The notes under the pieces were generated by a model. The model searched no databases. It was not told where the DNA came from and worked only from the letters and a program-made list of their open reading frames with translations. The position numbers and the translations under genes are program-made. Positions 1 through 64,000 of a DNA stretch of 64,000 nt are shown here, piece after piece. This stretch comes from Eutreptiella sp. 'Long Island Sound 2002' (lineage: Eukaryota; Protista; Euglenida), in NCBI GenBank assembly GCA_964036045.1, contig OZ038378.1, positions 13,950,001 through 14,014,000 on the forward strand. Reading direction: 5' to 3'. Numbering within the stretch: the first letter of the stretch is position 1; each line of letters starts with the position of its first letter.

Positions 1-259
1 GCGAGAGCGGCCAGTACTCCGCACAGCCCACCAACAATGACCCCCAAGAGGCTCCCAATGCCTCGAAGAGGGGCGGCACCGAAGTGGCTCCCGCTCATGG
101 GACGGGTAGCTCCCCAAAGTCCGCCGGATTGCAAGCGGCGCACACTGGAAGGTGCGTCTGTGCAGGAAAGAGGGTAAAAGGCTTGGGCTGAGGCAGGGCG
201 GTCTGAAACAGCAACAGCGGAAAAAAAATCTGGCGTCTGTAACATGGAGCCCAGCAGTT

Positions 260-385
260 GGACAGCCACCGACGGCGATTGGCAGATAACCGACGGCCGT
301 TGGAGTGGAACGGACTGCGGTTGGAGGGAGACCGATGGTGGTGAGAGGATGAGCGATGGCCGTTGGCACGGAACAGGGCGGTCTT
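260..385. repeat. Degenerate ~21-bp minisatellite (accgacggc(g/c)gttgg-like units)
   Basis: Recurring accgacggcgattgg / accgacggccgttgg / actgcggttgg / gatggccgttgg units at roughly 20-bp spacing. Confidence 0.5.
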
Positions 386-1769
386 GGGGCATTAGCAAAA
401 TGCAAGAAAACAACTGACGGGCCTTGGGCTGCGTGGGAGGGAGCAGTATTCATGCGCGCCAGACCTGTGCAGGCACCCTCATCATGCAAGTGCGATTGCT
501 GCTGTTTGCCAAGTGTGCCTATTGGCTCCAGCCCACATGTCACCCCCAACCCCATGAACACTCATCAGGGCGGCCCTGCCCCAAGGCTGCCCTCTGGCCG
601 GCGTGACTCGGTGCACCAACGCATAAGGGCAGTGGTTGCCCTTCTGTGTGCCTGTGTCCTTCTTACGTGTCCTTCTCACGGCCTCACACCGGCGCCAAGC
701 AGCGCGCGCATAGCGCCTGGTAGTGCCCCGCCATCTCCCGCCAGGTGCAGAAGTAGGGTCATGCTGTGTGTCCCCTGCACTTGTACCCGCCAGAGGGACC
801 AGCACCGTGCAAAACCACGTGAGGCCTCCCTCCAGCCGCATGCCGGACAGGAGCAGCGGCGGCAGCTTGGGGGCCGCTGCCGAGACCTGCCCGCTGGTCA
901 TCACCCAGCGCTTGCCTGCTGGCGCTGGCGTTGCCGGCTGTGACTCCAGAGGTGCCCACATGTCCATGCAGGGGGCATTGGGGGCACAGGGCAAACCAAC
1001 AGCACCGAAGCAGCGAAGACCTGACGTGAACGATGGGTCATCACTGAATATTCCAGACCGTAAGGGAAAGAGGGTGGGGTCCCTGGAGCTCAATCTTGAA
1101 GACTTGGAGGTCGCAGGGCCCGCAACGGGTCCATGAAGAAGACGGAGGGGGAGGGCTACAGGGCTTGTGCTGTGCAATGCTGATGAGGCCGCAACAGATC
1201 CGACACAGAGTGGCGCAAGGAGCAGCAGGAGCAGGATGAGGCCACCAGCTGGATGTGCACAGGGTATTGCATGCAGGGAAAACCGGGTGCAGCACTGCCT
1301 GGGTCGTGCACTGGTTTGCAAGGGCTCCCAGCTGAGGGCCTGCAGGGAGTCCATGAGGCACTAGCTGGGGTGAAAGACTACGGTTGGGACATGGTATCAA
1401 AATAACCTGCACATGGATAGTGATACGGACCAACATAAGCACTGACAAGAGCCCTGGCAAGCGCAAAGGCAGCAGCGGCAGCAGTAGCAGCAGCAATCAA
1501 TGTCAAGGGGTGGATCCAATAATTGCGAATGATTGCAGGTAGTTTGCAGCAAACTGAGGTTCTGGATCCTTCATCAACAGGCAAGATTCTGTGCCACCAT
1601 GGCTCACTCTCGGTATCTACAAGCGTGATCTCTGTATAGCATCTCGGTAAATTCACAAGCATGCATTTTTTCAGTGGGATTCACAGATGCCTGGCACAAA
1701 TCGTCATCTCATAATTTCAATGAGATGCAACCGCACAGGTGGAACCGGACGCAGCAAACACCATCTGCA

Positions 1770-2590
1770 CTATGTCACTGCATTCCCTAGTCCATGACGC
1801 AGACGTTGGGCGGGCTGGTGCGGCTGGTATACACACAATTGGGATGTTTTGGGTGCACACAAACGACCCACGTCCAAGGGGTTCACCTCCTCTAGGGCAG
1901 TGTCGGCAATGAGGGCCGCAAGGCGGGATTCGTGCTGGCTCCCATCGCCAGGGGGGCTCGCGCCGGGCGGTTCGGGGTCTTCATCTGATGCATCCACCGG
2001 CTGCGAGACGTCAGGGAGGTTGAAGCCGTCAGCGTTTGTGCTCCATGACGTTGGCCATTTGAGTGGCCGTGCCCTGGGAGGCGTCCACGGGAATGTGGGG
2101 GGACTGAGGGGTCCTGTCGGCGTCCGGGGTCCCACCACCCAAGGCGTCCGGGATGGCTTGGGGCCGATCCTCCCGAGGGGGCTCAGGCGCAGCACCAACG
2201 TCGAGGCGGGCCTCGTTTTGGTCCCTTAGGGGACAGGCCGGGGAGTGCACTGGCCACAAGGGTGGGGTCTCCAGAAGCGGCAGACGTCGCACCACGCCAA
2301 GACCGGCTAGTCCGCGGAGCTTTCCGGCGCTGGGGGGGCTGGCGCCCAGGCGCGTTCCGGGGCCTGGGGGGCCGGGGGCCAGCCATCTGTTGGCTGGGGG
2401 CTGGCCACGGGGGCTAGCTGGGCACTAGCGAGCGCAGGATGTTGGCCCGCCTTAGGGGGGTCCACTTCCATAAGGCCCTGGAACAGCTCCGTGCCCGCCG
2501 ACGGCGGGCACTTAGGGGGCCCTGACCCAGGGCCATCCGCTGTTTCTTTCACGGGTTTTGGCTGACCGGGGCCCGGCCCTAGGAGGGGGC
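1770..2590 (-). mobile_element. Possible decayed retroelement ORF1-like remnant
   Basis: GC-rich, Pro-rich broken reading frames on the minus strand with a CDVC...CGQC cluster, abutting a (CCATA)n tail. No catalytic motif was recognised. Confidence 0.2.
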
Positions 2591-2596
2591 CGGGGG

Positions 2597-3071
2597 GGTA
2601 TGGTATGGTATGGTATGGTATGGTATGGTATGGTATGGTATGGTATGGTATGGTATGGTATGGTATGGTATGGTATGGTATGGTATGGTATGGTATGGTA
2701 TGGTATGGTATGGTATGGTATGGTATGGTATGGTATGGTATGGTATGGTATGGTATGGTATGGTATGGTATGGTATGGTATGGTATGGTATGGTATGGTA
2801 TGGTATGGTATGGTATGGTATGGTATGGTATGGTATGGTATGGTATGGTATGGTATGGTATGGTATGGTATGGTATGGTATGGTATGGTATGGTATGGTA
2901 TGGTATGGTATGGTATGGTATGGTATGGTATGGTATGGTATGGTATGGTATGGTATGGTATGGTATGGTATGGTATGGTATGGTATGGTATGGTATGGTA
3001 TGGTATGGTATGGTATGGTATGGTATGGTATGGTATGGTATGGTATGGTATGGTATGGTATGGTATGGTAT
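2597..3071. repeat. (TATGG)n / (CCATA)n pentanucleotide array, ~95 units
   Basis: Perfect array read directly from the sequence. It is the source of the MVWYG/IPYHT pseudo-ORFs. Confidence 0.98.
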
Positions 3072-3640
3072 GTTGTTGTTGTTGTTGAAGGCACCCAGCA
3101 CGTGCCGGCGGGAGAAATTGCCAGACACGCTCTCCCTGGGCAGGGCGCAAGGGAGCAGTCGGCCGGCGTCACGCTGGCCGGGCGTGTGCCGACGACGACC
3201 GAGGGGGGGGGGGGGGGGGCGCCGTGGTGTGGGGGGGGGGGGGGGGGCGCGTGTGGAGGAGGGTGGGGCCACCTGAGGACGTCACCCTATGGTATGGTAT
3301 GGTATGGTATGGTATGGTATGGTATGGTATGGTATGGTATGGTATGGTATGGTATGGTATGGTATGGTATGGTATGGTATGGTATGGTATGGTATGGTAT
3401 GGTATGGTATGGTATGGTATGGTATGTTGTTGTTGTTGTCGTCGTTGTTGTTGTTGTTGTTGTTTTGGCGCTTAGCACGTGCTGGCGGGAAAAAATGCCA
3501 GGCACGCTCTCCCTGGGCAGAGCGCAAGGGAGCAATCAGCCGGCGCTACGTTGGCCGGGCGGGCGCCGACGACGACCGTGGAGGGGGGGGAGGGGATGCC
3601 GCTCTCCGGTGGGGCAGGGGGCGGGCCGTGAAGCAACGGA
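3072..3640 (-). repeat. Two tandem copies of a ~210-bp SINE/LINE-tail-like unit, each ending in (AAC)n(ATACC)n on the minus strand
   Basis: 3072-3287 and 3427-3640 share cagcacgtg..ggcggga.aaa.tgccag.cacgctctccctgggcag.gcgcaagggagca.tc.gccggcg. Each abuts a (GTT)n run followed by a (TATGG)n array; the second array is 3288-3426. Confidence 0.75.
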
Positions 3641-3777
3641 TACTTAGCTACCATATGACCCCCGTGACACAGGCCATACGGTCATCGCTCTTCCAAGTCC
3701 AGTGCTGAATGTTGCCTTGAGTTCGCCCAGCTGGGCTATCGAAAATTATCAAACAGGCCAGAAGCAATGCATCGACT

Positions 3778-6700
3778 TCATCGCTTCGGGGACCTCTCAA
3801 GCAAGCACGCGCTACTATCACTATCCTCACTGTCCATTGATTCTTCAGTTTCGTTGCCCCCCCCTTCTGATCCCTCTGACTCCCCACTGTCCACCGCCTC
3901 CCAGTCCTCTGGGGGGTCCTCATCATAGTCTTTCATCTCCTCGAGACCCAGCTCCTGCCACACCTCAGCTGCTTCCCGAGCCTCCAGGACCCTAGACAAT
4001 GACAGTGACGCCCCTGACTGTGCACACCGATCTGCCTGCTCATTCCCTTCCACACCCGCATGCGACGGCACCCATTGCACAGACACGCTGTCCCCTAACA
4101 ACTGCCAGCTGCGCCACAGTCGCACCCACAGGTCTTGGTGCGCCAGTGCACCCTGCGACCCCACCCACCCATGCCTCTCCCACTTGGCGCATTTCCCCTG
4201 CAGTCCCGCATGCACTGTTTCTGAGTCTGTAACAACATGCAGTTTAACGCCCGGCGTCTTGCCTTCCACTGCTGCCAGCACCCCATAGAGTTCAGCCCTG
4301 CCAATGGACTGCTTTTCATGTGGGGGAACGGCCTGACGCTTATTCCGCGGATCCGCAGGTGCATACCACACTCCATAGCCTGCATGTGCCACCCCCCCCC
4401 CCGTGTCTTGCTTGGACCCATCGGTGTAACAAATCTCATATCCCTGTTCTAACTTGTCGTCAATGACTCGCTGCATTTCTGGGAGCAGCGCTGCCCATCG
4501 GATCCATTTTGGCAGTTGCCGCTGCCGTTTGGGGAGTACCGCCCCCCACGGTGCTAACACCCCACCCTGGAACATTGGCTTGCCTACCAAGAAATTATGC
4601 AGCTCTCTATGCACATGCAGCGCCTCCTGCCTACAGAGTGAGGTTTCTTCAGCCGTGGCCCACCACATGAGCACAGAAGCCCAGCAGGACACGAAACCAC
4701 TGAGATCCGGTGATTGTTCTCTAAAGACAGCATCACATCGCAGCCGCCAGGAGACAAGAGACGCCGACCACATTACCAGGCCTTGTGTGGACCGCAGCGC
4801 CAGTGTCGGCTGTGTCAGCAACATGTCCTGCATCCCCACTTGCTGCCCCGTAGCGTCCCAAACTGGTCCAAAGGCCTTGAGCACCACATCCGCTGCAAAT
4901 CCCATAAACTTGCAATACGCAACAGCATGTTTGGTGGTCTCGAGAACATTGCAGAGCACACATTTGGGCCTATGGTAAACATGCTGGGTGCGTGCACCCA
5001 CCGATAGTTTTGCCCACAGAGCATGTCGCATGTAGTCTTTGGCTCTACCCGGGAGACGCACTGACGCCAACATTGTCCATACTTCTGGTGACTGCCGTTC
5101 CGGCGGCGCTCCCGGAGGTTTGGCAAACTGTAAGAAAGCTCCCGCCGCCATATTTCTCCACACGGGTGCCAGTTCCTGAACATGCTGCTTGTGCAACCAC
5201 TCCATTTGGCGCTCATAGATGCCCTCCCAGCTGGGAGCCAGAACCAATTTATTGCAGCACTGTGCATCATGCAACGTTAGCACACCCCTGCGAACCATCG
5301 CTGGAGCATAGTACGTATGCAACTTGGAATTGCGGAACAGAACATTGTGCCATATGGGCATTGTGAGGGGTCTCCCGATGATCACAGGCGTCGGCGCACC
5401 CTGCCGAATTTTTGAGAAGCATTTACAAGACCGTTGCAGGAGCGAATGAGCTCCACGCACCACTGCCAGCTGACAGTACGGTAAGAATTCTGGAGCTAAT
5501 GACAGTCCAATTTCTCTGGCCCACACCTCACAACTGTCGGCCCACGGCCCCCTGTAGCGCCGCCTGCATGTCACAAATGAGATCCAGAGCTGTGCAAACA
5601 GAAATTGAGCATAGATCGTCAACGGCTGAGTCTTCAGTCCCCCTTCCGGGACATCTGCCGCCACCACTCCCGGTGCCAGACCCCACGACGTTATCCCCAG
5701 CGCCATCCTAAAGATCATAGTCATTGTGGATAGCACGCTCTGATTCGGCTCATATACCCGCGCTGTGAGTGTTACAACGGGCTGTACCCATATCTTGTAC
5801 AGCTCCGCCTTCTCGATCTGGTCCAACGGGAGTGTTCTTAGAAACATGGCCCTTGCCTTCATTTTTGCTAGCGCTGGTGCGTAAGCCTGTTCACTACTGA
5901 CATGCCCCAGCTGTACTCCCAAATAACGCTGCCGGGGCACCACCTGCACCCCTGCCACATGAGTGGGTACGGCTTCGTTGGGCGATTTAATCAATGCATA
6001 AGTTTTTTTTGTAGTTGATGTGCAATCCAGAGTAGTACCCAAACAACGCCAGAGCTGCTATCACTTTTCTCGCCACTCGTTCTCGCTTTCTACCCTTACC
6101 ACTGAATGAGACTAGCAGGTCGTCTGCATAGAGCAGCAGTTCCGCCTCAGGACAGTCGCGGTCCATCAGGAAGATCAAGAAGACGGTTAGCAGAGCAAAG
6201 ATTGCTGGTGACAATGGGTCACCCTGTCTAATGCCTGAGCCCGGGATCATTGAGACATCTGTCACATACCCCGAGTCAATGCAGAACATCACTGCACCCC
6301 GTAACGCTGACACCAACAGCCGGACATATGGCTCCGGCACGGAAAAGAATCGCAGCGCCGCTGTGAAAAAAGCATGTTGCACGCTGTCGTACGCTTTGGC
6401 GAAGTCTACCAGGAAGAGATTGACACTGTCAGACGTTTCCCAGATCAGCCGTGCCCGCTCAATGTGATCCAACATGCGCCTACCCTTTAAGAACCCCTTC
6501 TGCGTCATCGGAATCAATATTTGGAGCGCGTCTTGTATTTGAATCAGCACCACAGTTGCCAACCACTTGAACACTACATTCTGAAGCGCAATGGGCCGCA
6601 TGTCCGACAGCATATCCGCCATGGGCGTTTTTGGGATGTTCCTCTGTAAGGATACTACCCAGGCCGGTGGGCAACCCCCTGCTCGCAGACACTCTTGGAC

Positions 6701-8312
6701 AGCCCAGAGCATCGGTTTCACGCAATCCTCTGCCAGAGCCCGAAACACCTCCGTCGGCAACCCATCGGCTCCCGGCGAAGTGCCCCCCCTCATTTTCTCT
6801 AGTGCCACCAGCACTGTGGATTCGGTCAGCGGCTGCATTAGCGCAGGCAGCGCCTTGCGCAACCTGATCGGCACCGGTAACGAGTTCATCCACTCAGTAC
6901 ACTGCTCTTCGGTGACACCCGAGGCTTTCATAACTCCCCCCCAAAACCCTTTAAAGGCTTTTGCAATGGCAGTGGGTTCTGTAACATGGGCCCCTCGTGA
7001 ATCCTTAATTGAGGACATGCTTTTCCTGACCTGCAGCTCGCGCATCAGCTTCAGTACACGACGCCGCCTGTCTTGTTTCCTCCGATGGCTTTCACCTTTG
7101 GTCAGCAACTCATGCTGCAGGGTCCGAGTCATGGAATGTTTCCACTCGTAGTCCGCTTCATCTTGCCACAACGTTGTCACCAAAGAGTAGGCCTGCCGAG
7201 TCGTTTCTGGCAGCAGTCCCCGTTCCTGCAGCAATTCCCATCCTTCCGGAGGGACCGACACCGGCGTGGCCCTGCGCAATATCGCCCCCAGACTGGTACT
7301 TGTCCTCTTGGGGTTATTCCTTCTCCACGTAATGCCCTCCTCTTGCAGCAAAGCAATGATCTGTTCCCACCACTGCATGGCAGTATGCGGGTTCCTTAGT
7401 TGCTCAAGTTCTTGCACCCGCCGCTTCATCCCCTCCACCGCCGCTGCATCATCCAGCATTTCAACGGGGAACCTGAACCGCGGGGCCACCCGCTGCACCC
7501 GCGATCTTCCCAATTGACACACCACTGTTTTATGATCGGACCGTGGTGCCACTGATGTGTACGCGCCCATCATCAGCCCCCCTGAGGCACTCTGAGACAT
7601 GAATTCTGTCCAGCCGTCGCGGTCGCCAGCGAGTATCTTGTCGTCGCTTCCAGTCATATGTATACCCCGCCGGCCTATCTTCGCGCTCTCCCTGTAAGAC
7701 ATCCCAGACGTCATACATGCTTGAAGCCGACAGGCACTGTGCCTCCAGCGCCCGTGCCTGTCTATTGTACTTGGCTTTCAACTTACTCTCCTTTACCCCC
7801 GAGTTGTCCGATTCGGGGACCATGTACGAATTGTGATCACACAACATGATTACAGGACCGTCCTTCCCTTTCAGGGCCGCCTCCACACGTTCCCACTGGC
7901 GTTGACGCTCCGGCGCGTCATGGTGAAAGTGTCCTGCCACCACAACGACTCTCGTGGTCGTGAGGTGCTCCGGCTCTGCAATCACCACCCTATGTCCGAT
8001 GTATACTTGCGAAATGGCCTTCCAATACAGCAGTGACCAAATTAACATGACTCCCCCCCTATAGCCCTGGGGGGTAGGGACAGCAGTAACTCCATAGCCC
8101 TGTTTTTCAAGCCAGAACCGCTGTGATTCCAGCTCCGGGGCTGTGGTTATGTGGTGCTCTTGCACCGCACAAATGTGTACTCCTTGCTCCTTCAACATGC
8201 GGACGAGCAATCGTCTGCGTGGATCTTTACAGTCGGGTGGTCGCGTAGTCCATCCGTTGACGTTGGATGTGGCCACCGCAGTGTGGTCCACCAGCCATTG
8301 ACCCGCCATCAT
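3778..8312 (-). CDS. ORF2 of an L1/Tx1-like non-LTR retrotransposon: APE endonuclease, RT, Zn finger, RNase H (~1510 aa, split by two +1 homopolymer frameshifts)
   Basis: APE motifs SNVNG, VQEHH, CDHN, RLDRIHV, SDHKTV. RT motifs SPGADG, MRPIAL, QKGF..GR, VDFAKAYDSV, GIRQGDPLSP, YADD. Zn finger CVLC..ETTKHAVAYC. RNase H YTDGS..AELYGV..TDS..WVPSHAGVEGNEQAD. Frames switch at a G6 run (~7577-7582) and an A8 run (6003-6010). Confidence 0.95.
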
Positions 8313-8334
8313 CGCTTCCTCTTGTTAAATTTGA

Positions 8335-9860
8335 TCACTTCACACTCCATGGGCGTCGTAGCCAGAGCTGCGGAGGCAGACCCTTGCGACCTACTGTGCG
8401 CCTCACCCCGCTTGGGGCCTCCTGCTTTCGCTCGCCGGCTGGCATACTCCACGCTTGATATGTGGGGCAGGGGGCGGGGGGGGGCGTGTCACTAAGGGAG
8501 GGACCACCTGTTTGAGTGACCTTGGTACCCTCCCCCCCTGCGGGGACATAGCGCACGTCCCTATGCGAGAAGGTGGCGGGCAAGGGGCAGAGGGGGCCGG
8601 GGGGACCTTGCAGTGTGGAACGCACGCCCGGGTCCATGGTCAATCCGTGCCTTGCCCGAACTTCCAGCCGAGGTGGTTGTTCCTCATGAGCTGTTGTGTC
8701 GCGGTGGTGGGCGCTAGCCCGTGCGTCTAGCCATCGGCGGGCGCCGGGGGGGGGAGGGGGGGGTCTGTACCCGTCTCCTTTGTTCGTTGCTAGTCACCGC
8801 TGAGTGCTTGGTGTGTGGCCGCCCCGCGCCCGGTGGTGTGGGCTCTGACGTGTGCTCCTATGTGGGGGTGGGGGCACAGGGCCAGGAGCACACATAGCGG
8901 GAGCACAAGGGCACTGGGAATATTGTATCCGCACTGTTGTCCCCATGTTGCCCCCTAGGTCCCTGTGTGGGCACGGGTCATCGCTCGCACCTCACCATGG
9001 AGGGACAACATCCACCTTCATGTGCACTCCTTGAGGGGCTGCATTTGCCCTAGGTGGAGGCATGGTGGGCCCAACTTCCTCCGAAGAGCCCTCCGCCACC
9101 ACGGGCATGGGTGGCGCGGGCTCTACAAGGACCAACACATCCCGATCCATGGCATGTCCCAGGCTGCCGCCAAGTCCGGCCTCGATCAGTGCACCACGCT
9201 TAGCAGAATCCAACACTGCTACACGTGGGACGTTGTCATGACCATCCCCTAAGCCGGCCCTCGCCGTTCTATGTCCGAGCCACCTGCAACTCCCTCTGCT
9301 AGCCATTGCTGCCCCACGGCGGCCATGCCAATCACTTCAGCCGCTACTGCTGCATGGGGTGCCACCACACCCCACATTTCCCTTCGGAGTGGAGGAAGGT
9401 GCGGCGGCAGGTGATGCTAAAAATGGGTAGGGTGATGCATGTGGTGGTGCAAGTGGGGCACGCGCAGCTGCAGAGGAAATGGAGGCATGTGAGGGCCAAA
9501 TTGGATGTGACGAGGGCGATGATAATGGAACTTGGCTATAGAAGTTGGACCGGCGGCTGCCAAGGTGCATATCCCGCTGGCTTTACCGACATGGGCTCCT
9601 CTAGCGGGTAGTGGACCTCGAAATCGTGAAGGAGCCACCGCAACACATGTTCCCCGAAGGGGACCACACCAGTGGCAAAATGTTCCTAGATCCTGGGATT
9701 GGCCGGTGGTGGTGGGTCGCGCTCAAGTGCATCCTGTGGGGCATTATCCTCAAAGTGGATCTAGCCTGCGTCTCATGCAAGGTAGGCCTCCTCCATATGC
9801 TCACGGGATTGGGCATCGGAGGGCGGTTGTGCTCTCGCCATGAGGCCGGCCACGGCATTG
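8335..9860 (-). pseudogene. Decayed ORF1 region of the L1/Tx1-like element
   Basis: Track ORFs 9601-9858, 9337-9570, 8992-9306 and 8335-8643 all lie in one frame, are separated by stops and end 23 nt before the ORF2 start. No diagnostic motif. Confidence 0.4.
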
Positions 9861-9884
9861 TGCAAGCGGCGGGCGCCTCCCGAA

Positions 9885-10345
9885 CCTGTTGGTGGAGAAA
9901 TCAACCTAGAAAGGAGTGGATGTGGTGGAAATGAGTACAAAATGTGTGAAAAAGGGTGGAAATGGGTGAAACTGGGTGAAAATGCCATATCCCCAATGTG
10001 GAAGAAGCATCAAAACCTGCTGTCAAACAACAACGATGCCCAAAGTATCACAAAATATAGGTTTCTAGTACGACCACACACCCAAATAGTCGCATTGCAC
10101 GCGCACTGCGCTTGAGGCCCCCCCGTAGACCCAAACGGCTTAGTGGAGGCCAAAGCCCCTTCTTTTCGGGGACGGGTACAGGGAGGGGGGTTGAGAGGAC
10201 TCAGCTCAATCTTGTTGGCTCTGTGCCTTTGGACTTTCAGACAAAGTGCACACAAAGGGTGCCCCTGGACACCGGTGCCCAAGTACACCGTGCACACCTA
10301 GGCGCAAGCACGCGCGCGCACACCTGGGCCTAGTGCACCCTTAGC
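9885..10345. repeat. Dispersed repeat family A (MITE-like), copy 1
   Basis: gaaatcaacctagaaa.gagtggatgtgg...ggaagaagcatcaaaacct...cccaaatag.tgca.tgc recurs at ~26940-27340, ~33895-34130 and partially at 17040-17140. Three copies end in gtgcaccc. Confidence 0.8.
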
Positions 10346-11721
10346 TGTGTATACTGTTGCAACAGGAAATGAGGGAATTCTAAAGAGCCCAGCTTGTGGC
10401 CTTTTTGTTTGCAGGTGCCCCCCTTGCCAGCCTGCAACCTGTGTAAAGGGAGAGAGCCTGACCTAGCTGTTAGAGGCTTATGGCAGGTGTAGTGTGGCGC
10501 CAGCTTCTGACAAATGAAACCCACAATTCTGCTTTTCATATGACAAGGCAAGGCAATGCAAGATGCACCACACTGTGCTGCAACTTGATCGGGTGAACAA
10601 TGGCAAAAGCCACTGACCGTGTGCTGAACGTAAAATGCAGATAGCAACGTTTTACGGACTCTTTTAATGACAACGTTGTAGCAAGCGCTTTGCTGCAGTG
10701 CCAACACTTGAAACCTCAATTATATATTGCAACACTTGGCCACAAACCATGGGCACACTGGGCTGGGCACAGGCAGGTCATGGTTTGGAGCATGCTCTTC
10801 ATCTGCCAGCAATCGGAGTCCTTCAGCTTTGGTGCATCTGCCCATCAGGGTCATGGGTGTCACAATCCTTTGCATTTGCACAAAAGACCAAATGTGAACG
10901 ACCAGCAGTGAAATGCAGGCGAAGAGGCCACGAAATCTGAGGAGGGGGCCCCTAAAGTGGAGTGCGACCAACAGCAGCATGTGCTTGCAAGCTTTCCAGC
11001 GCACGTGCTTGCCATGGAGCACAATTCATCTTGGCAGCAGGGTCAGCCTGCGTACATCCAATGGATAGAAGCAGCGGACAATCTACTGCCATGGGGTCGG
11101 CTCCTCATCTACCAGCACTTTTTCACCTTGCATATCACCTGAAGGGCATAGGTATGCAGACTTGCTGCAGAAACAAAAAAAAAGTCTTGTAGATAGTGTG
11201 CCCATCCGTACCGCCTCCCATGCCATGTCTCCTGCGATGCTGCCGCCAACAGGCCCAAACATCCGATGCGGAGGTGGGAGGGAAAAGACCTTCAAAGGAA
11301 CGACAAGAAGAAAATTGAATCACAAGAGAGCCTGACGCCGAGGGCAACATGTGTTGTGGTCATGCAGCACTGTGGTCGTTCTCAATCTGCCGCACATCTC
11401 AATCAGGAAAATAGAGCAACAGAGGGCTGAGAACCAGCGATGGGACAGGCTGGAGATGTACGGGCTGGAGGCACCAGGCAGCGGTCGGCATCATGTGCCA
11501 CACAGCTTTCTGGCTTTCAGACATGGACTGCAACAGTCCAACACCAGGATATGGAGCTCTCTATTTCATGCAGGCTGGCAGGTTGCCGTAACTGCCATCG
11601 ACTCGATATCAAGGGAAGCATCCTGCAGACAATCCACCCCAAGACATATGTATTGCTAGGGTATTGCTCAATGTCATGATAATATGTATGTACAAATGCC
11701 GCCTGATGCGAAGTATGGTGG

Positions 11722-11765
11722 AGACTGACACACTAACACACACACATACACATACACATACACAT
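11722..11765. repeat. (CA)n-type microsatellite
   Basis: cacactaacacacacacatacacatacacatacaca. Confidence 0.8.
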
Positions 11766-12227
11766 CGCGGCGCAAAAGCATATTCAGAGCGTGGAGGCAG
11801 GGTAATTGGAACCCACCCCTGCATTGCTCCGTCCCTGGGCATCATAGCACAAAGAACAACTACGTCCTGGTCCAGGAAGAGCTACTGCACCAAATAAGCA
11901 GCCCTCGCCAAGACCCATAGTGCTTGATGACCCATGGGCATATGCTTGCACAGGGGCCAGCATGGCCCTGCAGGGCCTTTTGGAGCACACCGTACCCAAA
12001 CAGAAGCACTCATATTGCGCATATACAATATCACATATCCATGTGACAAACTCTATGAAACCCATCACCCCTGCAGCTTACGTTCAGCCATCTTTGAAGT
12101 CTTCAGTCCTGCCGTGCACGAGGCATCTAGCTGGGCACTGCGAAATGTTGGCATGACTCGGGCAGTCTCGGATAGACTTCCAACTCTGCTACTCTCGGAT
12201 GGTCTCGGCTGGTCCCGGCCAGTTATG

Positions 12228-12980
12228 TCAACCATCGCAATGACAGTCCGTGATCACCTTGAACCTGTCGCAGTTGGGCACACAGGTCCCTGGGCAGTCT
12301 GTGCCACCCTGGGTTGGGTCGCAATCGCTGCCTGGTTTAGGTTGGCAGGTGTAGCCATCATCGCATGGCGCCGGGCCGCACTCCACTTGAGCCGTAGGAT
12401 CAGCGCAGATAATGCTCTCCTCGAACTTCGGGATGCACTTCTGAGAGGCCGAGCCGCAGCGTCCAAGGCAACGGCCGACGTCCACCACTTGGACAGTGCC
12501 ATCCGGGCCCCAGTGCTGGATGTAGTGGGGGATGCGGGCGCACTTGGGCCGCACGGGCTTGCAGTCGCACCGCGCCACAGCCTCGACCCGCACGTTGCCC
12601 ACCAGAAGCATCTTTGTCTCTGCCACGTGGCATTGGGTGGTCCAGTATTGCTCCAGGTTGTTCTGTCCCGTAGGCCACTCCTCCGGGCCACACTCCCCAC
12701 CGCACACACCCACGTTCACCTTTCTAACGTCGTCCTCGTCCACTTTGATCAAGCGGTACTTCGCCCGTACCCGACAGTCTGAACAGCCACAGTCATCAAT
12801 GACGCGGGTCGATACAGCTCCTCCGTAGGGGTTCGTCACGGTTTGCGTCTCGAAGGTCAATGGACGGCAGTAGGCAAACCCTCCTTTCCAATGGCAGTCC
12901 CCTCTGCACATCCCAACATCCACTGAGAAATCGCCCAGGTGCTTGTAGACGCTGAGTCGCGTGCAGGGATTGGGTAGAAC
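12228..12980 (-). CDS. Exon 2 of the secreted multi-cystine-knot protein (knots 2-4; spliced product 394 aa)
   Basis: Acceptor tcacgtcgcag|GTT is in phase 0 with exon 1. Three further C..V(D/N)VGxCxGxC..C..CxC repeats follow, then a TGA stop. Confidence 0.85.
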   Translation of the reverse strand, partial: VLPNPCTRLSVYKHLGDFSVDVGMCRGDCHWKGGFAYCRPLTFETQTVTNPYGGAVSTRVIDDCGCSDCRVRAKYRLIKVDEDDVRKVNVGVCGGECGPEEWPTGQNNLEQYWTTQCHVAETKMLLVGNVRVEAVARCDCKPVRPKCARIPHYIQHWGPDGTVQVVDVGRCLGRCGSASQKCIPKFEESIICADPTAQVECGPAPCDDGYTCQPKPGSDCDPTQGGTDCPGTCVPNCDRFKVITDCHCDG

Positions 12981-13534
12981 CTGCGACGTGATACGATGTT
13001 GGATGACGCTGACAACCACGGTTATGGTGTTGAAGCGTGTTGCATGGTCCATGCACAGCGACATGCAACAGCAAAAATCATGCAGAACGAAACATCACGC
13101 AAAACACAACTTCAGACGAACCAAAACGTGGTGTTTTTTTTTTGTATGGTATTCTCACCAGGCACCATGCAAATAAAGCACCCTGCAACACAAAACACCA
13201 TGCAATGCAGAGCACCAGGCCAAACAAAACGACTTTCAAGACACTAGCACCATACAAAGAGAACAGAGGGCAAAACGGAACACTGCGCAAAACAAGAAAC
13301 CACACAAAACGAGGCACCATGCGACACAAAACACCATGTCAAAACAAACACCAATGTCAACGGAAGACCACACAAAACAAATATATGCAAAACAGAACAT
13401 CATACAGCCGAAAGCCATGCAAAACAAAACACAATATATGTGTTTTGTCCGAAATGATGTTCTGTTTGTAATATAAAACACCACGTAAAACAGAGCACCA
13501 TGCCAAACAAACAAGCATGCAACGCCTACAACAC

Positions 13535-13966
13535 CTTGGGCTCGCATCGGCAGTGCCAAGCATTCCAGAACCATCCCTCAGGACATCGTTCAATGCGGTC
13601 ACAGACACATGCGCACTCTTTGACGACGGAGAGCCACGATGTCCTTCTGCTTTTTGCGTCTGTCAACTGCACAGAATCAGTCGTCACCGCTTCACATGAC
13701 TTGCGGCCCGTCTGAGCGGTAGTGAGGCAAAAGCCTTGGCATTCTCCCACGTCCACCGTCGTTTGGGTGGGGTCTTTGAGGGACCACTGCCCACGGTCGT
13801 ATTCGGCGATCTTGATAACCTTTGGCACACGGCGGCACAGCACAACAGGAACAGGGATACCAACGTCGATCTCTGCACGGTCTACCCCTGCAGTGTCCAG
13901 CCTAAGCACTTCCATGGTCTCCCCATGGGTCATCCCTATTAGCAATATCAGGACTAGAGGCCACAT
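13535..13966 (-). CDS. Exon 1 of a secreted multi-cystine-knot protein (signal peptide, knot 1, CxCxC-type linker)
   Basis: MWPLVLILLIGMTHG signal-like N-terminus; C..VDVGECQGFC..C..ECAC motif; phase-0 donor AAG|GTGTTG at 13535/13534. Confidence 0.85.
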
Positions 13967-15574
13967 TGTGACAAGAAATAAGCAGGGTCTTCCTGTTTGC
14001 TCCTGCGAAAGGGAGACCAGTGAATGGAAGCAAATATGCCCCCAATCCCTGCAATGACACTGGTGGAAAGTACTGGTGGAAAGTAGATGAGCAGGGGTAG
14101 GCAGAGAGATGAAATCTAGCCAGCAGATGGGTTCTGCGTACCTGTGGGTGCGGCTGCTGGTGGGCTATTCCATGGTTCTCAAGACAGTCCCTTGGCCCTG
14201 GGCCTGCTGCTTTTTCTGTATGCCCGCTAGCCTCGGGGCCACGTGCCACAGCACACAGGCACCGCTGAGGTCCGTGTGCTTGGATAACAGGGGCTGTTGG
14301 CTTGGGCAGGTTCCCATGCTGGGCACATGATCGGCACCTCAAAAACTCCAGTTCCAACAAAATCTCAGTAGCACAGGGTCAGCGTACTGGCGCAAGAGCG
14401 CCGAGGGGTCTCAGCAGTGGTCTAACCCCTCACACCCATGCATAGGTTGGGGCTTCAGCATGGATATTGAGGATGCAGTGCGCATATTGGTGTGCACAAC
14501 ATGCATTCTTGTTGTATGAGCATCCTTTTGTGCAAGCATGGCCTTGTTGAGCCCCCACCTTCGTTTACACCAGACCAGTCGGTATAACATTTGCATTGCT
14601 CTTTTTTGTGAGATGGTGTTTGTTATTTTTGGGTCCTACAGGAAACTGCGTGCATTACACTGCCCCCATTTATGTTCTCTTCCAACCAGAATATGGCTCA
14701 GAAAGTCTGTTTTGCATGATTTTGTTGATGAAAACAATGTGCCCAGCAGTGATGAGGACAATTGCAGCTCTGCTAAGTCCGATGTTGAAGCTGATGTCCT
14801 CCGTGATGTTGCTTGTGCTCATGGAGAGAGAAAAATGTAACTCGTGTACAAAAAAATCGTCGAGTTGTGTAATTTTTTTGCGGCAAATGCGTGTAATTTT
14901 TTGGCGTAAGCCGTGTAAATTATGAAAAAAATTGAATTTTTTTTTGCGGTCAACGTGTGTAATTATTTTTTTTTTGGCGGTAAGTCGTGTAAATTATGAA
15001 AAAAATTGGAAAATTGAAAGAAATGCAACTTTTGCAACACATGAGCAATATGTACAGCTGCTGGTTCCGTACGGCACCCCATAGCGACCTTAACGATGGG
15101 ACGCCGAGTCCACAAAGCACATAGTACTCTGTGTGGCCACCAATTAGTTGGGACTCGGCCAATATAACAAAGTTTCACATGGTGTCATTGACACTAGGCA
15201 CAAAATCATGCCCAAGAAAAGAGTCTTGACATGGCCATGGCCAACATCCACTGTGCCAGCACTTGGAACAAAATCAGGCTCAAGATAAAGAGTCCTAACA
15301 AGGCCATGGCCAACGCTAGTGCCACCATTATAGGCCACCAAGGCACGGATATGGGGCCAATAAAATAGCATGCGTATACGCTCCACCATTGGTATACCAA
15401 ACGGGCAGAGGAAAACACAACCCACAAAACATGCACCCGCTACAAGTAGTTGCAGAATGCATGCTTGTAGATCAAGTCAGCTTTTGTGTCGCTGGACTTG
15501 GGCTTTGCACCAAGATTGGGGTTAAGCTGACAAGCGGCACGCAACTCCGCTACTAGCTGCTTGGTTAGGTCATG

Positions 15575-16560
15575 TGCTTGGCGATGGGGACCCCCGAGAA
15601 TGCAGGGGTTGCGTAGCAATGCCCTCTTTTGGACCCCTAAGAAGGCAGGGGTGAGGTAACCACTTCTGATTTTGTCCGTGCGCTTGGTGATGGGGACCCC
15701 TGAGAATGCAAGGGTTACGTAGCAATTCCGCCCTCTTTTGGGCCCCTGAGAAGGCAGGGGTGAGGTAGCCACTTCTGATTTTGTCCCCGCGCTTGGCGTT
15801 GGGGACCCCCGAGAATGCAGGGGTTACGTAGCAATTCCGCCCTCTTCTCGGAAATCAGAAGTGGCTACCTCACCCCTGCCTTCCTGGGGGGCCAGAAGAG
15901 GGCAGAATTCCTATGTAACCCCTGCATTCTTGGGTGTCCCCAACGCCAGGCGCGGGGAAAAATCAGAAGTGGTTACCTCACCCCTGCCTTTTCAGGGGCC
16001 CAAAAGAGGGCATTGCTACGCAACCCCTGCATTCTCGGGGGTCCCCAACGCCAAGCGCGCGGACAAATTCAGAAGTGGCTACCTCACCCCTGCCTTCTCG
16101 GGGGCCCAGAAGAGGGTGGAATTGCTACGGAATTGCTACATCACCTCTGCACCAGTGCATTATCAGGGGTCCCCAACGCCAAGCGCAGGGAAAGAATCAG
16201 AGGTGGCTACCTCACCCCTGCCTTCTCGGGGGCACAAAAGAGGGCGGAATTGCTACGTAACCCCTGCGTTCTCGGGCGTCCCCATCGCCAAGCGCGGGGA
16301 TAAAATCCAAACTGGCTGCCTCACCCCTGCCTTCTTAGGCGCCCAGAAGGGGGCGGAATTGCTACGTAACACCTGCATTCTCGGGGTCCCCAACGCCAAG
16401 CGCGGGGACAAAATCAGAAGTGGCTACCTCACCCCTGCCTTCTCAGGGGCCTAGAAGAGGGCGGAATTGCTACGTAACCCTTGCATTCTCGGGGGTCCCC
16501 AACGCCAAGTGCACGGACAAAATCAGAAGTGGCTACCTCACCCCTGCCTTCTCAGGGACC
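15575..16560. repeat. ~108-bp satellite array with an internal inversion point at ~15850
   Basis: Unit ggggtccccaacgccaagcgcggggacaaaatcagaagtggctacctcacccctgccttctcgggggcccagaagagggcggaattgctacgtaacccctgcattctc. About 2.5 reverse units, then about 6.5 forward units; the array resumes at 17202-17390. Confidence 0.92.
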
Positions 16561-16563
16561 TAG

Positions 16564-17201
16564 GGGGAATGTTTGCCCGGCGCGCGCCCGGTGCGCTACT
16601 TTTCTATTAACTATCCCGACTTCAGCCCCAGATTTACCCTCCCATGGAGAAGCCCCCCAAGTAGACCACATTGCACTGCACACCTTCCCTACAAAGCACG
16701 TTGCAAAATAAAGCGGCATCTGTGATTTCAACCACTCCAACTGTCATTTGTAGTGTAATTGTTGGCGGGCTGTCAAAGTGCCATTCTTTCGCGTGGATTG
16801 TGAGTCCCTAACCCCAACTCGAGGGGCCACGCAAAAAAGCGTGGATTATGAGTCCCTAACCCCAACTCGAGGGGCCACGCAACAAAGCGTGGATTCAAAG
16901 ATTGTCCCGGTTTCCTCAATAGCACCGGAAGGTTGGGGCCCAAAAGAGGGCGGAAATGCTACGTCACCCCTGCATTCTCGGGGGTCCCCAACGAAGGAGA
17001 CAAAATCAGAAGTCAAAACCTACGCTAGGGGTCACCATGATGCTCCTAGTATCTCAAAGTGTGGGTCTCTAGTACAGCCGGGCGCCCAAATAGCTGCACT
17101 GTGCTAAGTGCGCCCCCTTAGTGCACCCCCTAAAAGGCCACTAGAGGGGCACGGGTCCAAAAAGATGCCCGACGCGCGCCCGGCGCACTAACGTTCTCCC
17201 C
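16564..17201. mobile_element. Non-autonomous TIR element (Harbinger-type MITE) with TAG target duplication
   Basis: TAG|GGGGAATGTTTG...CGTTCTCCCC|TAG. It interrupts the satellite unit ttctcagggg/acc-TAG-aagagggcgg, seen intact at ~16441-16465. Confidence 0.75.
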
Positions 17202-20200
17202 TAGAAGAGGGCGGAATTGCTACGTAACCCTTGCATTCTCGGGGGTCCCCAACGCCAATCGCGGGGACAAAATCAGAACTAGCTACCTCACACTTGCCTT
17301 CTCGGGGGGCCAGAAGAGGGCGGAATTGCTACACAATCCCTGCATTCGCAGGGTTCCCCCACGCCAAGGGCGGGTACAAAATCAGAATGGGCCCACAGGT
17401 GGGCACATCACCTACATGCATGCATTTTCAGTGAAATTGGTACTTTTTTCTTTGCGGCAAATTCGTGTAATTTTTTTGTGTAAACGCGTGAAAAAAAATT
17501 TGTCACGTCGTGTATTTTTTTTTTGCGGCAAACGCCTGTACAAAAAAAATTGCCACGTTGTGTAATTTTTTTTGTGTAAACGCGTGTACGAAAAAATTGT
17601 CAAATCGTGTAATTTTTTTTGCAGTAATGTGTGTAACGGGTTTACACAACTTACCAAAAAAAAAAAGAATTACACGACGTGACGATTTTTTTGTTACATG
17701 CATTTACCGCAAAAAAAAAAATACACAAATTACAACATACAGGAATGGGGAAGGTGAAGATGACCCTGCCAAAACACATGGTGGGGCTGATGTTGATGAA
17801 TTGCATGTAGCACAGTTGTCTCATGAACAATTGCTTTCACAACTTGCTGAAGCATGTGAGGCAGCAAACGTGTCCGCCAATGCCTCGGATGCCCAACCTC
17901 CAGCAAAGAAGCGGAGGGAAGATTTGGGCCTATGTTGGCATACACCCCAGCAAAACCCAAAAAGGGGAGGCGGCCCTGGTCCTTTGGTCACAAACTCTTT
18001 GCTCTGGTGAAAGTGAGGGAGGCAAATGGGAATCAGTACCATATTCAAACAAAGATTTGGCTCATTGGCAGCTCGGCACCTCTTTTCTATCAGAATAGAA
18101 AAAGGCTGACAATGCCATCTACACTTGACCAAAAACCATAGACCACGGCTCGTCGAAAGTAAAATTTTATTATTTATCAACAACTGGATTTGGATGGGTA
18201 GGTTATCAAAAAGAAGCGTATAATTGTTTTCAAGGGCCAAGGGAATGGCTCCCAAAGAGAGAAAAAATACTCATGATCACTGAGTGATTTGTCTTTTCCC
18301 GGTGAAGAAAGTCATGGATGGGCCTTCAATGCGTCACCCATGTCACAGGTTTTGGATTGTGCAAGGCATTATCAAACCGATGAAATAAAACAGGAAATGG
18401 ACAGCAGGAAACTTGTTGTTGCACGTTTTGTAGCGGGTATGACATCTTATGTCCTAAAGTAAAACAGGAAATGGACAGCAGGAAATCCGTTCTTGCACGT
18501 GTTCTAGCGGGTATGACATCTTATGTCCAGTGGTTGGATGCATTTTGGGTGCTTCTTTTTACAACAAAATACAGGGGAGTGTATACCCAAACCTTTCATG
18601 GCAAAACAAGAAAGCTTCGTGCTGGTGCAAAGGGTATTGTTGCTTCATTGCTTGTAGCAGAAGCACATGAGCTCACTATGCACACTTTGGAGCCCACTAT
18701 ATTTCAGAGTTTTGTGCTATTTGGCTATATTCACACTCAACACACCAGCCTGATGAGCAGTTTACCATGCCAAGTGATTAAAAGTATGCCAAAGTGATGT
18801 GATCCAAAAGCTTGAGGCAACAGTGCTGGCTGCTGCAAAGCCACCTCCGGCTACTCAGCCCACTGCACAACAACCCAAAAAGAAGTAGCTTCCCATTGCT
18901 TCATTCTTCCATCGAAACAACAATCCACAGTGAAGAGAAACAATGTCTTGAGAAATGCAAGGCACCTTGACGAGACAATGAAAATGGCTAAGTCCTCATC
19001 GGTGGGGTCCGAAAGGAGGGGGCCAATCAAGGAAACTTGGAGATAGCACCCGGGACCCCCATCATTGGTTAGGGGGGGTATATCGAAGAAAAAAGTGGGA
19101 TGGGACCAGGGTCTGAACGGCGCACAGTGGCGACTACAGCCAACCAACTTTTGCCCACTAGATTGAAAATAAGCCCAAATGGCGCTTTTGAGGGCCAACA
19201 AGTCCTGGATTGGCTTTACCCAACAACAGACCAGGCAAAGGAGCATCGCAGACTACACTTTTTGTGCTGATTTTCACCGTACAACTGTGTGCTTGCTGCA
19301 GCTACAGCTTTAGCGCTTCTCCGTCCTGTCAAAAAGATGCAAACGTGGTGGGCAAAGGGGGCACTGTGTGTATAGGGCTCAAAATGCAACATTTCAAGGA
19401 AGCAACTAACTCAATTGGTTGCTGGGGAAACGGCAAAATATCATAAAACCTAGCCGAAACTGTTGAGGGCAGTTACTCAAAAGAAAACAAATATCCATAC
19501 AAGTATGTTGAACGTGGTACAAATACTGGGTGTGTATCATCTATTGTGGCATCCCTTGCTGCAGTAAGGGCTGCCACAACGACTACATTTCTCTCTTTTA
19601 CTTCTGTCTTTTATTTTGAGTGGTGTTGGCAGCGTGGTCTGCAGCTGGCGGCTTGTATGCACAGGTTTGATTATTGTGTTTCTGTAAGCAAGTGCCATTG
19701 AATTAAAATTGAAAAAAAAAGTCAGATTTTGGATGGGAGTCAAAAACTGCATCCATCATAAACTGTGTGCCAGACCGTCACCAGTCTGACAGTATTTTCC
19801 AATTAGGTCACCTGAGTGTCATGGTCTGTAGCAAAACACCGTCTGCTTCACTCCCCAGAGTCAGGATTCTCATATCAATCATGCATAATTGGAGTTATCA
19901 CATACGATGGGTGCCCTGGAGACAAGATGCATGCCTCTGATCACTCTTCTGCAAGTTCAAACCCTGGGTGGGGCAACAGCACACCGATGAACCTTTGATG
20001 AGCAACACTGGCTGCTGCCCAGTAATGTACCAAGGCATCCAAGACCCCTGTATCCAGTCAAACCGTGCACTGGCAGTGAACTGATTCATGGCCTTCTGTC
20101 CACCATTCCATGCTGCGTGATGGAAGTAAATTACTTGTTTTGGGGGCTGTTCAACTGGGATAGGAAGCTTCACCGATTTGCCACTGTTGCCAACAATCAT

Positions 20201-20919
20201 TGGTATAATCGAAAATGTGTTTGTAGTCATTACACGCAAAGATGGCATGCCTGACTGATTCAACTCTGCCACACATTGAGCAGGCCTCATCACTTGGACG
20301 GATTTGTTGCACTGTGAGCTTCTGTAGAGGCGGCGGTGGTTGTGTGGGAGGGGTTTTCAGGATGCTGCTGCTGCTTCAGGTACCAGTTTCCCTGAGCAGC
20401 GGATTTCAGAGGGATTCCAATGGGGGAGGGGTGAAGAGTAAACCGCAGGGTGGGGTTTTCCAAACCCCACGTTTCTTTCACCCTCAGAAAATACGAACAG
20501 ACTTTGTGTTTTTTGGTGTTTTGTCACGTGTTTCCTCTTTTTTCAATTGGTGTGTATCCCAATCATCTGTGTAAATGGGTTCTGTGGGAGGTCTAACAAA
20601 GCTTTGCTGCAGGGGTCTGTGTAAGCTGAAGTCTGGTAAAGTGAAAAAAGGCAACCATGTTGTAGGCATTTTGAGTTCCCCCAGTGTTGGGAACCCTGAG
20701 ACGACAGGGGTTCCGTTCCCCCCCCCTTCCGCTTTGTATGGCTGTCATCCCACTGGTCAATGTGCAGATCAATGTGCACGCCCCCCACCGCCTGCCCCGT
20801 TTGCTACCATTTTTGTGGACAAGTGGAAGGGGGGGGGTTTGCAAGTGCAAGTAACGTGGTCGGACCTGCCCCTGGTCTCCCTGCTCTATTCGGCCTCCAC
20901 ACTTCCCTTTGTAGCGCCA

Positions 20920-21990
20920 TTACAAAAACCGCGTTTCTAATTCGACCCCCTGAACAATAGTGACAAGGTCAAAATGACCCCTCCCTCCTTTGTGTTTTGG
21001 ACCCCTCAAAAAGTAGGTCAATTGACTCTGCATGTCGTTTTCGAGATCTGCCTCCTCCCTCCCCCCGGGTTCCAACCCCACCCAATCAGAGATTTGGTTT
21101 GGTGTGCTGCAACGTCCAACAGTGTGTGTGTCCTGGAAAAAGTAAAAGGATAGCTGCGAAGTCCGACAATGTGCGCCTTTGTGAGAGATAAATAAAAGCT
21201 GGTTGTCCGCACTTGGGGCCTGTGGACGCTGAGGGGCCGCCCCTATAACAGAACTGCACAAAAGCAACAATTGCATCTGAGATCCAGCAATTATATCTGC
21301 CACTGGGGGTATGAACGGGGAGCACGCACCACAAAGGGGCGTCGTTGCAAGTAGCAGCATTCTCTCATTTTCGAACTGGAGGGTGATAGATAAGCCAGGA
21401 TTTGGTGCAATAACCTGTGATGAGTGCCAAGCACGAGTGCCAAACAGAACTGAATTCCGCAACATGAGCCCTTCCATAAAGACGACCGCGAGTGTAAGTG
21501 TAATAAGCGCATGGGTTGTGCACCGTGCTGCACAATTATTGTGAAAAGGCAGCGCAAATCGGCCAAAGTATTGCGCAGGTGATCTTTCCAGCTTTGCTAA
21601 ACAGGCTTCAAGCTACAGAACCGATCCGCGTGTTCTCGAGGAATAGTTCCCCTTCGCCCACAACACATCCCTCCCGTTCACAATGTGCAGGTGGGCAGAT
21701 GTGCGCCATACAAGAGCTCCAAAGATCAGGCCACGTTTGGGGTCACCCAGGTTGATGTGGACTATCCGCCTGTATACGTATTTCGGAAAGCTGCTGCGCA
21801 TTATACATTCCATCGCCATCAAACAAAGCTGAGGCGCAAAACTGTGATCCATCGTCCACCGGGTGCAGTGGTAGAACACGTCACCAGGCACCTGCCCTGG
21901 ACGCGTGACTGCATTCTGCTTGTTGTCGTCTGCCAAGTTGCAGGGGCTTGCATAGCTTCTGCCACTAGGCAGCACAGCGCAACACTGCAG
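20920..21990 (-). pseudogene. Unidentified ~350-codon frame interrupted by one TAG
   Basis: Track ORFs 21613-22047 and 20920-21477 are in the same frame. Its GDVFYHCTRWTMD motif recurs as GDVFFHCTQWTID at ~23405-23455 with synonymous differences. Confidence 0.3.
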
Positions 21991-21999
21991 CACTATCAC

Positions 22000-22262
22000 C
22001 CTAAACCTAACCCTAACCTTTGCAGCGAGCTGGTTCGGCCATGCCAACCATGTTGATGAGGCTGAACAAGATCATGGCTGCTTTTTGCCACATCATTGCT
22101 CTCCATTTTGGACCCCAACACTAACTGTGGCCCTAGCCTAGGTTTAGAGCTAGGGCTGGGGTTAGGGCCAGGGTTAGGGTTAAGCTTAGGGGTAGGGGTA
22201 GGGTTAGGACTAGGCTTAGGGTTGGGGTGGGCGTTAGGGTCAGGGCTGGGTTGGGTTTAAGG
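22000..22262. repeat. Degenerate interstitial telomere-like repeats: CCCTAA tract (22000-22020) and TTAGGG tract (22138-22262)
   Basis: ccctaaacctaaccctaacc and ggttagggccagggttagggttaagcttaggggtaggggtagggttagg. Confidence 0.7.
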
Positions 22263-22467
22263 ATAGTGTTGGGGTGCAAAGTGGACACAAATCTATTGCC
22301 TTCGGCAAGGCACCTCGAAGAGAGGCTGACAGTCAGCCAATCAGTCAGAAAGTCAGGCAAGCAGTCCGTTGGGCAAGCAGGCAGGCAGACAGGCAGGCAG
22401 AAACACACAGTTTGGCTTTTTTTTCAGTTGTGGACTACATCTACAAACAGTGGGAAACCCCAGCCAC

Positions 22468-22545
22468 ACCGGAGCAGTCGGTAATCGAGTGGTAGAACAC
22501 TCGCTTTGCACCCAAAATGTCGTCGGGTCGAACCCCGGCCGGTGA
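22468..22545 (+). pseudogene. tRNA-derived relic or SINE head (GCA/Cys-like anticodon position)
   Basis: A-box-like taatcgagtggtaga and B-box-like gggtcgaaccc at tRNA spacing. The anticodon and acceptor stems do not pair well. Confidence 0.45.
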
Positions 22546-22699
22546 TCGCCGGCGTGGGACAGCCGATCCACTATTCTTTGTCACCCGACCGTGGTTCAAA
22601 TCCTTCCAAGCACAAACTTTTGACCCTCCCCCCCTCATCCCCCACTTCCCCTCCCTAAAATGTGACATTCAGTTTCAGGGGGATAGAGGCCTCAAAATC

Positions 22700-22870
22700 A
22701 AAAAATCCATTGGGGGATTGTTTTGTCGGGCAAAATAATGATTTTACAAGGGGTTAGACATCCAATATCATGACTTCGGGTATGGTACGCGAACGACCCC
22801 CAAAAAGGGGGATGTACAGGTCTGCGCCTGCGCTTGATCTAACAACCTCTGTTCGAGGTGATTCCTTCGG
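22700..22870. repeat. Dispersed repeat family C, copy 1 (second copy at ~39640-39810)
   Basis: Shared ttttgtc...caaaat.atgatt...ggggtt.gacatcc.atatcat...gcgcttgatctaacaacctc. Confidence 0.7.
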
Positions 22871-23786
22871 GTGCCATTGGTGTCCGTGGAGCGTCGGGCG
22901 CCCTCGTCACCCGTGGACTCCTGAGGCCGGCACCTTTGACAACTAACTATTGGCCGGAGGCCGCCTAAGGGGGGGGGAGGAGGGTGGTAGTTGGCGTCCT
23001 AGGACCTGCGGAGTCGCATCGTTGCCACATACTAGACCAAGACACTTGAGACAGCACTGCTTTGGACGAAGGCCTCCTGTCAGTCACATATGCGGTGCTG
23101 CTGCACCAGAACAAAGCATGACACACATTCAGGAGGTGGCATCCCGGTTGGCAGCAGTGCACATACAGACTGTGGTGTAGTTCTGTCACCATTGGTTGCT
23201 GGTTCTGCACAAGGGTACTGCTGAACAGTCAGGAAGCTGACCTCAATTGTCAATCACTGAGGGTACGTGGTGGTACCGCTTACACAGAGACCCTTATGAC
23301 ACTATGAGGCACAGCAGCTAGGCCGCACATGGCCACAGAGCCTCCAGCACGCAGAAGCCTGCCGTTTCTTCGCCTTGAAACAACATCAAACGAATCGTTC
23401 AGCCGCGAGTCGATCGTCCACTGAGTGCAGTGGAAGAACACGTCGCCATGCATTTGCCATGGACAACGTCTGGTCCGTTTGGCAGCATGTATGCACTGCC
23501 GCAGCATACATCCGTGCCACCACTCTGTTGAAGATCGGGGACTTGCATCGAATTCCAGGGATTGCACTGCTTTGCAATGTTCAGAAGAATACACCAGGCC
23601 GTGTGTCCCAACAGGAAGTGCTGTGGCATACGGGCATGTGGTGTGTGTGCAATTCGTGCCTCCTTTGCCTGGTTCAATCGGCAGACATGTCACCATCCCA
23701 CAATCCAAAATGTCTGCAGGCCCAGAAAATATGGAAACATCTGGCTGCTCCCAACACTGTCATCTGCCACCATGTCAGGGAGGCGG

Positions 23787-24185
23787 TCAAAAATTGACTT
23801 TCACATGCAGGCCGCAATTTGTGCATCCAACGATATTGACGCCTTGGGCTCGCTCCTCCTGCGTGAGCACATAATCACCTCCACACCGGCACTCGTAAAA
23901 GTGCATCTGCTCTGCATCATCAAATGCCATTTCACTGAGAGCAACTTCATCGCTCACAGCGAAGATGGTTTGGTCCTCTTGCCACTGCCGCTTGCGGTCG
24001 TACTCCTGCCGTCGCCGGGGGGAGCTCAGAGCTTCGTAGGCCTCACGGATACGGCTGAATATTTCCACATCCCCAGATTTGTCGGGATGGTGTTTCAAGG
24101 CAAGAGATTGGAACGCACGCTTTAGGTCTTCGGCGGATATGTCAGGGGGTACCCCCAGGATACTGTACAGGTCATCAGAAGCCAT
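23787..24185 (-). CDS. DPH4: Diphthamide biosynthesis protein 4 (J-domain plus CSL zinc finger), intronless, 132 aa
   Basis: J-domain with HPD (DLYSILGV...LKHHPDK) followed by ECRCGG...GCTNC. An upstream ttgcag| could be a trans-splice acceptor. Confidence 0.92.
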   Translation of the reverse strand: MASDDLYSILGVPPDISAEDLKRAFQSLALKHHPDKSGDVEIFSRIREAYEALSSPRRRQEYDRKRQWQEDQTIFAVSDEVALSEMAFDDAEQMHFYECRCGGDYVLTQEERAQGVNIVGCTNCGLHVKVNF

Positions 24186-24342
24186 GCATTCGCTGCAACT
24201 GCAACAGCAGCAAAAAAAGATGCTGAAACACCATCAACAGCACATCTGCAGCTGGCATCAGCCACCTTGGACACTGGGGTCCATACAAATCCCAGTGCAG
24301 GGGCCTCACAGCCCCATTTCAGGAACCCCACCACACCCCCAG

Positions 24343-25165
24343 GGGGAATGTTTGCCCGGGTGCGCGCCCAGCGCATGCTCGGCGCGCTACCTTTGTATTA
24401 AGTATCGTATGTCTAGCCTCAAGTTTATCCCCACGGAGGGAAGTCCCCAAAGTAGGTCGCACTAGACCGCAAACCTTCCATGCAAAGCACGTTGCATAAG
24501 CCGAAATATGAGAATTCAACAACACAAAATGTCACTCCCACCACTTCTAACCACCACCCTTGCCATTGTCATAAACTGGGCGCAAAGGATGGGCCAGATT
24601 CTTAGACATGCGAGAAGGTACTCCAGATTGTTTGGTGAGGGGGGGCAAAAACAGGCACGGGTGGGGAATGGTAAAAAAAAAAGATGCTCGGTACGCTAAT
24701 ACCCCCCCCCCCAACGTAGGGAGGCTACAAAACTCAAAAGCCGGACCCAAAAACACAAAATTGACCCTTTGGCCACAGAAATCATTTGCACTAAGCGACA
24801 TACCTCTTCTGATTCAGGATTGTCAACTGATGATTTTGATGGGTCATTCGACGTTTTTGTAGTAAAACGATTTATGGCAAATTTTTGGCCATTTTGGCAT
24901 TCAAAAAATTCAATTGCCTTCTGCCAAAACACCTCAAAGCACCCCCCAACTGCCCTAAATTCAGTGCAAAAGGTGACTTTGCTACTGTCAAACAAGCCAG
25001 CCCTGGGGGGCAGGAGGCAGCAAAACATGTCCTTTTGCATCTGTGTACTATCACAATATTACACCGACCGGTTTGGAAGGCACCACAAGTACTAGAAGGA
25101 GCTCAAGGGGAAATCCTTGCACTACGTGCGCGTGCATTGCGCACCACTTTCCGACTAAATTCCCC
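24343..25165. mobile_element. Second MITE of the GGGGAAT family, CAG target duplication
   Basis: CAG|GGGGAATGTTTGCCC...TAAATTCCCC|CAG. The first ~160 bp resemble 16564-16720. Confidence 0.65.
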
Positions 25166-25399
25166 CAGAAGACCCTTTCCAAACGCACTCAAAATTGGGC
25201 CACTACCTTCCCTTCCCAAAAGACATCACGCAAAATGGAACAGGCCATGAACGACGATGGCCACCACCCCGGGCATAACACCCTCAACAACATGCAAGCT
25301 TCCTTTTGTTCAATTGTCAGCTAGATACAATCTCAAAATGAGCAACTTGTGTGCATAGCGTGACACATTTGCAGAATTAAATCATTGTCACTTTGTCAC

Positions 25400-26600
25400 A
25401 TGTGTGCATGTCAATACAATCCGCACAATATTTCAGCTAACACTTGTCGCACACGGACAACTTCTCAGGGTTAGACTTGGTGCAACAAAGCGCACATACA
25501 TCCCTGTCGTCACGCACAACATCCTCCTCAGCACTATCCTCCTCTGTATGTGCGGCCCATACATGGGCAAATATGCCTTCCCATGGACCATGTGGAGGGC
25601 ACCGTAGTTGTCTTCGAATCAAAAATTACTACAAGGGCAAGAGTACACGCACGTACGTTGCAAATCAGTACTGGACCCCCTCCATATGTTCCTTACAATG
25701 CCCTGATGCTAAATATGTGCCCTATAGAAACCATGAACATCATTGTACTTTTGACTGATAAATGGCACTACGATATGGCGGTGCCCCTTGTATGCACCAT
25801 CCATGGAGCCCACTTGATAATCCATATAATGTCCCTTAGATCATTTAGGCCCAACATCAAATAAGAACATCCGCCAATGTCCTTGGGGGGAAAGGACAAA
25901 TCCAAACAATGTTGCAGAGATAGCAACCGTTACTTTATATGCGCAACCGGCATACTTTGGATTGAAGAGGACATCACAAAGGATGCCCCTTATCGAAGCT
26001 ATGGTCATGTTGTGCACATAGTGTGACATAAGGAAAGTGTGGGACATGGTTCCACTCTGACAATCTTTCTGCCCATTGAATCTCGACAACAACACCATTC
26101 AAGTGAGACCGCACATGGTGCGTACTTGCCCACCACATAGACCTGCAACGTTTCGTGCACTGGTGAATACCTTTTGTCTGGGGGTGAAGAGAGTGAGCGC
26201 CCTTAATTTTCTTATGCAAACGGAACCATCTCAAGGATCGTATCTTCCGTTTGTTGGTCCATTTCTACCACCTAGCAACTTGTTTGCCCACGGGGGCCCT
26301 TACGAAAGGGGGCATTGTGGGCTGCTCTGTGTCCCACAATTCATTTGCAAGCTTGTCATCTGCATGTTGATCTTCAAGCAAGGCGGTTGCGTCAAATGCC
26401 ACACCCAAATGAGGGGAGACCGGCGATGCGGAACGCCTGCGTTGAGAGCTGTCACGCCCATCACCCATGGAGGCTGGCGAGTGAGCGAAACCAAAATTCT
26501 TGAAGGCGTCCAAAGCTCCTGAAGGCGTGAGAGTGAGGTTTGGTCGTTGGTGATCTCTAGACCATGATGGGTGTCGGTTGTCACCATGTGGGGAGGTGAC
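25400..26600 (-). pseudogene. Possible decayed pogo/Tc5-like transposase with a C-terminal PHD-like finger
   Basis: Fragments KVTVAISAT and MDGAYKGH, then an acidic patch followed by CALC...CDKC*..CADC. Heavily interrupted. Confidence 0.3.
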
Positions 26601-27399
26601 TTCCGCTACAACAAGGTCGCCCGTGGACTGGGTGTACTATGCTTTGAGGTGGAAACATGCTGTGGTGTCTAAAAAGAGGACAAACAAATTAATTGAAGCC
26701 CTTTAGAGAGCACCCTAGTAGTGTATCGCCATCATACCAAGGTTGGGGTGCCCTTGTAACAATTTCATGAGCACAGCACATGCAGGACCAACAAAAAGAA
26801 AAACAACGTGTGACTCTGGCACCCTTTTCACAAATTTTGGCCGCGGCAGCATCGTGTTTAGATGGGCAACAAACGGCATTAATGTAGCACCCGTCTTGTC
26901 CTATCCGGCCTCCCAAGGTGGAAATACATAAGATGGCCACCCTAGTTTGGGGTCTGAGTACTCCGGTCTCCTTGCTGGATTGTCAAACCTTGAGGTTAGA
27001 GCATCCCACACAAACATATGCACATCGTGGGCAGAAATCAATATGGCTACATAACCCTTGCCTTATCGGGGTCCCCAAAATGGTAGAAATCAATCTAGCC
27101 AACATAACCCTGTGCGGCGAAAATGAGCAAAACATGTGTGAAAAGGGGTAAAAATGGGGGAAAGGGGCTGAAAGTGGGTGAAAATACGAAGACGCCACAA
27201 CCCCAATGCGGAAGAAGCATCAAGAAATTGTTGTCAAACGACAATGATGCCCCTAGTATCACAAAGTAGGGGTTTCTAATACGGCCTGGCGCCCAAATAG
27301 TTGCACTGCACACGCACTGCACTCAGAGTGCCCAAAAAAAATTACAGCCCTAGGCCTGGGCCCTTTTCAAACATATCCCGACCAACCTCATAAAGAAGA

Positions 27400-27860
27400 T
27401 CCAAAACCGGCAAAACAAACGCCAACTTTGCGTCATTTTGGCCTAAATCACACACCCCACCGCCGCCATCCAACGCCCATATGCATTTCAACTAAATTGG
27501 GGGGGGTTTGCGGGGAGGGGGGGGGGGGGGTTGCGGGGCCGTGAAGCAATAGATGCAGAGCTCGCATATACCCCCATGTCACAGGCATATGGTCATTGCT
27601 ACAACTCTCCCAGTGCATTGTTTCACCTTGCGGGGAGGGGGAACGGGCAGGGGGGGGGGGTTCGGGCCCATTTTCCATACCCCTCCCCCCAACCATTTTC
27701 CCATGCACCTCCCCTGTCACCAAATGATCACCCAAACCTAGCCCAAGAGTCCCCACAGGATTCGTAGGAGTCACTCGAAATTCAATTTTTCAGCCAACCA
27801 GGCCATTTTGAGTGGAAATGGTGATTTTGCGTCTTTCAAATGGCCTTGACCGGCCAGAGG
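27400..27860. repeat. Dispersed modular repeat family B
   Basis: Carries aaatgatcacccaaacc and tttttcagccaacc modules shared with ~19010-19170, 36905-37390, 39245-39640 and 55735-57000. Confidence 0.7.
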
Positions 27861-30800
27861 CCGGGCTATAGGCTGCAAAAGATGTCCTTTTTGCATCCTA
27901 GGATGCGGATACTGTTGCAATATCTCTGATCCCACCCTTCAATGGCACAGGGTGCCTAAAGCCTCCCATAATGCCGACATAACAAAAATGGCTAAAAACT
28001 ACATAAATTACATTAACTCTCATGCCGGTACGCCTCACCAAACCCATGGAGTGGTACTGCAACAACACATTGTTGGCTGAAAAAAAATACATATAATGTA
28101 TTTTTTTAAAAAAAAAAAAAAAGCAAAAGATTTGTGATTTTTTTGCCTTTTTTGGATTGGTGAGTGGTGTGCGCTTCGTGTGCTTGTGTGCTCGCCTACA
28201 CAAACGGCGTTGGTACTCGCTTCAGTGGAACAGGACCAGGTTGAGTCCCCCCTTTGATTAGAACCCACCTGCATGTGGCGGTATGCCCACACACCCGGGG
28301 AGTACAGCCAAAGTGATACCCCTCCAACCCACCCCCGGGAGAACACAATAGACCCGTGACGCGAAGCAAGACATGCGAAAAGGCTAGGGGTGTTCGCACA
28401 GAGAGAAGAGACATCCATGCTATAGGGGCACAGTCGCACGTCACCACAGTACCAGAGCGCTCATACCTGATGGACTAGCAATGAGCACTAAGGGCCCAGA
28501 ATCTTACTGGTAGCAAGCAGTACCAGCTGGGTACATGTCAAATCGATCGACGTTCATGGCTGAAATTGCGAAAAACTGAAGTGTTCTGCATGATCCACGG
28601 TATAGTGGAGTGCTTTGGATGCAAGACGTGCGGAGTAATGCACAGCAATGCACCAATAAATCCCACCTTGTCCAACCAGTAGACACACAGAAGAAGCTCA
28701 ATATCCAACCTTCTAACTAAACTTGGAAAACTCAAAAGTGACAGCTTCCCCGCGCCCTTGGGGATTTCTCAAGGGTGGGTGCTAATCGAGGGGGTGGTAC
28801 ATCACCGTTTGCCCTCCCCAGTCATCTTCCATAGGCGCTGCGTCAAACTCGATGGTGATGGTGGAGCCAAGGAGGCTCAAGTGATGGTGCATGCGCCACA
28901 GCTTTGATCACCCACCCACCCTGGCAAGGAAAAGCGTGGTGTTGTCTCTGAATGGGATTTGATGATGTCTAGATGCCATACACTTTTTTTCCAATGTGTG
29001 ATTCCCCATCATCATTCTCCAATATCTACCAACGAAGGACACAAACGGGTGCAAATGGGTGAAGGGGGTGGGGGACTAGGTAAAAACAGGATAAGATTGA
29101 ACTATCAAATTCTCCCACAAACATGCAGAATCAAAATGTATCACATCAGCCTTTTTGGCCATTAATTAGATGTTGGCATGCTAGGCATTAGGGCGTGTTT
29201 GTTCGTGCACCACAGTTGCAATGGGAATGCCATGGACAATTGATAGTGCATGACTCCAGGGTCACACTACAACAATCCAATCCCCCCCACGCGCAGAGCC
29301 ACTGGGATCCCAAGCAGCACCTGGAAAACCAGCATGTAAGAATCTTGGGACGCATTGATTAGGGTTGCCAATATGGCGCCGTGCTGATTATGCATATTTT
29401 TGATTGTTTGTGTTGTTGTGGGGGCAAGCCTTTGTTGTGCGCACTAAGCATACTCTGAGTGCGAATTCCCCATTTTCAAGATCTCCAATTCATTAGAAAT
29501 CCACAGTAACCTGCCTTGGGGCGACACCGAAGGGGCACTTTGCATGCAATGCGCACCTTTTGTTTAGCACTGTACCAAAGGGTGTGGTGGCAGGTGCACG
29601 CACGGTGTGGCAGCTTTTTGATCTTTCTGGAGATTTTATCCGGTGAAACGGCCCTCTCAAAACCAATGTGGAAGGTGTGCCCAGGCGCCTGTGGGTGGTT
29701 CTTCTTATGGATACATCAAACCCAGAAGAGGATCGATGGAGTCCACCGCCCCATCATCATGACATATTTTCCACCTACAGATAGGAGGAAAGTGAAAATG
29801 GGTGAAACTTCCATATTCTCCATGGGGTAGAACTGCAACCATGCCTCCACTACCATGAAGTATCAGAGTGTTGCACGCACCGTGTGCACAGCGTGCAAAG
29901 TTTTTTGTGTCGGTTTACATGGGCGCTGCTTTTTGCCACAATGCAGGCTCACAAGCACAACGTTGTAGTAAGAGGTGGTGTGTTGGGGTGCCTGTAACTG
30001 CATCTTACCTTCTACCACATATTTCTGCATGTCATTGTGTCCCTAATGGTCACGGTTGCTGTCCCTCAGCTTGGATTTACTATGTCTTTGTCCTGGGTAA
30101 CTGTTGGTGCATATGTTTTCTGCCATCAACAACTGGAGGGAAATGATGACAAAAATGTCAAAAATGAGCAACAATTGGAGGATCAAATGACAAGAAGAGT
30201 ATCTGCTCATTGGAACAACGGCTTGTGACTTCCTGTGACATTACATGTTGCCTCCCCACTCAGGGAACAGTAACAGAGGCCATCTTCATGTACACTGGCT
30301 GCCTAAACATCCACCATGACAGAGCCCATCCTTCTCCATGAAATGCGGAAGGAATAAAACTAATCCAGCCTGAATGTGTGATGCTACTTACTCCACCCTT
30401 GCACAAACACAGCTCAGGTTAGGGCAAGCGAAACAGGGACCCTGTGCTTAGACAAAGCTGCCTTATGTGTGACAGGCAGGTATTTCATCATATCATCATA
30501 TCATAAGTTCCAAGCTGAATGTGCATTGCCCATCCACTCCAGCATGAATGTGGACTCATCACGGTCCCCGACCCATTTGCTGCACTGCAAGGAAAGCGGA
30601 AGGCCAACATGAGCAGCAACTAGTCTGTACATGCATGATCCGGCCTCTTTCTACTACAAAGGGTTCGCGGCCGTGCCATCCCCCAGTCTCAACAACACAC
30701 ACAGCCCCACCAAAAAAAGGCTCGTTAGAAGGTGTGGCCATGCTTAGACAAAGCCGGGCTTGAGTAAAGGGGTGGGGACCCTTGCCTTGCCGAAACCGCA

Positions 30801-31084
30801 TATGGAATTGCACGCGCAGGAATCATGCAACATGAAAAAACTCCTGTGACCAGAGGCATGCAGAGCAAATTGATGCTTCACAGCGATTGGAAAACAGCGA
30901 AGAGACAGGAGAGGTTGGTGGGTCCTCCCTGACTGTTTCATGCACAACTCAAGAAATTGCATTGCCATCTTCAGAACTCTTTGCCCATACAGCAGTGATG
31001 TAGCCAAGCAGCACACCAACCCATGCACAAAACACACTCAGGACGGGGGGATGCAGGGCTCAACGCCGCATGCAACACAACAAT

Positions 31085-32071
31085 TTACCCACCGAAGTTC
31101 TCCTCGAAATCCCCCTGAATCTCCTGGACCAGGACTCTCATGGATTTGTCCATGCCCCGAGGCACCGCCATGGCCATGGCCGCCGGGGGTAAGGGGGCTT
31201 CCCCGAGGTAGTAGATTGCCTGACGCACCTCATCAGCCCGAAACCCACTGAAGATAATCGTTGGGCGGGGGGTTTGCCAGAGCATGCTTGGCATTTGACC
31301 ATCCCTTTCGTCCATCTCCATCAGCACATCCCCCATCTTGCGATCTTGATCGGATCCTTCCAGAACCAGTATGGGCACAGGGCGTTCGATCTGGGCCTGC
31401 CTCACGACAACTTTCAAGGCTTTGACTTGTGACACATCCACCCCTGACACAAGAATTCCCAACGGTCCAAACGCCTCGAGGTCCTCCATAGGCACAAACT
31501 TCTCACTCTCTTCATCTGACACCAGATTGAGGGCTCGACGCACCCTATCCAAAAAACCAAGGATCAGAGGTGGGCTCCCAGCAGACTGCTTGCCAGCGTG
31601 TAACAGCAGGGCTGCCAGAAAAGCACCGGCAGCAAATACCATCAGCGAGGCTCGTGCAGCAAATGGGTACGAACCTTGATCCCATGCACCGTCCCAAATC
31701 TTTGGCTGCGGCCTGGGATGCAACAGACTGTCAGCAGCACTCGCCATCTGGTGTGCAGTTGTGCTGCCGAGCACTGCTGGGCGCTTAGGCAACAGTTTAT
31801 ACGGTTGCAGATTCGCAGCATTTGCGTGATCGTGTCCATACCATGAAGTCTTATGGTGCACTGCAGGGGCTTTTACACTCCTTGCTCGGAGTGCGGACAC
31901 GTGCAACCTTGTTTGTACCCTTGTGCCAGAAGCACTCAAGGCACTCCTTGTTGCCAGACTAATGACTCCACATGAAATTGCAATGCATACAAAGAGAAGC
32001 AGTGACTTCCATTGACCTGCAGCAGGAGTGGTTGCGTATGTTTCCCCCATCGATGACCACAAAACAGCCAT
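31085..32071 (-). CDS. Plastid-targeted DUF3783-like protein, intronless, 328 aa
   Basis: Start MAVLWSS follows cttcttatag|. Hydrophobic signal SLLLFVCIAISCGVISLA, a Ser/Arg/Ala-rich transit region, a second TM ASLMVFAAGAFLAALLLHA, then basic residues. The C-terminus PTIIFSGFRADEVRQAIYYL..PPAAMAMAVPRGMDKSMRVLVQEIQGDFEE matches the DUF3783 pattern. Confidence 0.82.
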   Translation of the reverse strand: MAVLWSSMGETYATTPAAGQWKSLLLFVCIAISCGVISLATRSALSASGTRVQTRLHVSALRARSVKAPAVHHKTSWYGHDHANAANLQPYKLLPKRPAVLGSTTAHQMASAADSLLHPRPQPKIWDGAWDQGSYPFAARASLMVFAAGAFLAALLLHAGKQSAGSPPLILGFLDRVRRALNLVSDEESEKFVPMEDLEAFGPLGILVSGVDVSQVKALKVVVRQAQIERPVPILVLEGSDQDRKMGDVLMEMDERDGQMPSMLWQTPRPTIIFSGFRADEVRQAIYYLGEAPLPPAAMAMAVPRGMDKSMRVLVQEIQGDFEENFGG

Positions 32072-33491
32072 TGATGGTGGTTTCTTGTAACAGCAGCTTC
32101 TATAAGAAGAAAGGGACAATGAGATCAATAGGAGTTGATGCAGTGCAATTTCTGGGAATAGAAATCGTTTGCTCTTCCTTTCCAGTGTACAGGCCCATAA
32201 AGGCACAAAACTGCGTACCCTGATTCACAAGATAGGTGCACATGACCTGACACCTGCTGGCAAGATGCGACATCCAAATGCAACACAAAAACCCATGCAC
32301 CACTATCCACTGAGCTGCCCAATTTACTGGAGACCTAGGTGGTAAAATGAGACATAGAAAAAAAACATACAACAGAAAAGGGAATCATGGATGGACCAAA
32401 AGCCAGCCAACTCACTATTGGCCCATCATCAGAAGGGGTACTATCAAAAGGAGGGCAAGAAATTTGAAGAAAACTCAAACCTATTTGATCCAGCCTTTGT
32501 TGTGGCGAGCCATGCATCCTGAATCCCCACGGGACTCGTGCCACTCCACAATGTTCCTCTACTGCCCCTTCGCCCTTGTAGAGGAAGCCTTTTCTTGGCA
32601 ACGGGGCCATGATGTCAGGTCTTCAAATAACGAGCACGATCCTGACTTCATGCCAGACTGACTGAATTACTCAATTGTAACACTGTTAGCGGCAACGGGG
32701 GGAGGGGGGGGCAGGTGAAACAAAAAAGGCAGGCACCCATTTTGGGGCAGAGGCACAACACCCAGTCAACGCCCAGGATGTTCCTCCAGTTGGGAAAAAA
32801 TTCATACGAAAGCGTTGCTTACGGGGGCCACATACAGCCCCCCATTGGTACTGGTAGTGGGAGCTACGGGTGCCATGGTGGTTCATGGAGGTCTAATTGT
32901 GGTTCCCGGGCCTTATGATCCTTGGTGACGTTCGCCTGCCTCTTTTAGTGTTGTTCTCTAGGGTCTCCCAAAACCTGTATGTTGAATAGCCAATTGATAT
33001 GGGGCCAAGGTTCACTGCATTTTAGGAGCACCACCATGTTCTCTGGGTCTCTAACACTCACAAAACCCGTACTATGAACAGCCAAATCATATGGTGCCAA
33101 GTTGCATTTGTGTTTTCGGGGTTATCATAGTGTTCTTTACCTGTTATCTCCTATTCCCCCTGGCATGCATAACCTTGAAATTGATTTTGCCACTGTCAAA
33201 CCTTGCTGTCCACGAAATATCCCATCAGTTGAGGGTTCCTTCACGTGCCACCGGGAATAATCATTGTTCCGATTCAAAGTCTTTACGTGGCTATCAATTG
33301 AAAATTTTTCAGAGAACTTGTTATCATGTCACGCATATGCAAGTGCATTGGTACCATGAAAGAAATAAGGGTGACTCCAAGGTGCGCTTAATCTAAAAGC
33401 CCTCTTTGAGTTGATTTCCCTGTGGGATAATTTTGCCTCTCTGTGCTCCCCTACCCACCCCTAGCTATCTCGCCATCCCTGAGGTCTCCTT

Positions 33492-33722
33492 CACACCGCC
33501 ATGAAGGTGCAGCAACACTTAAAGGGTGGAATCCTGCACGATGTTATGGTCTGCCATAGTGCGGCCATCCACCAACTGCTTACTCATTAAGATCAACCGC
33601 TGTTGGTCGAGTGGGATGCCCTCCTTGTCCTGGATCTTCACTTTTACATTGTCGATGGTGCTGTTGGACTCCACTTGCAGCATAATTGCCGTTTGTCTCA
33701 ATTTCCTCACAAATAGCTGCAT
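33492..33722 (-). pseudogene. Ubiquitin pseudogene
   Basis: MQLFVRKL...[58 protein letters not shown], with a premature TAA and many substitutions. Confidence 0.85.
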
Positions 33723-35593
33723 ACGTGTGCAGACGGGACAAAAGGACGTTGAACTGCTTTATGCGCTGATGTGATCACTCACTTATGCGAAAAATCAGAC
33801 AGCAAAAAAATTTGCAACTGGGCCAAGGCATACAGAGTTTGACAACCCCAAGACCTTGCCCATGTAACATGTAGCATTCCACAGGACATCGGTCAGGGTG
33901 TAGGGGTAGAAATCAACCTAGAAAAGAGTGGATGTGGTAGAAATGAGCAAAAAAGTGTGAAAGAGGGTGGAAATGGGTGAAACTGGATTAAAATCCATGG
34001 AAGAAGCATCAAAACCTACTCTCAAACAACAATTATGCTCCGATTATCACAAATTATGGGTCTCTAAAACGGCCAAACGCCCAAATAGTTGCACTGCGCG
34101 CACAGTGCGCTAAGTGCACCCCCTTTGATGCGGCTGACGGGCACACTTCTCACCAGAATGTCCCTTTGCCTTTTGCTTTGTTGAAACATGATTGACGCGA
34201 AATTGAGCGGCATACAATTTTGAGGCATTGGTCTATGGTTAACTTGGGGATAATGTGGAAACTGGACGAAACTTGTGTTACTTGGGTATGGTTATGTGTT
34301 GGGAATGGCTCAGTTGATGTAGCTGGGGGGCTGAATCTCGGGGCTCTGTTGTACTGCTAGTGTTTGGACAATGCCATAGTATTGGTGTATGGATGCTCAA
34401 ATGCATTTTGTTGCATGTAATGCGGTTTCCAGTCGCTGTATCGTGCACAACACCCAGTTCTTCGCTATCTATGGATGTTGATGGTTGACACATGCAAGGC
34501 TTCACTGGCACCCACTCTTCGGGCTGCAAATAACAGCTGTTTCCTGGCACCAGTTTGTAGCCAAGGTTTAAGCCATGCTTAGGTGGCGTTGCTACTTGAG
34601 AAGGGCAAGATACCCCGCACCAGCCCCATCCACGGGCAGATTGTGCTCAGTAGCAATGCTGGGACATGAGCCCATGTGATTGGCTGCGTTCGGTTGAGCT
34701 CAAGTTTGGCTGGGGCAAATTTTAGTTTAATTTGGGCTAGGCAGTGGCCAAGTGTTCCTGCCAGGCATGGCCAAAGAGGGAATGGGCCCCGATCTAGTCC
34801 CTCAGACAGTTAGGGGTGATGTGGCAGTATTCAGGCATGTGTCACCACAGTGCCAGGGCAATGAATCTGGGCAAGCACCACGCTGCCCTCTGACATTGGA
34901 AGTAAGAGTTGCTTGCAAACATTGAACATCTTGTGGAGTGCTTCGGCTTGCTGAAGTATGAACCTGCAATGTGAACAGGTGCTTGCTTTGTGCTGAACTG
35001 TATCTCAGACAGTCTGGTGCAATCAATGGCAAGACAAGCTTGCATTTGTCCAATTTATTTTGCACCCATAGCAGTGCCAGTATAGTTCTGCAGTTTAGGG
35101 TCAATATGTGCCTCGCCGCATAAGGGAGGACTTGTGCACAACGTCGTGTGCCTGGCTTTCCAAAGTCACATCGGCGCTACCTGTGCAGGTTTCCCATCCC
35201 ACTTACACAATGCGCCCAGCAGCCAGATTCACATATCCAGGGGCGAAACCATTCAGCAAACTGCCGCACCCCCCCTCCCACCCCAGTCCCTGCTCACACG
35301 TAAGCAACCCCCACACCCCTGAGGAAACATGGCCAAAATGATGCTATCACAACCCCATGTGGGGATGACCAGGGGATGCCTGGTACAAACAAGTGGCATA
35401 AGCAAAGCAAGGGCATAGGATGCACACACAATTAGTATGAAACCGTATCTGCCCACAGTCACCAAATGCCCGTATTTCAGAGAGGGTACATGCTTTCCAG
35501 ACAATAAGTGTTGCTTTGCCTGAGGTGTGGTTGAGCACAACATTCCGTCTGGGCAGTTGCTTGGTGTCAGCAATACCATAGGATTAAACAAAT

Positions 35594-35716
35594 AACAACG
35601 ACAACAACAACAACAACAAACAAACAAACAAACAAACAAACAAACAAACAAACAAACAAACAAACAAACAAACAAACAAACAAACAAACAAACAAACAAA
35701 CAAACAAAACAAACAA
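35594..35716. repeat. (AAC)n(AAAC)n compound microsatellite
   Basis: Read directly from the sequence. Confidence 0.97.
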
Positions 35717-36904
35717 CTCAGCACTTTCCTGCTCGCTCCTCCACCAAAAAAATTCACACTCCCATTCCCCGATGTGCTCACTTCAGGACAGGCATGACCA
35801 TAAATTAATCTTACAAATGATTGTGCTTTGTGAGCATGCTTGGACCCTTGCAGCCCCCCCCCTTTCGTTGACCTGGTGTCGTGCGTGTAGGGTGCCTCAG
35901 AGACACAATCCAAGTACAAGTTACCTCAAACAAAAGGGACTGGTCAGGTACTATCATTTTCGGGCAAAGAACACCAGGATGCAATCTGTCATTTTTATGT
36001 CAATCCGAGTTTGCAGCTTTTGTGGTTCCAATCTGCACATCTGTCTCAATGTTAGGGTTGCATGCAGCCCCCCCCCCCCCCCCTGCCATGGTAAATTCCC
36101 ACCCTTCATTACTTCCCCTGGGCGGGGGAACCGTTACGAAACAACCAAAAAGTTCTGGCACTGCCCTGCTCAGACTTCAATGTGAACCTGACTCAAGCAC
36201 GAAAGGAGGATGGGCGGACATCTGCCAGACTTTGCAGCAAAAGGCATGAAGCTTCTAGAGGAACATCACCAGAAACAACACTCAGAACGGTGCCACAAGG
36301 GATGGAAGAAGTGGAAAGCATTGTGCCCACCGGGGGCGGTTCAGTCCATTTCCGGACCCCGGACCCCGCGGTGTGGGCAGGGGTCCAAAGGGGGGGGGGG
36401 CTTTTTGGGGGTTTTAGGGGCGTTTTTGAATTCCCCATTCCATTTTGAGCATTTTGCGTTTGCACAAATGGGATAGATTCTCCTTTTACCATTCATCACA
36501 AATGACAAATAGTACAGCATTCCGGCGGACAAACCGCTGAACCAGCAACGGCATCCGGCAAGTAGTGTAAAACACATGGCGGTATCAACAACTTCCATTT
36601 GATCCACCGTTTCCATCACAATGTTTGCAGGCACATTGCACCCATCACCAATATGGCCACATGACCCCTGCCTTGTCACGGTCCCCATAGTGGGAAGAAA
36701 TCAATATGGCTGCAGAGCCCTGCCTTCTCCAGGGTCCCCATAGTGGGGTGAAATCACCATGGCCACATAACCTCAGGCCAGATTGGTGGGGGGAAATGAA
36801 AGAGTTGAACTCACCATCCTAATTGGAGCGTTCTAGGTCTCGACACATTAGGTGAAACCAATTTTCTGACCTTTTTAACTTTAGGCCAAAAAAAAAATCT
36901 ATTG

Positions 36905-37390
36905 CCTTCAGCAACGCACCTCGAAGAAAGACGAGCAACGTTTTGGGGGAATCGTAAACCATAGGCCGATGAAGATCCACCCATCGCAGTGAAAACACAC
37001 CCAACAAGCGCTTTTGGGGGCCAATAAGCACCATTAGGAGGGCCTAGTTGGCGCTACATGAGTTGAGACATACTCCCATTGTCACCAAATGATCACCCAA
37101 CAACGGCCCAAGGGTCCCCGTGGGTCAGCAGGGTTGACTCCGAAATTCCGATTTTCAGTCAACCCATGGTGGTCTGCAAACGGCAAAGACCTCGCCAACG
37201 GGGCCCAAAAGGGGGGGTGCAATTTTGAAATACCGGAGATAGCACCCTGGACCCCGTCATTGGTTCCGGGTCCCTATTCAACGGTTTTTGGTGCCACTAA
37301 ACGGCAGCAATTTTGCAGCTTTCGGGGGGCCCATGGCCCGGGCTACATGGGCCTAGCGGCCACTACGTGATCCCCATGGGTGCTAGAGTG
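36905..37390. repeat. Dispersed modular repeat family B
   Basis: 36915-37120 is near-identical to 55740-55940. Confidence 0.85.
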
Positions 37391-39244
37391 CGTGACAGCG
37401 AGAGTTTGGAAAAAATCATCGTGTGAAAAATTTCTGGTGGAACTCAACAGCATAAATGACAACAATTTTGAGCACCACTTCTTTTAACGTCTGTAGGCTT
37501 ATTTATGGACAGAGGTAGAGGGGTGGAAGGAGAGGGCCGGTCACAGTTTGGGCGCCCTCCCCCCCATCATATATGCCCCACACCTATGGAGCACGGGGGA
37601 GGAGGGGGATGAGTTGGTGGGGACTAAGGCTCATCCATGCTCGCCCTCCCGTGCGCCCTACTCGGCGCCCTCCACCCCTCCCTAGTAGCCCCACGGGCCA
37701 CCACCGCATCGCTCGTGGTGCCCTACCGGATGCCCCCATCCCTCCTTGGCTGTTGTGCCCCCCAACACTACCACGGGCAGAGGGAAGTTGTGGTCCTCAG
37801 CCCTCTATGCACCCCCCAAGGCCGGCCACAGGATGAGGCCCTAGGAAGCCATCCCTGCCGCCGCGCCTACAGCCCGCAGCCCCTCATCGGCCGGTCCCAC
37901 CAGCCCCCTCACCTCTCGCCCGTATGTGGCCACCCACAAGTTGAGGCCTCTTTCATCCCGGCCTTGCTCTCTTGCAACCCTGTTGCATCCTTGAGCGCTG
38001 CGTACTGCGGCGCTGTTGCCGCGCCTAGTCTCCCTCCAGAGCAGCCCTTGTGTTGTTGCGGTGTGGGGAGGGGGTGGTTGTGGTCCCCCACCCCAAGCCG
38101 AGCCTACGGGGGGGCCACCTGTGGGCTAGTGGCTAGCGTGCCCCGCGACGCCCCGATGCCAAGCTGCAGCCCCCCAAAGGGGGGGTATCACTGCCAGGCC
38201 GGCGGCGGACGCAGCCTGGCAATGACAAGACCCTTTTAGGGCTGGCGGCAGCGAAGGGCCACTCCCCTACCCTGCCCCTGGGGTCTGGAGGGCAAAGGGG
38301 GTGGGTCTCACCTCACGATGACCAGCCCCTTAGGGACAAGGACCGGCCCCTCAATGATCTGCACAGCCGCAACACGTCGGCTCATCCTCAGGGACGCCAC
38401 CCCGCGGAGAGCCACTGGTAGTGGATGCATCCCCGCTAGCGATTTCCTGCCGAAATGCGACGGCTACGGCTCTCCGCCGTGGCAGAGGGACCGTCGAGCC
38501 CTTGCAGCGGGTCCAAGGGGTTGTCGGCCCACTCGCCCACAGGCCCCCGTGGGCCAGCAGTGGCACCCCCAAAAGGTTCTTGTGCCCCAAGTTTAACCAA
38601 GGGCCAGCCAGGGGTCACACAGGTCCTCCCTAGGTCACGTGAGTAGAGTCACACGCCATGCTCCCCCGGAATCCCATGCGCAGGTATCAGCAGTTGCATG
38701 CTCCGCCGCCACATCAAGGTCCTCATAGTAGACCTCAGAGGCGGCACACTAGCAATCGCCCAGCGTGCCGCAGCGCAGACAGGGCAGCCGAACCCCTGGG
38801 CAGCAGCATTCCTCCGGCAACCCCAGCAGAGTGGGCACAAAATTGCATAGGCGCACCCTACAAGTCCAAAGTGAGGGCATGCCCCAGCCTGGCCGCCGTG
38901 CTCGAAGGCCACCATGTTCACCACCATGGCCATCGCCGCAGCAGTTGCCGTGATCGCCGTCGCGAGGAGCCATGCCGTGCTTGCTGCAAGCGGCCCCTTC
39001 CAGTTTTTGCACCGGCCTTGCAAGCCACGGCGGGAGGGTGGGGCGAGAGGCACGGCCGCTGATACCGATGGCAGAGAGGGCTAGTGCCTCTTGGACAGCC
39101 CCTGGGGAGCAAGGGCGTTAAGGGGAGGCCTCCCCGCAACCTGGGAGGCCCCTCTTGACAGAGACATGGTTGCGGCTTGGCTCGGGCAGCCTCGCCACAT
39201 GCAGGCGCACAACAAAAGACCAACAAAAACCAACAATATCAGGG

Positions 39245-39810
39245 CTTTCGGGGGGGGGGTCCATGGCCCAGGCTACATGGGCCCAGTAGCCAGTCCGTGG
39301 GTCCCCATGGGTGCGAGAGTATCCGTATTGTCATCAAATGATCACCCAAACCCATCCCAGAGGCGACAAAGGGTTTCGGAAAAGTCAAATTTTTGAATAT
39401 TTTCGAGTGCCACTGAACAACCGGCTCACCGGGATAGTACTCACACGACGCACCGGCATGGCGGGGCCAACCGTGGGTACCCGGAGTTCGGACCTAAGAC
39501 CCCTGCCATTGTTTAGAGCATCCATGTACAGCTCCCCATTACGCAAAACAGTTTTGACCCCACTCCACCCCAACACCCACACCCACCCACCCCGCTGCCA
39601 AAAAGTGGCAACCGGCCGGGTACATGGGGCTGAAGGGGTCAAACTCAAAAAAAAATTTGTGGGATCATTTTGTCTCCCAAAATGATGATTGGATGATTGG
39701 GGTTGGACATCCGATATCATCCATTGGTTTATTCTACATGAATAAGCCAAAAAAGAGGCGCATATGGTGCCTGCACTTGCGCTTGATCTAACAACCTCCC
39801 CTCAAGGGGA
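39245..39810. repeat. Family B modules followed by a family C copy
   Basis: ccatggcccaggctacatgggcc...gtccccatgggtgc.agagt...aaatgatcacccaaacccatcccagagg, then the family C block. Confidence 0.75.
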
Positions 39811-40557
39811 TTTTCCAGGCACCCAAATTGGCTGTTCCCTATTGCCACCAATTGATGTGGGTTGGGGGGTCCAGAGGGGGCGTTGGGGTTAAGGTCTGGC
39901 CCAATACGTAAGCCTCCCCCATGATTGTGCTAGGGGGACAGCAAAGCAAGACAACCCAAAGACCAAGCAGAGTACTGAAGAAGGAAATCATATTAAGGAG
40001 CAATAGTCCATGGGGCTTCTACCCATTCCAGCCCCCAGACTCACCCAAGGGGCAAGTCGCGCGGGTTGCTGGAGAGCTGCCGCCCTGTATGACAAGAGGC
40101 TCCCCCCTCCGTCCTTTAGGTTGCCTCACGTGAGGCCCGTCCATGCTTCATGAGCCCCTCCGCGCTGTTGGAAGACAGAGCACCTTCCTGCATGCTGTAC
40201 AGCATGGTGGAGTGTCGTGCATGGGGGTCACGAACCCATCCCTGGCCCTGTCGGGCCATGCCAGGCAATTCCGTGCAGAGACGCTGTGCTCCGCGAAGAG
40301 AGGGAAAGGTAAAGGGGTTAGGGGGCCACTCCCCCACGGAGGGTGGGGTAGAGTACTGGACTTCATACTGACCCATGTCCTCATCGCACTCACGATGAGT
40401 GCTGCCCGCTCGCGAGGCAGACATCACGCTCTCAAAAAGTGGCGCCAGCAGGGTGGGGGGCAGATCGGGGGGGGTAGAACACCGGACGGCATACTGTTGC
40501 ACGTCCTCATCATACGCACTCTGAGTGCTGTCCCTTCGCGGGGTAGACATTGCGCTC

Positions 40558-43500
40558 TCACACAAGGGGCGCCAGCAGGACAGGGGGCAGGTGAGGTGAA
40601 TCCTGCTGTCGGTTAGACCCCCCCCCTGGTGTGCATGCGGGCGACCAATGCTCCGGGGTCACGTGCCGCACGGAGTGCCAACTGGAAGTCACCGCCGGCG
40701 ACCATGCCGGAGATGGCGAGAATTGCCCTGGCCTGCTCAGCACCCGCGGAGACGGGGTGCTAGTTACGTTGAACCCCATCGGAGGGCCGGTGGGCAGGAC
40801 GGCGGTGCGTGAAGTCCGCTCGTTGGGCCGTGGTTCCCTTCGGGGCTGTAGCGGTTGTGGCCTTGCTGGGGGCATCCGGATCTGCTGTAACATCCTTGCT
40901 ATCCCCGGGGGGATGTCGCGTCCCTTTTCGTGTGGAGGCTGCTCCGAGCTGCGTGTCGGTAGTGGGGTGCGCTGCCCCTCTGGGGTGCTTACCACCACTA
41001 TGCGTGACGCACGCTCAGGAGTGATAGCTCCTGTGAGCTGTAGGTATGAGAGCGCATGTCTGGACATGGGGAGGGGGGCTCCGGCAGGGCTCCCGTGACG
41101 GTCTGGGGCCTCCAGGGCCGTGTGTGACCGCGTATCCCCTTGCTGTAGCTGGGGTCGCTTGCGCCGTGGGCTCCCCGGCCGTTCCGTGACCGACCGCCGC
41201 CTTTCGACCCCTCGGGGCACCCGCGCAGGTGGTGCCCTACGCCGTGACTTCCTCAGCGCCGGGTTCCCTGACCGGTGAACGGATCGGGCCCTGGGAGCGC
41301 GTGTGCGGGGCACTGCGTGTGGCGGTGAGGACCGCGCTGGGCCGCTTCTGGGCCCCGCTGTCGCTCGTCGGTAGCTTCCCCCGGTGTTGATGGGCTCAGA
41401 TTCCCACGAGGACGACGAGGAGAAGACCTCCGGGGTAGAGGGCCCTTCCTCCGAGGTGTATTCCATCTGCACCGGGGGCGACGGCGACGGCGGAGCCCAT
41501 CCTAGAGGTGCATCCGGGTGGGTTAGCGCATCTACGCGCTGCGACAAATCGCTGGGCGCTGCCGCTCGCCCCGCCGGCAGTGCCGCTTGTGGACTCGAGC
41601 CCACTGCAGCTACATCAGGTGGAGGCGGGACCGCCTGCTTAGCAGGTCGGAGCAACCGGTAGGGCCGCGTAGGGGGAGCTCCAGGGTTGTGGTGTGCTGG
41701 AAAGTAGTCAGCCGCAAACAAAGTGGCGCTCTTCTTACCTCCTCCTCTGCCGGTGAGATGCCTGGGGGTGTGCATAGCAGGCAGCAGAGACGATGTGTAC
41801 TTGAGCTTGGGAATGCGCTCCCTGATGCTGGGGCTGGACTCCATTGCTTCCCGCCGTTCCTTGGCCCGCTGGGCATTTCTCCGTCTCGTGTCCGGTGAGG
41901 GGGGCGGTGCCTGTAGCACAGCCGTCCAGCGCTGCTCACAGTACTCTTGCACGTTTTGTAGGAGTTTCAGCATGTCCGGGCGCCGTGTGAAGTATGGTCT
42001 CGCAGACACACCCACTATTGTGGGGGCCCCCAGTGGGACTAGGGAGGAGCATTTGGTAAGCACACCACCTGGTAGCACGGCCCCAGCCACGCTCAGCTTT
42101 TGCAAGGTCGCTAGGGCAAGCTTTAGGACCCTTGCCCTTTCTGGTAGCGGGAGGGCAGTCGCCCGATACACAGCCTGGGGTGAGGCCGGCAGGGTGCGCG
42201 TCGCAAAGCACTCAAAGTCCATTGCCAGCTGCATGAAGGAGACTTGCCCTTTCCCTGGTATCCAGACCAGCTCGTTGACCCATCGTAGCAGATCGCCACG
42301 AAAGTCGGAGTCCCACCGCCACTCTTGAGCTGTGGGTTGGCGAATCCGCAGCTTCTCCCTGTGCTCCGGCCGCGGTAGCGGCCCGATGAACTGCCAGAAT
42401 GGGTACCCTCTGCCTTGTTTCGTCTTAGGCTGGTCAAAGAGCTGCACATCTTCCCGGTGTGCCCGCGCCCGCAGAATTTGCAGCACCATACTATGAAAAC
42501 CGTACATAAAGTCGTGCACCTGGCCTTTGGGGATGCCGTGCGACAGGTGTTCCGGCATCAAGCCACAGATCCGTAAGCACGTGGGCCAACTACTGATCTG
42601 GTCTGATAGCCCCAGTGCCCTCGCCGTTCTCATAAGCGAGCGCCAGGCACCGGATCGATGTATGCCCCAGGCTGGGCAGGCCCACAAGATGTGTTCGTCG
42701 TCTTCTTCTTGTTGCCGCGAGCAGTATGGGCATGGCGGTGTCGCCCTGAGGCCCCTCGCATGCGCCCTGGCAGCCGTCCATAACGCCCCTGTGAGCCAGC
42801 CCCGCAGCAGCGCCTTATCAAATTCTGTGCCCTCTGATAGAAGGACTTGACATGCCTCCCTGTCGAGGGCCCCTAAGATGCCTTGAAATTGTCGCGGTCG
42901 ACGATCTTCCAGCGAGAGCAGGGCCCGCCGCCTGATGGAGTCCCGCAGGATATGCTTGAATTTGTCCTCATTTATGAGCGTCATGTCTATTTCTTCGGGC
43001 ACCCCGGGCACATTCCAGACCCACCAATGATCCGCCTGCCTCCAGCCAAGGCTCTCCAACTCCAGGAGGGCTCGTTGAACCGGTCCTGATGTAGTGGGTC
43101 GTACCTGCGCTTGCCGAGCTTCAATGCACGACTGCACCACAACCTGAAGGGTGCCTGGCGTGCGCGCTACCGCGAGGAGCCAACATACCCTGTCATACGT
43201 GGTTTTCATGTGAGGAGACACCCGGTGTCCCTGTACTAGCAGCACGAAGATGATCTCCTTCGCCCTACCTGGCCTCGAGGTGCCCCACAAACTGTGGAGC
43301 ACTGCCGTCTCCAGACTCTGTAAATCCCTCCGGGATACCTCCGCCCCCGGGGTCCCCCATAGGGCTGCGGCTTGTACCAGAGTGGCAATGATGTGTGTTC
43401 GCCGGCTGAAGCCCCCTTGTGCACCCCTCACTCTGGACAGCAGGTGTATCCCCTTGGATGTCCTCTTTTTCAGGAGCGGGCCAGTCCCCCTGGTCAGGCT

Positions 43501-46500
43501 GGTACGAATACCCACCCCCAGCGAGCGGAATTCAGCTTGGAGGGGGAGTGAGATCCCTTGGAGTACCGTGTGTTTGCGGGCAATTTCCTTGGATTGTCGT
43601 ACTTGTATGGACAGTGACTTCTTGGGGTTCACTTTTTGCAGGGTGAGAGCCAGCCACTCATCAGTGAGCTGCATCACCGGCGCCATGTATTGGCCCTCAG
43701 ATCGCAGCGGATACGTGTCATCTGCATAGCCCATGGACCCGACCTGGATCGTGCCCGCCTCTTGTGGCTGGGGTTGAGCACCCCTGAGCTTCACTGGGCT
43801 GTGGGGTGGGGACTCCCCCGATGTTGCCATGTCTTCTTCCACCAGCCCATCGCGTTCGGGCTTAGGTGCGGAGGAGGGGTGTGGCGGCTGCGATTGCTGA
43901 GGTGGAGGTGGAGGTCCATGGCCACATGTGCAGGGGCTGGAGTGTTCCCAATATTCAAACTGGTCAATCCCCGAGCCGAAGGTCTTCATAACGCACCTGC
44001 TCGGGGCCGGTGGTGGCCGAAAGCGGGACACTGCAGTGGACTGGGAGGGTTTACGTCTGTATCTCAGCTCCTTGGGCTCTTCCAGCTTGGGCGGTATGGG
44101 CGGCAGGCTGTGTACCGTCACTGAGATAGCTCCTTCCAGCTCGTCCACGGCACGCATCCAGACTGTGGTGAGCATGTTGATCATGAGTACACTCATGGCG
44201 CACCCTTGCAGTACGCCGTTCGTGGCGTGAAAAAAGGAGCCCAGCGCCCCGTTTATTTTGAACGCCCTGTGTAGTTGTTGATACATGGCCTCCAATGCCG
44301 CCTGCGGTTTGGGGTCCAGGCCGAACTCTCGTGCCATTCGGAAGGAGATTTGTTGTGGTATCAAATCAAAACACTTCACATAGTCAGTGCCAGCGCCAGA
44401 TAATGCCTGCTTCAGTAGGTGTGCTCGCTCAATGAGGGCGGCCAGCAGAGTTGCTGCGTCCAGGGCGCTCTTCTGCGGCTTGAAGGCAAATGCATTTCGG
44501 TGCACCCACTTCTCCTGCCAGATGAGGCAGTCACGGAGTCGGATACCGGACTAGGCGCCATAAATCGCAGACAGCACCGACAGCGGCCTGAGCTGTAGCG
44601 GCTCACTGCCCTCGCCTTTGGGGATCAGCGGAATGTACCCTGTGGCAAGTTGCTCAGGCCATACGCCATGGGATTCAACCCAGCTTAACAGCTGAGCCAG
44701 CATGTGCAGTAGCGGCCATGGCATGTTCCGCATGTCTACGACAGTCCATCCGTCTAGACCTGTGGCCCGGCCGCGTTTCATGTCCTTGAACTGACGGCAG
44801 AGGCGCTCTGCGGTGATGGGCTGACATTCCATCTGGTGATGCTCCACATATTTGCCGAACCTGCGCCGGAGGGGTTCAGTTTCCGGCTCCGGCATCGTCG
44901 GATCCGCGTGCTGCCTCATTATCGGGTCCCATTTCTGGTGTATCACGAGGTCCATTTCGGGCACATTGCCAGTCAAGGTGCCGTCCTCTTTCTGGATCAG
45001 GACAGTGGGCGTGTACTTGTCCTCTTTGATCCATTGGTACACCTTCCCAGGTGATGTGGTCCAGGTCTCCTCAATCCATTCCCTCCAATCTTGGTGCCTC
45101 TTCTTCTCTTCGTGAGCCAGTTGCCGCCTACTCAGCATTTTAATCTTATCACTGAGTCGGACCAAGTCGGTAATGGTCATGGGTGCACTTTCTGGAGCCT
45201 CCATCACCGTGCGCAGTAGTTCTTGGTGCTCTGCTACACATCGCCCTTTGGAGATGAGCTGAAGAATGCGGTGGGCCCTCCTGCGTATCGCCTTCCAATT
45301 GTTGAGGACCTCTCGCGGTACGGGGCCCATAACAGGGACCACGGCTTGTTCCCTGCTTGCCGCCCACTTCATCACCGGCACTAGGGCGCTCAGCAGGGCG
45401 GACATCTCCTTAGTTGGTGCAGTGCACGGGAGTCCTGACGACGTCATGCGCTTCGGCGTGAGCTCCACTGTCTTGAGCATCTTCTTGGTTCCCCGTCCTC
45501 TCGGCAACTCTTGGGGAGCCAGTGGTAGTTGGCATATTCCTGTCCTGACCGCTGGCGGCGGTGCCATGGTCAGGACCAGCATGGTTTCTCATCCAGCCAT
45601 GTCCGGAGGTCCCACAGTTGATCTGCCGTGGACGCCTCATTTTCTAGGACTTTCTCCCATATCGCCACGTATGGTTCGGTGACTTCTTTCACTATTTGGT
45701 CTCGCTTGCGTTTCTGCAGGTGGGCTGGTATCATGGGTGGTAACCGCACAAACTTCAGAACCCGCTGGGCAGACTGCTTGAAATTGAAGGTGAAGGTGAC
45801 CGGCTTGTGTACAGGCACGGGACATCTTTCGGTTGGTAAGACTTTCATGATGGCACTGGCCGTCTTGGCATCTGCCAAAATACCATCAATTCTGGTTGGT
45901 TTCTGTTTGATGGAGCCATTGTGGTACGAGCACTGGCAGTCCTGTCCCGTGGTCCGTGCATGTAAGAGGTCGACATCCACAATGCGCCCCGACAGCAGCT
46001 CCGTCATCATGAGGTTGGGCATGCTGCGGTAGTGATCTAGTTGGACATTGGCATCCGTGGCTATCAGAAAGGGGGGGTTTCCCAGCTTTGCAACTTGGGT
46101 CAGCACTGCCTCCCATAGCTTGCCATTTAGCTTGTGGTCTCCTGGGATCCCATACACCACAATCACGTTTAGGGGACGTTTACCATCCGCTGGGGTCACG
46201 ATGACGTGCAGCCACCTGCCTGAATTCCACAGTTCCTCACTTAGTGTGCATCCCGGGTCCCGCTGAGCTTGCTTTGCCGGCCACTTTTCCCGTACCAGAA
46301 GGGCCGCCCCTCCTGGGGCAGCTCCCCAAATGCCACCTGTCTTGGATAGTAGGGGGGCTCCCCAAAAGGGTTGCCACCCCTTCTGTCTTGCCGTGAAGGC
46401 CATTGCATTCTGGGCCCCTTGCGTGAGCCGTGTTTCCGTGAGTGCTACGATGTCCTCTTGCAAATCCAGCACTTCATTGTGGTGTGCTCGCAAGGCCGTC

Positions 46501-48518
46501 ACGTTGATGAGTGCCTGAGAGGTGGGTCCTGGGTTGGGGTGCATGTCACCACAGCGTAGGATCTGGTCACGCTTCCAGTGTGGATGCGTGTGTGCGCGTG
46601 TGTGTGCGCGCACATGCAGCGCGGCCCACTGGTCAAGTGGCACCATCTGTGCCACGTTGTGGGCCGACTGCGTTGGGGTGGGATTCTGATCTGACTGATC
46701 CAGGAGCAGGAGCAGGGGGCGAAAAGGAACAAGGCAGGCCAGGCGGTTAGGTAGGCTGGAGGGGTCAGGAAGAGAAGCTCTGAGGTAACAGTGACAGTGA
46801 ATACTGGCATTGCGGTGTGCATCAGGCACCGCTGCTGAGGACGGCGGGCTTACCCGACTCGTCCATAATAGTCTGGCGGCTCTCGCCATCACAGACCGTC
46901 TCTCGGCACTGTGACGCGGCGGGCGTTCCCATCTCGCGCACGGCTTAGCTGGGTGGTTAGCGGAGCTCTCCGTCTTAGCTATGCTGGCCTGCTCGTCACT
47001 GGCAGGGTTGAGAGTGTGCATGGGCCGCAGTGATGGTGCGCCTTGACGGATCTTCAGGTCACGGTCATCTGCCGTCTCGGTAGCCTCGCTGCAGCTTCCA
47101 TTCCGGGTCGAGCCACTGGAAGTGAGAAGGCAAGTTTGTGTGAGCAGGGGGGTACTGTATCTGCATGTATCAGCGCTTGCTGAGAGGACCGCACGTTCAG
47201 GCACCTGCCAAGCAAGGTCTGCACATACCTGGTCCACAAACTCTTGGCGTGGCGCGTATGCCGGCGGCTGGGCATCTTCGTCCTCCGGTGACGGTGACGG
47301 CGGCCTCATTGCTGTTGTTTGGGCTTGGATGCGGCTGATCAGCCATTCCGCGCCCGAGGCCCATGCGTACTGCGACACTCCATATTTGGCGTTGGAGCTG
47401 ATGCCGAAAGTAAGTCCCTGGGGTTTCCTTCCCCGCAGCCGTAGCCTCCAGTTTCGTGGCGCCGCATGGGTCCCTTGCTTGACCGTGTCGGGCTCTGGCG
47501 CGTTGTCGAAGCCCAGCTGGTGTCCGACGTCCGTGGCCCAGTCTCTGACCCAATCATCGCGATGATGCAGCGCAAGATGGGGCTCCAGCGCCAAGGCTAT
47601 GTATGAGCCTGTTTTGTACAGGACGTCGGTGATCACCGTGGGCCGTTCCGGTTGCATCTGCACCGCTGCCGAGATGTCCCTCAGCTGCTGCAGGGAGTAC
47701 GGGTTGGCGAGTCCGGATCTGCAGGGGCCATGCTCTGCTTCTTCCTCGTCTGCTGTCATCCCCACTACCTCATCATAGCTGGGTAGAGGTGGGCGGGCCA
47801 TCACCTGCTCGTAGCTGGGTGTCCGTGGCCTTTGTCTCGGCAGGTTGGCCTGGAATGGGATCAGGGGGGCCCTGTCAGAGTACTGCGCGGCCGACTGCTG
47901 CTCCTCCCGGGCTGCTTGGACTTCAGTTGCCTGTTGGGCATCGAGCTCTCGCAGCGCGCTTTCCATCCGTCTGGTCTCGCCTTGAATCCTGCATCGTTCT
48001 CGGTGTGCACTGCGGCATTTCGACCGATCTGGGTGCCGCTGTTGGGGCTGGTGGACGTGGACATGGATGTGGGTGTGCTGTTGCGGCTGCTGCCGCCTTC
48101 GATGTTGGCGTTCACCTTCCTCGCTGCTGGAGTCCGACCTTCGCCTTTTGTGCGACTGTCCCATGGAATAGAACATAGTACCTGTCATCAGGAATAGGCA
48201 GTCCAGGCGGCAGTCGCATGTCCTGGGTGGTGAGAGCCCTGGTAGGGGGAGCATCATTTCAGGGCTGCGTGCCCGAGCGGTTCTCATTGCGTCCTCTCTC
48301 GTCAGCTCAGTGGGGGGGCCCTTGCGTGCACTCAAGGCTGGTGTATGGCAACATTGTCTACGGTTAGAGCACCGTGGCAGAAGGCACAACATGCACAAGA
48401 GGAATCCTGAAGATTTCCCGCGCGGCGGACGTGTCCGGCTCGCGTAGCACGGCGGCTGTTTGTACCGACTCGTGCATGCCCTTGGACGCAGCAATGCCAC
48501 TGCCCGAACGGTCAGCAT
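40558..48518 (-). CDS. ORF2 of the large LINE: 664-aa leader, 2A-like motif, APE, RT, CCHC finger, Pro/Arg tail (~2650 codons; one 1-nt deletion near 45585 and one TAG at 44551-44553)
   Basis: APE motifs INVTAL, LTETRL, DANV, TRIDGIL, VHKPV. RT motifs ATGLDGW, LRPLSVLS, DYVKCFD, GVLQGC, YADD. Finger CPYC...DEHILWAC. Confidence 0.9.
46524..46550 (-). other. 2A-like (StopGo) motif GDMHPNPGP
   Basis: QILRCGDMHPNPG|P sits immediately before the first APE strand (SQALINVTAL). Confidence 0.75.
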
Positions 48519-50548
48519 TATTGTCCTAACTCCATGTCGTGGTTGTCCTCCACGACGTCTTGCAAAGAGGTAGTCTCTGGGTCGTCGTCTGCCCGTGTGG
48601 CTAGACGTAGCCTCTCTTGGCGTCCAACTCTTTCCGCTGCTGGTCGGAGTTTGTGCGACACGCACCGCCTCCAAATTCGTGGGTTTGCTCTGGTGTCGGT
48701 GGACTCCAGCTTGTGCGCCTGCCATTCCGTTGGCACCCCCGTTGCGGTAATGTCAAACACCGGCTTGGTTATAGACGTGTTGACGAGGTGTTGGCAGGAA
48801 AGAACTTGGACCCTGCCTGAGGGAAAGACACGTGCGGCCTCCTCTTGAGCCCACGTGGTACCGTAGCCGAAACCGGCCGGGTATCCGTACACCCGTATGC
48901 GTGTTCGTTTGGTGGGGGCCTCTGCTCCAAGCAGGTTCGCAATACCTGTCCTTTGCTGCTCGCTTGGTTCTTCTGTTCCCCATATTCGGACACCCCATCT
49001 GCCGACAGTGTCTCCTGTCAGCACACCGGCAAACCAGTATTGGGAGCGAAGGATCTCCCATATGTTGCTGGAGCTCTTCATGTTGGGGGCTTTCGGCCAG
49101 AGAATGCGTGCTTCCAGTCCAAGTCCAGGAGATCCTTTCGACATCCACGGCCTTGCCTCGATGCCTTGCAGCTTGCCCGACCCAATGAGCACCCTTTTGG
49201 CAGCCTCCAGTGGGAGCTCCATCGTGACTGAGTAATGTTCTGCTCGGCGAAAAATCTCCATTGGCGGTGCCTGTGTCATTTCTTGCATGCACGTTTTCAG
49301 GTACTCCAACGTTTGCTGCCTCACCCAGCGTTGTGCAGAGCCTTTGGTTCTGTTCGGAGGCAGTTCGGAATCCGAGCACATAAGAGGGTCTATCTACAAG
49401 GATATCTTGTGGAAGCCACTTTCCCTCTCCGAGGGCGTCACTGGGGCATGCTCCGCCGTGTCTGATTCCTGATGGTCCGATTCGTCGTCTTGTTCCATTG
49501 TGGTCCTTTCCCACTGCATCCATAGCTGCTGATCTGCTATGGGCCTGGGCGGACCCTCGGAGTGGACCCACTCGGCCCGCGTGATTCGGGTTGCCAGGGT
49601 TAGCAAGCAGCCCTGAACATCCAGATCGGCGCGCGTGAGTCTCATGCGGCGTAGTGCGTCCGCGACAGTTGCCTTTTTGACTCCGGCTGTATTTGGGACG
49701 TTGACGATGGCAGCCATGTGTTCTACCTGAGGATGGGACGTGAAGGCCATGTCTGCGAGTTCCGCACATGAGTCTGCTGTGCCGCCTAGCATGAGCACCC
49801 TTTGGAAGGTGCCTGGTCTCTCTGAGACTTTCCATTCGGCTGGTGGTTTGTTGGGATTCAGCACCGGAAGGCCAAGTTGTTTGTTCTCGGCTTCTTTCCA
49901 GAGTTGCAATGGTAGTAGGGCAGAGGCTTGCCAGGTTCGTGCTTCCTCCGCAGCTACTCCATGCGTTGGTTGCACTGGCATACCTACATCTTTTGGCTTG
50001 CCAAGTACTTTGACAGCAGATCGTGATTTGACTACCGTATAAGCACCGGACTGGCTGCTTTCCTGTGACTTTTGCACTGAGGAGGATTTCCCCTTGGCCG
50101 CTGCGTCCGCATACGTGCGTGGCCGTTGAGCCAGCTGTGTTGGCTCCGCTGCATCTTCGTTGTCTGACGTCTTCTTGGGATGTCGAATGGAGGCCCGAAG
50201 CTCCTTGATCGTGGCGGTGAGCTCTTTGATCATGTCTTTGAGCTCTCGAATTTCCTTGTCTTTGGGATCTTCTCGCACCGTTTTGCTCCCTGCACCAGTG
50301 GTTGACTGGCGGGCTGGGGACTGTGATCTGGCCTTGGCCTTGGATCCCGCTGCCCCCTGGGATTGGGTGGGGTTTTGTGATCGGCTTGCACCTTTGCTGG
50401 TGCTCTTTGCAGATGTGGGTGTGTTTCGCTCTCCAGCCGCTGCACTTGGATGCTGTTGTGAGGTCGCTCCCATGGCCGCCTGGACCTCCTGGCGGATGAT
50501 GTCGCGCAGCCCTCGTAGCGCTTTGTCGTCCAGCGTGATGGGCGACAT
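48518..50548 (-). CDS. ORF1 of the large LINE (676 codons, one internal TAG at 49394-49396)
   Basis: Track ORFs 49394-50548 and 48518-49381 are in frame. Coiled coil KDKEIRELKDMIKELTATIKELRAS; ends TAA overlapping the ORF2 ATG. Confidence 0.8.
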
Positions 50549-53500
50549 ATTGTATGGCCCCGCTCAAGGGCAGTGTCAGCGAGGCCAGAAGCCTGTGTGA
50601 GCGCGAAGCGAGGGCACTGGGCCCTGTGTAGGTCAAGAGTTGTTGCTTTCGGTAAGATTCTGGGTCTCAGAGTCTCAGTGGCAGTGTCACCACATGCAGG
50701 GGCAACAAAAACACCCGAGCAGAGTACTGAAGAGACACTGGGCAAGCAGGTTCGCGGCATCGGTGGGAGGTGGGGATAGGGCTCAGGATGGCCCAGCCCT
50801 GGCCATTTTTGATGCCCTGAAACAAGGCCCCGGACTCTAAGCTCCGAGTCGTCCACCCTTCTTGGCTGGTTTTAGGGGGGCTTCGGGGGCGCCAAGGGCT
50901 GGCCAACCCGGTGGGTGTGCTGTACACCAAATTTGTTTGATGGCCAAGAAATTTGTGGATTTCAAGCCCACGGACTTTTTCATTTTTGGCCAGACCCTAA
51001 CACACCTTCCAGTGGGACAGCGCATCACCACAGGCCCGGAGGAGCGATTTAGCTCAATGCCGTGGCTTTACACACGAAAAGAAAAGCCCAAAAAGTTCCA
51101 CGGCTCCAAGTTACAGGAAAAAGGGCGGATACAGCCGCATAACAGTGTTGAGATATGTCGAAAGGCAATGCATTAGAAGGTACTGCTGACAGAGAGGAGG
51201 ATTGTCTCGGGCCTGTTCAGAAGATTCAATACACCCAGGAGGTGCGCACTTCTGGGAGGTTCTCAGGGATCCACCAGCCATCCAGAAGGCGGCAAATCAT
51301 TGCCTCGCACCCGCGGAAGGGAACCTCTGCGCGGTGTGCGAATCACCCGCTGGACTCCAGAATCGCGAAATCAAGACCCGAAATCGGGAATTTGAAACAT
51401 CAAGTTGCAAAAAGGACAAATTTGTCAGCAGCAGCAACAACCAAAAACGTGGGATTCCTATACTACTCCTGCACCATGCAGGCACCCCACCATTGCATGA
51501 ATGTGCATTTTGGGGCCACCTCACAACCCACCTTACTGTGCGAGTACCTGAGTGTTCAGGGCGCCGAAGGCAACGAGCGGGTTCGGGCAGGGCGGTCCTT
51601 AAAACAAACAAAGAGGTGCCAGCTTCCTGTTCCCAAAACAGCACCGGCCAACCACCAACAACCGCCGTTGACCAAGGGCAAACTGGCGTCGGTTGACAAC
51701 CAACTGTCGACCGAAATCCTGTCACCCAGAACCTCAGTTTGTCCTGCCGGTGACGACATTGACGGAATGGGTTGGGTGTTCCAAAAAATTGAAAAATTCG
51801 GACCGCCCTGGGATAATGAGCCGCAGGGAATATTGGAGCTGTTGGCAATCTTCTTTTCTGTTGAGGTCTGTGAACAAACCATCGGTATGTTACAGTAAGG
51901 CGCTCGGGAAAAGGAACAAGCCTTTTTTTTTTGTGAACAGGGGCTGGTTCAAACTTTTTGAGGGTGTCCCAGCCGAATAGGCAGGCACTCGCTCGCCATG
52001 GCACAGAGCACGTACAATGATTGAAAGGTGACGTATAGCTCGGACGTTGCTTACAAAAAGTTAGGCTTTCTGAGAATAATATTTCATAACTGGAAATCCC
52101 ACGAGCAGGAACATCCGGTATTCTGCAATACAAGGGCGTTGTCAACAATTACAAAACCGTTGGCCCAGCATGTTGAATTTTGTACGTAACCTCTAACCAG
52201 TGCTGGCGTAGCAAAGGTGAGGCATGTTTGTGGATCATCATCATAAATGCATGTCAGGGCAGGACAGTTTTGTCGCCGTTTAGACTCATGCTCTTTCCCC
52301 CTTGCATGCCCAGCCCAGGTCAGGAGAAACAATGGTCAGATAGAAATCCCGCGCTTCAACAGGGCCGTGCTTGCCCGCGCCAAGCGGGTGTTTGGTTCCA
52401 GGTGCCAGGCTCAATGTGGGCCTCATTGCCATTCCCAATCCGTTCCAGTTTTGTGTAGACATGGGGTGCAGTCCGAGGCAGAATGCTACCATGAGCACCA
52501 GTGTCTCTTCTGTGCATGACCAAGCCTCACCTTCTCGCTACAATGGCTCGCATCCGTGTGATTCAAATTCGCGACCACAAAAACATGCGGTCAGAAAACA
52601 ATGGCTAGAAAAGCTCAAGGGAAGTGAGGGGCAGTGATGTGGGGAGAAGACCTGGAGCAGCAAGCACCGGGCTTTGGGGGCCAGCCATTTACAAGGGCAC
52701 ACCCTCTGCCAGAGCGCGACGTGCTGCAAAGTGAGGTCAACACCCCTGCCCCCTCTCTTGTCCGTCAGGACCGTACAGACCACAGGGGCCGTCTAATGAC
52801 TGCTGTCCTCAAGGGAATCCAACAAAGAGGCCGGGTAAGTGATGGTCTCCCCACTCATGACCCCCTCATCCGCACATCCGCACATCCGTTTGTTGTGTGG
52901 TGTTGCCCACTGCATATCTCCACAGCCTCCCCCGTTGTATCCCATGAACACACCACTTCCACCTCATCGCATCCTGTTTGTGTCTCTGCTGCGCCAGCAG
53001 GACACCCATTCAGTGCCAGGCTGTGTCGTACAGCTGGGGAGCCAGGAGGATGGGCAGGAGCATGCGGCGGAGCTGTCAAGGGCTCTTCCACAGCGAAGGC
53101 CCGAGCTGGCGCCGGCCTCCTGACGCCGCCGCGTGTCCACTTTGCATTACGATGGTGCCGGGATGCGTCTTGCACACGGTACAGTGCAGATCGCCCGTCA
53201 TACATGTGACCAAACAAACAAGGATGTGCCGGAAAAGGCCTTCAAGTGTCCGAGCTGGGCTATATTGCTGCTCGACATGCAGCAGCTCACACAAAAAGGG
53301 CTTCACTCTTCGAATTTCTTTGAAAGCGTGGCAAGGTACAGCCACGGGTGCGCAAAATGTGTGCCGAGTCGAAGGTCTGGCGGCCGCGTTCGGGTCCCCA
53401 ATCTTTGGAAATCCCCCCACACCGTCACCCGGAGCCCCAAGACATGGCCCCACAAGCCCTCTTTGCCACGGGCCCGCATCCAATGGAATGGGTCCTGCAG

Positions 53501-54767
53501 CCCGCAGACTTCTCCCTTGATGAACCGGAAAACGGCCAAAAAGGGACTGTCACGCATTATCTACATGACTTGATCTCAGCGACATCCGTGGACCATCCGG
53601 TTGGCGACCAGCGCGCGGAGGAGGGGGAGGAAGGGCAAAGGAAGAGGAGGGCCTCCCTTGCGATCGCAAGGCGTTCTGCGCATGGACAAGACCACCAGGA
53701 ACAACCACAACGGACAAGAAGTGCAAAGCCGTCCAAAAGTCCAACCCCCCGCCCCGGGAGGCCTCCAGCCACACGGCCCAGACCACATTGGATCCTTCAG
53801 CGCAGCAAGTCCACCTGTAAAGCCCCACTCTTTATGGTTCTCGCCCCTCAGAACGGCCCCAGCGGACACTGAGACCCCGTAAAGACCCCTGTACTGGCAG
53901 CGCCTGGCAAGCCACCGGGCAGGCCACATGGCCCGGGCCCAGACGGGTCCAACCGGGGGGGGGGGGGGGTCAAGGGGACGTTTTGCGTGTATTGGCAGCC
54001 CAGCGCTGAAGTTTGCAGACCCCCAAATAACGAGCACTGAGGCGATCTACCAGGAAGAGCCCTCAGCTGGCACTCTTGAACGGTGCTTCATTCGGGGGCC
54101 GTGGGGGCCGGAGCACCCACACAAACATGAAAGGGGACTACAGAGGACCAGGAGATGCCTCTCACCCTCACCCACTCCTCCAATCAAAATGTGACGTACC
54201 GACATGCAGTCCCACGCACATATTCATCCGTACAAACAGAACACTAAAGTGGCAACAAAGCCTTGGACTTGGGCCAAATGGCGCCGAATACGGGGACGGA
54301 TATTGTGGCTCGGATACCCCTTGTGTGCATTCCGCGAAGGGGGCGGTTGATGACAAAAACCAAAAGGGTGGTTCGGGCCAGCATCGGCGGACAGGTCAGC
54401 ACACGTTCGCCGCGAATTTGTCGCATATCCAGCGCAAACTTGACCAAGTGGGGTATCGCGTTTCAAGACTCTTCAAGCTGAGTCGGTCCGGCGCATGTCA
54501 GGCGCAAGAAGGTTGGCATGTAGTGGATGTCCAGGAGCAGACGCTCGTGCCGTCTGGCGCTACTGCCACTACTGATTCGGGTGCGCCAACGCCATACAAA
54601 TACCATACAATACGCTTAACCATTCCGCCGTGATCCTCATGGGCTTCCTGGTTTGCAGGGCACTCTACGACTCATATTGGCCAACTGACGGTCACGTGCG
54701 AGGGGGATAGCTCCCCTTCGATTAAGTCGTCCAGGTGTGCCACACTGGGTATTCCACAGACAGCCGG

Positions 54768-55044
54768 TCAGACCATATTGATCAACTGCTCATGCGGCGT
54801 CGGCGGGTTGGCCATGAAGACCTTGGCTTTGTGTGCGAGTGTACAAAACCACTTGGGCCGCAGGAAATTGGGTCGGCCAAGGGGCATGAAATACCACACG
54901 GTGCACGTGACCCAGAAGCCCACCAGGACATCCACGGTGTAGTGGTTGCGCAGAACGATGATGATCAGCATGTTGGAGATCGACATGACTGTGGCAGCTA
55001 CAACCAATACATACATGTGCCTCAAATGCGACAGCACAATCATC
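54768..55044 (-). CDS. Sphingomyelin/IPC synthase-family gene, last exon
   Basis: Acceptor ctcacgcag|G completes TG|G (Trp). Contains the catalytic motif LRNHYTVDV and a TGA stop. Confidence 0.9.
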
Positions 55045-55734
55045 CTGCGTGAGCAGAAGCGGGGGATACCGTGCCAAAATTTACGATCTGCAGAATAATC
55101 AGTTTTGCCTTGGGTGCATTGAACTTTATTTTCGCAAAATTTTTTGCAGCAGCACCCAAAAATTGGAAAAAGAAATCTTTATTTTTACGAATCTTTTCTG
55201 TGAAACTCGGAGCTGTTTTTGGTTGGCTGAGGCAAATTTTGTTTTATTTTTGCTTTTGGCCTTCCTGTTTTGGGGTTTTGTTTCATTCAGTCTGGACTCT
55301 GAAATTGCAGTCCATACCGACATAGACACACAGCCCAATCCTTGCACATCAAAAGAGCCCTGGGTCACGGGATGTCGTGGGGCAGGTTCTGCAGGGCTGG
55401 CAACAGAATTTGCCATACCAATGACGATGCCTTTGCAGAAATCAGACACAGCGTCCTGGTCTGCAGCAGCAGCAAAGCATGCCACAGCTAATTAATGGGG
55501 ATGACAGAAAATTAATGTGAAGGTTGAACATGGGCACTGTGGAAGGACAAGTACCGGGTGTACAGTGTACATGGGAGACACCTTGCTGGGAACCAACACA
55601 AGCAACGCACCAATCAATGCAAGGAAAAAGGCAGGGGGGTGGGGGGGGGGGGGGGGCGAGAACTTATTTTACTTTTGCGAATTTCATTTTTGTACCGGGC
55701 ATGCAGCAGCATGAAGCTGAAAAATTCCATTGCC

Positions 55735-57000
55735 GTCAGCACCTCGAAGAGGGACGAGCAACGTTTTGGGGGAATCGTAAACCATAGGCCGATGAAGATC
55801 CACCCATCGCAGTGAAAACATGCCCAACAAGCGCTTTTGGGGGCCATTAAGCACCATTAGGAGGGCCTAGTTGGTGCTACATGAGTTGATACATACTCCC
55901 ATTGTCACCAAATGATCACCCAACAACGGCCCAAGGGTCCCAGGGGCTATCAGAGATCATCCCAAAAACCCAATTTTTCAGCCAACCCATGGTGGCCTGA
56001 AAACAGCTGAGTCCTCACAGGTGGGGCCCCAGAATGGGGGCCGGTCTTTGAAAAGTGGAGATAGCACCCTGGGCCCCTGTCATTTGTTAAAGCGTCTGAA
56101 TAGAAAAAGTGAAGCGGAACCTGGGTCTTCATTTATGTATAGTGGTGGCCAAAGGCCAAAACGGCGCTTTCGGGGCCAACAAGCACCACTGGGAGGGCCA
56201 AGCTGGTGCTACACAGCTCCCCATTGCTTTATATGTACTCAGTGATCACCCAACAACAGCCCAAGGGCCCCTGGGGGTCATTGGAGGCATCCAAAATCAA
56301 GATTTTTCAGCCAACCCATGGTGACTTGAAAACGCTAAGCCCTCACCAGTGGCCCAGGGGGGGGGGGGGCATTCTCAGAAACTTGGAGATGGCACCCAGG
56401 ACCCCTGCCATTGGGTAGGGCGTCCCCATAGAAGAAAAAAGTGAAATGGGACCTTGGTCCAAATCGACGCACAGCCAAAAACAGCAATTTCGGGGCCCAT
56501 GGCCCCAGGCTACATGGGTCTAGCGGCCACTGCATGGGTCCCCATGGGTGCTAGAGTCCGCATATTGTCACCAAATGACCACCCAAACCCCATCCCAGAG
56601 GGGACAAACGGGGTTAGGAAAAAGTGAAGCTGTCGAAATTTTTCAGGTGCCACTCAACAGCTGAAAAGGCATCAATTTCAGGGCTTTTGGGAGGCCCATG
56701 GCCTGGGCTACATGGGCCTGGCGGCCACTGCGTGGGTCCCCATGGGTGCTAGAGTGCCCGCATTGTCACTCAAATGATCACCCAAACCCATCCCAGAGGC
56801 AACAGGAGCATTTTGGGAAAGCTCAAATTTTCGAAAATTTTCCCGTCGCATGCCAACCTAACAACAGGTAAGTCGTCCCCAGCAAGGGCCCACAGGGGGG
56901 CCGACCTAGGGTACCTGGAGTTCGGACTCGAGATCCTTGTCCCAGCAGCGGGTCTATGCTGGTCTAAACAACGCGGTCGCATGTATGCGGTGTGCTGCAA
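55735..57000. repeat. Cluster of family B modules within an SMS/IPCS intron
   Basis: Four aaatga(t/c)cacccaa-type modules and two ggcccatggcc..ggctacatggg.ct.gcggccactgc.tgggtccccatgggtgctagagt modules. Confidence 0.85.
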
Positions 57001-57343
57001 GATGTCATTGGAACAGTAACACCCTCCAACGTCAAACAACGAAATCAATAAGGAAGGGCCCCCAACACAACGTTCCCCAGAATTGGGACTTCTCCAATTC
57101 CCTGAAAGAAACTCAGTAAACCCCTCGGCCTCCCTTCCCCAAAATGGTTGGCTGTCTCAAGTTCAAATTGCCAGCGGGTGGTTAGTGCTGGCGGAGGCCT
57201 TTGACCGAAGGCCGCAGAACTGATGGCAGTTGGCAGCTGTCTCTCCGGGACTGCTCCGTGCCCCCCCTCCGCCCCCCCAAAAGAAAATGACTTGGGAGGG
57301 CCCTGCAACCCACGCCGCGAAGCAGTGGCAGCAATCAACACAC

Positions 57344-57565
57344 CAAAGGAGGGTGATGAGGATGGTGTGCCCTGAGAACATGAGGTCGCCACAGTGCACA
57401 CTGCCCGCTCCTCCCGTTACAACTCCGATCAGCGCATTGCCAATCCAAGAGCCAATTACGGGCTTCGGGTTCATGCGGCACTTCACATCCTCCGTGGGTG
57501 GCAGGGACGTGGCGAGCAAGAACCATGTGCGCAAGAAGAACACCGTGCCCCATGTGCAAAACCAC
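57344..57565 (-). CDS. Sphingomyelin/IPC synthase-family gene, internal exon
   Basis: Branch-like gctgac, pyrimidine tract and cag| acceptor. Encodes WFCTWGTVFFLRTWFLLATSLP...HCGDLMFSGHT; donor TG|GTGTGT is phase-compatible with the last exon. Confidence 0.92.
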
Positions 57566-58986
57566 CTGGGAAAACGTCAGCATGAGGCCAAAATACACGT
57601 GCCCCACCAGTCCACTGCCCCTCCACGCCGGCCCTTGGTACATTGCGCTCTGCTCCCTTCCCGTGCCCTTGGCAGTCGAAAGCAGTCGGCACGGTGGAGC
57701 AACTGGCGCATGCTCCATGAAATGGCCACCCGCCCGTCAGGGTTGCGGCTGAAATTCGGGCTTCATGGAGCGATCTTGTTGGGGGTGCTCAGCAAGCAGA
57801 ACATTCAGAGGTGCGGCTATCAGAAGCTGCCTGTGCCGAAACCACAAACATTAACAAACATTAAACGCCAGCGACGCCTGGGCCTCTCTTGCACCGGTCC
57901 ATGTCTCACACACCTTTGCAACACGATCTCAGCCAGTGCATTTGTGTCTTTGCTCGTGCCGTCTTACTCTCTTGACAACATGCCATGAGAATGTGGTTTG
58001 AAAATGTTGTTTTGCTTCCATGATAAGCAAATAACAACGGCCCATCTCAAGTGACTGAAACCGCCCGGCAAAGTCCCCCATAACGCGCCAACGTGTCAGA
58101 CACAGCATTTCATGCTTTCGCCTCCCCCAGCCCGAACTTAGTAAAGTATTCATGTGTACAACCATGACATGCGGGTGCAACTACACATTGATCCCTAGGG
58201 AGACAAGGACAGCGGCAGCCCGCGAGCCGGCGCAAACGTACGCAACGTGACCTCCTCTGCAGGCATGCAACGGTACAACGGTGATGTGACCAACCAAACT
58301 ACGCTGTAGCCGTGTGGAAGATGACCGTTGGTTTGACCTTTCATGGCGCACGCAGCTTTTTGAAAGAATGGTGGGCAGCCCCCACCGCTCCACTGTAGCA
58401 CACTATGCAAACAAAACAGGTGAGTTGCACATTACGTTCGCTCATGAGGTCCTATCATCGTTTTGCTTGGCTGCAAGGGGCGCCGTTGTGCTTTGCCGTG
58501 TTTGGCAGACACAAGATGCACGGGGTGGCTCATCGTTAGATAGCCACTCATCAACCATCGCACCTACGTGGGCTGCCTCTTTGGCTACCACTTAGCCATC
58601 CTCATCCGCAAACTCATCGGCAAACTTCATGGTGCTTGGGTTGGTGATGGGTCTTCTGCTGCCCCCGTCGCAGGTGCCGGCGATAATGGTGTTGGTGGTA
58701 GTGCTGGGTTTGTGTTAAGGACCAACGGACCTCTAATTCGAAGGCTCACAATTTGCCATTGCCGGTTTTTTTGGTTTTCAGCGCTGGGGCGCAATAGCAA
58801 CGGAAACTCTAGGGTCACTCCGATGTGGCACAAAAACCTACAAACCAATTTCAATGGTTTCGATATTGACTACACTGTTGCTTTTGCTGTGGTGGGAAAA
58901 TTGGAAATATGAGGGAGCCGAAGGGAACGTTTGTGGTTTGTTATGAGCAAAAGCATCTGCTTAAACGCTGCAACAAAAGGTCATAC

Positions 58987-59149
58987 CGATCGATGACGGG
59001 ACCAATGTTGAACTTGAAGGTGAAAAAGAGGGACAATACGACCACCAACGTGAGGCCCAACATCATGATATCGCTCAATCGTTGCAAAACATGTGCAAAC
59101 GGGTCAGTTTGGTTGAGGGGAATCAAATCATGGATGGCGTCTGGTAGAG
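58987..59149 (-). CDS. Sphingomyelin/IPC synthase-family gene, exon 2
   Basis: tgactcatctcctttcttcag|CT joins exon 1 to give DYPALPDAIHDLIP, the PLPD-type D1 motif. Donor CG|GTATGA. Confidence 0.85.
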
Positions 59150-59404
59150 CTGAAGAAAGGAGATGAGTCACGCTGTGCGCTTGCCCGTGCACTAATGATG
59201 CCTTGCCCAATTCTCAACACAACTTTGGCCCATTGAAATTACCTCACCCCCTTGTGTTATCATCTTAACGAAGGGCCCGACTACAGAGTGAAATCCCCCC
59301 CCCCCCCCAAGTACCCACTCGTAACACCGCCAACATAGTGACCATGGTCCTTGAGCACAATGAAGCCATTTACGTGCCCTGTTTGTCTGTTTTTGGTGTC
59401 GTGT

Positions 59405-59640
59405 TTTGTTGTGTTGTGTTGTGATGGGTTGCGTTGTGATGCGATGCGTTGTGTTGTTTTCGTGTCGTGTTGTTCTTGTGTTGTGTTGTTTTTGTGTCGT
59501 TTGGTAAGGTGCTGTGTTGTGTTACGTTTGTGTTGTGTTGTGTTGTGTTGTGTTGTGTTGTGTTGTGTTGTGTTGTGTTGTGTTGTGTTGTGTTTTGCAA
59601 AAGACAACACAACACAAGACAACACAACACACAACACAAG
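59405..59640. repeat. (TTGTG)n array followed by a short inverted (CAACA)n tract
   Basis: Read directly from the sequence. Confidence 0.95.
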
Positions 59641-60777
59641 GGACTAGGCAATCCGATCCACGGCGGATCGGAGGTCCCCGACCCCCCCCCCCCCCCCGGA
59701 CCCCCTGAGGGTCGGCGCGGATCGTGGATCGGAGCTCCGACGAACCCCCCCCCCATGCCTAGGTGCGCAATCGAAAACCACCGACAAGTGCTGTGCAGCG
59801 ACGCGCATTGCAAAAGTGTGTGTGCAACACAAGAAATTGAAGCTCGGATTTGTCGAATAGATCCACGAGGGTGTTGAGGTTGGTTAACCTGGGATGTTGC
59901 ATGTTCATCACTCAAGAAAAAAAGGAAACGTAACATTACAAAGTTTGGCTTGTTTTGGTGGCTCAACATAATGGTTCATTCACTAGAGCCGCCTACAATT
60001 GGAGTTTGCCCATCTCGTTTGGTTGAAGCGAAGGCTGCAACATCGTACTCAAACTAGTACCTCAATGTACGTACGCCGCGCCTACACGGGGGGCTCGGCC
60101 CTCCATAGAGCGGCGACACCATGGCACATTAATCGGCCATCCCACTCTTGGTAGGTTTTCTCGGAGTTCGAGAGGAGCTCTAGAACTCCCTTGCCTTCTC
60201 CCCACAATACCGCACAACACAACATAACACAACACGACACAGCACGACACAACACAACATAATATTAACGACAACGAAGGGTTCAAATACCATGTGGATT
60301 ATGTCACGAAGGGGCCCCCGTTGTGTTACCGTGTTCACCACTCATAGAGAAAATACGGTGGGATGGGTCCGACCTTGGACCCCCACCCCCACTTCCCTCT
60401 TTTGGTCACAAAAAAAGTCACAAAAAATGGTCACGGTTGCGGCCCATTGTGGCAAAAGGGCAAAAAAAACGCGTGCAGCAACAAGTTATGCAAACGATGC
60501 AAAATTACCAATAGTCACAATATTTTGCAATGCAACAGCAGATGATGCATACACTCCACCCACTCGCTTGCTTGCCTTCGATTGCCCCACTAGAAGAGGG
60601 CATTAGAGCAAAGGTTCCTTAGGGGGGGGGGGGCGGATGATTTGCTTCAAAGTTGGATGTCATGTTCACAGGGATGGATATAATTTTGGCGCCGCTTGGG
60701 GGGGTTCAATGTCACTGGCAAAATGTCACGTCACCCACAAAACGAGCCGAACTTAGCCGTGCCAGGGCAAAAGGCAT

Positions 60778-61422
60778 GTTAACACGGCGGGCCAACACAG
60801 AGGTGAAAAGTACCCCCCCTCCCCCTCTTGCGTTGTGTTAACACAGGCCCAACACGGAGGTGAAAAGTACCCCCCCCCCCCTTTGTCCACCCCATGGCAA
60901 CACAAGAAGCCGAAGAACACAACACAAAATAACACAACGAAAAAAACCAAAACAAAACAAGGAATAACACGACAACACAACACAACACAACACAATACAA
61001 CACAACACAACACAATACAACACAACACAACACAACACAACGCAACGCAACGCAAAACAACACAACACAACACAACACAACACAACACAACACAACACAA
61101 CACAACACATCACAACACAACACAGCACAACACAACACAACACAACATAATACAACACACCACACCACACCACACCACAAACAAAAAACAAAAACAAGAA
61201 GAACACAACACAAAATGACACCAAAAAAAAAACAAAACAAAACAAGGAATAACACAACACAACACAACACAACACAAAACAACACAACAAACACATAACA
61301 CAACACACCACCTATTGGACGTGTTAACACGGCCCCAACACAGGCGGTGAAAAGTATCCCCCCTCCCCCTCCTATGTTGTGTTAACACAGGCCCAACACG
61401 CACGTGAAAAGTACCCCCCCCC
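60778..61422. repeat. (CACAA)n array (60895-61310) bracketed on each side by two copies of a ~58-bp unit
   Basis: gttaacac.g.(g)cccaacac.(g)aggtgaaaagtaccccccc at ~60778, 60838, 61323 and 61381. Confidence 0.9.
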
Positions 61423-62222
61423 TCCTGCCTATTGCCCCTAGATTGTGCATGTTGGGCACTGTTGGCTCGGCAAGCTATACATATGTTGTGAGTTTGGTAA
61501 TTCCATGCGGACGCTCCCAAAATGTATGTTGCGCAAGATGTGAGTGAAATTGTTTGTGCTCACCACAAATTCGTAATGCACTCGGCGCACCAATGTGTGC
61601 AACAACTATGCGTAAAGGACTATAGGAATCGCGCAAGTCAACTTTCAAAAAGTTATGATGCCGCCGACGTGATGGACTATGGCGGACCTTGTTGTTGAAT
61701 CCGCGGAAGAAGCACCCGGTATTGGCTACTTTTGGTTTGGTGTAATGTGGAATCTAAAATCCACGGGACGCAACAATGGTGCGTTGGGAAACGTGCATCG
61801 TGGCATCAATTCACACAGAGCTGCAATTTTTCAAAGACTTGGTCCTATTGTATACATCAAATGAGGGACATTGACCAATTCGATTAGCGTTGGGTTGTTT
61901 GGCCAAGAGTTCCGTGACTTTGCACCATTTGTGCGCTGGTACAGTGTCGAGGAACGTGGCGGAGCAAGGAAAGGGGAATAGGGTGGTCGTGAAGCTTTAA
62001 ACCGGCGCAAAATGTGAAAATTAGTTTTGTCATTTTCTCGGGTCCTTGAGTCATAGCGTTGATTTGCATTCATTATCCGGTTTATACCACATGACAAGTC
62101 ATAGAGAGGCAAAGACCATCGTACCTATTGTGTGACAAAGTTGTTTTGGCTAACCATTGGGTTGTTACTCAAATTGGTTCTTACGTCGAGGGCAAATCTC
62201 GATGCAAATGAGCGGAATACAC

Positions 62223-62382
62223 CTGGGTAATCCTCCTTGGGTGGCATCCTTTCATGCACGTAGTTCATGCCGTATGTCATGATGAAGGTACAAGTGCAAA
62301 AGTAGGCCACGCAAACGAAGAAATCCTTCCACCCCATGTTGGAGCAATTTTGATAGAACGATTTTGCCACGCTGCTCTCCAT
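62223..62382 (-). CDS. Sphingomyelin/IPC synthase-family gene, probable first coding exon
   Basis: TM segment FFVCVAYFCTCTFIMTYGMNY followed by VHERMP, typical before PLPD. Donor CCAG|GTGTAT. The start codon is uncertain. Confidence 0.8.
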
Positions 62383-64000
62383 TTTGGGAGAATCAGATAG
62401 CATGCAATCCACAGCCTATGGAATAACGAAATGGACGAGCCGGTTTCGGTTTGCGGTGTGCAACCGGTTGTTGATAAAGAACATTGACTTTAACAGCAAA
62501 GGCGTGGCACGAAAAATCTGCTCACTCATGCATCAAAACGTGCAGAGGGTGAACCGCAACACACCAATGGGTCAAGGTTGGGTTTTGGGCGGTCGCACGA
62601 CCACGCAAGGGGATACTCACAAGAGACAACAGAGCTTGTCCAATGATCATGAAGCCGGACGAATGTCCGAACAAGGTAGGTGCATCTAAGCGCCCAAGAG
62701 TTCAACATGGGTGCACCACCATTTGTCGTTTGAACTATAAACGTGTGTATGTGATCTAAGGCAGACAATATTGAGAACCTAAAGAACACAAGATCTTTGA
62801 ACATGAAGTGGCACCAAGAATTCAGCAACAAATTCAAATGATCATGTGGAGCGATGAGTGGAAATCGTTCTCATGAAACCAGCCCCGATTCACTGTCCAA
62901 GTCCCCACCTTTTCGCTTTGTTGCTCCGGTACTCTAGTACTCTAGTACTCAGTTACGTGTAAGCATGGACTCACGTAACATGCGCCTTAGCTTGTTCACT
63001 CCACCTTAGCACATCAGCAAATTGCAAAAACTTGAATAGGGAAAATTTCTCACGAGCACCAAGGCACCCCCCAAACGGGGTATTGTCGGATGGTGAGGCC
63101 CCATTCTCGACGACCGACGAACATAAATTGGCCTTGAAGCGCAATTCGTTGCATTGGTGGTTCATGACAAAGTATGGGAATTCGACCTTCGTCTTGTGGT
63201 ATTGGATGTGACTATGCGAACCGGGCTACATTTTTTTGTTTTGCGGATCACGGTGTCCAACGTGTAAATGCGCTTCCCAAAGTTGTTGCGTTGCACAGAA
63301 ATGCGTGGACACGCGGAGTGTTGCGATGCACGAAGGGACCTAAGACAGCACGCCCATGGCACTGTGGGACCCCGATGGTGGGGCAAAAAGAAAAGGAGAA
63401 TCGATACTTGGAAGGCCGAATATTCCCAGGCATGTGCAAGGGTCACACACCAAAAGTTGAAATGTGTGGATTCAGGCTTCATAACCCCTTCCGTATCGCG
63501 GTCAGCATTGATTCACTATTTCTCAATGAATGTCGAGGCCTTCAAAAACCCGCCAACCGTAAGTACCATGGATGCGATAATTTTGCTAACTTGAGAATCG
63601 GGGTCAAATACAAAGGTTGGCGCGCTTTCGAAAGACCGGGTGAAGTCCACTCTGACACCACCGTCTCGTTAAGAGGCGGGTTTGTTTTCCTCTTAGAGAG
63701 CAACACTGTGGCACGAAAAGGCTCCCTCGGTTTTTGGTAATTCATCGGTATGTTGGAGAAATTCCAATTTTTCGAAGACCCACGAATTTTGCACTGTTGA
63801 GCAACTGCCCGTTCTGGAGGGAGGTGGGAGGGCACGTGTGCATTGGACATGGTTCATTCACCATAACCCCCCGCCCCCCTATTTTGAGGGTGCTGGATCC
63901 AAAAAGAAGCATGGTTGGGTCGTATTCCTCCTAGAGACTTGTAACTTCCCAAGTGACAACCCTTTGATCCCAGAAGCACATCATGCAGCAGAACACCAGT

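Follow-up and report, generated by a model that had tools for sequence, protein, structure and literature searches.

The 64,000-nucleotide stretch of Eutreptiella DNA analysed here (the window) carries on its minus strand a two-exon gene for a protein of 394 aa (~42 kDa). A sequence-only reading had proposed it by joining two open reading frames across a phase 0 GT-AG intron, and this model holds, since both frames, a database protein and intron-skipping RNA contigs agree on it. The spliced product is identical, residue for residue, to A0A7S4D307 of Eutreptiella gymnastica (UniProt; P0001 in UniRef), automatically named 'CTCK domain-containing protein', a name taken to come from a PROSITE rule. 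The gene and its predicted product comprise, in the direction of transcription:

14003..14004, minus strand: AG acceptor for spliced-leader (SL) trans-splicing; the body of the mature mRNA starts at 14002
13967..14002, minus strand: 5′ UTR of 36 nt (RNA contigs reach 14003; the ATG is at 13966-13964)
13535..13966, minus strand: coding part of exon 1, residues 1-144, ending in EPK followed by GT (from translation, identity to P0001 1-144 and RNA depth); encodes the signal-like peptide, a linker of ~25 aa, knot 1 and a CxCxC mini-module
13922..13966, minus strand: predicted signal peptide, residues 1-15 (MWPLVLILLIGMTHG), from hydropathy and the leaders of homologues
13607..13837, minus strand: predicted cystine knot 1 (C44, C76xGxC80, C91, C118xC120)
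13544..13603, minus strand: four-Cys mini-module after knot 1 (C122, C128, C139, C141; C-x10-C-x-C), conserved in all paralogs
12981..13534, minus strand: intron of 554 nt, GT-AG, phase 0; RNA joint 12978->13533 (cut +2)
12228..12980, minus strand: coding part of exon 2, preceded by AG, residues 145-394 (250 aa, starting VLP) and a TGA stop, covered by RNA contigs; encodes knots 2, 3 and 4, its translation being P0001 residues 145-394
12783..12965, minus strand: predicted cystine knot 2 (C150, C169xGxC173, C182, C208xC210)
12561..12776, minus strand: predicted cystine knot 3 (C213, C237xGxC241, C261, C282xC284), beginning two residues past C6 of knot 2
12237..12542, minus strand: predicted cystine knot 4 (C291, C315xGxC319, C326, C336...C381, C390xC392), of the 8-Cys type also seen in Pinhead's last knot
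12273..12404, minus strand: Cys-rich insert in knot 4, residues 337-380, with six extra Cys
12000..12227, minus strand: start of a long 3′ UTR (RNA contigs run without a break between 12978 and 12000)

RNA contigs of four runs (two cultures and two estuary metatranscriptomes) skip the intron exactly, with zero depth inside it, and all four show the same EPK/VLP joint, as the sequence-only reading had predicted; the locus is thus both transcribed and spliced. The assembler word depth of these contigs is modest. One of them, X1, extends 1,422 nt past 12000, and no minus-strand ORF of at least 110 aa is found from 10720 to 12200. A degenerate 17-bp tandem repeat is present in the intron at 13162-13228.

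Upstream, the RNA contigs stop at 14003 with a loose end, GAAAAAAAAT on the plus strand, which in the mRNA sense reads ATTTTTTTTC followed by G and matches the spliced leader of Euglena gracilis at its 3′ end (PMC6242988). The 5′ end of the mRNA bears a euglenid spliced-leader tail (ATTTTTTTTCG), for which the earlier reading had advised a search, and a second homologous transcript, L007, also carries the SL. The tail on the mRNA indicates a nuclear euglenid gene and not animal contamination. That the locus stems from animal contamination or from a chimera in the assembly, a concern already raised with the first reading, could be suspected because every distant relative with a name comes from an animal. 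It is ruled out by the spliced leader, and what probability one might still grant it is negligible: the gene lies within a contig of ~1.02 Mb, five paralogous loci are found in the same assembly, the identical transcript occurs in MMETSP Eutreptiella cultures as well as in the estuary metatranscriptomes, and no animal protein exceeds ~30% identity. The gene is therefore a nuclear, expressed, SL trans-spliced gene of two exons from the marine euglenid Eutreptiella.

It is a member of a family. The same assembly includes at least five full-length paralogs, and two more homologues were found in transcriptomes, one of them from a euglenid. The paralogs are spread over five contigs or more, show 40-60% identity and have spliceosomal introns at differing positions. 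All knot cysteines are kept at this level of identity, arguing that the repeat pattern is not due to chance. Pattern scans with three full-length sequences retrieved no relative from IMG/VR or JGI metagenome contigs, and there was no other named protist among the homologue matches. Individual members show peculiarities: L001/P0008 may have a long N-terminal extension, and the homologue P0011 has an odd number of Cys and a CC pair. No in-frame GT-AG intron was found at the knot-3 CxGxC of L001, where the interruption is possibly a non-conventional intron.

The encoded protein is ordered as a signal-like peptide, a short linker, knot 1, the four-Cys mini-module and knots 2, 3 and 4, the linkers between knots 2-4 being of only 2 and 6 residues. 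Residues 1-15 are predicted to form a signal peptide, as judged by eye and by hydropathy (mean Kyte-Doolittle value of 2.49 over residues 2-12), in line with the first reading, and hydrophobic leaders also begin the homologues P0007, P0011, P0017 and P0147. Plastid targeting seems unlikely, the segment that follows being acidic. The four repeats of C1...CxGxC...C4...C5xC6 claimed from the sequence are seen in the alignment, where C1, G, C2, G, C3, C4, C5 and C6 are invariant in all four and V(D/N)VG precedes C2. The same signature is invariant over 10 euglenid domains, and over 20 domains when Pinhead and viral ones are included. With this spacing, C2-x-G-x-C3 and C5-x-C6 would close an 8-residue ring, threaded by C1 and C4, which would give the 1-4, 2-5, 3-6 disulfide topology of the growth-factor fold. 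The whole protein contains 36 Cys, an even count, with neither a CC dipeptide nor an N-x-S/T sequon in its 394 aa. The insert in knot 4 is variable in L001, L002, L008 and P0147 and missing from P0011, P0012 and the L006 paralog, P0011 and P0012 having minimal forms of knot 4 with 8 Cys.

The predicted fold supports the assignment of the repeats. In AlphaFold models (whole chain, pLDDT 78.8, with residues 41-394 mostly at 80-94; knots 2-3 alone, pLDDT 85.4 and pTM 0.64) each knot appears as two long antiparallel beta-hairpin fingers, and the mini-module as a small hairpin with strands at 132-135 and 140-143. The knot 4 insert is at pLDDT 63-75, and the whole-chain pTM of 0.46 means low confidence in the inter-domain geometry, on which the intramolecular pseudo-dimers suggested in the first reading would depend. 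The best 50 matches of a Foldseek search against the PDB were all cystine-knot cytokines, with DAN, Norrin and gremlin as best structural matches, and an Atlas shape search returned knot families only; the predicted fold of each repeat thus matches cystine-knot growth factors almost exclusively. As the first reading had proposed, each repeat carries the growth-factor cystine-knot signature, as judged by the ring spacing together with the two-finger predicted fold.

At the sequence level, in contrast, known knot families were hardly detected. The Pfam families to which the sequence-only reading had pointed gave nothing: neither exon product matched PF00007, PF03045, PF00019, PF00341 or PF03128 at E<=10, nor did any of nine homologues match a knot family at E<=1. 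A phmmer search with the whole protein found no relative among PDB sequences; a first domain profile (A2) gave non-significant DKK/Frizzled matches only, and a broadened one (A5) marginal matches to TGF-beta2 (E 0.005) and sclerostin (0.036). The differences from each family are substantial. The classical CTCK pattern includes a CC pair, and the typical extra cysteines, this pair among them, are missing from the euglenid protein, which does not match PF00007. The likeness to the DAN family is structural only, without a PF03045 match, and members of the DAN/Norrin/gremlin/sclerostin/CTCK/glycoprotein-hormone branch have one knot per chain and form dimers, whereas four knots per chain are found here. 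TGF-beta/BMP/activin ligands have a prodomain, a furin-type RxxR in front of one C-terminal 7-Cys knot, a seventh (inter-chain) Cys and a PF00019 match, all missing here; the sole RxxR, R124-R127, lies within the mini-module. The CxCxC...C-x10-CxC segment after knot 1, spanning residues 118-141, had been compared to the CXCXC/BR3P repeats of VEGF-C/PVF proteins. The segment is present, with knot 1 followed by C-x-C-x-C...C-x10-C-x-C, and Atlas PDGF/CXCXC clusters align to residues 37-144. The likeness is less convincing, with TM of only 0.25-0.37, no match to PF00341 or PF03128, and a single unit instead of a repeat array.

The closest animal relative detected was Pinhead (Pnhd; im:7138239), known from fishes, amphibians, Ciona and arthropods. 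An exhaustive hmmsearch of 1.84 billion proteins gave 18 matches, including fish Pinhead (E 2.5e-4) and an ostracod homologue (1e-3); proteins of the TGF-beta, DAN, mucin and hormone types were all absent at E<=1e-3. A mixed profile recovered homologues from crab, Timema and Hyalella, and Atlas features also point to Pinhead. When the euglenid family was aligned to Pinhead by hhalign, a probability of 98%, E ~1e-13 and a score of 104 were obtained over 126-156 collinear columns, four times the score of any reversed or shuffled control (16-24). Both proteins are secreted (by prediction for the euglenid one) and composed almost only of tandem cystine knots; they share C1-x-R-(V/I)-P, then (V/I)D(V/I)G-x-C2-x-G-x-C3, then C5-x-C6, as well as an 8-Cys last knot, and neither has a Pfam family. 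Arthropod Pinhead members are likewise auto-named 'CTCK domain-containing'. Pinhead differs by having three knots instead of four, no knot 1 with its CxCxC mini-module, a ~50-aa insert in its own first knot and, in vertebrates, a middle knot that has lost C3 and C6. The registers differ between methods, hmmsearch placing knot 3/4 on Pinhead A/B and hhalign knots 2-4 on A-C. In the domain tree each knot position forms its own clade, the deep nodes lack resolution, and euglenid and Pinhead knots are not paired one to one.

An even better profile match was a giant-virus (GVMAG) group (score 119-121, probability 98.6%, compared to 92-104 for Pinhead). It consists of three-knot proteins of marine giant viruses (P0019 and P0150; IMG/VR GVMAG contigs L009-L013). 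P0019 alone found no match in IMG/VR, but the P0019 family alignment did. The genes for the viral proteins sit on gene-dense contigs of 27% GC and on GVMAG contigs, the longest of which reaches 140 kb, and a permease neighbouring a viral knot gene is closest to a Nucleocytoviricota cluster. They have the same knot subtype and the CxC-x2-C junction, at which the next knot directly follows the previous one. They differ from the euglenid protein by an N-terminal PAN-like segment, by a ~190-aa domain inserted within the middle knot, by their three knots and by their intronless, AT-rich genes. Taken together, these profile comparisons indicate detectable homology of the euglenid family with both animal Pinhead and the giant-virus family, the three sharing one knot subtype. 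The sequence-only reading had ranked the gene as a candidate for an undescribed system; this has to be narrowed, given the homology to both families and the CTCK name already assigned by UniProt. The cystine-knot fold itself is known; its occurrence in a euglenid is unexpected, since knots of this type are commonly seen as inventions of animals.

We consider it likely that this nuclear, SL trans-spliced gene of Eutreptiella codes for a secreted four-knot protein, as predicted, of the Pinhead/giant-virus knot subtype, with an extracellular, non-enzymatic binding role. We infer a secreted binding or ligand protein without enzymatic activity. Folding would take place in the ER, every one of the 36 cysteines finding its partner inside the chain, and the protein would then be exported to act outside the cell as a rigid binder, either a ligand or a ligand trap. 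Contacts would be made through its eight fingers, and the tandem arrangement of knots would stand in for the dimer that single-knot cytokines need. To our knowledge, euglenids have no BMP/Admp pathway, and Pinhead's BMP, Admp and FGF partners are not known from them; the partner of the euglenid protein can thus not be the animal BMP/Admp system. In animals, Pinhead is characterised by linkage to admp and an embryonic signalling role, works with BMP/Admp/FGF signalling and, in zebrafish, forms disulfide-linked dimers (PMC6989304, PMC8188501).

Could the likeness to Pinhead reflect only constraints common to all 8-ring knots, in a generic CTCK/DAN-like protein whose tandem arrays arose independently? 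The poorly resolved deep branches and position-specific clades of the domain tree, the discordant registers and the CTCK name would allow it, as would the preference of the structural searches for DAN, Norrin and gremlin, although no Pinhead could appear among these matches because no Pinhead structure has been solved. Nevertheless, this is improbable, as judged by the exhaustive search, where Pinhead-type and giant-virus proteins were recovered and no other knot family at E<=1e-3, by the absence of any matching Pfam knot model, by the margin of the hhalign score over its controls, and by CxR(V/I)P after C1, (V/I)D(V/I)G before C2 and the 8-Cys last knot being common with Pinhead. If the shared subtype is real, it could have reached euglenids by horizontal transfer through giant viruses, or have been donated to them, instead of being inherited from early eukaryotes, and it may serve virus-host interplay. 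The giant-virus group being the best profile match, the near-zero-linker CxC-x2-C junction common to both sides, the location of the viral genes on GVMAG contigs next to a Nucleocytoviricota-like permease and the patchy distribution are consistent with such a transfer. We regard it as possible but not the expected case: the euglenid genes have spliceosomal introns and the SL and are scattered over their contigs at 40-60% identity, from which any transfer must be old, the scanned viral and metagenome contigs encode nothing closely related to the four-knot protein, and the domain tree gives no direction.

The alternative to a binding role is a structural or adhesive one, in which the protein would belong to the coat outside the cell, to the mucilage or to the contents of mucocysts and the knots would serve as cross-linkers rather than as a diffusible ligand. 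CTCK is a stable cross-linking module in mucins and von Willebrand factor. The many paralogs, the possible long N-terminal extension of L001/P0008 and the odd Cys count and CC of P0011, which would permit inter-chain bonds, fit such a role. However, the 394-aa protein itself is small and made of knots only; with an even Cys number and no CC, it offers no cysteine that is evidently free for polymerisation. A mucin-like region rich in Ser/Thr/Pro is absent, as are glycosylation sequons, and the RNA word depth is modest. A structural function is thus rather unlikely, and a role as an extracellular binder is preferred.

Cystine-knot cytokines are central to animal cell signalling. As far as we know, the class (TGF-beta/BMP, DAN, Norrin, glycoprotein hormones, PDGF/VEGF, Pinhead) is commonly held to be specific to animals, and a full-text literature search returned no paper mentioning cystine knots together with euglenids. 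A bolder proposal, to which we give little credit at present, is that Pinhead-subtype knots are not an animal invention, having predated animals or travelled among animals, euglenids and giant viruses, and that the four knots of the Eutreptiella family make true signalling ligands, cell-cell or virus-host, with a dedicated receptor. In any case, an expressed and expanded euglenid family with giant-virus relatives provides a non-animal comparison for the origin of knot ligands, and horizontal transfer through giant viruses is raised as a possibility. It also offers a unicellular, possibly virus-host, system in which to ask what a tandem-knot protein binds without the BMP pathway. Pinhead, for which neither a solved structure nor a Pfam family exists, gains its first non-animal relatives.

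Two minus-strand ORFs in the window, 13966-13526 and 13064-12228, were joined into a single gene with the following coding parts:

13966-13535, minus strand: exon 1, 144 codons, ending in ...EPK with GT next
12980-12228, minus strand: exon 2, preceded by AG, starting with VLP..., 250 codons plus TGA stop

The sequence-only reading had proposed this two-exon, GT-AG model of 394 aa, and its translation is identical at every residue to P0001 (UniRef A0A7S4D307, Eutreptiella gymnastica, 394 aa), named 'CTCK domain-containing protein' by its source. Also in the P0001 cluster are an MMETSP/EukProt copy whose C-terminus is frameshifted and two prokaryote-style ORF calls from a 1,018,734-bp contig. 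In the public ENA gene calls the window gene appears as a pair of ORFs, of 146 and 278 aa, that run on into the intron. In P0004, the EukProt record of the MMETSP0811 translation (448 aa), the frame shifts shortly before the final CxC, so that the last knot lacks C5 and C6 and a 60-aa tail is gained; this is either an assembly error or an allele. Unlike P0004, the UniRef version agrees with the genome. A plus-strand ORF antisense over exon 2 (11934-12782, 282 aa) is a shadow ORF. The intron is rich in GTTTTG-like motifs and carries a degenerate 17-bp tandem repeat at 13162-13228.

The stretch was present in 16 public runs, with approximately the exon share of sampled words in RNA runs. We examined 12000-14300 in four RNA runs (two cultures and two estuary metatranscriptomes). 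One joint, 12978->13533 (GT..AG on the minus strand when the cut is moved by +2), was observed in all four, with zero intron depth and no sequence differences, confirming the predicted EPK|VLP junction. Both culture RNA contigs stop at 14003 and end in loose letters GAAAAAAAAT, which read in mRNA sense as ATTTTTTTTC, then G. The spliced leader (SL) of Euglena gracilis is ACTTTCTGAGTGTCTATTTTTTTTCG (PMC6242988). This comparison shows that the mRNA is SL trans-spliced at the AG 14004-14003, and the gene is therefore euglenid. An animal contaminant as its source was ruled out by the SL. One culture RNA contig (X1, 2,882 nt) extends 1,422 nt past 12000, and no sizeable minus-strand ORF was found between 10720 and 12200; a long 3' UTR is thus probable. 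If the extension is not a 3' UTR of unusual length, the contig runs on into the neighbouring transcription unit. The probable 3' UTR contains a microsatellite of ACACAT/CA type (11728-11765).

The features of the encoded protein, with C1 to C6 denoting the knot cysteines, are as follows:

Residues 1-15: hydrophobic signal-like leader, mean hydropathy 2.49 over residues 2-12
C44, C76, C80, C91, C118, C120: knot 1, from sequence
C122, C128, C139, C141: four-Cys mini-module after knot 1
C150, C169, C173, C182, C208, C210: knot 2, from sequence
C213, C237, C241, C261, C282, C284: knot 3, from sequence
C291, C315, C319, C326, C390, C392: knot 4, from sequence
Knot 4 interior: eight further Cys, the second addition

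The leader, comparable to those of homologues, is consistent with the signal peptide claimed earlier. The 36 Cys are accounted for by four repeats and two additions. C1, G, C2, G, C3, C4, C5 and C6 are invariant across ten aligned repeats from three paralogs, in keeping with the C1/C2xGxC3/C4/C5xC6 signature read from the sequence. Knot 3 starts two residues past the last Cys of knot 2, and knot 4 six residues past knot 3. The mature chain (~41.7 kDa, pI 5.75) contains neither a CC dipeptide nor an N-x-S/T sequon.

AlphaFold, given a 16-row alignment, predicted the whole chain with a mean pLDDT of 78.8 and a pTM of 0.46; residues 1-40 were disordered and the remainder, mostly at pLDDT 80-94, formed long paired strands. 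Knots 2-3 modelled alone reached pLDDT 85.4 and pTM 0.64. The best 50 Foldseek matches in the PDB were all cystine-knot cytokines, with weak E values (0.03-0.16) and probabilities of 0.91-1.00, and an Atlas shape search returned knot families only. The models thus point to the knot fold suggested by the sequence-only reading.

Paralogs were searched by tblastn and look-ups, with ORF calls from ENA assembly ERZ25074135, taken to be the assembly of the window. Full-length paralogs were found on four other contigs of that assembly (L001, L002, L006 and L008). Their intron positions differ: L002 has two GT-AG introns, L006 one and L008 at least three, and the EPK|V intron is the only one shared by the window gene and L002. 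The search for homologs also recovered further fragments or transcripts (P0007, P0010, P0014, P0015), a complete 452-aa member (P0147) and P0011, a 375-aa homologue of 40% identity. The P0011 transcript (SRR11524790, contig L007:1-1495) also begins with ATTTTTTTTCG and encodes a complete four-knot protein behind an SL. Every knot Cys is kept. The Cys-rich insert in knot 4 varies between members; P0011, P0012 and L006 lack it and retain an 8-Cys knot 4. In L001 (3844-5568, 8067-8549), an open frame of ~337 codons upstream of knot 1 (ORF call P0008, 499 aa) may be an N-terminal extension, without Pfam match. No in-frame GT-AG borders were found for the L001 intron within the knot-3 CxGxC, which may be a non-conventional euglenid intron; alternatively, L001 may be a pseudogene.

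No Pfam model matched the window protein, and no Pfam knot family matched nine homologues; the protein alone did not match PDB sequences either. A language-model feature search ranked 'Pinhead', an animal three-knot secreted protein, first (score 0.82, a lead only). An exhaustive hmmsearch of 1.84 billion representatives with the paralog profile gave 18 proteins at E<=1e-3. Thirteen, at E<=1e-10, were family members; those looked up came from ERZ25074135 or from the SRR11524790 transcript with its SL. Five weak hits made up the rest: one fish protein, whose homologues are all named pnhd, Pinhead or im:7138239, one ostracod protein and three metagenome ORFs. With hhalign, the euglenid alignment matched 15 Pinhead sequences over 156 collinear columns (probability 98%, E ~1e-13), euglenid knots 2-4 facing Pinhead knots 1-3. 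The local score was 103.6, compared to 16.5 and 17.9 for reversed alignments and at most 24.4 in forty column shuffles. Twenty knots from euglenids, Pinhead and metagenome ORFs share eight invariant positions and a C1-x-R-x-P plus (V/I)D(V/I)G context, and the last knot has 8 Cys in Pinhead as in the minimal euglenid form. The profile broadened to these knots retrieved TGF-beta2 (E 0.005), sclerostin, GDF15, Nodal/BMP2 and gremlin from PDB sequences; a mixed profile found Pinhead-like proteins of crab, stick-insect and amphipod. Some arthropod Pinhead-like proteins are auto-named CTCK, as is the euglenid entry. In a domain tree each knot position formed its own supported clade; deep nodes remained open, and the tree therefore gives no one-to-one knot pairing. 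We regard the window protein as a relative of Pinhead-type proteins from outside the animals, with four knots. Although its sequence is public and carries an automatic name, full-text literature searches turned up nothing published about euglenid cystine knots.

Metagenome ORFs P0019, P0150, P0020/27 and P0021 constitute one family with three knots of the euglenid/Pinhead subtype, in which the N-terminus is PAN-like and a ~190-aa domain interrupts the middle knot. Its loci include L003:10001-11683, L004 and L005. The contigs that carry P0019 (560 aa) are gene-dense with 27% GC, and a Nucleocytoviricota cluster is the closest one to the adjoining permease (score 0.98). Five IMG/VR giant-virus metagenome contigs (L009-L013, up to 140 kb) encode proteins 44-65% identical, matching at 5001-~6250 in each; one of the five genes adjoins PCNA and a methylase. 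The euglenid family scored 119-121 (probability 98.6%) against this group versus 92-104 against Pinhead, and both euglenid and giant-virus proteins have a CxC-x2-C junction between successive knots. To our knowledge, growth-factor-type knots had not been described in marine giant viruses.

The SL-capped, spliced mRNA encodes a disulfide-rich chain that begins with the leader and continues with four knot domains, very closely spaced. The protein presumably folds in the ER and is exported, and it would then work extracellularly as a rigid binding protein with no enzymatic activity. As far as we know, euglenids lack the BMP/Admp pathway of Pinhead, and the partner must therefore differ. Pinhead itself has been described as a BMP-like ligand forming disulfide-linked dimers (PMC6989304) and as a multi-knot Admp-binding antagonist (PMC8188501). 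The window protein may have a matrix or adhesive role, or one in virus-host interplay. Its even Cys count and lack of the extra inter-chain Cys of other knot cytokines suggest that tandem knots may replace dimerisation, as the sequence-only reading proposed. The mature part of P0011 has 31 Cys, including a CC after knot 1, and could, in contrast to the window protein, form an inter-chain disulfide.
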